Under the pieces are notes generated by a model. That model ran no database searches. It saw nothing but the letters and a program-made list of their open reading frames with translations, and was not told the DNA's origin. Shown in pieces: positions 1-64,000 of a DNA stretch of 64,000 nucleotides. The DNA is from Eledone cirrhosa. Taxonomy: Eukaryota. Made by a program: the position numbers and the translations under genes. Location: contig OZ024741.1 of assembly GCA_964016885.1 (NCBI GenBank), positions 366,048,001 to 366,112,000 on the forward strand, written 5' to 3'. The first letter of the stretch is position 1, and the number at the start of each line of letters is the position of its first letter.

Positions 1-647
1 AGTCAGTAGGCAAAACTTAGTAGTATTAGTAATTCAAGAGGTCAGTCTTGTTATATTCTATCACGTAGGATGTCACGGGAAACTATGGTAACAGTGCACG
101 TGTCTATAGAATAATCTAACACTTGCACGTTTGATCAGAAGTTACTGTGGAGCTAGACAAAAACAAGAACTATGAGATTTGCACTTGCCAGTGCTTGGCG
201 TGCGAAAAATAACGTTATGTCCAACAACATAAGCTTTGAGTGGGGCGATGGGGGCGGGGGCATTGTACGTCTATTGTAAGGATGTCCGGCTTAAGAGCAT
301 AGAATCAGGAGTTTGTTTCCCGATGGCGTATTGTGTGCTTGAACAAAACATTATTTTATGTTATTCCAATTCACTTAGATGCCAAAAATGAGAAGGTAAA
401 CCCTAGTCGATAGTAAAGACACTTTACTAAGTTACCATTTGTGAAGCCAACTCCTTAACTATAAAGCCAGGCTTGCGTAAATGGGAATAAGAACAAAGAT
501 TCCGGACAATGCTATTAAACAATATAGCTATCTAATCTCTAAAATGACAACATAAAACAATAGAGAATCTAACGAGAATACTCGAAACATACTGACATGC
601 ACATTACTATGTATACTACACAGAATTAAGAACTGCATGTCTATTCG

Positions 648-697
<50 letters not shown>

Positions 698-906
698 ATA
701 TATATATATATATTTCATTATAATCGATGATATATATTTTCATAGATATGACTGAAATATGAAAAATAGTGAAGATATTGGAATAACATATTCGTATTTA
801 TTATTAATAATTATTTTTCGTATTTATTATTAATAATAATTTTTACTTTGGCACTTCATCTGACTAAGAATCCTGAATAGTTGCATCTCTCTCTCTCCCC
901 TTCTCC

Positions 907-980
<74 letters not shown>

Positions 981-983
<3 letters not shown>

Positions 984-1169
984 AAAATGTACGACCCCGA
1001 CGGCAGAGCTCAAGCCGTTTTGACGGGTATTTCCAGAAATAGCCGTCGAAACGGCTTGAGCTCTGCCATCGGGGTCATACATTTTCCTATTACCCACTCT
1101 ACTACCCTAGGTATTGAGTACTCTTGTGCGTTATGGTCCATCTGGTTCCTTACCACAACTCCTCCGTTA
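981..1169 (+). mobile_element. Family A fold-back element (putative Penelope-like remnant) between (TA)n tracts
   Basis: Inverted arms 981-1033 / 1036-1088, then an ~80-nt unique tail (tacccactctactaccctaggtattgagta...) ending in (TA)n. The same family recurs 7 more times in the window. Confidence 0.7.
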
Positions 1170-1173
1170 TATA

Positions 1174-1234
<61 letters not shown>

Positions 1235-1236
<2 letters not shown>

Positions 1237-1736
1237 TTCATTTCTCACTCTTAATACGGCACTTACTTACTATAATAATTTCGTTTCATTCTATTCCATT
1301 TATCGTTTTCGGTGTGCCCGGCCGACTGAACTCACTTGATATGCAAATTAGGCTGCTGAGCTGTTAATATGCATAAGGAAAGTATATACTTTCAGACGTT
1401 CAACTATCTGGCAGGAAGGTATACGATGCTGACGATAGCTAATAAGCTTGAAACTAGTACATCGTTCCTGTGTCAGTGTTGAACAAAAAGGTGACGTGGT
1501 TGCCTAAACACTGTACGGCGTATTCGGGCTGTTTGTTTGTTTACAAACAAACAAACCGAACATTATAATAAATGTTCGGTAAACCGATACGTGCATATAT
1601 ATATGTGTGCATGTATGTATATATATACATTCTACTGTACGTCTGTATACATATATGTATGCACGTATACATACATACTTATATTTAAGGAAGTGCCGTA
1701 CTAAGAGTGAGAAATGAAATTTCGTTTCATTCTATT

Positions 1737-1740
<4 letters not shown>
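1235..1740 (+). mobile_element. Family B hammerhead-bearing retrozyme/PLE-like element, 441-bp unit with terminal redundancy and 5' inverted piece
   Basis: aatttcgtttcattctattccat occurs at 1277 and 1718. 1235-1269 is the reverse complement of ~1686-1720. Flanked by (TA)n; homologous copy at 46466-47079. Confidence 0.75.
1423..1465 (+). ncRNA. Minimal type I hammerhead ribozyme
   Basis: acgatg-CTGACGA-t agct aata agct t-GAAAC-ta-GTA-catcgt: perfect 6-bp stem I, intact core, palindromic ACTAGT stem III. Confidence 0.85.
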
Positions 1741-1795
<55 letters not shown>

Positions 1796-2509
1796 GATGT
1801 AATCAATTTGAAACTGTTTGGACCATTACTCACCAGCTTACTCGATATTTGGAGTAGTAGAATGTGATTACATTGTAAAGAGTCGAGACCCGACAGCTGA
1901 GCTCTTGGCGTTTCAACACCTAGTTTCATATATACATAGACGTATGTACATAAGTGTATACACATATATAGAAATACATAGACACATATATTCCAATCCG
2001 AACTAATTTCGTATAAGGTAATTGTGTCTCGTAATCTGTTTTATTATAAGATCACTAGGAAAGGATTGTTTTTCATCTTGTGTTTATCAGTCTTAGGCAA
2101 ACATTTTATTGTTTTACTTCGTATTCCAAACTTTAATTAACATACAGATAAAAATCAAATGTCAATTCTCTATGGCGTCGCTGAAATTGTCAGAAAGATA
2201 ATAATTAAAGCAGGTATTGATAAGAGTAAACATATTTACGTTTATATAAGTGTTTTTGGTAAAGTCGATACCATGCGATTTTAAAACATGAAAATTAAAC
2301 CTTTTACACTTTTAACTTATATTTCATTATATTTCGATGTTAGTTTCTGTTTTTATGAAGAAATGAGCACCATATGTCGCCAACACATCACTCTTTTGAA
2401 AAAGAGTTCTTAAACTCGAAGTATCAGGAAATGTAAATGTGTAACATGTTTTATTGTTTTACTTACGCTACCTTTTTCTAATGTGCATTTTTGTTTGATT
2501 ACTGTCATT

Positions 2510-2760
2510 TCCAACGGCTAGTGATCCAGTTGATACAAATAGAACAGCCTCATCCTGAAATTAATATGCCGATAACTGAACAATCCACAGGCACATGTAC
2601 CCTTAATGTAATTCTGGAGGGGATACAACAATGTTTTGGCAACTGATTGAACTGGAACACATGAAATAAAGTGCCTTGTTCAAGGACAAAATGCACCACA
2701 GGAAATGGAACTAATGACTATAAGATCGTGAGCTGAACACTAACCAATAAACCACCTGCT
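2510..2760 (-). mobile_element. Degenerate tRNA-derived SINE (CORE-like family)
   Basis: The reverse complement matches the head and gtccttgaacaag body seen at 18395 and 26668. Confidence 0.55.
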
Positions 2761-4319
2761 TTCCCATTTGTATTGCGAGGCCATACTAATATATCCATAT
2801 CATATATCTGATAATGCGTCATAGTTATGTTATTTGGACAGTGCTCTTCTAAACTAACAATCTCCGTGTTTCCTTCGTTTACACACACCTGTTAAATTCG
2901 TAGCTCTTTGATAACTTATTCCCTTTAGATTTGTACTGTTAGAATGAATTTACGGTATCTCGGTGGTTGCAGTTATTTTCAGACTTGGTTCATTAAGATA
3001 ATGAAACACTCATTTTCAATTGACAGATTCTATTAGATAGTCGTTACAAGGGCTGATGCTACTCTTAAAGCCAACGCGGTAGTCGTATATGATGTATAAT
3101 TTAACCTTAAAGGATCAAAGCCTTATAAAAGTTGTACATTTTCCTGCTATCTGTAAATTAATCCCTAAATATCTTTGCCGTGTAGGAGCTTTGTCAAAAT
3201 ATCCAAAGTGGTGGAGTGGTTCATATAGTCTAATAACCTGTAATAAAATTTAGCGTGAGAGGTTATGGTATAAGTACTAGTAAATATAGGCTAGTAAATA
3301 CAGGCTTAGCCATATTGTTAGTGTTCCTAGTAAGAAGTTTCAATATATAGATTTGACAGCTTGCCAAACTGTGAGTTGAAATTATTCTCTGTTGCAGAAT
3401 GTGGCGTAAGGTACTTAATAAGTAGGTACTAGCCTTGCTCATACTCCTGGTTCGTATTAAGGTATAGTATACTCATCTAAGCCAATGAGAATCTTTTTTT
3501 TTTTCCAGTTGCCACTAAGACACCCATCAACACATCGGCTATATATGACCTTTTGACCTTTTAGTAAGATACATATATTTCTCTTGAAGTCGGAAAAGGG
3601 GTGTTGTAAGGAATTTGAGATTTCAATTTATCAAGATATGATAAAAGATAAAACAGCAATAAATACTATTTGCATTATACTCTTATACTGTCATATTTAT
3701 AGAATAGACTGATCCACTGAGAACTGCGTTACAAAGTTAGAAGTAATGTAAGGTAAAGAAATGATTAATTCCTTGTATTTAAACTCTGAATAATATTTCA
3801 TAGCGGCACGTAGTCTTGAGTCAATAGATTCATAAATTTGTTACAAAGAGAAAGTAACTAACTGTAAGAGCAAGCAAGAAAGTGTAAAAGTGCATCAATC
3901 CTCAGGAGCCTTAACCCCTAATAAACAGTGTAAATGATGATAAATGAAACTAGTCGAGTGTATTTATTGATTATATTCCTGTGACAATGATTTGGCGTTT
4001 GTCCATTTCTTTGCCAAATAGATTAACCAAATTAGTATATTATTTGTATCCTTATAAAATATTTACCCTTTATTTTTTATTTCTATTTAGGTTTCTTTGG
4101 CGTTTGAGATATAGTGGAAAAGAGGGGATTGTAATGCGTAATATCCATGCCTTTCCCTTAGGCATTGACTGATCTAAGTGATATAAAAGGGTTCTAATCA
4201 GAAATTAGATCGGTGTGGGGTAGGAGTTGACTTCACAGCCATACAACTTTCTTTCCGGTGGAATTAACGATATATGTGATATGTAATAGTTTAAGCTGGA
4301 AACGCAACCCTGATCCCCC

Positions 4320-4351
<32 letters not shown>

Positions 4352-4490
4352 ACATATATATATTTATAAATATATACATAATACATAAATATGAGTGCGT
4401 TTTTGTGTATACATCAATGTGTAGGCACGCACACACACATAAATGTGTATTATTATATTATATATGTATATAAAACACATACACACACAG

Positions 4491-4529
<39 letters not shown>

Positions 4530-4532
4530 TTT

Positions 4533-4611
<79 letters not shown>

Positions 4612-5065
4612 TTTACACACACACATATATATATATATATATTAGCATTAGCACTTATTTACATACGCATTTACTTGTGTACATTTGCGTATTTACCATA
4701 GCATACCATATCCTATTATATATACATAGGTATATTTATATTGAACCATGCACAGTTACACATTACACGCATTGATCTAAAACCATTTAGAGCTACAGGA
4801 AATATTGCCTTCCGACGCTGTTTCCTTCTCAGATTTGAGTCATTGAAAACCTGTTAGATCTGTTGATAACACTTTATGGTTTCTTTCCAAAGGTCTACCT
4901 TTGTCGTCGTACTATAGAATGTTCTCGGAATTATTCAAATGAATCTTTCGTTGAATCACTTCTCTGACGATCTGTTAACAACATTTGTGGAAGAAGCGAT
5001 GGTAGTGTTTGTCATTATAAATATGTCTGTGTGTGTGTGTGTGATAGAAAGAGTGAGAGAGAGAG

Positions 5066-5099
<34 letters not shown>

Positions 5100-5104
5100 A
5101 AGTC

Positions 5105-5381
5105 TAAAGTCTGTCTTAAGCCAGAAGGCTCACTTGGCCGGTGCTTATCCCGGTTACATGGCGTGAAGCGACTGAGAGTATAAGACGCTCCCCTGGACAG
5201 GACGCCAGTCCATCGCAGGGTTAAACGTCCAGCTATTGCTGGTACTCATTTCCAGCTGAGTATACTGCAGCAACGTGAAATGACGTGTTTTGCTCAAGAA
5301 TACAACACGCAACCCAGGAATTGAACCCACCACATCATGATCGTAAGTCCAACACTCTTACCACTAGGCCACGTGCCTCCA
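5105..5381 (-). mobile_element. tRNA-derived SINE with CORE-like body
   Basis: Minus strand has A box tggcctagtgg, B box ggttcaattcc, then ttcttgagcaaaacac and a (agacttt) repeat tail. Confidence 0.7.
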
Positions 5382-5388
5382 CTGTGTG

Positions 5389-5425
<37 letters not shown>

Positions 5426-5476
5426 ATGTGAGAGAGAGAGTGTGTGTGTTTGTGTGTGCATATGTGTGTATGTGTA

Positions 5477-5511
<35 letters not shown>

Positions 5512-5554
5512 CTGTGTGTGTGTGTGTGTATGTGTGTGTGTGTGTGTGTGTGTG

Positions 5555-5597
<43 letters not shown>

Positions 5598-6650
5598 AGT
5601 AATGGCTGTGGTTTGTAGGGTTTTGTTGTTGTGTGTACGCGTGCTTATGTGTGTCAGCGGTGTATTTTTACGTGCTACTGAATGTGTGTGTGTGTGTATG
5701 TCTGTGTGCCAATGTGTGTGTGTGCCAGTGTGTTTGTGAGCCAGTGTGTATGTGTACCAGTGTGTGTGTGAATGTGATTTCAGCACACAGTTATCTATGT
5801 TTCTGGGTATGGCTGTGGACGTGTGTATGTTTGTAACTGTGTGTGCGTTTCGATTTTATTGGAAGCGAGAAATAACTAGTTAGTTAGATCAAAACCAAAG
5901 TTTTGGTTGCTAAGAGCAATTCGATGAATGATTAAGATCCCCGTGCAACAAACTTTCATTGCCAGATTAACACATACGGTGAGGCTAGCTCCCACAATTT
6001 AGCTCTCTTTCCTAGCCAAAGGAAATCAATGAAACTCTGGCATTATATGTGAGATAAATTTATTTATTTATTTATCAGTTGTTTTTTTTTTGTTGTTGTT
6101 TTGCCTTTTATTTGCTTGTTTATTTTATTTCCTTATATTCTTGCTCAAGATGATATTATGATACCTTACTTAGAATTGTGTTTGGTCGAAATACTACCAG
6201 ACATTTTGCAGAATAATTATTATTTAGATTACATTACATAACGATATGGTTAAGAAATGACTGTCGACTGGAACATATAATATAATAAATTACTTTAATA
6301 TTGGCCAAAGCCAGCAATTTGGTTGAAAAGCAAAGTCGATTATCTCGACTCCAGTAATTAACTGGTATATTATTTTATCAAGCCCAGGAGTATAAAAATC
6401 AAAACTCACCTCGATGGGATTTGATATGAGAACGTAGAAAGTCGTACCGAAAAAGAAAAAAAAAAATGTTGTCCAAGGCTCTACGCACCCTCCAACATAT
6501 TCTATATTAATACGACATATTTGTGTGTGCATATGTGTGTGTATTTATGTGTATATGTATGTGTATATATATGCGTATATATATATATATGTGTATGTGT
6601 GTGTGTATGTATATATGTATATATATATATATATGCATATATATATATAC

Positions 6651-6715
<65 letters not shown>

Positions 6716-6718
<3 letters not shown>

Positions 6719-6941
6719 AAAAAGAGATGAAATTGAAAATGCAACTGGAGTCTTATTTTTTTTTTTTTTTCTTTAAATATATATATTTATTTCCAAATAA
6801 ATATATATATTTAAAAAAAAAAAAAAAAAAAAAAAATAAGACTCCAGTTGCATTTTCGATTTCATCTCTTTTTCTTTATACTTTCACTCGTGTAGGACAC
6901 CTCGGTTATTTTTCATTTTGTAAAAAAAACCTCACTTTCTA
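6716..6941 (+). mobile_element. Fold-back element between (TA)n tracts
   Basis: Inverted arms ~6716-6790 / 6795-6877 plus a ~65-nt unique 3' extension. The short arm ends at a TATA microhomology. Confidence 0.65.
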
Positions 6942-7877
6942 ATATATATATATATATATAACAGATGCCTTCATTTACAACTCTTCAGGTCTTCTGGTGG
7001 TGAATTCTGAAACCTTAGGGTTTTCTTGTGGTGGCTCTGATCGAATTTCCTGGGGTTTTGTCGATTAATCTTTAAACCTTTTTTACTAACTTAGGTACTC
7101 TGGTATATTGAACACGAGACCCGCCCCCACGAGACCATTCCAGAAATAAGTGGGTGACAAAGAAGCAAAAAAAAAAAATAAGAGCCCCTAAAGACTCTGC
7201 CAATCTACCGGCTTTGTAGTCGAACTGAATTATATGCATTTGAAGATCTGCTAAATTACCTTTAGTCAATGTAATATTTATTTAAAGCAATGATTACATA
7301 TTAAGCTCAATATGTTGTTAGCTAATGCATCTTAAGGATAAGCGTCTGTGTTTGCTCTTTACAGCACTTCCTTTATTTTCACAACACGGTATATATTTAA
7401 ACCATGTATATACACACATGTACACACACACACACATACACACACACCCATACACACACATACACACACATAGATACATATATTCACACATACATATATA
7501 CACCTATTCAAACACACATGCATGCACACTGCATTCATATATAAACACACATGCATACTCAAATATACATATATGCACAAACATACATACACACAGTAAT
7601 ATATACATATGTACATAAACACATGAATGAACGTTCCGTCAACTTCAACGATGTGTGTTCTAGTTGTTCGATTAAAAGTATATACCATGTAAGTGATTGT
7701 GTATTTCACAGACATGTCTTCCTTTAGCATAATTCTCACGGAAATTTGACACATTGTCTCAAGGCTAGCCCTATGAACTACAGGTACAACTCATTTTATC
7801 TGCGGAGTGAACTGGACTAGAACAACGCGAAGTATAGTGAATTAAAATTTTGACCTTACGACCCTACGCTGAACATT

Positions 7878-8136
7878 CAGGCATGGGCAACCTCTTTTCG
7901 AGAAGCGGACATCATCAGGCGGACCACAAGCGCTAGTTTTCATTCATGCCCACATAAAAAAGGGTTGTTTTGATTTGTTTCTTCAGACTTCGTGTACATT
8001 GTTTTCCTCGGTCGTAAAAATGATAGAAAGATAAATTACGACTAAAACGTTGGGTAAAAATATCAGAAAGATTTCACTTAGGTGACTTAGGCGAGTCATT
8101 CAGAAAGTTTCGTGGGCCGCAGGTTGCCCATGACTG
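7878..8136. mobile_element. hAT (Charlie-like) MITE
   Basis: TIRs caggcatgggcaa / ttgcccatgactg; second copy at 40942-41236. Confidence 0.8.
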
Positions 8137-10319
8137 TTCTAAACACTAACACATACCTTCACAACACATACACACACAGGCAGGCAGATAGACACAATAT
8201 AAAGTACATGTCATAAGATCTTTAGCTACATCTTTAAGAATGCTTTGCTATCATAAGATTTCGTAGTCGATCCAACTGGCTTATATTTTGGGCATCTGTA
8301 CTCTGACTTCGTGTCGACCTAAACCTTATAAGTAGAATTGGGTAGACGGAAACTATGTAGAAACCTATAGAATTGATTTTACCTGCAATTCAGACTTGTC
8401 ACACTGTGTTACACGGATACGGCTTGAGAATTACGTTTTGGGTACAGGTGTATGTGGAATACTCAACCATATACGCGTTAATTAACGTACTGGGCGTTCA
8501 GTTGATCGAACAACTGAAGACTCATTGTCCAAAGCGACGGAGCATCCGTATATTGAATTACTCAAATGATAGTCATAATTATTTGCAAGAAGTTGATAGT
8601 AACTATAACAAATTATTCACATGAATACGTAGTAGTAGAGGCAGCATGACTGAATGGTTTATGTTTCGCTTTATTCTCACTGCCTGACATCTTGAACAAG
8701 TGTAATTAATCATAGCCTCGGTCCGATCAAAACCTTGTCAGGGAACATGAGCGGACGGAAATTATTTGGAAGCTTCGTTGGATGAACTTTACCTACAATT
8801 CAAAGGGCCATCCTTGCCATACAGTGTGTCACGCTCAACCTCTCTGAGAGTTAGTTTAAAGGTACATGAATCTCTGAAATGGTCAGTAACTTGCACGTTA
8901 ATCTCATGAGTAGGCTGCTCCGTTGATTGAACAACTGGCATATACAGCTTTGAATCCGAATCCGAAAGAGGTCCATTTCAATAAGTACTAATCAAGTACT
9001 GGAGTCGATCGAAAAAGGCTGACTCCATATTTAAAATGTGTGGCCTTGCATCTAAGTTAGAAAGCAATCTAATATTTAGGTTTTTTCTTAAAGAAGTGGT
9101 AGCTGATGTTTCTGAGGATACTTGGCTATTTCAGCACCCTAGCCTCACTATCATCCGCGCCAATGGCGTTAATGTCTTAGCTTGACTTAGAAAGTCTTAG
9201 AGAGAAACACCAGCATTCTCTGTTTAACTGAGTGTGCATTTCTTTTGTTCATATTACTTTCCCTAAGATATTCATGAAATGGAATATATTATATATGCAT
9301 TAGAAACACACATTCGCACATGCCCCACTCCCATATAGATATCATTTTAAATAGAAATATAGATTGCTTGGAAATTGCTAAAATGGTTTTAAGCTGAATA
9401 TATTTAGTCTGCATAGATTCATCATATGTTTGTCATGTTGAACATACATTGTTACACATTCCACAGTGAATGAGATCAGTTTATTGTCTGTGGAGTTATC
9501 TTAGAAGTGCGTGGTAAAAATAGCTTAGAATAAATGTTATAAATAGTGTAACTAATTCTAAAAATAGTAGGAGAGTGTTGAAGTGACAATCTAGACAGTC
9601 TTAGCCATTCAATTTTAGTTTTCAATTTGGAAACTGTTCAGAAACAAAACTACTTAACACTTTCAGTGTGATATTTTTAATGAAAGACACAGCCTATGGT
9701 TTTCAAATCATATCGAAAATAATCAAAGATAACTAAATTTCTTATTATAAAGCTGGTGTTTCGAACACAAATGGACACATTTGCTTAGATGAAATTTTAA
9801 TGGAAGCTTTTTAGATACATATAAACACTTTAGAATCAACAGCATTATATTGTAGAACTAGATGAGCAGTCACGGGGTTTGGTATCAAAAAGATTGATAA
9901 GTTGTATTTTTCATTAAAATTAAAACCCGTGGCCAAATTTAATCATTAAGATAATGATGTTTCTTCTCACTATGTATGGAATTTTATTTAATTGAATTTA
10001 ACATTCTTTGGCTCACTATTATATTTCATAGATTCGACTTGATTACTTTTTAGGTATCTTTAAACCTGAATACATTATTATAACTCCTAATTGTCTTAAT
10101 GTAGATAAAGCAATAATCTTTTTTATATCATATTCAAAAATAGCACAAACACCAGACATAAACATAGTTATAATAGAAATAAATATAATAAATTCACAAA
10201 ACCTATTAATATATATCAAATGATTATAAAATCGAATTAATAATTTAGATAGTACAATTTGTTATATTAATGTGACATTGCGGTCGGAAGTTGACGAGTT
10301 TTGACTCATTATTATTAGA

Positions 10320-10512
10320 AGGGCGGTGGATTGGCAGTATCGGTAGAGGGTCGGACACCATGCTTTCCAGCATAGTTACGTCCCTTTACCATCTGAGTTC
10401 AAATCCCGCCGAGGTTGACTTTGCCTTTCATCCTTACGGGGTCGATAAAATAAAGTACCAGTAATGCACTGGTAATTGCTGGCCTTGTGCCTAAAGTAGA
10501 AACAATTATTAT
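10320..10512 (+). mobile_element. tRNA-derived SINE, abundant family
   Basis: A box tggcagtatcgg, B box gagttcaaatcc, conserved gcctttcatccttacggggtcgataaaataaagtaccag, (ATT)n tail. Confidence 0.85.
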
Positions 10513-10800
10513 TAGATCCTGAGCTCCATCAGATTCCGAGGCATTTTAGGCAAATGTAATTTACCATGGCCTCATGTTGACCTATACAATATGAGTGAAA
10601 CTGAGCAGACGGAAACTGTTTGGAACTCATTTGGATAGATTGTACCTGAAATTACATGATGACATAGATTGTCCCACTGAATCTCAGTGAAAACTACTTT
10701 CAAAATATACATATTTAAAAAATACTCTCCCACTGAAACCGTAATTTCATGAAAAACCCGTTTTTTTATCATACAACTGGAATACTCATCGACTAAACCG

Positions 10801-11470
10801 ATAAAGAATATGTATAACACAGATGAATGAAATAGGTGTAGGTTATGTGAAAAGATGGCAGAAAGTTTGACATACATCGTGTGTGCCTGTGGCCTGCTTG
10901 CGCAGAGAGAATATAAACGGCGTCACTATAAAGTGTGCTTACACCTCTATTTGTTTATATGCAAGAAATATGGGTTTGTAACATCTGAGAAACGGTATCA
11001 GTACAAACCAGAGGAGGTCCTAGAAAATGAGATTACACAACTCTTGAAGGAATTTACAATCCAGACAAATAGAATTATTGAAAAACAAGGCCAGACTTAA
11101 CTTTGGTGGAGAAAGGTACTGAAAGGAGGTGTTTGTTGATCGATGTAGTTTGTCCAGGAAACTATTTGATCAAGGGTAAAGAAAACGAGAAAATTGTAAA
11201 GTATGCAGAACTGAAAATAGATTTGGAGAGATTGTGGAATATGAAAGCTAGAGTGGGATCATTGTGATTGGAGCATTTGGGTCGGTGACAGAGAACCTCC
11301 AGAAAATCCTTGATAGAATTTTAATCAGCATTACGATATTGCTGAACACAGCTCTTTTGGGAAGAGCAATATCCTGCGGAAAGTATTGTTTACATGAAGT
11401 TACATAACTTGATAGGAAGTTCATTAAACGATCCAGTTTTAATAAGAGCATCATTGTGAGAAGGAATATG
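10801..11470 (+). mobile_element. R4/Dong-clade non-LTR retrotransposon 3' fragment (zinc knuckle + RLE nuclease), degraded
   Basis: Translation gives CRLC..ESLTYIVCAC..LAQREYKRRH, then frameshifted RPDLTLVEK...LLIDVVCP...KENEKIVKYAEL..LERLWNM, ending near ILRKVL. Confidence 0.85.
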
Positions 11471-11479
11471 ATTATTAAT

Positions 11480-12080
11480 AATAGTTCTACTTTCGGTACA
11501 AGGCCAGCAATTACACCAGTGCATTACTGGTACTTTATTTTATCGACGCCGTAAGGATGAAAGGCAAATTTAACCTCGGTGGGATTTGAACTCAGAACGT
11601 AAGGGGCCATAACTCTATGCTGTACAACATGGTGTCTGACGCTCTACCAATCCACCGCCATATGATTATTAATAAGGGTTTCTTATTTAGGCACAAGGCC
11701 AGAAATTTTAGAAGAGGGGGAAAACGATTAAATCGACCCGTGCGTGACAGGTACTTTATTTTATCGACCCTGTAAGGATGAAAAGCAAAGCTAATTCAGA
11801 ATGTAAAGGAACGTTTACGTTCTGAGTTCAAATCCCGTTAAAGTTAGCTTTGCCTTTCATCCTTGCGGGGTCGATAAAATAAAGTATCTGTAATGCATTG
11901 GAGTCGATTTTATCGACTTCACCCTCCCGCAAAATGACTGGCCTTGTGCATAAATCAGAAACCATTGTTATCACTATAGTTTCTAGTTTAGGCACTAGGC
12001 CAGGAATTGGCGGGAAAGTGTGTAACACCTAACTTGACTGGTACTTTATTGTATCAACCTCCGAAGAATAAAAAGCAAAA
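11480..12080. mobile_element. Cluster of four SINE copies or fragments (same family as 10320), including a back-to-back inverted pair
   Basis: The conserved SINE body occurs on minus at ~11480-11660, 11678-11810 and 11975-12075, and on plus at 11812-11970. Confidence 0.75.
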
Positions 12081-12539
12081 TTAAATAAAATTGTCTAAAC
12101 GCGTTTGGCTCTTACTTCGCTCATATGCTTTAATATCCCGGACTATTTTCATAAATCACTTTGCATCAACGTTCTCTGCAAGAAAAAGAAAACAAAACTA
12201 GAGAGTCAAAACATGCACTAAATATTTATATAATTAGTTTTAATAGTCGTATTTCTTACAAGTTGTCATGGCTGGAGATTTTAACTCGCTGTGCCTGAGC
12301 AATCGATATCTTGTATCTTGTATGACGAATCCAAAACTAAAAATCGTTACTGGACCATGATCAAACTTACAACTAAACTTGACTGCATATATGTTCTTTT
12401 GAAGATTCGCCAAGAAGCATACGTCTAATATAATCCTAATTAATTTACATCTGAAGTTTAAGCGCAATCGATTACAATTTTCTGTTTCCTATTACACAGG
12501 AAAGTATAGTATGCAGTCACCAAGCTAATAATTTTTTTT

Positions 12540-12970
12540 CTAATTTAGCCACAAGGCCAGAAATACAGAGGCTGGTAGTCGTATAAATCGACTTCAGAAC
12601 ATGACTAATATGTTATGTTATCGGCACATCTACCAACCCCTTCATTAGAAGGATGAAAGGCAAAGCTGACAGAAACGCTATTAGAATGTAAAGTGCTGGA
12701 ACAAATACCGCGAAACATTTAATCCGAAACACTGGGCGAATCTACCAATTCACCATCGTTACTCACCAACCAATAATGGTTTTTGATTTAGGCACAAGGC
12801 CAACAAATTTGGGTACGGGAAAGTCGATTAAATCGATCCCAGTGCATTACTGGTACTTTATTTTATCAAACCCGTAAGGAAGATTTGAACTCAGAGCGTA
12901 AAGGTCCGTAACTATATGCCACAAAGCATGTTGCCTGACGCTATAATGATACTGCCAATCCACTGCCCTA
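12540..12970 (-). mobile_element. Two tandem SINE copies (family of 10320)
   Basis: aggcacaaggcc...ggatgaaaggcaaag and tttgaactcaga...ctgccaatcc motifs. Confidence 0.7.
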
Positions 12971-13339
12971 CTCACAAATAATTACTAATAATTTAGACAG
13001 AAAGTCCAACAATTTGGGGATACGGGTGGAATTTTTTTTATTTCATTTAACTGCAGTACTTTACTGGTATGTCATTTCATTCAAATTAAGTCTAGTTAAT
13101 TTCAATCACAGTTTGGTCTTGATAAAGACGCTTGCCCACGAAAACACTCTGTGAGATCGAATCTGAGACCTTATGTCTGCGGAGTAAAGGCCTTAAACAT
13201 CTGACCATGTGGTGTTCACATTGTAGCCTATGAGCTAGTCATGTAAGGCAGTTTATGGCCTCTATTTCAGGTACTTTGTTTAACCTATGAATACATTATA
13301 TAGGAGGACAGATAAGACTTCATTATATAGTGCATTATA

Positions 13340-13732
13340 AGGGCGATGGATTGGCAGTATCGGTAGAGAGTCGGACGCCATGCTTTGACGCATAGAGTTA
13401 CGGCCCTTGCCATTCTGAGTTCAAATCCCGCCGAGGTTAACTTTGCCTTTCATCCTTACGGGGTCGATAAAATAAAGTACCAGTAATGCACTGGAGTAAT
13501 TGATGGCCTTGTGCCAAAAGTAGAAACAATTATATAGTGCATTGGCGGTGGATTGGCAGTATCGGTAGAGGGTCGGATGCTATGCTTTGACGCATAGAGT
13601 TACGGCCCTTGCCATTCTGAGTTCAAATACCGCCGAGGTTAACTTTACCTTTCATCCTTACGGGGTCGATAAAATAAAGTACCAGTAATGCACTGGGTAA
13701 TTGCTGGCCTTGTGCCAAAAGTAGAAACAATT
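13340..13732 (+). mobile_element. Head-to-tail SINE dimer
   Basis: Near-identical copies at 13340-13532 and 13544-13732, bounded by ttatatagtgcatt present three times. Confidence 0.85.
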
Positions 13733-14230
13733 ATATAGTGCATTGAGGAGATTATTTATAGGATTTACATAATAGTAAAGGCTATAACAAGACTATAACA
13801 AGTGTTATTGTATTTAGCTGGTTCTGTAAGAAATCTAGTTCGTATTATTTAACGGATAATACACTTTATATAATTCTTGTAAAGTAAAACAAAGCTCTTG
13901 AGTTTTATTAGATGGTTCTTGGAGAAAACTAGCCTAGCTCATATTATTTGTCGGACATCATATTTGCTTTGATAAATAAGCAAATTCTCCTTTCATTAAT
14001 GACGCTTGAGTTAGTGAATAAATGTCAAGGATAGAGGTGGGTTTATTTGACATTCATTCCATGGAGGTGTTGTGGTACACACACCTATCACTATAAATAC
14101 AGAAAGATACGCAATAGCCAAGAGAATTTGTAAAGAGAGTAGGAGAGAAAGGAAAGAGACAGTGAGGGAGTTAGACAGATAGTGAGTGTGCAGGGGTTTG
14201 AGGAAAAATAGAAAGATAGATAGGTAGATA

Positions 14231-14274
<44 letters not shown>

Positions 14275-15209
14275 TATTGTGGAGAGATGAGAAAGTAAGC
14301 AACGGTCTTATGATATAGTTACATACTGCATCATGAGTTTCATTAAGATTTAGAGATTATTAGACTTCAAAGTACAGAAGTTCATTCACTATTTACAGCT
14401 TTGATCGAATAACGAAAAATAAATATATCTCGACAGGAAAGTAATTCTAGAAAGGTTATTTATTTGTGTATTACTGGGGCTCTCCCTGATATGTCTGTTG
14501 CTGTTCTCTGACAGATGAAGATAAAACCAAAATTCTTTTGAGAATTTCAGCCCTTTCACTTTATGGTAATTTTTTTTTTTTTTTTCAGTGTTTCCATAAA
14601 ACTCAATGTTAAAAGGTATCTCTGTCCGTAATCTAGTTTTTCTTTGACCGTAAGGCAAAGCCTATTTTGTTTGCTTTACTCGGAGCTCTAAGTAATATAT
14701 TTTTTTGTCTCTGTGTGTTACATTTTCCATACTGAAAGGTATCTTTGTCCGCGATCTAATTTCCTCTTGACCGAAAGTTAAAATCTGTTTTCTCTGCTGG
14801 CAAAAATGAAATAAAATAACATCATATATCAGAGACAATAAATTACTATTTTCTTTCTTTCTTGTATGTTTATTTCAAGTTATTTCCTTTTGCTTCTCTA
14901 ATACTTATTCTCTAAAGCGTATTTGCCTCAAAATCATAATCCTTTCTAAGCAACTTTCTCATCTTACAGGAAATTCAAACTTCCAATCACTTTTCTTTAT
15001 CCCTAAAATAGGTTACGGTCGTCGCATTTCAGGCTATATATTAGTGGTTAATGGCTCCAGAACTACGTGTATAGAATAGCTTATGCTGGTATTACGATGT
15101 CTTTGTTTAACACATGTATTTATCTATCTGTCAATCTCTCTCTCTCTCTGTCTCTCTTTATATATATATAAATATATATACATATATATATCTGTGTACA
15201 TATATATAC

Positions 15210-15291
<82 letters not shown>

Positions 15292-15323
15292 AGATCAAAA
15301 GATGGTTAAAGGAGTTCCATATA

Positions 15324-15390
15324 TTTTATTATGCGCATTTCAAAAACAAACATCATCAAGCAATAATATTTGTGTTTTCATCAGATAAAA
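15324..15390 (-). ncRNA. Minimal type I hammerhead ribozyme
   Basis: Minus strand: ttttat-CTGATGA-(long GU-rich stem II)-GAAA-tgcgca-TA-ataaaa, with palindromic ATGCGCAT stem III. Lies in an island between (TA)n tracts. Confidence 0.8.
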
Positions 15391-15498
15391 CAGGAGAACA
15401 TGATATGAAGGCTAAAAAACACTTGTGGATAGTGCAGTTTTAAATCAACATATCCGATATCTGCATTGCTTTATTGTACTACAATAAAACTCACCTCC

Positions 15499-15583
<85 letters not shown>

Positions 15584-15585
15584 GC

Positions 15586-15620
<35 letters not shown>

Positions 15621-15623
<3 letters not shown>

Positions 15624-16597
15624 CGAAGGAAATGTAGTAAGGAACCAGGTGGACCATAAAGCACCAAAGTACTCAATACTTAGGGTAGTAGAGTGGGTAA
15701 TAGGAACGAGTAGGACCCCGACGGCTGATCTCAAGCCGTTTCGACGGCTATTTTTGGACTAAATTAAATTTTTTATCCTGGTATATGAATAGCCGAGCTT
15801 CTCAGGGAGTAATTCCATATATGGTAAAAGTGATTGTCACAAGGATTGGTCAAAAGTTTGTTGTTGAGACATAATTCTATCATGGCAATTTGTGAAAGGA
15901 AGCGGTAGCTGAACCTGCCAGAGAAGAACGAGGGAGTGGGAGTGGAGGAAACCCAGTCGTGCGTTGATAGTGCCAACTACAGCAAGGCAGGAGGTCAAGC
16001 AAGTATACTAGGCAGGGGGAGGGGGGGAAGTCGAAACAATAAGTAAATCAATATGGAGTAAATATATAGAAGAATACCAAGAATGTTAAAAATATTTAAA
16101 AAAAACAATTTCTGGTTACTATTCCCTAACCACAGTCATCAAGTCTCTCACTGGTACTGCTAAACTATAGAAAAGTTTACTAGGTGGGACGGAATTGTAG
16201 TGAGACCATTTTAAGAGTTAGTAGTAATCAAACGATTATATCTTACGGTGACAGGTCAACAAGTGGGGGGGGGGTCAAACTACTAAAGATACTACCACGA
16301 AATAATAATTCAGAGTCCCGAAACTAACACGAAATAATTGTTTCTACCCTAGGCACAAAGCCAACAACCACCCAGTGCAAAAAATAAACTAATACGAAAT
16401 AATAATTCAGAATCCCGAAAATGAATACTAATACTATCTCTAAGGGTGCCGCTACGATACAAAAATTCTAGTGCAAACTACATAAATGCTCGTACGAAGT
16501 ATATGAAGAATTTGATACGGAAAATTAATTCAGAATCATTTAGTCCAGAATTAGCCGTCGAAACAGCTTGAGCTCAGCCGTCGGGGTCCTACTCGTT

Positions 16598-16600
<3 letters not shown>
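15621..16600 (-). mobile_element. Family A long copy: long arm 15621-15762 (-), short inverted arm 16539-16600, ~780-bp spacer
   Basis: Both ends match family A. The plus-strand piece stops at the same tcctat microhomology as the other short arms. Confidence 0.55.
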
Positions 16601-16646
<46 letters not shown>

Positions 16647-17011
16647 TGCATATATACATAATATGCATATATACATATATTTAAGCAGTAAGAATCTTTG
16701 ATATATCGTAGTGAATTCAATAGATACTGTTATAAGAATGAATCTATGGAACTCCGTCAGTTTCGATGATGAGTGTTGCAGTTGTTCAATCAAAGGTATG
16801 AATTTCTCATGAAATTATCGTGTAAGTGACAAGGCATTCCACAAATACTCATATCCTAAAAGTAATCGTTTTAAGAGAAACACAGTGACACTGTCTGCTG
16901 CAAGGCTGGCTCCTTTGAATGACAGATAGTGACAATTTGACTGTCTTACCAAAATGTTCTTGTCTACCCAATTTCACACTCACTCGCGCACACACACACA
17001 CACATACACAC

Positions 17012-17136
<125 letters not shown>

Positions 17137-17176
17137 TACATATATATATATATTAGTATTTGTGCTCTGAAATAAC

Positions 17177-17708
17177 GATGTATACATGAATGTATGTATT
17201 GTATATTTGGCAATATACTGTATGTTTAATTAAAAACATTTTGCTGAGTTTTAAAGTAGTGATAACAAAGGGAGAGTGATCGACAGTCTGCATAGTCACT
17301 ACATTAAAACTCATAGCGAATGGTCTTAAAATGTTTTTAATTAAACATGCATTATATTGCCAAGTATACTATACATACATTCATGTATACATTCATGTAT
17401 ACATTCATGTATACATTCATGTATACATTCATGTATACATTCATGTATAACCTAATTTTTGCTAGACCGGCAATCGCTCTGTTTAATCAGCTCTTAAATA
17501 TTACTGGAATGTTATAAGAATCCAGCTTCCATAGTTTTCGGCAAAGGCAAGGGAGTGCGTCGTCTTCATAAACGACAACAAGCGAGAAACAGACTGTCGA
17601 TCACTCTACCTCTGTTGTTGCCACTACTTTAAAACTCATAGCGAATGGTCTTCAAAATGTTTCCAATCAAACATACAATATATTACCAAATATGCTATAC
17701 ATAGATTC

Positions 17709-17710
<2 letters not shown>
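17177..17710 (+). mobile_element. Fold-back element with partial tandem duplication (325-bp period)
   Basis: cactac..aaaactcatagcgaatggtctt occurs at 17297 and 17622. 17177-17290 is an inverted copy. Contains a 12-mer tandem (tacattcatgta) and ends in (TA)n. Confidence 0.65.
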
Positions 17711-17790
<80 letters not shown>

Positions 17791-17802
17791 GAGAGAGAGG
17801 GG

Positions 17803-17998
17803 GGAACAAGTAGGACCCCGACGGCTGAGCTCAAGCCGTTTCGACGGCTAATTCTGGATTCCAGAATTAGCCGTCGAAACGGCTTGAGCTCAGCCGTCGG
17901 GGTCCTACTTGTTCCTATTACCCACTCTACTACCCTAAGTATTGAGTACTTTGGTGCGTTATGGTCCATCTGGTTCCTTACCACATTTCCTTCGTTAT
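17803..17998 (+). mobile_element. Family A fold-back element, perfect 56-bp arms
   Basis: 17803-17858 / 17860-17915 form a perfect inverted repeat with a 1-nt centre, then the family A tail into (TA)n. Confidence 0.75.
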
Positions 17999-18236
17999 AT
18001 ATATATATATATGCGAAAATTATACGGATAAACAAGACAGGAAAATGGTACTTTACAATGAAGATATATGATAATTTGACGTTTGATATACTGTATTAGG
18101 AAAAGAGGAAGAAACAAATACAGTAGGCTTCTGCAGTTTCCGTCTACCAAATTCCACTCAAAATGGTCAACCCCTAAACCCCTACCAAATTGGTCAACCC
18201 CAGGCATCTAAATTAGACATTTACCGAATATATATA

Positions 18237-18276
<40 letters not shown>

Positions 18277-18282
<6 letters not shown>

Positions 18283-18956
18283 CTTGGAACCTCTTGTGCC
18301 ATCAAAAACAGTCACCTGGCTCATGAAAGTTAGTCTGTAAGCAATTTTGACCATTCCATAAGTTTCTGCAGCGTTTTTGTCGAGCTTGATGTAAAGGTGC
18401 ATGGCTTAGTGGTTAGAATAATAGCCTTGAAATTGAGAGGTTGTGAGTTCGATTCTCAGACCCGGTGATGCGTTCTGTCCTTGAGCAAGACACTTTATTT
18501 CACGTTACTCCAGTTTACTCAGCTGTAGAAATGAGTTGTGACGTCAATGGTGCGTGGACAACATGGATGGCGTGGCGAGGGGAGGCTGGTATACATGGGT
18601 GACTAGTGGTCTTCCACATAAGAAACCTTGCCCAAACCTGTGCATCGGAGGGAAACTTTCTAGGTGCAAAACCATGGTCATTCGTGACCGAGTGGGGCCA
18701 TCTTTGCCGAGCTCGACACAAAACTTTATTGTATATCGAACCTCCGAGTTGACCTCACGTCCCGACCGCATGGTGGAACCAGTCAACTATGACAAGACAT
18801 GTATGACGAATACTGTTTAACCTTCAATCTGGAAAAAAGATTTAGCATGTTTAGCTTAGTATAAACATATCACAGATGTATTAGAATCTGTGTTACGTTA
18901 TTCAATTAAAAGTACATGAAAAGAAAATCTCGAAACTTCTTGAGTGTACTTCGTAT
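18277..18956 (-). mobile_element. Tc1/mariner transposon 5' remnant interrupted by a SINE
   Basis: Minus-strand translations EVRYTIKFCVELGK and IKLDKNAAETYGMVKIAY...MSQVTVF resemble the mariner N-terminal HTH. TIR-like tacgaagtacactcaagaagtttcgaga at ~18928-18956. Confidence 0.7.
18395..18700 (+). mobile_element. tRNA-derived CORE-like SINE
   Basis: A box tggcttagtgg, B box gagttcgattc, CORE-like gtccttgagcaagacactt. Flanked by a degenerate ~20-bp duplication of mariner sequence. Confidence 0.75.
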
Positions 18957-19288
18957 ATATACCAATTAAATAAGATAGTAAAACTGTAGTAATCCAATTA
19001 CGTATCTGATGTGTACCAGATAACTATACAAAACTACTATGTTAAGACGAACCTATTTATTTTAACATAAAATGTTCCGTGTTATAGATTAAACTGCAAA
19101 GATTGCCCGTGCCTTGATGCTGCTCTACAATACAATTTGCAGGTTCCCTACACTTGTCTTAGCTGTGTTGTTTGTTAATCTATATATGGTCCATTTTCGT
19201 TTGAGGTACAGCACCTTATCCTAGTGTCGTGTTACATGATCAAACTATATCCTGATGACTGAAGGATTAGTTTGATGCTGCGCAGTCC

Positions 19289-19355
<67 letters not shown>

Positions 19356-19606
19356 GTGTGTGTGTGTGTGTGAGTCCCGGGTTCCATCGGGGGTAACCAC
19401 AGTCAGTAATTTACTCAATATATTAGTAGACTGGAAATATCATGATTAATATAGAAATGGCTACCACAGGTTTAGAAATGTTTCATTCAAAAGAAACTAT
19501 CAGGAAAACCAACTTTCATTGTAAAATGGAAGTAGAGAATTCATATCTATATTAAACATGATTAAACATGATATATGTATCTATCTATCTATAAAATATA
19601 TATATA

Positions 19607-19657
<51 letters not shown>

Positions 19658-20019
19658 CAAAAACATTAGTGCCTGCCGTTTTGCTTAAATGTTAACACAA
19701 GAGCAAGAATGACGAGGTAATTCTACTCACATGGCTTAAGAAGCGGTTTGCATAAATTGCAAACGAATCAAATATTATGTACTGGATAATTGGTGGCCTT
19801 GTGCCTAAAGTAGAAACAATTATTAATATTACGTCCCTTTACGTCCAGCATAGTTACGTCCCTTTACGATCTGAGTTCAAATCCTGCCGAGGTTAACTTT
19901 GCCTTTCATCCTTACGGGGTGGATAAAATAAAGTACCAGTAATGTACTGAGTAATTGCTGGCCTTGTGCCTAAAATAGAAATAATTATTAATATTCGAAG
20001 AACTCAGATTTACATTTCT

Positions 20020-20058
<39 letters not shown>

Positions 20059-20276
20059 TTGTGTGTGTTTGTTTGTGTGTGTGTATATGTATATATGTAT
20101 GTATATTCTCTTAGACATAGACGTTATATTTAGAGGAAAAGGTTCACTGTGACTTCAAATTTCTACTTTGTCAGCGTCGGCAAATTGTCTTTTCTATATC
20201 CTTCCTATATATTGAGTGTTTATTAATTAACGCTTGACTATCTTTATGTATGTCTATGCATAAAACGCATTCGCCA

Positions 20277-20331
<55 letters not shown>

Positions 20332-20502
20332 GATGAGTGTGTGTGTGTGTTTAAACCAGATATATATATGCATATGCTTATAAAGAGATACACCTATGTG
20401 CACACAAACACACACACAAACACGCAAATATATATATATATATATATATATAATTATAAAATAACAGGAGACTGGACTGGTGTAATTCCTTAAATATTTA
20501 TT

Positions 20503-20560
20503 ATACTATGAACATTTCAATGACTGGGTTCAGTATGAATCCGGTGACATCATCAGGTAT
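20503..20560 (-). ncRNA. Minimal type I hammerhead ribozyme
   Basis: Minus strand: atac-CTGATGA-(imperfect stem II)-GAAA-tgttca-TA-gtat; ~50 nt from a (TA)n tract. Confidence 0.75.
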
Positions 20561-21082
20561 TCGAAATTTAACAAAGGAATATAATTCATGGGGCTGAAAA
20601 GGCAGAGAGACAAGAAGGCGGCCACACATATAGCAGTTTCTAGTTCGGTCGGCCGCCTTCAAGACATCGACTTATATTCTAATTCAAGTGCACACAAATA
20701 AGCAAACACACATACTTATATTCATTAGAATATAAGTCGATGTCTTTGATTGTGGATAATAAACTTCCTCTGAAAACAAATCACACTAATAATACAGCCA
20801 AGGGCGCTAAAACGCTGAAAATAGACAACTGCTACATATAACGGCTGACTAGTCATGATTTTTCAAATGAGCTGGTCAAATAAATATAATGAAAGACACT
20901 CAAGTTAGCAAACATATACTTACTTCATAATGATATATATACATGATGGAGCGAGATTATATGTTACACTATAAAGAATTGTGTATACTATTGATCAGTT
21001 AGATGCAAGGCTGTTTTTTTTATATTTTCCTTGCAGAAATTTATCTACTATCCATCTATGTTAGATACTATTCTGAGGATGG

Positions 21083-21159
<77 letters not shown>

Positions 21160-23241
21160 CTTAACTCGCATTTCATATTACTGCATTACTGTATATAGTA
21201 GAAGTTTAATTCAAGATATTCTTCTAGTTACTACTCTCGCTATAGTAAAGGCGAATGGATTAATGTTTAAGGTATTGGGCTCACAATCGCAATACAGTGG
21301 GTTCGATTTATGGCGGTTTATTGTGACTTTAAACAAGACAATTTATTTCACCTTATCGCAATCTACTCAGTTAGAAAAATGAGGTCTACATGTAATACAA
21401 AAGGCCAGCCTAGTCACACAGTGTCACGTTCAAACTGTTTCAGAATTGCATTAAGGATTCATGCGTCATAGAATCTCGAAACCATTTGCATATTAATTTT
21501 ACGAACAGGTGGTTTGGTTCATCAAACCATTGAAAGTGACAGACGTCGAAAAACATATCTCTCACTGTTCACACAGCAAGTCCTAACGGTTAAGATATTA
21601 GCAATCAAGATCTTCTGAGCTCCATCAAACTGAGTGGCATCTTTGGCATGTGTCCTTTACTGCAGCCCAGGGCCAATACAAACCTTGTAAGTGAAACTTT
21701 AATATTTGTTGCAAGAACTATTGTTGTTTGTTGAGGAAAATATCAGCCCAACTTTGTATAGAAGTAGCATAGCTACATGCTGAAGGAGTTCATTTCAGAA
21801 ATATGAGGCTCTTGGTCGATTTCATTAAGTCATATCTTGGTCAAAAGTTTTTACCTTAACGTCATGTTGAAATTCGTAGAAAGAACCTGTTTGGAAACCT
21901 ATCAATGGATTGTACATGTAATTCAAATGCCGAACTTTGTCACGTACTGTGTCTCTCTGAATCTTCCTGTAATTACTTTATGCGTATAAGTGCCTATGGA
22001 AGAATCAGCCACTGTTCTGTTGATCAAACAGCTGGAATACACATCATCGAAACCGATCAAGTTCCTTTCTATTCCACCTGCCCTATCCCCCTGTGTCTTT
22101 CTCTTTAATTTTCCAGGTCACATACATACATTTGTCATGTTTTTACAAATTTCCTATGAATACGCTTATGGTGGGGTGATTAAGAATTTCAACTGGAAAT
22201 GATGAGGTCTACTTTCTATCCCAAAACCTGTAATTTTTAAAACAAATGTCTTCTTTTATAACCTTGTTAATAACTAATATATCTTAGACTTAACCATTAT
22301 CTGAGGTTTGCTTTAAGAGTTATTTCTATCATAAAAATGTTAATAGTTTTGGATAATTTCACAATCACCTTACTTCGAAACGTTCAGTTTGTATTATAAA
22401 CACTGTGAACGCAGTGAACGCAGCCATGGCTGAAAGAGTAAGACATTTGTTATTCAATGGTAAGGTTCGAGGCTAGATACCTCTGCGCGTCATGTACCGG
22501 TAATTCAAAAGTCCAGCCTTGTCACATATTGTATCCTGTTGATTCCATCTGAAAATTGCATTGTAGTTACACGAATGTGTGAAATACTCAACCACGTTAA
22601 CGTTAATTCACTTCACAAGTTGAACGATCAGCTGCTCGAACAATCAAATGTTTATCGCTGAAAGCAATAAAGGATTTATCACAGCTGTGGCCAATGGCAC
22701 GATTATTATGACGTCTGCAATATTGTTATGTCTATTGAACAAATAAAACATTGCAAAAATTTAATTAATAGGACAACATTGTTTGGAAGAATTTTAAAAT
22801 GTATTAAAATAATTTGGAAAATATCAAAAACAACAACGAGGAAGCTATTTTTATTTTAAAGATACTGCGAAGTGTTGCAAACAACAATTAGTATCAGCAG
22901 TGGAATCACAAACTTCTCTTGCTCCAATCTCATGATTGGTTCCTTTCTGTAAAAATATAAAAATATAACTTCTCAAATGGCAAAATTACAGAAGATTCGA
23001 TGCTAAACTTAAAGTGGTTGTAGTAAGAAACACTCAGAATGTTCATAAAACTGAAAGCTGCATCAAAGTCATACTTTCTTGTTTAGTAATATTAGATTTA
23101 TACGTTTTCTTTGTTGATTTCGGTAAAGGATTTCATAAATTAAAATAATTGTATTTTTTCAATGTCAATATATGAATCGGTGGTTTGCTTTTACATGCAT
23201 TTATATCTGGGAGCGGTTTATTCTTCGCTCGTTTATCACAG

Positions 23242-23285
23242 GGTCTGATGACCCTGTAATAAACAGGCGAAACGACAAAGTAACT
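23242..23285 (+). ncRNA. Minimal type I hammerhead ribozyme
   Basis: ggt-CTGATGA-c cctgt aataa acagg c-GAAAC-gacaaa-GTA-act; followed by gtattgagta and a short (TA)n. Confidence 0.7.
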
Positions 23286-23382
23286 AGACTAAATAAAATG
23301 AATATTAAAACTCTACTTCGGTATTGAGTAATCTTCACTCGGCCGTTAAGCATGAACGGATATAATGTAATTATATATATAT

Positions 23383-23715
23383 AGCTTCTTGGTTGTCCAT
23401 CGTAAACGATGATGACATCTTCTTTATTTTAGTTCCCGTCTGCCGTGGACATGAAGGTGGCTGTGGAGGCCGATCCTTGACTTGTAGGTCCGGAGACACC
23501 TGTTATCTCCACCTCTCGCCCATCGCCGCAGGGCTTTGGGAGAGCACGCTAAAGAAGAAACCTGTAGGGGAAAGGTTTATAGTGGGAGGGCCAGTGCGCA
23601 GTGACGGTCCCACTCACTCGGCCGCAGAAGCCAGAATCTGGTGGTACGGAGGACCGTCACGACCAGGGACTTCCTTGGCTGCAGTGGATGGCCACGATGT
23701 CTGTAGTGCCTTGCC

Positions 23716-23720
<5 letters not shown>
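23383..23720 (-). mobile_element. RTE-clade LINE-derived 3' fragment
   Basis: Minus-strand translation CLRTYKSRIGLHSHLHVH is typical of the RTE C-terminal C2H2 motif; followed by a short 3' UTR and gaag tail. Confidence 0.7.
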
Positions 23721-23777
<57 letters not shown>

Positions 23778-23934
23778 CTCTACATGACTGAATACAATAA
23801 ATATAATCTGAGTTTGTCGAATATTAATAATAATATTCGATTCGTTTACAATTATGCAAACACCCTCTTTTTTAAAGCCATATCAATAGAATGAGCCCCT
23901 CATTGTTGCTCTTGTGTTGGCATGTAAACATAAT

Positions 23935-23977
23935 TACAGATACTAATGTTTCTGGGCATTACTCTTCATCAGTGCAG
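23935..23977 (-). ncRNA. Degenerate hammerhead ribozyme motif
   Basis: Minus strand: CTGATGA-a gagt aat gccc a-GAAAC-atta-GTA. Core is intact; stems I and II are mismatched. Confidence 0.5.
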
Positions 23978-24361
23978 TTTACTATTCATCTGCCAACTGT
24001 CAGAGCTAGGAAAATATATGATATTTTCTAAACTATACAGTGACTGATCGGCTTGATTTGCATATTAGCAGATCCACTGATCAGCCGGATTTGCATATCA
24101 GCAGACAGGCCAGTCAGTTTCCTGTATACGAGCGATTAATGGCCGGCTTTGCCATATTAAAAAAACAAACATTATCACTGTACATGGTTATCAAGAAGTG
24201 CGCTAAGCAGACGAAGCTCCCTATAAAAATATATCTGTATATATACGAGTGGGTAACCGGGACTGCACCAATATCTATATAATATACACATTTTTTAATA
24301 TGTAGAAATGTAAACATTCCGGAAAATATGAATTTCCCTGTAAATTGAAAAATGATAGACA

Positions 24362-24404
24362 CCTTTAATCAATTTTCGGATCTAATTGGACCGTCATCAG
24401 AAGG
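24362..24404 (-). ncRNA. Minimal type I hammerhead ribozyme
   Basis: Minus strand: cctt-CTGATGA-c ggtc caatta gatc c-GAAA-attgat-TA-aagg. Confidence 0.75.
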
Positions 24405-24511
24405 GTATATCTTAAATGTTTAGATGGGATACACGCCCATTTTAGAATACTACTAATAGTGAGTGGGGTATATGAAGCTCTCAAATATATGTTCTCTTGT
24501 GTTACTCTGGA

Positions 24512-24564
24512 TATATCCTGATAATAGGATGTCTAAAAATACCGACGAAACCATGGTAGAGATA
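24512..24564 (+). ncRNA. Hammerhead-like motif with G8>A change
   Basis: tatatc-CTGATAA-...-GAAAC-catg-GTA-gagata, with palindromic ACCATGGT stem III; stem II is degraded. Confidence 0.55.
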
Positions 24565-24843
24565 TAATTACGGTGTGTACACATTTCTTCTAAGTTTGAA
24601 TTTACACCTAATTGTGTATGGTTGACAGTATATTTAGTCAGTTTCTACATGCTGTTGAAATGTTGGATAAATACTCTATTGTGGCCACCGCGAAGAGGCC
24701 GCTTTCGGTTATTTGTCGAACATTTCTTCATAGGAGCCTTTATTCTTATAGCCTGGTCTAATTGATTTTTTATATGGTTAATTATGCTAATTGGGAGAGG
24801 AAATGGTATATATTTTATCTAATAATTCTAAGGACATGATTTA

Positions 24844-24897
<54 letters not shown>

Positions 24898-24964
24898 ATT
24901 ATATGTATATATATATATATCATATATATGTGTATGCATATATATATGTGTTTGTGTATATATA

Positions 24965-25150
24965 ATTTTCTACTTTTTGGCACAAGGGCAGCAATCAACC
25001 AGTACATTACTGGTGCTTTATTTTATCGACCCCGTAAGAATGAAAGACAAAGTTAACTTCCGCGGGATTTCAACTGAGGACGTAAAGGGCCATAACTCTA
25101 TGCTGCAAAGCATGGTGTCTGATGCTCTACAGATACTGCCAATCAACCGC
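24965..25150 (-). mobile_element. tRNA-derived SINE (family of 10320)
   Basis: Reverse complement of the SINE head and body. Confidence 0.8.
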
Positions 25151-25989
25151 CTTTTTGTATTTATATTATGCGTGTGAATACGTATATATATATGCTTTCT
25201 GTATATGTCCATACGACTATATACTTAAAGAAGTACACCTGAATGTATTTATGAATGCGTCTACATGGTTCCGGTTTAAATGATTTTATTTTTCCAGTTG
25301 TTATTTACTGCTAACTAAATATGGCAGTAAATCAGCCATTATGAAATGTATTGACGTTATTGTGAAAAAATATACTTTTCATTTCCATTCAAGTCATTTC
25401 TTTCATAATATATTTAATTAAAATATACTGCAGTTTGGTTAACTTACAAAGTATTGAGAATTTCGAAATTTGAAAATATAATCGCCAGAATGCATATAAC
25501 TACAATAATAGTTGCCAACTACGAATACTTGTTCAATAAATCGGGTAAAACACCTCTGGAGACTAAAACGTATTTTACCCGTTTATTTAACTATTATTTG
25601 TTATGATCAATGCATTGTGGCGATTATATTTTCAAATTTTAAATTACCCAGTGTTTCTAAATTAAAGAAATGATATTTATACTTTAGTGTGTTTTTACAC
25701 TTTTCTATGACAGTAGTGTTTAATAAAACAAAGTCATGCTTTTGATTTATTAATATTGGTATGTAAACATTGGGATTATGTAGCAAAAGAGATATGTTTG
25801 GCATATTGAGGAATTTGGGGATTTTCAATACATTTTCTGTTTACTCGTCCGTCTGCGGTTTAATAATTCTTACTATAGGAAGATGTGTAGTTTTACCATT
25901 TCCGGCTGTCTATTTCACGTCCACTAACTGGCAAAAATGAGTTGCACCTCAATGTAGGCATTTTGACGTACACTAAGGCTCAATAAGGA

Positions 25990-26023
<34 letters not shown>

Positions 26024-26182
26024 AATGAGTTATTTGTTTTGTTGATTATTCAAGAAAGTCAATTTATAACAGATTAGAAGCCTCAACAGTTTTCTTCTAG
26101 AGTATAATATCAATAACATTAATAAATGGAACATATCTTATAAAAACATTTATTTTATTATACAAATTTCAAGGATACCAGA

Positions 26183-26284
<102 letters not shown>

Positions 26285-26296
26285 GTGTGTGCGTGA

Positions 26297-26328
<32 letters not shown>

Positions 26329-26388
26329 AGTATTCCCGAAGAAAAATCTAAGTAAAAAAGAGACCTCTATGTATAGAATAGAGCATTT

Positions 26389-26446
<58 letters not shown>

Positions 26447-26451
<5 letters not shown>

Positions 26452-26653
26452 CGTAGAGCAAATATTTATTATAAGGACAGATTAAAGTTTAAGCAAATAT
26501 TCGCTGCTTTCACCCTTAACGGGATCTTCTGAAACTAAAAAAAATCAATCTGTGGACGAAGAAGTAAATATTTCTTTTAGTTTCAGAGGAACCCGTTAAG
26601 GGTGAAAGCAGCGAATATTTGCTTAAACTTTAATCTGTTCTTATAATAAATAT
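26447..26653 (-). mobile_element. Fold-back element with degenerate hammerhead 3' half
   Basis: Arms 26462-26540 / 26575-26653; accc gttaa gggt-GAAA hairpin; abuts (TA)n. Confidence 0.65.
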
Positions 26654-26667
26654 ATATGTGTAGATAT

Positions 26668-26965
26668 GTGAAGACACGTGGCTTTGTGGTTAAGGTATTC
26701 AATCACAATCGTAAGGCCATGAGTTCGATTACCGGCGGTGCGTTGTGTCCATGGGCAAAACACTTGCTCCAGTCCAGTCACCTTGCAGTTGTACCTGTAA
26801 TTGGAAGAGCCAAACTTGTCACATTCTACGTAACGCTGAATCTCCCTGATAACTATATTAAGGGTATGCGCGTCTGTGAAACGCTCAGCCACTTACAAGT
26901 TCGCAAGCTGACTGTTCCACTTATTGCAACTGCAAAACTCGTCGACGTAACCGACGGAGTGCCAG
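26668..26965 (+). mobile_element. tRNA-derived CORE-like SINE
   Basis: tggctttgtgg A box, gagttcgatt B box, gtgtccatgggcaaaacact body. Confidence 0.7.
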
Positions 26966-27026
26966 CACATATGTATATATGCTTATATGTATATATGTCT
27001 GTATATATGTATCTCTCTCTCCCTAT

Positions 27027-27106
<80 letters not shown>

Positions 27107-27752
27107 ATATGGGTGAGAAAAATACTGCTGGTTGCACATGGATAACATGTTATAAAATGAGTCCCTCATCAGTGATTTACCAAACGATCATGGGTATTTC
27201 ATCGCATTAAAAATCATATACCTCACGTTGGAGCGATAATAACTAAAATGAGTTATTAGGACAATAGAAACGCGTAAAGCGAGTGAGACAAGAAAACAAC
27301 ACAGGGGGAAGCTAACCGAAGATGGAAATAAACACAAGCAACATAGTTATTCTTTCAGCATAAGCTGTGTGAATATATGAGCGAGTCAGAAAACAGACCT
27401 TTCGCTAGTGAATCCGGTGTTAGAAAGAATGAAAACCGTTTTCCCAGCGAACGGGAGGAAGAATGAAGGGGAGAAACAGGGACTGAGTGAGTGGGAGTGC
27501 GAGGAAGAGGTCAGTAGAGAGAAAGAGTTAACTGACATGGCAGAGGGGACGAAAGAAAGTAAGAGAAACAGAGAGAACGAGGGAGCAGTAAGAGAGAAAG
27601 AGAGAAACAGAGAGAGAGAGAGAGAGACATTATATATATATATAAACATATGTACATGAGTATACATGCGTATATATCGTACGTTTCTGTGTGTATATAT
27701 ATCTATATATATCCATTTGTATATATTTGTTCATATATATATATATATATAT

Positions 27753-27895
27753 AAAGTAAGTATGTTTTGAAACAGTGAGCAGGTTTGAAATTAGAAAATA
27801 GAATAGCTTTCGCCGTATTTTTGACTAAAGGAATTTTAGCCTGATAATGGGGTTTAGAACCATCAGATAAATGGAAAAAGATGACTATTGACGTA
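27753..27895 (-). mobile_element. Fragment of the tRNA-containing fold-back family (see 44119-44624)
   Basis: Aligns by eye with 44121-44275; flanked by (TA)n on both sides. Confidence 0.7.
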
Positions 27896-27907
27896 TATAT
27901 ATATATA

Positions 27908-28499
27908 TGATGATGATGATGGCTGCCTCCTCTTTATCGAGTATGGCCATTGCATTATATACCATTATTAATAATTATTAATTAATTCTATCGTGCAATG
28001 CTTGTGCGTGAAGATATTTTTTTAAAGTGAGGAAAGACTGTGCACTGAACCAATCCCATTCTCTGAGCGACAGTAGCTATAACCCGAAAAGAAGAAAAGA
28101 TCAACATCATCGGTAATTACTGAGCTGCAGGTTTTATATCAGAGTTATCCCACTTTTCTGAGTTGCCTTCTCCTAGAAGAATGGCCTGACAAAGTCTAGG
28201 GGTCCTTCACTCCCACTGGTTTAACCGGGCGATCGGGTGTCCAGCCTGACTATTTCTATGTCCCCGCGCATATACACACACATGCACCCATGTATATACA
28301 CATAGACATACATATGTACATGTGTATATACATTTTGACACACTTTTGGATGGTCGTTGACTCTTATGAGTTCTTCTGCCCTTTGTCAAGTTTTGTTTTT
28401 TGTCCTGCAGGGTGTCCAAAATCACCCTCCTCACCAAGTAAACTTGGTAGGGTAGCCGGTTTAGTCGCCCACGACCCGACCATGCTTTACTGGGTTACA
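27908..28499 (-). mobile_element. Non-autonomous RTE-derived element (5'UTR-like part + 3' hairpin and (CAT)n tail)
   Basis: Reverse complement of 60566-61158; contains ctaggagaaggcaactc, which resembles RTE 5' UTRs; no ORF. Confidence 0.65.
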
Positions 28500-28501
28500 T
28501 G

Positions 28502-28547
<46 letters not shown>

Positions 28548-29050
28548 ATAATAAAAAATTTGAAGACTAAAATCCAGAGAAGGCTCGATAAGGTGTATAT
28601 CTCGAAATACGTGTGTATATCTATATGCATGTATGTATATAATCCGCTCCCTTCCACCCATGTTTGTCTCGGAAATGTTATCTGTTACTCAATTTATTGT
28701 CAGAAGAAATCACGATATCTATCGTCATGAAAATATTTAAAACGTCTCAATTAATATAAGACTCTAAGATTAGTTAACTTTGCCTTTCATCCTTACGGGG
28801 TCGATAAAATAAAGTACCAGTAATGTACTGGGTAATTGCTGGCCTTGTGCCTAAAGTAGAAACAATTATTATTTATCCATATATCTACGGTTGTTCCAAC
28901 GCGAACTAGAGCAATTCATCAATTGTGGATAAACCCAGAAATGATCAGTTAAGTAACTCCATGAGGGTAAAAATGTGCATTGAGCTTAACTGACCTTATC
29001 AATGAAAATAATTAACTATTACTGCATAAACTCATATATATATATATATA

Positions 29051-29389
29051 TTAGAATATAAATATTAATAAAATAGATGTTCTTTTGATCAATTACATTT
29101 TATTATACATATCTCGGATGTACAACAGTACGTCCTCATCAGACAAAATATAATTATATATGACATACCCTGAGATGTTAAATATATATATTATATGTTG
29201 TCTGATGAGGACGTACTGTTGTACATCCGAAATATGTATAATAAAATGTAATTGATCAAAAGAACATATATTTTATTAATATTTATATTCTAATATTAAT
29301 AACTCCGGAAAATTATTTTACCGTAGAGTGCTTCCAATCTACTGTAAAACTCATTCTTTGATATACTCATTGAATTTTGTTTAACTCTT

Positions 29390-29392
<3 letters not shown>
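29051..29392 (+). mobile_element. Fold-back element carrying two opposed hammerhead copies
   Basis: Arms ~29051-29158 / 29186-29293, a ~100-nt unique tail, and (TA)n on both sides. Confidence 0.8.
29195..29247 (+). ncRNA. Minimal type I hammerhead ribozyme
   Basis: atgttgt-CTGATGA-g gacgtac tgtt gtacatc c-GAAA-tatgta-TA-ataaaat. The mirror copy at 29097-29149 (-) has GAGA for GAAA. Confidence 0.85.
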
Positions 29393-29486
<94 letters not shown>

Positions 29487-29699
29487 TAGACAGAGAGATT
29501 TCTACACATCTTTGTGTGTGTTTTGTTGAATTTTCTTTTTTAAATATGTGATTTATTAAACAGATTATACAACTCGATAAATTAGATGGTTATATACACT
29601 CTCCTGTTGGAGCGCAGGGGCGCATCCTCTCCACCATTTAAACCTGGTAGTGCCCGATTCTCAGCATATTAGCCCACACTCGACTACGACTGAAAAATA

Positions 29700-29917
29700 A
29701 TGATTTCTAATATAGGCACAAGGCCAGCAATTTTGGGGGAGGGGGAAAGTCGTTTAAATTGACCCCAATGAGTGACGGTACTTTATTTATTGACCCCGTA
29801 ACGATGAAAGGCAAAGCTAACCTCGGCGGGATTTGAACTCAGATCATAAAGGTCCGTAACTCTATGTTGCAAATCACGGCATCCAACCCACTACCTATAC
29901 TGCCAATCCACCGCCCT
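29700..29917 (-). mobile_element. tRNA-derived SINE (family of 10320), long variant
   Basis: Reverse complement of the full head, body and tail. Confidence 0.8.
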
Positions 29918-30560
29918 TTTCCACCGAAAAATAATGGGACATGTGGACACCATTTATTATCTTCGACAGGATAAATGGTGAAGTTGACCTCGTTGGGATT
30001 TGAACTGTAAAGATTAGACTGTAAAGAGCCAAAGCTAATGACTCAACCATTTCACCGCTCTTTGTAGCTACTTCATATAGATATTTATATACGTAGTCGT
30101 AGTACGTAACTGTAATAGCAGTATTAATGTAAACAGCGGTAATAACATTGGTAGTAATAAAATTAGTTCTAATGTTAGAAGCATTGCTGGTTATTGTTAT
30201 AGTAGTGGTAATACTAGCAGCTGCAGTAGCGGTGGTGGTTGTAACAATGATCGTAGTGAATAGAAATTCAGTGTTATGTTTTTAAATGCACTGTGAATGT
30301 AATACATATTCAATACGATATTAGACGCTATAGAATATACAGCCCTAATATGTATTGATATATCTCACTTTCAATATTTTATTTATACATGTATCGAACT
30401 GTAGAATTTAGAACACATACAAACAGTCAAAAGCACATGTATGAGTATATATAAGAGGTGTTATGTATGTCTTTTTTTACATATATATATCTATAAATAT
30501 ATATATACATATATATATGTAAAAGAAATCAAAGAACGCCTACATACTCATACAATTTTT

Positions 30561-30612
30561 ATTCGCTGACAATGTTTCATCCATACCGTGGAACAGGAAT
30601 CATCAGAAATTT
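30561..30612 (-). ncRNA. Hammerhead ribozyme motif, stem I degraded
   Basis: Minus strand: tt-CTGATGA-t tcc...gga t-GAAAC-att-GTC-ag, near the 3' end of a ~1.27-kb island (30520-31795) between (TA)n tracts. Confidence 0.65.
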
Positions 30613-31829
30613 ATAAACAAAAATATAGTGCTGAGTATAAGCCCTACCAAGCTTAGTCACACGAACATTAGATATACAGTACAGGATAATAAGAGGGAGA
30701 TTGGAAATGGAAAGGATGGAGAGAATGCGTAATGGGGTTGTTATTCAACATTACGGCTACATATGAGGATATAGGCAGATTTTCTCACAAGAGACGGAGG
30801 CACGTGAGAGCACACAGAAACAAATAAAGCATTTAAATATATTTAAAAAAATATAATAATAATAAAGTAAAAGAAAAATAATAATATAAAAAAGTATAAA
30901 TAAATAATAAAAAAATTAAAGCACACAAAAGCAACAGAGGAAGTTATGCATTAGTCACTATATAGAACAGGTGATTTAGTTTCCCATGACTTAGAGTTAT
31001 AGAAATACTACGAGACCCCTAAAGTACCTTCAGAAAGTCCAAAGGGGATTTTATTCCACCCCATAGTATACATAATCAGGGTATACCAGTAGGTTACGGA
31101 ACTACGTGGACCAGGGGTGCTAAACCTGCACATAGACAGGCACCACATCAATACAAGCCAAATACAGACAAAGCGGGGTTAATGCATGATCAAGCTGAAG
31201 CAAATAATACACAACAAATATGGTTTAATCCCTGTATAAGGCATATCTGGCGAGGAGTCACAACATAGTATATCCACCGTAGAAGTTAATCTAATCGGTT
31301 TCATATGCCCCGATTGGCGAGGAGTTACGATATAAGTAGATCGTCCGTAGATGGTAATCCAGTCTAGAAGTTACAACATATGTAGATCGTCCGTAAAATG
31401 TAATCCAGTCGCATTCATATGCCACCAAAATATATCGGCACATATGGTAACATATGTTACAGGCTGATGTTACACATCACAAATCCTCACAAGTTTAAAA
31501 TTCCAGACCGCGATGTGCTATATGTCCAAGTTGCAGCTCCAAATTCCGTATAACCATATTCTTCACATCCAATCCAACCGCGACCTCGTCCGAATAATGC
31601 CAGGTTAAATGCAGCAGTAATTCCCCGTTGACCAAACGCGCACAGCACGTGGATTAACAATCAATACAAAACAGAAAATAACATAAAGAGCTGAAATCAG
31701 TAAATCCACCAGGTACCACAGTATGTCAGTTAGGTGAGGTCGTACCCATATAGGCATACAATAATCATATAAGACAGCTCACATTATATGCCTATATGGG
31801 TTTATATATATATATATATATTATATATA

Positions 31830-32206
<377 letters not shown>

Positions 32207-32451
32207 CAGCGTGGAGGCACGTAGCCAAGTGGTAAGGGTGTTGGACTTACGATCATAATGTCGTGGTTTAGATTCCTGCGGTGTGTGTTGTGTTCTTGAG
32301 CAAAACACTTTCCTGGTGATTTCTTACGAAAACCACAGTCCTAGTCCTGCAAAAGTCATTACTATAATAAAACAGATATGCTTATATTCTACTAACGTAA
32401 GGAGTACCTTTTTAACCATTGTCACCTCTCGTAATGCATCGGAAATCCACT

Positions 32452-32582
<131 letters not shown>

Positions 32583-32728
32583 TAAAATAGATTAAAGTTT
32601 AAGCAAAGACGGTTCTTATATATTTGATATATATTTTCCTTATCGAGCCCTCTTTGGATTTTAGTCTTCAATTTTATTATTATTACTATATATATATATT
32701 TATGTCAGGTCACCAGTTGGTGCTACTG

Positions 32729-33311
32729 GTAACATGTATCCCAGTACAACCTGACCCATGGTCGGGTCGTTGGCGACTAAACTGGCAACCCCACCAAGGT
32801 TTCTTGGTGAGGAGGGTGACTTTGGACATCCTGCAGGACTAAAAACAAGACCTGTCAAAGGGCAAAGGAGCTCTTAAGAGTCAATGGCCATCCAAAATCA
32901 CCGGGAGAGATGACCCTTTAGCCTTTGTCAAGGCAGAATTCTAGGAGAAGGAAAACTCTGATATAACACCTGCAACTCTGATGGTATCCAATGATGTTGA
33001 CTTGTTCTTCTTTTTGGTAAATATCATCTTGGTTAAGAGAGTGGGACTGGCTTTGTGCAGTGCCTTTGCTCACTATAAAAGCTTCACGGCACAGGCATTG
33101 CTTTATATCTGGAGATCTCTCTGCACTTGTCGTCACAGGGTACCATGGGCCCAGCACTATGTGTCAATATTTGTCACAAGTGTAGTGTTTGTACCAGAGT
33201 TTTCAAGTCGCTGGCTGGACTAAAAAGTCACACTCGTTCAGCGCATCGGTAGGGGTTCTCCTATATGGATATAAAGTAGTGGCCGTACTCGAAAACGAGT
33301 TGGCAGCCACC

Positions 33312-33313
<2 letters not shown>
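32729..33313 (+). mobile_element. Non-autonomous RTE-derived element, diverged copy
   Basis: Homologous to 60566-61158 at both ends. Confidence 0.6.
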
Positions 33314-33380
<67 letters not shown>

Positions 33381-34168
33381 CGTGTGTGTGTATACGAAAT
33401 ATGGTTTATATACCCTAATAACTCAAAACACTCTTTTCAATATTTCGATTCTTCTGTTTGTAGTTTGACATTTTATAGCTAACTTATATATTTTAGTAAG
33501 ATAGCTTCCAATATCTGATTGGACCACTCATAACATAGAAATCTACTGACATACATGCATAAATATTTATTTGTGAAGGCATATTGACTCGTTGTTACGG
33601 CGCTGATCCCACATGGGGGTGTTTCCTTTACTGACCGGTGAGTTGTTATTGTCAGCGAAATGTGAAATATTTTATTACACTTAGATCTACCTGCAAAGAG
33701 TTGCAACCGGTTGAATGTATGAGCATTCGAAAACCAATGGAAGCATTGTTTCCGATGTAACGATCAGCTCCTTGTTTTTTTTTGTTTTGTTTTTTTGTTT
33801 TTTGTTTTTCTTTCTTCTTTTCTTCATATATATTCTCCAAAATGGCTGAGTGAATTTACCCGTGCTTTCATATTTGAAAACTTTTTTATTGCGTTTCTTT
33901 TTATTCGTACTCTCGTCTGTCTTATTTCTATCACCCGGGACATTAACACTGCTTTCCTACCATAGCAAGTGTTAAACAATTATATATCATTGTACTGTAG
34001 TATTGTTTTTTGTTTCTTTCTTTTTATGTACTTCGTGTTCATATGTGTGTGTAAGCATATATATATAAGACAACAAAAGCTGAAAAATATCTTTTGACAT
34101 GCTAAAATACCCCCCATTGCTTCAGACACATTCCTACTGACCATCCCTGTCACCACGAATTACTCTGC

Positions 34169-34275
<107 letters not shown>

Positions 34276-34319
34276 ATCTTAATAGCCATTTGACACACAT
34301 CGCTGCTAACCATTATCAC

Positions 34320-34500
34320 AACTGGCAGTATCGGTAGAGGGTCGGACGCCATGCTTTCCAGCATAGTTACGTCCCTTTACGATCTGAGTTCAAATCCCGC
34401 TGAGGTTGACTTTGCCTTTCATCCTTACGGGGTCGATAAAATAAAGTACCAGTAATGCACTGGGTAATTGCTTGCCTTGTGCCTAAAGTAGAAACAATTA
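34320..34500 (+). mobile_element. tRNA-derived SINE (family of 10320)
   Basis: Near-identical to 10332-10510. Confidence 0.85.
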
Positions 34501-34535
34501 TCACAACATCGAACACCTTACTACTACTACTACTA

Positions 34536-34573
<38 letters not shown>

Positions 34574-34597
34574 TTGTTGTGAAAGAGTCATTTCTCA

Positions 34598-35032
34598 ATC
34601 TTGGCGCAAAACCAATTTTTTATTCACATGACCTCTACCGACCAATCAAAATTGTTTTGACCACAAGAATTTTTTCTGGAGCCACTTTTTTAACATAAAA
34701 ACAGTCTTGGCGCAAAATCAATTTTTTACATTCACATGACCTCTACCGACCAATCAAAATTGTTTTGACCACAAGAATTTTTGCAAATTGGAGCCACTTT
34801 TTTAACATAAAAACAGGTAGAATTCCCAAAACTAATCAGATCAGAGCAAACAGCACGGACACTCTATCTCAAAATTATTTTTGAAAAGCATTTAGAAATG
34901 CGCAACCGGTAAAAACTTAAAAACTTAAAACCACAACTGAATGCTAACCCATACAATCACTAATACTCTTTTATTCCTAATTAAACCATTTTTCAACTGT
35001 GAACAATTTGTCAGCATTTTCTATTCCGTTTA

Positions 35033-35036
<4 letters not shown>
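34598..35036 (+). repeat. Interspersed repeat with a 5' ~107-bp tandem duplication; 3' part also at 55100-55285 (-)
   Basis: tcttggcgcaaaa...aacataaaaacag occurs twice. 34845-35035 matches the reverse complement of 55100-55285; both end in (TA)n. Confidence 0.6.
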
Positions 35037-35077
<41 letters not shown>

Positions 35078-35079
<2 letters not shown>

Positions 35080-35262
35080 CGAAGGAAATGTGGTAAGGAA
35101 CCAGGTGGACCATAACGCACCAAAGTACTCAATACTTGGGGTAGTAGAGTGGGTAATAGGAACCAGTAAGACCCCGACGGCTGAGCTCAAGCCGTTTCGA
35201 CAGCTAATTCTGGACTTAGCTGTCGAAACGGCTTGAGCTCAGCCCACGGGGTCTTACTGGTT

Positions 35263-35265
<3 letters not shown>
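35078..35265 (-). mobile_element. Family A fold-back element
   Basis: Family A tail plus inverted arms centred near 35210; (TA)n on both sides. Confidence 0.75.
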
Positions 35266-35295
<30 letters not shown>

Positions 35296-35434
35296 CAGAG
35301 TTTTGTAGCTTGCTTGAAGCATTGTTTAATAGGATATACAAATTTAAATTTTGAAGATCAACAGAATTCGTATGGATTATGCTCCCATACAAACAAGTCT
35401 ATCCGATCGATTTTTAAGTTTCTTATAGGGTTAC

Positions 35435-35474
35435 TCCCTTGATAATGGGGTTTTAAACCCGAATATATTTGGGA
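35435..35474 (+). ncRNA. Degenerate hammerhead-like motif with U3-A8 core
   Basis: tccc-TTGATAA-tggggttttaaaccc-GAAT-atat-TT-ggga; position 15.1 is mutated. Confidence 0.45.
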
Positions 35475-35635
35475 TCGTTAAATTTGCTAAGGTAAGATTC
35501 TTTTGTTATCTTGGCAATTTAACATTCTCCATACGCATTGTGTTGGTCTTCAAAATTTATATTTGCGTTTCATATATATACATATATATGTGTGTGTGTA
35601 TATGTGTGTGTGTGTGTATGTGTATGTGTGTGTGT

Positions 35636-36057
35636 GTCTTGGGGAGGTAAAATTCCCGAGACCGATGGGCGAGTTCTCTCCAGCGGTCTCTGTCCCTCAT
35701 TATCGCTGCCATGTCTTGCGTCTCCAAGAGACCAGTGTCTGTCCTTAGGACATCAACATACGTTAACCTTGGTCTTCCTCTTCCAGTGTGTCCATGCAGG
35801 GGGCCCCGCAGGAGCACTGAGTGCAGAGTCAACTCTGGATGTCGGTGAGCATGTCCAGCTAAACTCAGTCTTCTCTGTGTCACTTTCAAGCTGACTTTTG
35901 GGAGAATCCCGTACAGCTCTGAGTTCTTCATCCTCAGTGTATACTGATTAATGTTCAGAGCCATCCTCAGCATTCTCGTGTAGCACCCATCCACCATCTG
36001 AGTGAGTTTCTTGGTCAGTGTCCAAGTCTCAGACCCGTACAGCAGCACAGACTCCAC
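35636..36057 (-). mobile_element. RTE/RTEX-type LINE 3' fragment (RT thumb / C-terminal region)
   Basis: ESVLLYGSETWTLTKKL...DGCYTRMLRMALNI...GRGRPRLTYVDVL..DR.RWR; 5'-truncated; flanked by (CA)n and (TAGA)n. Confidence 0.9.
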
Positions 36058-36058
36058 T

Positions 36059-36135
<77 letters not shown>

Positions 36136-36138
36136 GAG

Positions 36139-36225
<87 letters not shown>

Positions 36226-36228
<3 letters not shown>

Positions 36229-36390
36229 GGCTTCTATGGGACGAGAACAGGGATTATCTGATGTTTTCCTTCGAATGAAAGAGTTCTAGTCCTGTAGAAG
36301 CCATTTCTGTATTCTATTTTATATATACACTACTAATGTATTGAGTACCTTACTTATTGTGGTTATCCCCGATAGAACCCAGGACACTCA
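36226..36390 (+). mobile_element. Short element with degenerate hammerhead; related copy at 19371-19510 (-)
   Basis: ggattat-CTGATGT-tttccttcgaat-GAAA-gagt-TC-tagtcc. The downstream gtattgagta...ggttatccccgat matches the reverse complement of 19371-19480. Confidence 0.5.
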
Positions 36391-36391
36391 C

Positions 36392-36429
<38 letters not shown>

Positions 36430-36434
36430 CAGAT

Positions 36435-36888
<454 letters not shown>

Positions 36889-37469
36889 GTAATTATTTAT
36901 GCACATTATATTATTATTATATCACACGTATGCTTGTTGCTATGTGAGTGTAGAGTAAGATGGTTAGATAGATATTTGTATGGTTAGATATTTGTATATA
37001 GATGGATGAATAGATAGGAAATACGTATGTGAACATCTGTGTGTTTAAAGTTATCTCGTGTCTGTCAGCCAGTGTTCATCCATCGCTTACTTCTTTTGCC
37101 ATCTTTCCCACTTATACAACTTCATAATTAGGCGTGTATAATATAAATATATAGATTTATCTGTATATATATATACGTTTATGTATGCGTACAAAATCAT
37201 TTTAATGTGATTGTATATGTGTTGTACTTGTTTTTCTTATTTTTTTTTGGGGGGGGGGGGGGGGGGGAGTTAGAGAGAAAAGTAAGGAGAGTAAATTTCC
37301 CGAGGAAATTCACGACCAAATCAAAAGCAATAAGTTAGGCTGATGCAAACTTATTTTATCCTCTTTAACAAAAATAAGTTCATCCTGGAAGGTTTGTTTA
37401 ATCGCAGGGAATGTATCTGCTATCATACACCCACACACACACAAGGGGCACACAGATACACAGACAAAC

Positions 37470-37521
<52 letters not shown>

Positions 37522-37552
37522 TAAAATAACAGATTAAATGTATTATTATTAC

Positions 37553-37652
<100 letters not shown>

Positions 37653-37663
37653 TATATAAATAC

Positions 37664-38195
37664 ATAAAATATTTAAAAAATAATGAATAAAACAATGAAA
37701 CAGTTCCTTATATTAAACAAAAAAAGTTCATTATTTAACGATCGTTTCTAGGACATATATGTGTTAGAATTGGCATGCATATTCAAAAGATCTATGTACA
37801 AAATTATACAAACTATCAAAGAGAATATACATACCATCACATATATATGCTGTCTTCATTATTTCTGAAGACAGCATATATATGTGATGGTATGTATATT
37901 CTCTTTGATAGTTTGTATAATTTTGTACATAGATCTTTTGAATATGCATGCCAATTCTAACACATATATGTCCTAGAAACGATCGTTAAATAATGAACTT
38001 TTTTTGTTTAATATAAGGAACTGTTTCATTGTTTTATTCATTATTTTTTTAATATTTTATCTTGACTCTGTATTCCGTTTATCTTTCACCGAAAGTGATT
38101 TTTGAATGCATCTCTTCTTTCCATGATATCCAGATTACATTGAGTTCTTCATACGGATTGGACACTACCGTAAACTTTTGGTAGATTTATCTATA
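37664..38195 (+). mobile_element. Young fold-back element with 195-bp inverted arms and ~135-nt unique tail
   Basis: 37664-37858 / 37866-38060 with one mismatch seen; 7-nt centre; (TA)n on both sides. Confidence 0.85.
37855..37997 (+). ncRNA. Type I hammerhead ribozyme with ~100-nt extended stem II
   Basis: ttcattattt-CTGAAGA-c ag catatatatgtg...cacatatatg tcct a-GAAAC-gatc-GTT-aaataatgaa: 10-bp stem I and palindromic ACGATCGT stem III. Confidence 0.8.
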
Positions 38196-38337
38196 TAAAT
38201 ACATATATATATATATATACATATATATATATCTATATCCAAAATTAAGATAGATTATATATGTATTTATAGATATATATATATAAATACATATATATTT
38301 ATTTATATATATATGTATTTATATATATATGTATATA

Positions 38338-38394
<57 letters not shown>

Positions 38395-39519
38395 CCATAT
38401 CACTCGAGGCAACAATAAGAAACCATTCGTTAAATTGTACTTCACACTAAATTTTCACACCCATAAACATCACTAATATGTCCAACACCAACCACTATTC
38501 TCACTAAAACCACAAACCTCTTTTACCATCGACCGTTGCTCCGAGCCCTCTCCATCAGCCACCGTCCTCATTTATGCAAATGATAAAAGTAACACAAAAT
38601 GTGATTTGCGGGAAGGGAATGTATAGGTAATAGTTAATTACACCGAGTTAATTGCATATCAGATGGCTTAGGGTAGTGCAATACCATCACATTTCAGACA
38701 CATTCTTTTACACACCCCAACACACACGCACACACAGACACGCACACACACACGAAAAAGGTATTTTAATGTATGTATGTTCTCATTGACACAAAGTCAC
38801 TGTTATATTCCTAAATCCATTATATTTGGATATTTGAAAAATCAAGTAATGTGTCCCCTAGAGACGGTAATTGGGGACAGAGATATCTACGAGATATCCC
38901 GCATCACTCCAATCTCAGATGCTACTGCACTAAAGAGACGCTGGCCACCTATCTTGTCTTTTTAGAAGAGATATTCGTAAAGTATTACACGTTGTATGCC
39001 TTCAAGATATGTGAAGTTTTCAGTTTTAGGTCTGAGCCCTGCATCTAAGAAATGAGAATGCTGTGAAAGAAATTGAGGAGTAACGATTCCTGTTAGTTGT
39101 TGAATTTATATCATGATACCCAAATAAGCCATGTATTATACGATGTCATAAAACCAATCAATTTGAGACGTCACTACTTGCGCAATTTTCATCACCTTGA
39201 CAACAATACCCAAAGAAAAGCATTTATAATGCTAATACTAAGAATAGCAATTTAAAAAAGCATTAATAAAGCCAACACGAAGAATAGCAATAAAAACAAT
39301 ATTAAAAATAAAAAAAAAAGAATTGTTCCCTAAGTTATAAGAGCCATGATAACATGAGCCAAAAAATAATCAAAAATGTTTCAATTTTATAAAGCTGCCT
39401 TTTGGGATTTGAAAATGGAAATTTCACTGTAAGGAAAATTAATATTTTATCCGATAACTTTTCTTTTGTCCTAAAAGGAAAAAGCAACAAACGAGTGATA
39501 ATCTTACAATAAATTAATA

Positions 39520-39740
39520 ATAATTGTTTCTACGTTTGGGCAGAAGGCCAGCAATTTGAAAGCAAGGGTAAAGTTAATTAAATCCATTCCACTACTTGAG
39601 TGGTACTTTATTTTATTGACCTCGGAAGGATGACAGGCAAAGTTAATCTCGGCGGTATTTGAACTCAGAACGTAAAAGGACGTAACCCTATGCTGCAAAG
39701 CATGTTGTCCGGCGCTCTACCAATAGTGCCAATCCCCCAC
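39520..39740 (-). mobile_element. tRNA-derived SINE (family of 10320)
   Basis: Reverse complement of the head and body. Confidence 0.75.
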
Positions 39741-39974
39741 ACTTAATGTTTTCTGGTTTAATTTCTAGAGAGGAAAAATACTTCTTACATACATTTCATC
39801 GCCATGCGCTTCTCGATATCGTATGACTGTACCAGCCTTTTGCAACATTAACTTCTCGTCATTGATTTTCTCGATGATGGTATAAGATTGTACAGACATA
39901 GGCCTGGGGGACTCATAGAGTAGAACAAATTATGATTGCAACATTTAATTTCAACATTTTGAAATCAACTTCAT

Positions 39975-40625
39975 CTTTTTTCACCCACTTATTCCTGGGT
40001 CGTGGGAGAGAGTCATCGGGTACGCCGTCCAGTGGGTCCTGTCAGAAGCTACCAATTGATTCGGCTGGATCCTCAACCGTGACCAGCCGAGTTCATAGAC
40101 GTTATCCAACTACCTTGCTCGGGTCTACACCTGGGCTTTTCCAGGTAGTTTTGCCAGTAAAATTTGTCTAGCGATTCTTTCCGTAGACATTCTAACCACC
40201 TGCCCATAGTATCGGATCTGTAACCTTTCAATTCAGAGAAACAATGTCTCCTTCTACAGTGACTCTCTGATCTTCGACCTACATTCTCTATAGAATAACG
40301 CTACTCTACATCCAAGGAACCTCATTTCAGCCGCTTTTATTCGTGACTATAGGTAAGGTTTGGTACAAATGCCGGATTGAAGATAGCGAGTTTGGTTTTT
40401 ACACCTAATTCCCATCTTCTGATGACCAAATGCAGAAGCTGGTGCATTGCTGCACCAGCTCAGGATCCTGCCTTCCATCACTCAACACGGCCACGAGATA
40501 CTTGAACTTGTCCACCTGTTTCAATGGAAAGAAACTCACATGTGCAGGCTCCCTTGAGAGGATGAGTGTCTCCGTCATGATTGTCATTCCCGTCGTGCCC
40601 ATTACAGCAAACATATGAAGTGATG
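39975..40625 (-). mobile_element. Degraded RTE-clade LINE 3' fragment
   Basis: PLKQVDKFKYL..LSDGRQD RT motif; the 3' terminus cacttattcctggg is shared with the copy at 47984. Confidence 0.7.
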
Positions 40626-40941
40626 TCAAACAAGTGCATGAAGAATTTATCTAGTTTAGCTATTACTCTTTTATACTTTTATTCTTTCAGTTGTTACAGC
40701 CATTTAAATGCGATATGCTGGAGTCATACCTTGATTCATTTATTCTTATGGATCACCGTGCATATTTCACTGGTGTCTTTATTCTTTAACAGCTAAGATA
40801 CAGGACATGATTATATACGCAGAAACATAAACGTAAACATACTCTCTCTCTCTCTCTCGTAAGATGGGCTTCTAAATTTTTCATCTACCAACATCCACTT
40901 AGTCCATGAGACATAGCAGAGTTTAGCCCAAGGTTCTAGAC

Positions 40942-41236
40942 CAGGCATGGGCAAACTTCTTTTAGAGAAGCGGGCCGCATGAGATATGGTTCATCATCAG
41001 GCGGGCCGCAAGCGTTAATTTACATTCGTTCTCACATTAAAAAAGAAGGGCAGTAACTCAGGTTGTTTTGATTTGTTTCTTCAGAATTCGTACACGTTGT
41101 TTTCCTCGATCGTAAAAATGATAGAAAGATAAATTACGACTGAAACGTTGGGGTAAAAAAAATCAGAAAGATTTCACTTAGGTGACTTAGACGAGCCATT
41201 CAGAAAGCTTCGCGGGCCGCAGGTTGCCCATGACAG
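40942..41236. mobile_element. hAT (Charlie-like) MITE with 8-bp target-site duplication
   Basis: TIRs caggcatgggcaa / ttgcccatgacag; perfect TSD ttctagac at 40934-40941 and 41237-41244. Confidence 0.9.
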
Positions 41237-41706
41237 TTCTAGACAGTGGGACTGAAACCTGAGCAACGTGGTTACAAAACGAATTCCTTAACCACTCAGC
41301 TATGCATACACTTGCAATGCTGAGTAATTTTACAGAATTTCTAACGAAAAAGAATGATTTGTGAAGTAGGTTAGAGTGTCGCAAACGCTTTGATTAGATT
41401 TAATCTACTGCCAGTTTAATATTCACCGCAACAATAAAATAATATATATGTATTCCAATTAGTACAGATATTTCTGACTAGACATTTGATGGAAATGTTC
41501 ATGAGAAGAAACCAATAGAGTTCCAAGCTTTGACTAATAAATTTTATGACGTAAATATATATATTTTATGACGTAATATATATATATAAATATATAGGTA
41601 TGAATGTATGTATATGTATGTGTGTATGCATGTGTGTATATGTATATATATATATATATATTATGTTTATGTATACACGTTTGTTTAGGGGTGTATACGT
41701 ATATAC

Positions 41707-41754
<48 letters not shown>

Positions 41755-42137
41755 TTATATATGTGTGTGTGTGTATGTGTGTGCGTGTGCGTGTGTTGGA
41801 GAGTGTGTGTGTGTGTGTGTGTGTATGTGTGTATGTGCGCGTGTGTGTCTGTAAATTTAGGAGAGTTTGCAGAAATTTGAGGTTAAATTTCTGTTTCCGT
41901 GAGTAAATTTACCTGATTTGTTCAATTACCATTTATAATTATCTACACTGTGGTAGCTTAGAAAGCAAATATAGGCAAACATATTTTTTTTTATCTATAC
42001 ATATATATATATATATATAATATATTCAATAATACATTTGAATTAAAAATATCCAATAATATATTTAAATGAAAATATATACGTGTATGTGTCCGAGTGT
42101 GCGTGCGGGTACGTTTCTGTGCGGTATGTGTGTGTGT

Positions 42138-42240
<103 letters not shown>

Positions 42241-42429
42241 TGCGTGTGTGTGCGTGTGTGTGTGTGTTTGTCACTGTATTTTAATGTGGAAATGCGTGTG
42301 TATATTCCAGTGTGAGAATGTATATATATATATCCGCAGGAAAATTACTTATTAAAATGAGTAACATAACGTAATGAATAAAAATGAACGAAAGATATGA
42401 TATGAAATGGGGGGGGGGGAATAGTGAGT

Positions 42430-42845
42430 GAACTGGTTGGTGTAGCTATACAGGCTTACAAATATATAGGAAGAGTGGACTCGGATGACTATTATTAAAA
42501 ATCTAAAGTTATTAAAGCGGACATATCAGTATGAATTATTGACTTATGGTGCATTGGGAAAATATAGTCGCCGCAATGCCGATAATTATAATGATACTTG
42601 ATAACTATAATAGTTGAATAGATCTAGTAAAGTACTCCTGGAGAGGGAAACGAATCAAACCACACATCTCTCGTATGTCAGACGAACCCGTTTAACCATA
42701 ACGTGAAATGGTTAAATGCACTCGCCCAGTATACGAGATATACGTTTTACTATTCCTGCTAGAGGTCTCCGTCCAATATTTTTCTGATCTAGAGGCATTT
42801 CACACGATCTTATCGACAGGAAGTTGTTTTAACTACACCCCTAAC
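42430..42845. mobile_element. Old degenerate fold-back with a tRNA-like segment
   Basis: Hairpin tctcgtat...tttaaccat / atggttaaa...atacgaga centred ~42703. The minus arm reads tggttaa..gttcgtctgacatacga..ggtttgattc, which is tRNA-like. Confidence 0.35.
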
Positions 42846-43304
42846 ATTTCTTCTATTGCCATTTACATGGTTTATTCAGGGAAATACAATAATATTTTCT
42901 CTATATTACCTCGAAATATATAGGGAGTAGAATGATTGTTAAATACAGTGGATAACTATATTCAGTACATTGTGGGTTATTGATTTTACAAGTACTTTAT
43001 ATTGGATTTACTTAGACATATCACGAATTGAATGGGTGAGATCATAAGCTCGTTTTGTCATCGCCATCTTGAAAACAGCACTTTCAAAGCACATTAGGAA
43101 AGGAGTGACCACGAGGTTACCATGGGCTATGTTAGATAAAAATGTATCCGATTCAAGTCACCACAGTGACACGAAGAAGTACTACATCCTCTGCTATTCT
43201 ACTTCAATGTTCAATAAAAAGAATGAGCTAATTTATTCTAACTTGGGAATGTGAAAGGAAATCGCTCTATTCTGATGCATGGCAGACACAAACCGAAGAA
43301 CATA

Positions 43305-43437
43305 TAATTGTTTCTACTTTTGGCACAAGGCCAACATTTATCTCAGTGTATTACTGGCACTTTATTTTATCGACCCCGTAAGGATGAAAGGCAAAGTTAA
43401 CCTCGGCGGGATTTGAACTCAGTCAGTAAAGGGACGT
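43305..43437 (-). mobile_element. tRNA-derived SINE, 5'-truncated
   Basis: Reverse complement of the conserved body. Confidence 0.75.
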
Positions 43438-43444
43438 GAGAACA

Positions 43445-43634
43445 TATAATAATTTACGACTTATTAATTTTATTTAGGCCCATATAGATTTGAAAAGGCA
43501 AGTAAGGTCCTATACACAACAGTGGTTATAGAGAAAAGGTGAAACTGGAAATAGCACGGAAAATATATTTTAGGGTCTAAAAATAAAAAAATATAAACAG
43601 ATCCTAAAATATATTTTCCGTGCTATTTCCAGCT

Positions 43635-43647
<13 letters not shown>
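43445..43647 (-). mobile_element. Fold-back element
   Basis: Arms 43530-43578 / 43599-43647; the short arm runs into (CT)n(TA)n. Confidence 0.6.
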
Positions 43648-43713
<66 letters not shown>

Positions 43714-43985
43714 TGAAGCAACATCCACTAAATAATAAATGGACACTCCAGACCCGACCTGTACTGGCACTAGTGAAACAACACCCATAACATAAAGATG
43801 CTAAACACCAGCATAGTACCAGGCATTAAAATCCACACGGGACTGATTGCTTGAACACCGGCCAGAGTTACTCCCCCTGCTCTGTGATAATAAAAACACA
43901 TGCACGGAGAAGAAAATGAATGATGATGTTAATTTGATTGTAAAGTCCCTCCTGGCTCCTATATTGAACATTATTTTGCTTTCGA

Positions 43986-44028
43986 TGCCCTTGATAATCC
44001 CGCTAAGGGCGAAACGTACGTAGGTGCA
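43986..44028 (+). ncRNA. Minimal type I hammerhead with U3-A8 variant core
   Basis: tgccc-TTGATAA-t ccc gctaa ggg c-GAAAC-gtac-GTA-ggtgca, with palindromic ACGTACGT stem III; lies in island 43711-44080 between (TA)n tracts. Confidence 0.7.
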
Positions 44029-44077
44029 CAATTATATAAACATGTTTTAACGGTTTTAAACTCTTTGTATTCATTTC

Positions 44078-44118
<41 letters not shown>

Positions 44119-44121
<3 letters not shown>

Positions 44122-44624
44122 AGTAAGAATATTTTCGAAACAGCGAGTGGGTTTGAAATTATTAGAAATGTAAGCTATCGCCGTATTATGACTAAAGAAA
44201 TTAAAGAAATTATTTAGTCTGATAGTGGGGTTAAGAACCTTCGGAGAAATGGAAAAAGATGAGTATTGACGTACATGGGAGTCGAACCCACATCTTTGGT
44301 TATCCGGACCACTGTGCTACCATAATACGGCGATAGCTTACATTTCTAATAATTTCAAACCGACTCGCTGTTTCGAAAATATCCTTACTTGACATTACAG
44401 TCGCTAAGTTTATAGCTTCTAATTTGAATGGAAAGAGACGGGTGATGTGTTGGTGTAAATGGTAGCACAGTGGTCCGGATAACCAAAGATGTGGGTCCAA
44501 CTCCCATGTACGTCAATACTCATCTTTTTCCATTTCTCCGAGGGTTCTTAACCCCACTATCAGGCTAAAAAATTTCTTTAATTTCTTTCGTCAAAATACG
44601 GCGATAGCTTACATTTCTAATAAT
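44119..44624 (+). mobile_element. tRNA-containing fold-back element, 271-bp unit with terminal redundancy
   Basis: aatacggcgatagcttacatttctaataat occurs at 44324 and 44595. 44119-44323 is an inverted copy spanning the unit junction. (TA)n on both sides. Confidence 0.75.
44444..44515 (+). pseudogene. tRNA-like cloverleaf embedded in a repeat (not a canonical tRNA)
   Basis: 72 nt. Acceptor gatgtgt/gtacgtc, D arm gtgt-aaatggta-gcac, tggt-ccggata-acca, T arm gtggg/cccat (GTTCGAC loop in the mirror copy), TTTTT 10 nt downstream. Confidence 0.7.
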
Positions 44625-44772
44625 ATATATATATATATATATAAATATATGTGTGTGTGTGTGCATACATATATAAATATATAGATAGATAGATACATGC
44701 ATATCTCTCTCTCTCTATATATATATATATACACACACACACACTCATATATATATATATATATATATATAT

Positions 44773-44840
<68 letters not shown>

Positions 44841-44938
44841 GAGTGAAGAATAATATGGATAGGCTATACAGTAGGGTTTATTACAAGTATTAACAAATGT
44901 TTCATTGGTCCGCTGTTTCTAAAAACCGCCAACCGCAA

Positions 44939-45047
44939 TGTGCCGCGGCACTCGATTTTAATTACAGTTTACACCAACCAAATTCTCAAAATAGTTTTGA
45001 GAATTTGGTTGGTGTAAATTGTAATTAAAATCGAGTGCCATGGCACA
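44939..45047. repeat. 53-bp-arm hairpin with 3-nt loop
   Basis: 44939-44991 / 44995-45047 with 3 mismatches. Confidence 0.85.
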
Positions 45048-45650
45048 CTCAGTTGATAAAAAAAATAATGTACCACGACCGGAGAGAAATACGAAAAAAC
45101 TAGTGTAAAGTCCATTTTACTTGGAAATATGCATAGAAAGAGGAGAGAATTAAAATTGGGAGTGATAATACAGTGGCCCCAGACGTAAAAATCTAACCCT
45201 CGAACGAATTATTAAAGAATTGAAACCGCTTAGGAAACAAATAAATTCAATGCTTTTTTATTACAAGGAAGCCATTACATATATTATTTATTGAATTTGA
45301 TTAATAAATATTAAATTTATTTTCTTCTACTAAAAATATAAAAAAAATTGAATCTCTTTAAAGAAATGGAGTTCTCCACACAAGAACCAACATTAAAATA
45401 GTTTTAATTACTTCTCATTTTTCATTTTATAGTATCACTGTTTCTTTCCCAACAGCAAACCTCGTAGGCTGTTGAATAATAAATAGCTAAATTTTAAACA
45501 AATTTCAGTGTTATTATCAGGCTTCCGTTGTCGTCGTTGCTGCCGTTCCTTTCCATTCAAATAAACCACTGGCTACTACTTCAGTTATATTTATAACATA
45601 TCTAATTCACTGGAAACTTCAGATAATTAAGCAAACCTCCCACAGTATGA

Positions 45651-45734
<84 letters not shown>

Positions 45735-46132
45735 TCTCTATCTATCTATCTCTACATACATATATATATATATATATATAACTGTGTATGTGAGTAATGC
45801 AAAGAAAGCAGAGATAAAAATTAAGTCATTTTCTTGTAACAGACATTTCTGCAAAAGAAAAAAATGAAAGAACAAAAAGTAAAAGACCTTGCTTAAGCTA
45901 TATTATAGCTATATAATAGCTATATAATAGATGTGTTTAAATATAAAAATCAAAGCGTTGACTCGGAGATTCAATTTGTTTATATTTGTGCCGATGGAAA
46001 AGCCAAAAATGAATTAAAAAATTATGTCCGTATAATGGCGGATCCATATAACCACGCCTGGTGATTTGAGATTTGAAAATTTCGGAATCCAATCATAGAA
46101 AATAACGGCAACCTCAATCGATTGCGACAGAT

Positions 46133-46330
46133 AATTGTTTCTTATATAGGCACAAGGCCAGAAATTGGTAGCAGGAGAAAATCTATTAAATCGACCTCAG
46201 TGCGTGACTGGTACTTTATTTTATCGACCCAGTAAAGATTAAAGACAGACTTAACCTCGGCGGGATTTGAACTCAGATCATAAAGGGCCATAACTTTATC
46301 CTGCAAAGAATGGCATCCAACCCTCTACCG
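46133..46330 (-). mobile_element. tRNA-derived SINE (family of 10320)
   Basis: Reverse complement of the body and head. Confidence 0.75.
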
Positions 46331-46465
46331 TTCACCATAAATATTAGCATTGATAAAATAGAAACGAGTAAAGGGGCTAGCAGTATTTTACTCAATTTTC
46401 TAAACAGTTTATAGCGATCAACTATTTGTGTTTGGATTCCCCCATTTTGAAATATATATATATAT

Positions 46466-47075
46466 AAATATAAGTATGTATACGTACATATATATGTATA
46501 CAGACGTACAGTATGCATATACATATATGCACACACATATATATATATGTACGTATGGGTTTACCGAACATTTATTATAATGCTCAGTTTGTTTGTGAAC
46601 AAACAGCCCGAATTATTAGCCGTAGTGTTCGGCAACCATCGTTGCCATTTTGTTCAACACTGACAAAGAAACAATGAACTAGTTTCTAGCTTATTAGCTG
46701 TCATCAGCACCGTATACCTTCCTATTAGTTGATTGAACGTTTGAAAGTATATACTTTCCTTATGCATATTAACGCCTGAGCAGCCTAATTCGCATATCGA
46801 GTGAGTTAGTGGGCCGGGCGTACCGAAAACGATACATGAAAAAAATGAAATTTCATTTCTCACTCTTAGTACGGCTGATACTTAAATATAAGTATGTATA
46901 CGTACATACATATATGTAAACTCAAACGTACATATATATATATATATATATATGTGCATGTATGTATGTATATACACACTACTGTACGTCTGTATACATA
47001 TATCTATGTACGTTTACATACTTATATTTAAGTATCAGCCGTACGAAGAGTGAGAAATGAAATTTCATTTTTTCC

Positions 47076-47079
<4 letters not shown>
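46466..47079 (-). mobile_element. Family B element, second copy (418-bp period, different end points, inverted arm ~46955-47079)
   Basis: aaatataagtatgtatacgtacata occurs at 46466 and 46884; homologous to 1235-1740. Confidence 0.75.
46671..46713 (-). ncRNA. Minimal type I hammerhead ribozyme
   Basis: Minus strand: acggtg-CTGATGA-c agct aata agct a-GAAAC-ta-GTT-cattgt. Stem I changes relative to the 1423 copy retain G-U pairing. Confidence 0.8.
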
Positions 47080-47121
<42 letters not shown>

Positions 47122-47169
47122 ATCTTGAGCTGTGTTTAGTAACATCTGCATCTGTAACCATATGAGGAT

Positions 47170-47212
47170 ACCAAATACTAGTATTTCGGGATTTTTATCC
47201 ATCTTCGGTGCC
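47170..47212 (-). ncRNA. Degenerate hammerhead motif (U4>C)
   Basis: Minus strand: ca-CCGAAGA-t gga taaaaa tcc c-GAAA-tactagta-TT-tg, with a palindromic stem III; ~50 nt from (TA)n. Confidence 0.55.
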
Positions 47213-47416
47213 GTTTATTCACTTGCTGTTGGGGTAAAGTAATCTAATAGCTTATATGTTTAAATAGAATTTGGAATACATGATGATGTTAATGGGAAAA
47301 AAATCTTGTAGGTTATTGTTTTCTGAAAATTATCCATCAGACATTTAGTGTTTGTCCGCTCAAACTCGAATAATTTCCGTTATTTTTAGTTTCTTTTCGT
47401 TCATGCTTTACATACG

Positions 47417-47981
47417 TTCTTCTTCTTCTTCTTCTTCTTCTTCTTCTTCTTCTTCTTCTTCTCCTTCTCCTTCTTCTTCTTCTTCTTCTTCTCCTTCTTC
47501 TTCTTCTTCTTCTTCTTCTTCTTCTTCTTCTTCTTCTTCTCCTTCTTCTTCTCCTTCTTCTTCTTCTTCTTCTTCTTCTTCTTCTCCTTCTTCTTCTTCT
47601 TCTTCTTCTCCTTCTTCTTCTTCTTCTTCTTCTTCTTCTTCTTCTTCTTCTTCTTCTTCTCCTTCTTCTTCTCCTTCTTCTTCTTCTTCTTCTTCTCCTT
47701 CTTCTTCTTCTTCTTCTTCTTCTCCTTCTTCTTCTTCTTCTTCTTCTTCTTCTTCTCCTTCTTCTTCTTCTTCTTCTTCTTCTTCTCCTTCTTCTTCTTC
47801 TTCTTCTTCTTCTCCTTCTCCTTCTCCTTCTTCTTCTTCTTCTTCTCCTTCTTCTTCTTCTTCTTCTTCTTCTCCTTCTTCTTCTTCTTCTCCTTCTTCT
47901 TCTTCTTCTTCTTCTTCTTCTCCTTCTTCTTCTTCTTCTTCTTCTTCTTCTTCTCCTTCTTCTTCTTCTTCTTCTTCTTCT
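47417..47981. repeat. (TTC)n/(GAA)n tract with GGA interruptions, ~565 bp
   Basis: Direct reading; abuts the 3' end of the RTE fragment. Confidence 0.95.
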
Positions 47982-49110
47982 CTCACTTATTCCTGGGAGA
48001 GCCGGGGAACAGATTCCTCAGACACAACATTCCAAAGTGTCCTATCAGACGAAACTGTCTCCACTTGATCCAGCTGTATCCCCAAACTAGACCAAACGCG
48101 CTCATGGATATTATGCAACCACCTTCATTCCTTAATCACCGAGCTATGTATCCTATAGTGTAACGTTAGCCAAATATCCTCCGGAGGAATCCCAAAATTC
48201 ATGACCATAGGTAATATTGGGATCTCCCTTTGTCTGGTGATAGAATCCTAAAGCTAGCACATTAAAGCATCAGCTACTGCAATTCTTGAATTTTATTCAG
48301 TTTCCTGATTTTCATCACTCTTGAAATCGATCCTGAGATACTTGAACTTGTCCACACACATTTAATGGAAATCCACTCCACTCCCAGCCAGACTGCATTA
48401 CACGGGTTTTCCTGAGAGAATCAGTATCATAGCCCTGGTTTTGGGTCATGCTAAGAAGGTCTCTGCAGAAGACTTATCCAGTGCTTGTCGGCGATCACCT
48501 TGCCGCAATTTAAGTAGGACTATGTCGTCTGCAAATCCCAGTCGACTATGTACTGGAGCTTGTTCATAGTGGAGAGCATATTACTAGAACAGAAGTTTAA
48601 TGAGGCACTTGCATACGCATTTAGATAGGGGTCGCCGTACCACATCATATGACCAGTACCAACATGTGCATTGATGTTTCCCATTCATATGACTCAGTCG
48701 CAATTATATTTAAAGCTGCAGTGACTTCATCAACGAAGGATTTGTATTCGGACTTGCTGTCTAACGCCTGACCTTGTACCACCCAGTCCATAACACATTC
48801 AGGCCGCCGAGAACCTGTGAGTATCCCTACTCCCACCTGTGCAGTCATTTCTGGCGCTACACATAAATAGTGGATTTCCAACCTTCAACCAAATATACGG
48901 TACCAGAGCCACAGAACTTTGATTAAGAAAACTCCGACTATATGTAGCCGCTAACATCTTACCTTCTCTAATTGTTGCTGCTCCTTACATACAAGGGATA
49001 TAACGTTCCAGTTACTAATTGTTAATGTTTTACTCTCGTCTGGTCTCTCTTTGGCGTCTCAGGATGCAAACGTTTGTATATCCATCCCACGCCTCCCATG
49101 ACATGTCGCA
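47982..49110 (-). mobile_element. Internally deleted RTE-clade LINE remnant (APE and RT traces)
   Basis: Traces WNV.SL, VGVGILT, EYKSFVDEV (APE) and VDKFKYL (RT); 3' end runs into (GAA)n. Confidence 0.7.
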
Positions 49111-49613
49111 GACCAATTAGCAATGTTTATAGCGTAAGATGGAGACTGCCATATACCTACGAAAGAAACCCTGTATCTAAGTTTAGAAGGCATTCCTTTT
49201 TCCCTGCATTTTTGTCTGTGTAGTTTTATTTGCTCCATTCACCGCCTGATTACTTTTCTTAGAACCGCAAAGACTAGTCCTTGTATTTTTTTAGAGGCGA
49301 ATGTTATTCGATTCTTAGTATTTGCATCACTGGGATGTTTGACTTTTCTTGAGAGCTAATAGTGTCACACATACAATCATCTCCCCTAGTAGCTTACCGC
49401 TTTTTAGTCTGGGGAGGCATATTCGTCCGGCAGGAGCCCACATATATCGCAACTGACCATCTGGTAACCGTATCATTACCAGCCATATGTGACTCGTTCT
49501 CTAACAAAACGGCTCTGCCGAGGGAGAAATATCTATCTATATGTAAGCATCTACATATGTGTATTTGTGTATATGGATATACGGGTGTATGAATGTATAT
49601 GTGGGTATATATA

Positions 49614-49730
<117 letters not shown>

Positions 49731-51074
49731 TATATGTATGTATGTATGTGGTACGTAACCCATTTTAAATACATTAGGTAAAGAAAGGAAGTTATTTCAG
49801 GCAAGAATCGAAACACAATAATTGACTAATTGCGGTTATTAACCGTCATAACGATATAAGCTGGGTTGCATCGTTTGATCATATGTAAAATTATTTCACA
49901 TAGTTTCCCTTACCATTCAATTTTCAGATCATACAAAAATATATTTTAGGAACTATATATAATTAAGAATTCATTCTATTTCGTAATAAATGTACCAGCT
50001 TGATACTCATATTAGATATATTGATTTTAAATATATTCTTAGTGAATTCAGGCTTCATAATAAAATATTAGATCAATTAAATTTTTACAAGTCGTGTGAT
50101 GAATTCGATTTCACTTGGAGGTAGGTGTTGTAGTATTGACTATCACATTAAACTTAATTCATTCTACTTCACTTGGTGATGAATTAGCAGATAATTACAG
50201 CATGGGATTAAATGGCTCGGTATTTGTGCCACACTGGTCTGAACACAGCATTTTTATCCTTTCGGTGTCAATTATTTAGGTGCCAGTTCCAGTCCAGGAG
50301 CCTTGGATTGTCTTGCAATTGTTAAAGATCGGTCGGTATGCTACCTGTTATTGCACAATGCGTTCTACTTGCAAATTCTGCTTCACGTCATAAGAAAAGC
50401 GATAAGTTTTTTTTCCAGGAATTCCGAACGGCAGATATTATCAGCAATAGAAACACAATTTTTAAGATCCGACCTGAAATCCATTTTGTGATTTCCTCCG
50501 TCTTAATAAATTGGTCTCTTTTGGAATAGATACATAATCATTATGAAAGAAATTGGAGGGTATGTGACTTATCTTTCTTCTAATGTCATTATTGAGGCAA
50601 GCAGATAGGCTTTAAGAAATGATAGAACGCAATTCTTGGTGCTAGCATTATATTAGTATAAATGTTGTTGTGTGGGTATGATACTGCCCAGAATCCACCC
50701 ATTCATCTATCGCTTTTCAACCCCTATCTATCGCCTTTCAACCCCTATCTTTCAAGCCGTGGTGACATACTTCTTGGGCTTTAAAAAGCCAGCGGAAGCC
50801 ATCCCTCTGCAGGTCTGAACCCAACCAAGGTGTTTTGTCAAGAAAGAGAGTGAGAAATTATTGTAGAGAGAGATAGAATAATCAACCCCATTATGGAACT
50901 GGTGCTTTATTGACTTCGAGATAATGAAAACAAAATTAACCTTGATGGGATTTGTATATCAGAGCGCTGATAACCGGACAGATTAGAACAAATTATGCTA
51001 TCCAACTTTCCAACTTTTTTGCCGATTCACCACCTAACTTCCGAGAATATAATATATTCCATTGTTATTATTAT

Positions 51075-51410
51075 TTATGGCATATAGTTACAACCCTTTA
51101 CGTTCTGAGTTCAAATCCCGCCAAAGTTAATTTTGCCTGTCATCCTCACGGGGTCGATAATATAAAGCACCAGTAATGCACTGGGGTCCATTTAATCGAC
51201 TTTCTCCTTCGCTTCAAATTGCTGGCCATGTGCCAGAAGTAGAAACAATTATTATTATTATTTATGGCATATAGTTACAACCGTTTACAATCTGAGATCA
51301 AATCCCGCCGAGGATAGCTTTGACTTTCATCCTTACGGGGTCGATAAAATAAAGTACCAGTAATGCCCTGGGTATGTGCTGGCATTGTGCCTGAAGTAGA
51401 AACAATTATT
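51075..51410 (+). mobile_element. Two tandem 5'-truncated SINE copies
   Basis: The conserved body occurs twice, each preceded by ttattattatttatggcatatagt. Confidence 0.75.
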
Positions 51411-51639
51411 TACATAGTCTATACAATGGAACTTACTAAACTACCTATATCTCTAATTAACTATAATATTTCGTGTCTAATTAAATAACAATTATCATTA
51501 TTAATGTTGCAATTCCAGTTTAGTTCCTCTATTACCGCCACAGTCATACCATCCAATGTTACCAATGTTAGAACTATTGTCAACCTAATCAGTTTCCTTC
51601 ATATTTCCTATCACCATAATTTCTAGCAGACCTAACACT

Positions 51640-52161
51640 ACCAACACTCACACGAGAACCAACACTCACACGAGAACCAACACTCACACGAGAACCAACA
51701 CTCACACGAGAACCAACACTCACACGAGAACCAACACTCACACGAGAACCAACACGCACACGAGAACCAACACTCACACGAGAACCAACACGCACACGAG
51801 AACCAACACTCACACGAGAACCAACACTCACACGAGAACCAACACTCACACGAGAACCAACACGCACACGAGAACCAACACGCACACGAGAACCAACACG
51901 CACACGAGAACCAACACGCACACGAGAACCAACACGCACACGAGAACCAACACTCACACGAGAACCAACACGCACACGAGAACCAACACTCACACGAGAA
52001 CCAACACGCACACGAGAACCAACACGCACACGAGAACCAACACTCACACGAGAACCAACACGCACACGAGAACCAACACGCACACGAGAACCAACACTCA
52101 CACGAGAACCAACACTCACACGAGAACCAACACTCACACGAGAACCAACACGCACACGAGA
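51640..52161. repeat. 18-bp minisatellite accaacac(t/g)cacacgaga x29
   Basis: 522 bp = 29 units; only one position varies. Confidence 0.95.
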
Positions 52162-54110
52162 ACCAACACCAACAAACACACCAACACCAACACACATACC
52201 ATCACTAACACACACACCAACACCAACACACATACCATCACCAACACACACACCAACATCAACAAACACACCAACACCAACAAACACACCATCACTAACA
52301 CACATACCATCACTAACACACATACCATCACCAACAAACACACCAACACCAACACACACACCATCACTAACACACACACCATCACCAACACACACACCAA
52401 CACCAACAAACACACCAACACCAACAAACACACCAACACCAACACACACACCATCACTAACACACATACCATCACCAACACACACACCAACACCAACACA
52501 CATACCAACACCAACACACACACCAACACCAACACACACACCAACACCAACAAACACACCAACACCAACAAACACACCAACACCAACACACATACCATCA
52601 CCAACACACATACCAACACCAACAAACACACCAACACCAACAAACACACCAACACCAACACACACACCATCACTAACACACATACCATCACTAACACACA
52701 CACCAACACCAACACACATACCATCACCAACACACACACCAACACCAACACACATACCATCACCAACACACACACCAACACCAACAAACACCAACACCAA
52801 CACACACACCATCACTAACACAAACCATCACTAACACACATACCAACACACATACCATCACCAACACACACACCAACACCAACACACACACCATCACTAA
52901 CACAAACCATCACTAACACACACACCAACAGACATACCATCACCAACACACACACCAACACCAACACACACAACACCAACACACACACCATCACTAACAC
53001 ACATACCATCACTAACACACATACCATCACTAACACACTCCATCATTAACACACACACCAGCACCAAAACACACGTCGTCAATAACACACACCAACACGC
53101 ACAGCATCACTAACACACATCAACTCCTACACACATACATATACCATCACACTCACGCACACACACCAGTTCCTACATACATACATAGATACATACACCA
53201 ACACACACACACACAGACACCAACTGCTACACACATACATACACCATCACACACCGACTCCTCCACACATACATACACCAACACATACACACACAGACAC
53301 ACACCAACTCTTACACACATACAAACACCAACGCCAACACACACACACACCAACTCCTACACATACATACGCCAACGAACACACACCATTACCAACTCCT
53401 ACACACATACTTACACCATCACACACACACACACCAACCTTCATACACACACATACACCAACACACACACCAACCACCAACACCAACTCTGACGCCATCC
53501 TCATTAATATCGACATCCTCATCACAAATACCAACACCAACACACACACATAACAATACCAACACCTACACACACATACCAATACCAATACCTACACCTA
53601 CACATACATACCAGCACCAACACCTACACATACATACCAACACCAACACATACACACATACATACCAACACCAACACCTACACATACATACCAACACCAA
53701 CACCTACACACACACATACCAACACCTACACATACATACCAACACCAACACCTACACACACACATACCAACACCTACACATACATACCAACGCCAACACA
53801 CACACGTACATACTAACACCAACACCAACACACACACACATACATACCAACGCCAACATACATCAACACTTACACACCTACAAATCCCAGTACACACACT
53901 CACATCAAACAACATCACCAACACCTTCATTTACAAACACAGAAACAGCAACTCCTATACACACACACACACCACTACCTACGCCAACACCAACACACGC
54001 ACACCAACACCTACACACATACATACACCAACATACACACACACACACACCATCACCTACACACATACATACACTAACACACACACCATCACCCACACAC
54101 ACACACTAAA
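52162..54110. repeat. Degenerate CA-rich tandem array (18-bp period decaying to low complexity)
   Basis: accaacaccaacacacac / accatcactaacacacat units with increasing divergence rightwards. Confidence 0.85.
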
Positions 54111-54355
54111 CACTATTACCAATACCATCGCCATTACTATCAATATCACCATCATCCTTATCGTTGTTTTAATCATTTTAATTGCTCTCTCTCTCTCTCT
54201 TTCTCTCTCTCTCGCTTTCTCTCTCTCTATCTATATCTATCTCTCCTTCTCTCTTTCTCTCTCTCTCTCTATCTATCTATCTATATCTTTCTCTCAATCT
54301 TTCTCTCTCTCTCTTTATCTTTATCTCTATATATCTCTATCTCCCCCTCTCCCAG

Positions 54356-54442
<87 letters not shown>

Positions 54443-54813
54443 CTATCTCTCGCGCTATGTCTCCTATTCATTATTTACCGAGAAGTCTATTGTCAACATA
54501 TTATTTCAAAACACCAAAAACAAGAACAAAACAAATAACAACAAATATTTTTAATAACTTCTTCAGTTAATTAATGTTGAGTGTTTCTTCATAGCCAAGC
54601 TATAATTATGATATACTAGTATTTATCTGAAGAGATTAATGTAAAACTTAAAATGAAAATTCAAGATGATAGCATTTCTGCTCCTCTCTATCGTTCACTG
54701 TTATTTTTGTTGTGGTTCTTTACTGTTCTTCAACCGAAATATGCAATTAACGATGAAAATTTTTAAAATTTGATGATTCTCCTTTTCAAACACAATAAAT
54801 ACTTTATACATTC

Positions 54814-54918
<105 letters not shown>

Positions 54919-54958
54919 TGTGTGTGTATATACATATGTATATATATATATATATAGG

Positions 54959-54989
<31 letters not shown>

Positions 54990-55022
54990 GTATATATATA
55001 AGTATAAATATATATATATGTA

Positions 55023-55102
<80 letters not shown>

Positions 55103-55291
55103 TAAAAAGGAAAAGAAAATAGTGACAAATTGTTCCCAGTGAAAAATAGTTTGATTAGGAATAAGTATAAATTAGTAATAAGTATTAGTTAGTATTCAGT
55201 TTTAGTTTTAAGTTTTTACCGGTTGCGCATTTCTTATGCTTTTCAAAAATAATTTTGAGATAGAGTGCTCGAGATTTTTGCTCTAATATAA

Positions 55292-55785
<494 letters not shown>

Positions 55786-57261
55786 GTGTGTGTGTGCGTG
55801 TGTTGCGTGTGTGTGTATGTGTGTGAATGTCTGTGTCTGTGTGTGTTGGATCTTTATGAAATACCTGGAATATAAAAGTCAATTTTCAATTCTCTTCTAT
55901 ATTTTGCCTACAGTTACTGAAAATTGGAAACTGAAAAGTAATTAAAATCCTAAATAATATCAAAATATAATGATGTTTGAATTATGATAGCTCAATGGTA
56001 AATCTCCGAATTAAGAATATTGGAGGTTTATTGATTTAATAAGTTGGAAGAATCGTTAGAGCGTCAGATTAAATACTTTGCGATATCTGTTCCTGCGCTT
56101 TCAGTTTAAATTTTGCCGAGGTTAATTTTGGTACCCTATTCAATTTACCCCGACAGGTTTTAATGAAACATCGGTGCAGTGTATCGGCTAAATCTTTAAA
56201 CAGTCGGTCTTGGTTCTTTCTGGTATCTATGCTGACTTTTTGTGTTCTGAGTTGAAATCCCACTTCCCGTCACCGTAGAATTTAGAACGCTTCTGTCGAG
56301 AATTAAAAGCGACATATAGTATATTCCTTCTTCAATAGACTGGCCTCTAGTGGGGAGCAATTCTACTCAAATTACACTTACGAACATTCTCAAATGCCAA
56401 TTGAAATATGTTCATGTCTCTTCTTACTCTGCTGTAAGAATAAATAACGATTATAAGAACTGAATTTATATAAGTCAGACTTCTTCATATAAAAAAAACA
56501 AAAGGAAAAGATCCGATCGTCAAAACGGACCAAGGAAATTATGTGTCCATTGGACTTTTCATTGCTGATATTATCTGCTGGTCAATAAATAGAATAAAAG
56601 CAAGACCGAACGCATTGTAATTTGGAATCGGAAATCTTTCGCAAAGACTATATATCGAAATGTATTAATTCGATCCTCTGTTATCTGCAAATTCGGTAGT
56701 GTCTTACATATTTAATATAGAAATTGAAAGGTGGTGATCGTTAAATCGAGTCAAAGTAACTATTTTCCGTTGGTCTTTCTTTTAATGATACTATCTTCCG
56801 ATCGTAACTCTTAGCAGAACGCAGAAAGCCGAAAAATATACGGCAAACCATCCGGCCGATACATTAACTTCATAATAGAAATATTAACATAAGCACAAAA
56901 AGAGGATATGTATTAACTAAATCGGCACTCGTATTTCACAGGTATCAATTATATCACCCTCGAAAAATAAACCATCACCACCACCACGTAAAGGATAGTT
57001 ACTAAAATCAACTCTAGTAGATATATAACACACAAGGGAAACAAATGTAATTAGATACTGTAAGACGTTGTTTCTTGATCTGATTTCGCCATGGACCCAG
57101 AAGTATGAAAGGCAAAATTGACCTCGACGGAGTTTGAACGTAAAGAGCCCTAAATAAATACAGCAAACCCCACAATATAACATGAACTGTAAAATAACAT
57201 TGTAGATATGCATATCCTATAATTGCAATCTTAATACAATTTATTATGTCTCAGTTATGTA

Positions 57262-57480
57262 GGGCGGTTGATTGGCAGTATCGGTAGAGCGTCGGACACC
57301 ATGCTTTGTAGCATAGAGTTACGCCCCTTTATGATCTGAGTTCAAATCCCGCCGAGGTTAGTTTTGCCTTTCATCCTTACGGGGTCGATAAAATAAAGCG
57401 CCAGTAATGCACTGGGGTCAATTTAATCGACTTTCCCCTCCCTCCAAAGTGCTGACCTTGTGCCTATAGTAGAAATCCTT
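57262..57480 (+). mobile_element. tRNA-derived SINE (family of 10320), full length
   Basis: Head, body and tail present; flanked by a ttatgt(c/t)tcagttatgta duplication. Confidence 0.85.
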
Positions 57481-58081
57481 ATGTTTCAGTTATGTATACG
57501 CTTTTGGTGATAATGTTGCACCTCAAAAGCTGAACATTTTAAAAACTTCGTTCTTTCTAGCTTTACTCAGAAAAACTACTAATATTGTATAACGCCAAAC
57601 CTACAGTAAACATTGGAAAAGGTTACTGATTAGAAAAATAATTCGTTTATAGTAATTATTAAAACTAGCTCATGATTTTGAAAATTCACAAGCCCTGAAA
57701 TTGGGGTAAATTTGTAAGTCTAACATTTTATATAGATACTATATTTTTTAAATTTTGTTATTCTATATTTATGCATTTTATGAAACTCGACTGGAACCAA
57801 CTTCAGTGGCTTAGATGCATTAATTCTGAGTGAATAAGCATTCCTAGACAAACTCAAGTTTTACGATATAATTACATTCATTTGGAGTACATAGGCACAA
57901 ATGAGACACCGGTTTAAATAAACGAGAAACAATGCAGTAATGACTATTTACAGGGACAAATATATGGTTAGAACCCAGAAGCATGTGTATGGAAAGCACA
58001 ATTCTTAATGTATTTACAATAGAAATAGGAAATGCATCGCGTATATCAGTGTACATTTGTGTGTGTTAATTTCAATGAGTT

Positions 58082-58162
<81 letters not shown>

Positions 58163-58337
58163 AAAGTTTTATTTAAGATTGTTGGGTTACAACGAGTAAA
58201 TATTTTATAACTGATATAAAAGCACTCAACAGTTTCTGGAGTAGGTTTACGATATTAAACATATTACGATATTAAAAAATATAACGAAATAAATATGGTT
58301 TTATAAATATAAATATAGTTTCCATTTGTTTAATATC

Positions 58338-58376
<39 letters not shown>

Positions 58377-60565
58377 AATGTATGTATCAGCTGTGCTAGG
58401 GCGAGAAATAAACTTAAATATATATATATATATACACATGGCACATTATTATAGTTGATAGTAGGTGATCAGCTTTCCTTTTTTCCTCCTTTTAGAATCG
58501 ATAAGTAAAGTACCAGTTCAGATATTGGTGGTGAGCCGAGTGGTCTAGTGAGATACACTTTGCAGTAATACATCAGGCTCTGTGCGTCCTGAGTTTAAAT
58601 CTGATCATACTCCTTAATTCAGAAATCAGGAAAGGGGACACCAGAGCACATAGAGCGTCGGACACCATGCTTTGTCGTATTTAAGTACGTTTTTTTACGT
58701 TTTGATTTCAAGACCTTATGTCAGGTGTGCTTTTTATGCACCTGGGGTCGATAAAATATTGGGAATCGATTTAATCGACTTTCGCTTTGCCTTAAAAATT
58801 GCTGGACATGTTAGAAAAAATAAATAAAAACATCACATATTTCTAAGCTAGAAATAAAATTGTGTTATATCTTTTTATCTTTTTGAAGCATTATAAAATA
58901 CTTTGAAGCGGTTCTGGGTCCACATCATTGCAAAGCCAACTTTTTAACCATTCAGCTATGCTATGTCTTCGTACATCATTTCATCATATATCAATAGAAA
59001 TAGAAATTGTTTCTCCAAATAAATTGCAGCGGATATTTCTATAATGAGAAAATAGGCAACCAAACAATTACGTCAACTGACATTTTAAAATTCGCATCTG
59101 ATTTTCCAACTAATTCTTCTAAATGTTTATTTTGAGGAAATTTTAGAATTGTAAAAATCTTCGAAGCAAGTACTATGACCTAACCTTTGATATTCTCTAA
59201 CACAGATGTATTTTGTAATGGTTATTTGTAACATTTTGTTGGTGTTTTAAGATTTTAACCATCATTTACCATAAAATCACGTGTAATGTTTAAAACAAAT
59301 TGTAAATTTACTGCACAAAATTAGATTTAGGCTTGGGTCAAGCAGACTCGATTGTACGTTAATGTAATCTCTGGTCCTCTAAGCCTTCAAAGCATTGTTC
59401 TTGAACAGCCAAATACTCACCTGAAAGTGTAGATTTATGTGCAGAAACTAATCTTTTTCACATTCAGAGTTTTGCTTTGTTCTGATTACGCATCAGTGCC
59501 TCGTATAGTAAGGTATGCATAGATGAGATGTGATATTCAAACGTTTAGTAAAAACAGAAAAAAGACATGATGTACGTCCATTGATAATCAAAAGAGAATA
59601 GATTTTCAAGCCAATAAGGTCACTCAGCTTGTTAGACATATCAATAAAATATCTTTAAATCCGTCGCTTAGATAGTGACAGTTATTATACCTTTGATCTC
59701 TTGGATCAAAGCTGATATATGGTTAAACAGCATAGCTTGATTCAACCGAGATTCAATAATACTTTGCTGAGTCATTTAGATATTTTAGTATACTTCAGGG
59801 TGACATTATGCGCACGCACGTAAACGCATGCACTCACATCGAATACGACGGAGAATTTTCCAGTTGTTCGAACAGCGGAATAGCCAACTCATGAGATTAA
59901 CGTATACATTTCTAAACATTTCAAAGACACGTGTCCCCTCGTCGTATTTGTCAGGGAGATTGTGTTACAAGACTGGCCGTTTGAATTATCGCTTCAACTT
60001 ATTTTTGCCAGCTAAGAGAACTGGAACAACGTGAAATAAAGTATTCATTCAAGGACGCAACACGTTCGAGAATTGAACTCACGACCTTCCGATTACATAT
60101 ACACATGTACACAGCGCGCATTATAAATAATGATAGCAGAGTTCAAAAACCAATTCGCACGTGATTGTGGGTGGGGGCATTGAAAGATTATTGTTGGTCT
60201 TGATAAAAACACGATTTTTATTTTCGAATAGATGAATGTTTGAAATTATCTGCATGTCTATTGGCCTCGCTGCCTGTCTCTTCGTCTCTCTCACATTGTC
60301 TCTTTGTCTGTCTCAGATATGTGAAGACACGTGTCTTTGCGGTTAGGATGTTTGGTTCACTTTCGTAAGATCTTGAGTTCTACTCCAATCCACGCAGCTG
60401 TAAAATATGAGTGATATCTGAGATTCATGCTAGACACATGGAATGTTCATCCGCCTACAGGCAAATTTTACAAGCAGATTGTTGAGTTGTTCGGTAAACT
60501 AAAACACTCGTCGTCAGAACCGATGGGAGTCCTACACACTCACACACATGTATATATGTATGTAT

Positions 60566-61158
60566 GTAACCCAGTACAACCTATCGCATGGTGGGGTCGT
60601 CGGCGACTAAACCGGCAACCCCACCAAGTTTACTTGGTCAGGAGGGTGATTTTGGACACCCTGCAGGACAAAAAACAAAACCTGACAAAGGGCGGAAGAA
60701 CTCATAAGCTTCAACGGCCATCCAAAAGTGTGTAAATATGTATATGCACATGTACATATGTATGTATATGTGTATATACATGGGTGGATGTGTATGTATA
60801 TGCGCGGGGACATAGAAATAGTCGTGCTGGACACCCGATCGTGCAGTTAAACCACTGGCAGTGAAGGACCCCTAGCCTTTGTCAAGGCATTCTTCTAGGA
60901 GAAGGCAACTCAGGAAACTAGGATAATTTCGATATAAAACCTGCGGCTCAGTAGTTAGCGATGATGCTTATCTTTTCTTCTTTTCGGATTATAGCTACTG
61001 TCGCTCAGAGAGTGCGATTGGCTCAGTGCACAGTCTTTCTTCACTTTAAAAATTAAATATCTTCAGGCACAGGCATTTCACGATAGAATTAATTAATAAT
61101 TATTAATAATGGTATATAGTGCAATGGCCACGCTCGATAACGAGGGGGCAGCCATCAT
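60566..61158 (+). mobile_element. Non-autonomous RTE-derived element
   Basis: Homologous to 27908-28499 and 32729-33313; terminal hairpin atggcc...gcagccat followed by cat. Confidence 0.65.
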
Positions 61159-61174
61159 GTATGTATGTATGTAT

Positions 61175-62680
61175 ATTCTTCTGGTTTTATAATTTCACAA
61201 ATTTTTACCAATAGAGAGAGAGTCGGTTTCTAACATAGACACAAGACTCTCTCATTAGAATTTACACAACATCAACTAGGTAGATTATGTATGTATGCAT
61301 GCATGCATGTGTAGATATGAATGTTATTGCATGTGTGGATGTGTATCTTTTGAGTTGTATGTGTGCATGTGTATATGCTTTGCATCTGTACATGTGTATA
61401 TGCAGATATTAGATGCAACATTTCTGGAATGTTTTACATATTTTTACTGTTCCATTAATTGATTGTACTTGTAATTTCCTAACTAGTTGTGTTCTTTTTG
61501 TTCCTGTGAAGCCTAGCGTCTCAAGATTTGTATTGAGGCAGTTACTAACATACGCCAGTGCCCCAATAATCACAGGCATACATCTGAAGGTGTAATCAGG
61601 GTGGAGTATCTGCAGATTTCTCATCAGTTCTGCATAAATATTCTCCTTTTCACTAATCTTGGCATCTGCTGGGCAGCTAATTTCCACTACTGTGCATGCT
61701 TTCTTCTCCCTGTCCCATATCATAATATCTGGTCTGTTATGCCTGCATTTTATTGGGGTTTTTACTGGAACATTCCACCAGTACTCTTTCATATTATGTA
61801 CATGGATGTCTTCCACATTGCTGTAGCTTTTAATGTGTTTATTATCGGGGCTATATTTTTACGAACTGCATTGTACAGTGTTTTGGCCACTACATCATGC
61901 CTCATAGGTAGATAGTACCGTGATGACATTTTTGGACAGCTTTTGATGACATGGGTGATATCCTCGATGTTAGTTCTGCAGAGTCTGCACTTGTTATCAC
62001 ATCTAGGTGTTTTGCCTGCATCCCTATCTCTTTTGTGAATCAGGTATTTCGTGTTAATCTCCAGTTCTTGGATTGCAAAAGCGTATCCTTCAAAGTGGGA
62101 GCCAATATAGCGGTTGTTGGTCCAATATAGACTACTTTCCTTATCTATATTACTCTCACTCTGAGAGTAATATAGATAAGGAATTTTTTGCTGATATGTT
62201 TTTCATCCATGGATTCACTGCGATACTGCTGAGCGACTTCTCTGGGTGTGAGATTTTGATTATCACACAGGGAATATCTCTCGAGGAGTTACTTCCCAAC
62301 TCTCATGATCTTATCTGTTTCATGCAGCGAGAAACGGGTTCCTACGCTTTGAGGTTCGTAGATGTTGTCGGAGAGCTATGATGCGACATTCAAATGTTGT
62401 CTGGACTGATGTTAGGCCTCTGCCTCCCTGCTTACGTTTCAAGTAAAGGCGGTCTATGTCACTGTTGATGTGAAAGTTTCCGGTGTTGTTTAGTATTTTT
62501 GAGTTCCAACATCAACTGCTCGGATTTCGTTTATCGTCCAATTGAGTATTCCAAACGTTGGTGTTAGGACAGGCACAGCAAACACATTGTGAGCTACTGT
62601 TTCGTTTTGCGCAGAGAGTTCCGATAACCAGATCTTTCTTAATCGGGTGTAGTATTCCCTGGGTACCCTTTCTTTATTAC
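61175..62680 (-). mobile_element. R4/Dong-clade non-LTR retrotransposon, 5'-truncated, in (ATGT)n
   Basis: CRLC..EDITHVIKSC..RHDVVAK zinc knuckle; HNRPDIMIWDREKKACTVVEISCP..KENIYAEL..PVIIGAL RLE domain (ORF 61409-61816); 3' UTR down to 61175. Confidence 0.9.
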
Positions 62681-62702
62681 AGTATGTATGTATGTATGTA
62701 TG

Positions 62703-62733
<31 letters not shown>

Positions 62734-62759
62734 GAATCTATGAAGTAAGAATTTATGTA

Positions 62760-63026
62760 TGTTCTTCTGGTTTGATCATTTTATAAATTTTTACCAATGA
62801 TAATTTTATAAATTTTTACCAATAGAGAGAGTTGGTTTCTAACATGAATACAAGATTCTCTCATTGGAATTTAAACATGCATCCATGTGTGTGCAGGTAT
62901 GGATGTTTTTGTATGTGTGGATGTGGATGTTTTTACTTATATATGTGCATGTTCATATGCTCTTTATCTGTACATGTGTACATGGAGTTATTAGATACAG
63001 AATTTTTGGAATGTTTTAAACATTTC
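62760..63026 (-). mobile_element. Second, very short 3' fragment of the same R4/Dong family
   Basis: Matches 61177-61440 (ttcttctggttt...ttagat..gaatgtttta); (ATGT)n on both sides. Confidence 0.8.
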
Positions 63027-63084
63027 TATGCATGTATGTATGTATGTTTTTGTGGGTCAAGAGATTCTAATCTTTATTAAGATA

Positions 63085-63260
63085 TCTCTGGGAGAAGGTC
63101 ACTCTGATATAAAACCCTCAATGATGTAGACCAGTTCTTTTTGGATAAATGTATTCGATGTTCAGAGAGTGGTGTTTGTCCCGTGCAAAGCCTTTCCTGC
63201 ACCATCTTCTGTAATCTGACGAGCGATTGCAATACTCCTAGCAGACTTTGCAGCCATGAT
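63085..63260 (+). mobile_element. Partial RTE-derived non-autonomous element
   Basis: ggagaagg..actctgatataaaacc and a terminal gcagccatgat. Confidence 0.5.
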
Positions 63261-64000
63261 GTATGTATATATGTTTGTGCGTATGTATGTATGTATATGT
63301 GTATAAGTCATATAGTTGTATGCACTGTAAATAAACCATAAATTGGAGCCATCATCGCCCTCGCTTGTCGTTTTCAACAATAATAATTGTTCTAATTTTC
63401 TGATCAACCGAAATATCTAATAATTGTGTTACAGTGAATGTGACGGTATATTCTACAGACAGATGTATTCTTCACATAATCCTCATTTGTTGTTTTATTT
63501 ATAAGAACGGGATTACATTATTAAAATATCATTTTCGTTCTTAAAAGTATCACGTGTGATTTCTGAGAGATGCAACTGTTATGTCTATCATGTCAATGAT
63601 TTTATTTTGAGGGAGATTTGGTTGCTATTTCCTGCTGTGCAAAAACCAGGTAAAATCTACTCCCTATTTTGTTGGTTTAGGTTCATATTAAACTATATAA
63701 CAACTTTTTTTTTTAGATATTTTTGTACAGAATAAATTCAATTTATGTATGGCGCAATGATAAGTGTAGCTTTTCTTATTCTTTCGAGAAACAGCAACTT
63801 TTGACAGTTCGGTGTTAAACTTTCTATTGATTTAAAGATCAGAATTTTCTCCATTAAACAATAAAGGTTATTTCTCATGTTGTTCTATATTTTTAGATAT
63901 TTTCATACTTTTGGTATTTTAGAGGTCTTGTTCACTTAAAATGTATTCACAGCTTTGGCTCCTTCTGTATTTTAATCGATACTTAGTAATTCTGAAGCTA

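Follow-up and report, generated by a model that had tools for sequence, protein, structure and literature searches.

The 64-kb stretch of the Eledone cirrhosa genome analysed here (64,000 nt of contig OZ024741.1; hereafter the window) contains two copies of a short repeat that begin and end at different points of the unit, and this raises the question of whether they were reverse-transcribed from a circular or multimeric RNA at different start points, as the original prediction held for these two circularly permuted copies, or whether their ends follow a stricter rule. In what follows, position 1 of the unit is window position 1277, 3' is used in the ribozyme sense, and two intervals of the unit are called site I (395-415) and site II (5-30). 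The features concerned are:

1168..1233, no strand: (TA)n target run to the left of copy 1
1235..1269, minus strand: short piece of the tail region in inverted orientation, 94% identical to 1686-1720
1277..1740, plus strand: main arm of copy 1, a 441-nt unit (1277-1717) followed by 23 nt of another; its 3' end is site II
1413..1469, plus strand: predicted type I hammerhead of copy 1, with CUGACGA core at 1429-1435, GAAA at 1450-1453 and predicted cut after 1459
1587..1668, plus strand: AU-rich long hairpin with an internal (TA)n of variable length, the chief cause of variation in unit length (420-538 nt)
1688..1740, plus strand: 'tail', bounded on one side by site I (~1687, at ~408-411 of the unit) and on the other by site II (at ~23-27 of the unit that follows)
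1739..1792, no strand: (TA)n target run to the right of copy 1
46465..46937, minus strand: main arm of copy 2 (L093), of another subfamily, slightly more than one unit long; its 3' end is site I, without the tail
46667..46723, minus strand: predicted hammerhead of copy 2, with CUGAUGA core, GUU cut triplet and predicted cut after 46677 (minus)
46938..47081, plus strand: inverted arm of copy 2 (L093), 144 bp; its 3' end is site II, with the tail
47079..47118, no strand: (TA)n target run adjoining copy 2

The two copies are 83% identical across 410 columns. As predicted, copy 1 carries an exact 23-bp repeat at its ends (1277-1299 and 1718-1740, period 441), and copy 2 directly repeats a different segment (period ~418, 85% identity) and has the end region of copy 1 in its interior. 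The view that they are circular permutations of one monomer is borne out insofar as their registers differ; it missed the inverted arm with which both copies begin, and the ~140-bp inverted arm of copy 2 (46938-47081) falls outside the permutation. Main and inverted arms of copy 2 form a head-to-head pair with one end at each site, which is typical of the family, and the outer end of the inverted piece of copy 1 (1235-1269) lies at neither fixed site, copy 1 being atypical on that side.

One hammerhead-like motif per unit was likewise expected, and a strict descriptor finds exactly the two listed motifs in the window, compared with none in 40 Markov windows and none in 3000 draws of monomer composition; Rfam reports no hammerhead family over the window copies, either at gathering score or at E<=10, and none of its microRNA-like matches to the AU hairpin reaches gathering score. 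In copy 1, stem I comprises 6+5 bp with a 6-nt bulge, stem II has 4 bp with U-U at its base, and helix III is a 2-bp palindrome (ACUAGU); in copy 2, one stem I mismatch has turned into a wobble. By analogy with hammerheads treated in part of PMC4209133, this short palindromic helix III suggests that cutting may depend on dimers. The core is intact in 72 of 84 motifs, taken from loci picked by overall similarity, and 92% of the cells in the ribozyme helices pair, as against 29-44% in slid controls, with most rows selected by the motif itself. Covariation amounts to one compensating stem I pair among related sequences. Taken by itself, the motif is no more stably folded than its shuffles (z -0.84 and +0.78). 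The predicted lack of an ORF also stands: five monomers, circularised, share no conserved reading frame, the longest ATG-started frame being 43-68 aa in four of them and 112 aa, antisense, in the fifth, and a frame with RT plus GIY-YIG is absent from the unit.

The family is abundant. Exact patterns match 25,363 times for the ribozyme, 27,988 times just downstream of it and 22,644 times for the tail in the 3.0-Gb genome, and the reversed-pattern controls match nowhere. Complete units, taken from arrays, measure 420-538 nt at a GC content of only 36-38% and fall into several subfamilies about 8-13% apart. Most copies are dispersed insertions of one to two units with variable 5' truncation, and same-strand runs of 2-7 consecutive hammerheads occur in 22 of 146 cases, some loci spanning only 3 kb. 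Contigs of two sequencing runs of unrecorded kind contain the family and its head-to-tail joint, which is uninformative on expression.

The ends of 170 loci were mapped, of which 29 were obtained by similarity to each of the two window copies (29+29) and 112 in chromosome order. The window's own copies, 14 overlapping loci and two locally duplicated insertions in L154 were left out of the counts, as were insertions of less than 100 bp and those lying within 30 bp of the edge of a locus. Among the remaining 299 arms in 197 insertions, the 3' end lies at site I in 113, at site II in 120 and elsewhere in 66; the two sites, ~57 nt apart, thus hold 233 of 299 ends (78%), where 11% (47/441) would be expected. 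The concentration recurs in the position-ordered loci (150/194) and in loci fetched after the sites had been defined (72/95). More than half of the insertions (102/197) are head-to-head inverted pairs, and their ends follow a near-strict rule: 58 pairs have one end at site I and one at site II, one has both at the same site and 43 include an unclassed end, which makes 58 of 59 classed pairs one of each. Of 163 classed ends, 150 have a (TA)4 no more than 45 nt away, and most ends are inside (TA)n, where target-site duplications would be masked.

The 5' ends, by contrast with these fixed 3' ends, scatter round the whole unit. Their fullest 11-nt window holds 16 of 194, and they are slightly off uniform (P=0.0095), with an excess at a palindromic hairpin. 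Near the predicted cut site there are 8 of 299 (7.5 expected), and no run-off was found at that site, either in the mapped loci or in 10 further ones selected with a pattern that lies downstream of it.

Whether copies lack shared fixed ends had been set beforehand as the test of the predicted free starts, and they do share two 3' sites. Since reverse transcription would begin at the 3' end of an arm, the start points are not free. Copy 1 ends at site II and the main arm of copy 2 at site I, and the apparent permutation is the product of two start sites and variable 5' truncation. The different registers in the window and the scattered 5' ends do agree with copying that starts at free points on a circle; this would require an antisense template, on which the scattered ends would be the starts, and it leaves 78% of the 3' ends in 11% of the unit to be accounted for. 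Passages of PMC3846280 raise an antisense template, and those of PMC11167929 map the starts to the borders of the tail. We regard free starts as very improbable. Fixed 3' ends together with one-of-each pairs mean that the copies are not free permutations and that they carry the 'tail' signature of Penelope-like elements (PLEs).

That signature is known from earlier work. An optional tail at one inverted pLTR is described in the portions of PMC3846280 and PMC8557442 at hand, and in vitro data excerpted from PMC11167929 place two internal RT start sites at the bounds of the tail, with both strands extended and uncut RNA used as template. A coding PLE of the same genome served as a control. Of 10,596 GIY-YIG candidates, 42 loci were examined, and one of them (L043) holds PLE-N1, a 938-aa frame with RVT_1 and GIY-YIG whose CxxxxCxxC linker is of the Neptune/Nematis type set out in a section of PMC8557442. 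Its tail has 8,302 exact matches in the genome. In loci chosen for having the tail, 46 of 51 PLE-N1 3' ends lie at two sites 64 nt apart, in (TA)n, and the pairs comprise 15 with and without tail, none with both ends at the same site and 4 unclassed. This anatomy matches the published PLE insertions (PMC3846280 and PMC8557442, as excerpted) and the in vitro start sites (PMC11167929, likewise). The 5' ends of PLE-N1 differ from those of the family in that 23 of 51 cluster within a single window of 11 nt; we infer run-off at a fixed RNA 5' end. Two further observations concern PLE-N1. Its terminal repeat (L043:2777-4306, minus) carries a hammerhead with U for C3 and A for G8, a variant also present in a passage of PMC4209133, and many of its copies are ~215/150-nt inverted stumps with a common 5' end.

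Our preferred reading, to which we assign a probability of roughly 80%, is that the family is a non-autonomous element copied by a PLE RT/GIY-YIG protein from circular or uncut multimeric RNA. In such a process tandem arrays would be transcribed, and the PLE protein would cleave a (TA)n run on both strands. The bound RNA would be primed at site I by one of the DNA ends and at site II by the other; synthesis of each arm would go on for a variable distance, often exceeding one unit and reading through the ribozyme site. Head-to-head joining of the 5' ends of the two cDNAs would follow, unless one arm were lost. Paired arms are nearer to each other than the median copy in 30 of 30 cases, but nearest in only 9 of 30, and share 10 rare variants as against 112 unshared ones; by this weak test, an origin of both arms of a pair from one RNA molecule is at most possible. 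Head-to-tail run-on, with up to seven hammerheads, and the lack of a fixed 5' end fit a circular or uncut multimeric template, and to that extent the predicted retrozyme-like copying from such an RNA survives (22/146 runs, scattered 5' ends), though with its free starts removed.

Every end feature described so far is pLTR-like, and one might ask whether the copies are the truncated pseudo-LTRs of an autonomous PLE missed among the candidates, given that 42 loci of 10,596 were examined. We consider this very improbable. The 51 5' flanks of this sample that are not TA share no upstream extension, consistent with the prediction that the copies are not merely pLTRs of a longer element, and long arms run into the previous unit rather than into coding sequence. 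The 5' flanks of 95 single arms give PLE protein matches at only two loci, both to unrelated PLEs, and copies are found in just 2 of 42 PLE loci, each outside that PLE's own terminal repeat. No terminal-repeat homology was detected in the 42 GIY-YIG loci. Nor did the sequence show a significant likeness to any of six PLE 3' ends (even the best score was matched by 20 of 200 shuffles), and we therefore name no parent or partner. Several candidates were rejected: a pyrimidine-rich likeness between site II and the PLE-N1 end was not significant, a match of L232 to PLE ends is a simple repeat, and L053 and L054, where copies lie near PLE frames, involve PLEs with terminal repeats of their own.

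Four of the 197 insertions are fused directly, with no TA spacer, to PLE 3' fragments of three PLE families: L020 and L139 to PLE-N1, L134 to the L049 family and L147 to another, head to head in L134, L139 and L147 and in tandem in L020. These fusions suggest co-insertion by one enzyme; neighbouring insertions could also have been joined by later deletion. Two TA-spaced neighbours were also seen in the end map.

One could instead suppose a satellite or a foldback element that multiplied by duplication at the DNA level and whose hammerhead is incidental; the inverted ends are like those of foldback elements, and local duplications do occur (L150, with an 842-bp repeat, L154 and L147). Such an element would hardly yield mostly dispersed single units with variable 5' truncation, or inverted arms that may be of any length and yet are asymmetric by exactly the tail, and the descriptor matches far beyond chance. 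The one-of-each end rule, common to the family and an RT-coding element, largely refutes this explanation, and we give it almost no credence. The array at L150:3843-5773 is an exact 842-bp higher-order repeat; we rejected its A-B-A-B order as the trace of a rolled dimer circle because, by eye, unit 1 is unlike units 3 and 5, and read it as a later 842-bp duplication or an assembly effect.

The nature of the RNA template can be viewed in two ways. On the one hand, it may be a monomer circle, closed by host ligation after the hammerhead has cut (as a dimer, through its palindromic helix III); we see about even odds for this. The absence of a fixed 5' end and of a stop at the cut site, the conserved core and fold, and the private variants in three arrays favour a circle; that uncut multimers explain most of these features weakens the case. 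Folded as circles, five monomers reach -128 to -152 kcal/mol (z -7 to -11, 30 doublet-block shuffles each), a stability helped by the AU hairpin. A consensus of 14 monomers has 137 pairs, of which 9 have changed on both sides and 31 on one, among related sequences, and 74 of 1918 cells are broken. Going further, a hammerhead circRNA might itself be the direct PLE template, on which two-site priming and rolling would give permuted, inverted and longer-than-unit copies of its own sequence, not of a borrowed pLTR, co-insertable with several PLE families; this we advance tentatively, at somewhat less than an even chance. If true, it would be genomic proof, with the start sites mapped, of the circRNA-to-DNA step proposed for animal retrozymes.

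On the other hand, PLE-driven copying might use only linear read-through transcripts of tandem arrays, with a hammerhead that seldom cuts and no circle, which is quite possible if short of probable. Tandem arrays exist as possible sources, PLE-N1 arms continue through the cut site predicted for PLE-N1 itself and rarely stop there, and in the family's own motif the base of stem II (U-U) is weak and helix III has just 2 bp. Hammerhead mutants had no effect on insertion in vitro according to the part of PMC11167929 at hand, and 8 of 9 Xenopus dimers were without cleavage in an excerpt of 10.64898/2026.07.22.740005. Such transcripts should have a fixed 5' end, as an internal promoter would give and as PLE-N1 appears to have, and should carry along a shared upstream flank, which 51 flanks do not show. 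They also leave unexplained why core and whole-unit fold are kept across subfamilies about 8-13% apart. Private variants are fixed in every unit of three arrays (L127, L129 and L161), as if each came from one rolled molecule; later duplication would give the same pattern.

The metazoan non-LTR retrozymes of coral, mussel and axolotl (PMC7229834, excerpted, also for what follows) likewise are short, low-GC, non-coding tandem units with one type I hammerhead and a self-paired predicted circle, in genomes that also hold PLEs, and axolotl HHR_Amex2 shares the U-U at the base of helix II and the 2-bp helix III. Their units measure 150-450 bp, so that the Eledone unit is at or above that range. The Eledone family differs in consisting mostly of dispersed insertions of one to two units, and in its two fixed ends, inverted arms and (TA)n targets, which are undescribed for those retrozymes in the available main text, where the word 'inverted' does not occur. 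Cleavage and circles were demonstrated for them and are predictions for the Eledone family. Mobilisation of retrozymes by PLEs has already been proposed (parts of PMC7229834 and the bioRxiv preprint 10.64898/2026.07.22.740005); the excerpted preprint describes a mixture of monomers, dimers and multimers, as here, and builds on co-occurrence and vertebrate pLTR homology, in contrast to the insertion signature and fusions presented here, with no detected pLTR homology.

With endonuclease-bearing PLEs (portions of PMC3846280, PMC8557442, PMC11167929 and PMC4209133) the family shares the head-to-head inverted, 5'-truncated arm, the one-ended tail, the microsatellite bias, the palindromic helix III and the partial tandems. 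It differs from them in that the unit has no RT/endonuclease frame, closes on itself and lacks a fixed 5' end, and its tail of ~57 nt exceeds the 30-40 bp reported there, that of PLE-N1 being 64 nt. The same excerpts describe non-autonomous head-to-tail PLEs from Chlamys (MRC1), of a group mostly without canonical hammerheads. At the level of sequence features, the family combines those of non-LTR retrozymes with PLE-type insertions and is not an autonomous PLE; we regard it as a putative new and abundant non-LTR retrozyme, or non-autonomous PLE, of an element class that is itself known. In the open-access literature we found no report of this family, of cephalopod retrozymes or of end-mapping evidence for PLE-moved retrozymes, and the word 'ribozyme' is absent from the accessible part of an Octopus vulgaris repeat paper.

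The earlier grounds for seeing PLEs as movers of animal retrozymes were co-occurrence and homology, to which this family adds mechanistic footprints: mapped start sites, a near-strict one-of-each end rule and fusions to PLE ends. With young copies in the tens of thousands and PLE frames that look intact in a single genome, two questions become testable: whether the template is a circular RNA, and by what route PLEs acquire their inverted ends.

The window contains further repeats. An abundant TA-flanked element with the look of a PLE-type stump (982-1167, 15623-15758, 17803-17995, 31882-31982, 35079-35264 and 36642-36763) is palindromic at its centre and has two unlike arms, one short and inverted, the other longer and with an extra ~75-nt end; it has matches in 58 of 272 loci, and in L137 it directly abuts a 5' end of the family. 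A looser descriptor yields three more hammerhead-like motifs, at ~15330-15400 (minus), ~29200-29250 (plus) and ~24400 (minus), the first in a repeat that ends in (TA)n and occurs in 18 of the 272 loci and the second within an inverted repeat found in 9 of them. A high-copy dispersed repeat of ~200 bp and SINE-like appearance is present at 10308-10514 and about 15 other places, including a tandem pair at 13342-13745, and a tRNA-like Rfam match (44444-44515, 38 bits) adjoining a TA run is possibly the head of a SINE. A long AC-rich 18/36-bp minisatellite and a TTC-rich array occupy 51640-54110 and 47417-47981, respectively.

Follow-up and report, generated by a model that had tools for sequence, protein, structure and literature searches.

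The accessible sections of two reports describe the features by which the insertions of Penelope-like elements (PLEs) are recognised: inverted, 5'-truncated copies and a bias for (TA)n targets characterise the group (PMC8557442), and inverted pLTRs at PLE 5' ends have been documented, with a 15-bp overlap between the inverted and the direct copy in Pen2a_Av, target-site duplications (TSDs) of 8-10 bp, and self-priming as the proposed route (PMC3846280). The pLTRs carry type I hammerheads with a palindromic helix III and low activity even as dimers, according to the available text of PMC4209133, and both this paper and the portion at hand of PMC3088659 call the G10.1-C11.1 pair highly conserved. 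By our own count of the 56 hammerheads in Fig. S3 of PMC4209133, 24 have U17, all three mollusc rows included, the longest stem II is 23 nt, and the D. willistoni row shows U.U followed by A-U and G-C. The PLE hammerhead descriptor of the same study accepts a helix II of 3-7 bp and a loop of 3-10 nt (PMC4209133). U.U at the base of helix II is also recorded in the available part of PMC3088659, and an axolotl hammerhead with U.U at this position cleaves, as stated in the accessible text of PMC7229834. For the anole PLE, the accessible part of PMC11167929 describes an AT-rich insertion made from uncleaved RNA, with reverse transcription starting ~90 nt downstream of the ribozyme cut, and a ribozyme that requires its protein in vitro. 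The excerpts at hand further review the dimer cleavage of hammerheads (PMC6765202), derive retrozymes from PLEs (preprint 10.64898/2026.07.22.740005), and use 'long helix II' for 6-8 bp in viral hammerheads (PMC13725137). Hammerhead searches accept long insertions that fold as hairpins, according to the available text of PMC10085705, so that there is some precedent for long inserts in general. The accessible part of one genome study counts, for Octopus vulgaris, 336 Penelope-like insertions with recent activity and makes no mention of hammerheads (PMC13282606), and that of another lists 235 Rfam hammerheads in the giant squid (PMC6962438). The literature that we searched, mostly non-subscription, described neither a PLE hammerhead whose stem II approaches 100 nt nor any PLE hammerhead from octopuses, and we met no tested case of C.A at the base of helix II.

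Here, we analyse a locus in a 64,000-nt stretch of Eledone cirrhosa DNA, referred to below as the window. We consider it probable that a 528-bp head-to-head palindromic insert lies here in (TA)n, that it was made by fold-back during PLE-type reverse transcription, and that it bears a type I hammerhead with a 104-nt stem II. The initial annotation of this DNA did not name the element class; the architecture is that of the published inverted-pLTR end of PLEs. Such palindromes, and hammerheads in Penelope repeats, have already been published, and the size of stem II is what is new. The insert and its borders consist of the following parts:

37653..37666, plus strand: possible target-site duplication, left copy; ends the (TA)n tract, last 3 nt inside the left arm
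37664..37858, minus strand: left arm, copy of 37866-38060 in inverted orientation; hammerhead present from U4 on, C3 and the stem I 5' strand missing
37855..37869, plus strand: apex, 15 bp common to the inverted and direct copy; 4-nt stem, 7-nt spacer, 4-nt stem
37866..38060, plus strand: right arm, direct copy, from self-comparison of the window
38061..38191, plus strand: unique 3' extension of the direct copy, 131 bp; single copy in the window, ends at (TA)n
38192..38205, plus strand: possible target-site duplication, right copy; then (TA)n to ~38392

The two arms (37664-37858 and 37866-38060) are 195 nt each and identical at 194 of 195 positions, the single difference sitting at the end of a T run. 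They are separated by a 7-nt spacer (37859-37865), which places the symmetry centre at 37862. Near-perfect 195-bp arms with an inversion point immediately at the CTGAAGA core had been proposed before, and both descriptions hold: U4 of the core is the first base of the right arm, and the centre lies 3 nt upstream of C3. In an ungapped census of the window (arms >60 nt), this palindrome ranks first for arm identity. An arm divergence of 1/195 corresponds to a 95% interval of 0.01-2.8%. Conversion can homogenise palindrome arms, and in view of this and of the wide interval, arm identity is a soft clock. The earlier reading of recent activity can therefore be kept in the form that 37664-38191 is likely a recent insertion, which the arm identity fits.

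Beyond the right arm, the sequence from 38061 to ~38191 is unpaired and unique, and its end is likely where reverse transcription began. At the other end of the direct copy, the 37855-37869 apex is likely the fold-back point, although a cDNA end would fold into the apex mini-hairpin only marginally (-0.2 kcal/mol). (TA)n adjoins both ends of the insert, with the right-hand tract reaching ~38392. The 14-mer found at 37653 and 38192 shares 3 nt of microhomology with the outer end of the left arm and is a possible 14-bp target-site duplication; it can be no firmer than that because the 14-mer is of low complexity and occurs five times in the window, also at 38280 (plus strand) and at 38325 and 41761 (minus strand), four of the five falling at the palindrome locus. 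No tandem repeat, direct repeat or terminal redundancy was detected in 37664-38191, and the terminal inverted repeats at both insert ends that would mark a MITE or fold-back element are absent, 38061-38191 having no inverted partner. The search for further copies that the initial annotation had proposed gave none: there was no second copy of the insert within the window (blastn with word size 7, and a pattern search with three mismatches), and no exact match in bacterial and archaeal genome contigs, which is a weak test for animal DNA.

The hammerhead motif spans the centre of the palindrome and is composed as follows:

37855..37997, plus strand: type I hammerhead ribozyme motif, 143 nt, from fold and motif null
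37855..37864, plus strand: stem I 5' strand, pairs with 37988-37997 by 10 Watson-Crick pairs
37865..37871, plus strand: catalytic box C3-A9 (CUGAAGA), from sequence
37872..37975, plus strand: stem II, 104 nt, predicted fold
37976..37987, plus strand: G12-A15.1 box (GAAA 37976-37979), stem III and predicted cleavage site
37988..37997, plus strand: stem I 3' strand, predicted pairing

Of the characteristics of a type I hammerhead, the CUGANGA box, G12-A13-A14, the A15.1-U16.1 pair and an NUH triplet are present. In the predicted fold, three helices close the core, which is open at stem I. Stem III (37979-37986) is the perfect 8-nt palindrome that had been anticipated; it has two pairs and a tetraloop, and its self-duplex is predicted at -10.0 kcal/mol. 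The cut is predicted after U17 (U37987; H17 of a GUU triplet), with U37986 as U16.1. The G10.1-C11.1 pair is absent, its place being taken by a C37872.A37975 mismatch. Folding of 37855-37997, the check suggested in the initial annotation, gave a minimum free energy (MFE) of -39.3 kcal/mol (z -5.28, none of 200 shuffles as low), against -28.8 kcal/mol (z -2.87) for the reverse complement, and the fold constrained to the hammerhead lies 2.3 kcal/mol above the MFE. A descriptor scan of the window returned six rows at five cores, of which four cores qualify (stem I of at least 6 bp and stem II closure of at least 0.8); none of 300 block-wise dinucleotide shuffles of the window holds a qualifying motif. 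A second, 219-nt register at 37865 and a core at +63216 were dropped from the scan (stem II closure 0.42), as was a row at -6988, which lacks stem III and stem I. A simple gap pattern that ignores pairing was non-discriminating (three matches versus 0.71 expected). Taken as a model, the 143-nt hammerhead would be predicted to self-cleave.

The relation between inversion point and ribozyme is less strict than had been proposed. No CTGANGA is present on the minus strand across 37664-38200, and the minus strand lacks C3 and stem I, so that in sequence the complete motif indeed exists on the plus strand only; any plus-strand transcript entering via the left arm, however, is predicted to fold into the 195-bp hairpin, in which neither stem I nor stem II forms. 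The link between inversion point and core is not shown to be special: a second hammerhead palindrome in the window (29052-29292) inverts ~30 nt upstream of its core and keeps the motif in both arms, and a family that has no ribozyme inverts at a preferred site of its own. Likewise, the 10-bp stem I does consist of ten Watson-Crick pairs, of which only six use spacer bases; the outer four use 37855-37858, which are also bases of the inverted arm. Their fit to the core and to the 3' strand suggests that these four pairs are native and were used as the turn-back point. Ribozyme cleavage as the maker of the inversion point was rejected, since 125 nt separate the cut at 37987 from the apex. The insert runs uninterrupted through the predicted cleavage site.

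Stem II is a structured hairpin and not a loop, with 36 predicted pairs covering 72 of its 104 nt. Helix IIa (37873-37886/37961-37974) has 12 Watson-Crick pairs, one G-U and one C.C; helix IIb (37888-37901/37940-37953) has 12 Watson-Crick pairs and two G-U; and helix IIc (37907-37909/37933-37935 and 37914-37919/37924-37929) contains one G-U. The hammerhead with a ~100-nt stem II reported at the palindrome centre is thereby borne out in length (37872-37975), and the motif null supports it. Its description as a closed stem around a long AU-rich insert needs amendment, since the insert is a 36-pair extension and the base of the stem is the C.A mismatch, with the C.C at the fourth position also near the core. 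There is no canonical short loop 2 in 37855-37997. The length of stem II is the sole outstanding feature of the motif, as the GUU site and the basal mismatch have PLE precedents. An intron beginning in stem II (donor-like 37890; acceptor-like 37911 or 38133) is speculative and gave no useful ORF.

The pairing of stem II is a prediction from the fold of one copy. The same insertion route could have carried a stem II that is a neutral scar, left by an older fold-back or by a TA/TG-rich expansion in loop 2, in a family whose stem II is normally short and whose ribozyme is here dead or barely active. Fold-backs are frequent in this DNA, where masked self-BLAST found 16 self-palindromes in the window, many of them bordered by (TA)n; stem IIa resembles a TA repeat; the C.A and C.C mismatches lie beside the core; and the window holds no second copy. 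Moreover, stable 104-nt hairpins are common here, as 161 of 2458 segments of that length fold at least as stably as stem II. Stem II nevertheless folds at -34.2 kcal/mol on the plus strand versus -21.3 on the minus strand (z -5.3; 0/500 shuffles), and helix IIb with the inner part at -23.8 versus -9.1, which argues against such a scar. All four wobbles are G-U on the ribozyme strand with no internal A.C, in the same direction, a bias that is not significant on its own (4/4, p = 0.06; 4/5 with the basal C.A, p = 0.19). The core, GAAA, the stem III palindrome and U16 are intact despite stem II arms that have diverged at six positions and contain internal loops, and an intermediate, 36-nt stem II exists at -15384. 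Taken together, we regard a neutral scar as possible but rather unlikely, and the strand asymmetry, as far as the folding model goes, may point to selection on the RNA.

The expectation that standard models would miss this motif was correct. Rfam gave no hammerhead at the gathering score in the whole window, and none of clan CL00010 at E up to 10 in 37500-38400 and 37855-38060; Rfam microRNA matches at the palindrome were rejected, as none reached the cut-off and all are due to the hairpin. The miss is not confined to the long-stem motif, because two other hammerheads in the window are missed too: that at 29202, with a 20-nt stem II, gave no Rfam match, and that at 1429 reached 17.6 bits against a cut-off of 52. 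The published PLE descriptor would also miss the 37865 motif, whose 104-nt stem II exceeds its limits.

Four hammerhead families were found in the window, the three others having stem II lengths of 14, 20 and 36 nt, a palindromic or near-palindromic stem III, and a position in (TA)n-flanked inserts. The cores at +1429 and -46707 belong to one family (stem II 14 nt), whose units 1236-1741 (plus strand) and 46466-47077 (minus strand) are 83% identical over 407 bp and show terminal redundancy and an inverted 5' segment; the stem II loop and the stem are otherwise conserved, and the units are retrozyme-like. The -46707 hammerhead has in common with the 37865 motif U17 and a C.A base of stem II topped by an A-U and a G-C pair, and its sister at +1429 has U.U at the stem II base. 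The odd stem II base therefore looks like a local family trait and not like decay. The second hammerhead palindrome (29052-29292; region to 29391) has its centre near 29172 and cores at +29202 and -29142. Its arms are 91% identical in a gapped self-alignment, so that it is older; it is (TA)n-flanked, with a right arm ~100 bp longer. The 29202 hammerhead, which the strict scan missed and which was found by inspection, has the canonical G10.1-C11.1, a stem II of 20 nt and a stem I of up to 12 bp. The third is a short (TA)n-flanked insert on the minus strand (15287-15502, core 15384), a type I hammerhead with A17, a stem I of 8 bp, the extended 36-nt stem II and a palindromic stem III. Alignment of six window hammerheads was uninformative, since the families are unrelated outside the core. 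Separately, the palindrome 26462-26653 may hold a decayed hammerhead in both arms, with U4 changed, a short G-C stem II, and GAAA.

Inversions also occur in a ribozyme-free, (TA)n-targeting family of eight copies of 100-190 bp, here called family F:

982, 15623, 16538, 17803, 31882, 35078, 36454, 36642: copies of family F, no hammerhead

Four of the eight copies invert within ~10 nt of one site, two further downstream and two not at all, and the copy at 17803-17915 has arms identical at 56 of 56 positions. Inversion sites can thus be family-specific, and inversion at the hammerhead core is not a rule, given the site of family F and that of 29052-29292. Where the native sequence is visible, the inversion points of family F show little or no microhomology, so that a 4-bp snap-back is not required.

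For the insert at 37664-38191, the following course of events would account for the observations. A PLE endonuclease would nick the (TA)n target, and reverse transcription would start at ~38191 on a template that may be an uncleaved or re-ligated pLTR- or retrozyme-type RNA. The enzyme would copy the whole ribozyme and stop at the stem I 5' strand, the new strand would turn back at the 15-bp apex with recopying of 195 nt, and the free end would join the target by the 3-nt TA-type microhomology, possibly leaving the 14-bp duplication. cDNA fold-back and antisense-RNA self-priming would leave identical sequence. The architecture supports a PLE-type route, as PLE insertions are described as typically combining, like this one, a 5'-truncated inverted copy with a direct copy that reaches further at its 3' end, in (TA)n surroundings.

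The donor might have been a non-autonomous circular non-LTR retrozyme monomer of at least ~340 nt that used PLE enzymes in trans, which would refine the PLE-type fold-back reading more than oppose it. With 337 bp of AT-rich, non-coding sequence, the direct copy comes close to the 330-390-bp mussel and axolotl monomers, and its two-pair stem III with tetraloop is as in the 'invertebrate' retrozyme hammerheads, both according to the available text of PMC7229834. The window family 1284-1686/46466-46850 shows the unit-length terminal redundancy of such units, and the accessible part of a preprint (10.64898/2026.07.22.740005) argues for a PLE origin of retrozymes. The insert itself is a single unit that lacks tandem repeats or terminal redundancy, unlike the retrozyme arrays of ~150-400-bp units that each bear a type I hammerhead, and for this locus we hold a retrozyme donor to be a doubtful, though reasonable, option. 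More speculative, and in our view unlikely, is an active Penelope-type or retrozyme family with a conserved ~36-bp stem II under selection that is invisible to Rfam and to the descriptors in print, in which the arm and an anti-stem-I hairpin set a short co-transcriptional interval for cleavage and the 5' edge of the ribozyme is the site of reverse transcriptase stalling and fold-back; this would imply a large hidden class with stem II lengths from 14 to >100 nt in one genome.

It is very improbable that the palindrome arose later at the DNA level, by replication template switching or repair at (TA)n or as a fold-back or MITE-type element, beside an older hammerhead relic. (TA)n tracts are fragile and self-complementary, and the arms of 37664-38060 resemble each other much more closely than do those of most other window palindromes, as such an origin would allow; the unequal arms and the absence of terminal inverted repeats at the two insert ends, the recurrence of the layout of short inverted and long direct copy with (TA)n borders in unrelated window families, and the shared inversion site in half of the family F copies all argue against it. 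A fold-back chimeric read or other library or assembly artefact, to which near-identical arms differing only at the end of a T run could give rise, is hardly credible, as the arm ends exactly at the (TA)n border with a TSD-like repeat and the window is full of older palindromes of the same layout that have diverged (67-92% in gapped self-alignment).

Under the preferred PLE-type fold-back reading, the ribozyme of the parent element and the present copy are predicted to behave differently. For transcripts 37664-38191 or 37800-38191, a long hairpin is predicted and the probabilities of stem I and stem II are below 1e-21. The copy is thus likely inactive in place, as the 195-bp hairpin predicted for read-through RNA would abolish the ribozyme fold; the copy is likely a dead-on-arrival fragment, at most a source of dsRNA. 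A further element lies downstream of the motif:

38025..38046, plus strand: stem I 5' strand repeated twice in near tandem, the first time (38025-38034) with one change, the second (38037-38046) exactly

Upon transcription, the 38025-38034 repeat is predicted to sequester the 3' strand of stem I: the probability of stem I is 0.98 for an RNA that ends at 37997, but 0.87 if the end is at 38025 and 0.001 if it is at 38035. For the parent element, the prediction is a cut after U37987 that is probably slow and most efficient in a dimer formed via the palindromic stem III, within an interval of ~30 nt before the downstream hairpin takes stem I. Because of this hairpin, the model predicts that cleavage would be co-transcriptional or protein-aided. 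The anti-stem-I hairpin has a z of -2.7 (10 of 500 shuffles) and is not clearly common to the other window hammerheads; in the tests of the 29202 right arm and of 46707, stem I was unformed.

The window is AT-rich (22-45% GC per 2 kb), with many microsatellites and short repeats. Among the 150 of 174 complexity-filtered ORFs searched with Pfam, there was no PLE reverse transcriptase (RT) or GIY-YIG match and no evident host gene, and the one match was an unrelated, mitochondrial-type fragment (10046-10261, minus strand; PF00361, NADH dehydrogenase membrane subunit, E 5.8e-10), which probably derives from mitochondrial DNA copied into the nucleus. No RT or GIY-YIG ORF is present within the insert, and its most open frame on the plus strand (37977-38195, two TGA stops being read as X) has no relative among 1.84 billion representatives or among longer proteins. 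As no RT-EN ORF is linked to it, the insert could belong to PLEs at most as a non-coding fragment or passenger. Several other repeats were observed. Nested inverted repeats at 44119-44622, (TA)n-flanked, surround a tRNA-like sequence (Rfam tRNA 38.1 bits, 44444-44515) and probably represent a SINE of tRNA origin trapped by a fold-back insertion. Broken non-LTR retrotransposon remnants, with families named from translations, lie on the minus strand at 35557-36285 and 61409-62780; 61789-62199 matches zf-RVT at E 0.0066, and the sole named relative of the LINE-like remnant 61409-61855 (one of nine matches) is a predicted Octopus bimaculoides protein with 59% identity. A high-copy, SINE-like dispersed repeat of ~200 bp occurs at 10319-10509 and ~20 related places, sometimes in tandem (13322-13745) or inverted (11670-11970), and long simple-sequence arrays with strong strand skew (TCT-type, ACACCA-type) occupy 47400-48000 and 51600-54100.

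If other copies conserve stem II and cleavage occurs, the natural limits of the hammerhead would be wider than current descriptors assume, and hammerhead counts in invertebrate genomes would be underestimates, considering that this 64-kb window holds four families and that Rfam finds none at its cut-offs. Should the long stem occur in this copy only, the insert would be an ordinary young PLE-type fragment. The locus also provides a clean junction for the question of how PLEs form inverted ends, by cDNA fold-back or by antisense-RNA self-priming, and it agrees with the in vitro finding of uncleaved RNA as template.

A long insertion that splits the two halves of the core, as in the 37865 motif, also occurs in the discontinuous mammalian Clec2 hammerheads; these are type III, reside in mRNA 3' UTRs, carry the insertion in stem I, and are not known to be linked to PLEs. 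Chrysovirus and other viral hammerheads are closer in type, being active type I ribozymes with an extended helix II and no evident loop-loop contact, according to the available text of PMC13725137, which gives a helix II of 6-8 bp and a helix III stable as a monomer, versus 36 pairs and a dimer-type helix III here. The mussel and axolotl retrozymes, as far as the accessible part of PMC7229834 describes them, resemble the insert in that a type I hammerhead lies in an AT-rich unit of ~330-390 bp that does not code for protein, in the two-pair helix III with tetraloop, and in a mismatch at the helix II base, which is U.U in HHR_Amex2, a hammerhead that cleaves, better as a dimer. In contrast to these retrozymes, the insert is not tandem, has an inverted arm, and lacks the canonical short helix II for a loop 1-loop 2 contact. 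The layout of the insert is most like that of PLEs, with the head-to-head truncated inverted and direct copies and 15-bp apex overlap of Pen2a_Av from Adineta vaga (accessible sections of PMC3846280), and the AT-rich or (TA)n target, short TSD and one longer end of Penelope/Poseidon, Neptune and Naiad elements (available text of PMC8557442). Since Naiads lack canonical hammerheads, a Neptune, Penelope/Poseidon, Nematis or Hydra type would be expected. Compared with EN+ PLEs, the insert has no ORF or second pLTR, a 131-bp one-sided extension, which may be a tail or reflect truncation of the inverted arm, where they have a 30-40-bp tail, and a possible TSD of 14 bp instead of 8-10 bp. The hammerhead itself finds its nearest counterparts in the PLE variants of Drosophila, Aedes, rotifer and shrimp, which, in the accessible text of PMC4209133, are likewise type I with CUGANGA and GAAA, a palindromic helix III, frequent U17, a mismatched or additional base where helix II begins, and AU-rich flanks. 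It differs from them in having C.A in place of G10.1-C11.1 and a stem I of 6-10 bp where theirs is mostly 2-6 bp (same text of PMC4209133), and above all in its stem II, which at 104 nt with 36 predicted pairs is about four times as long as the longest (23 nt) among the 56 PLE examples (PMC4209133).
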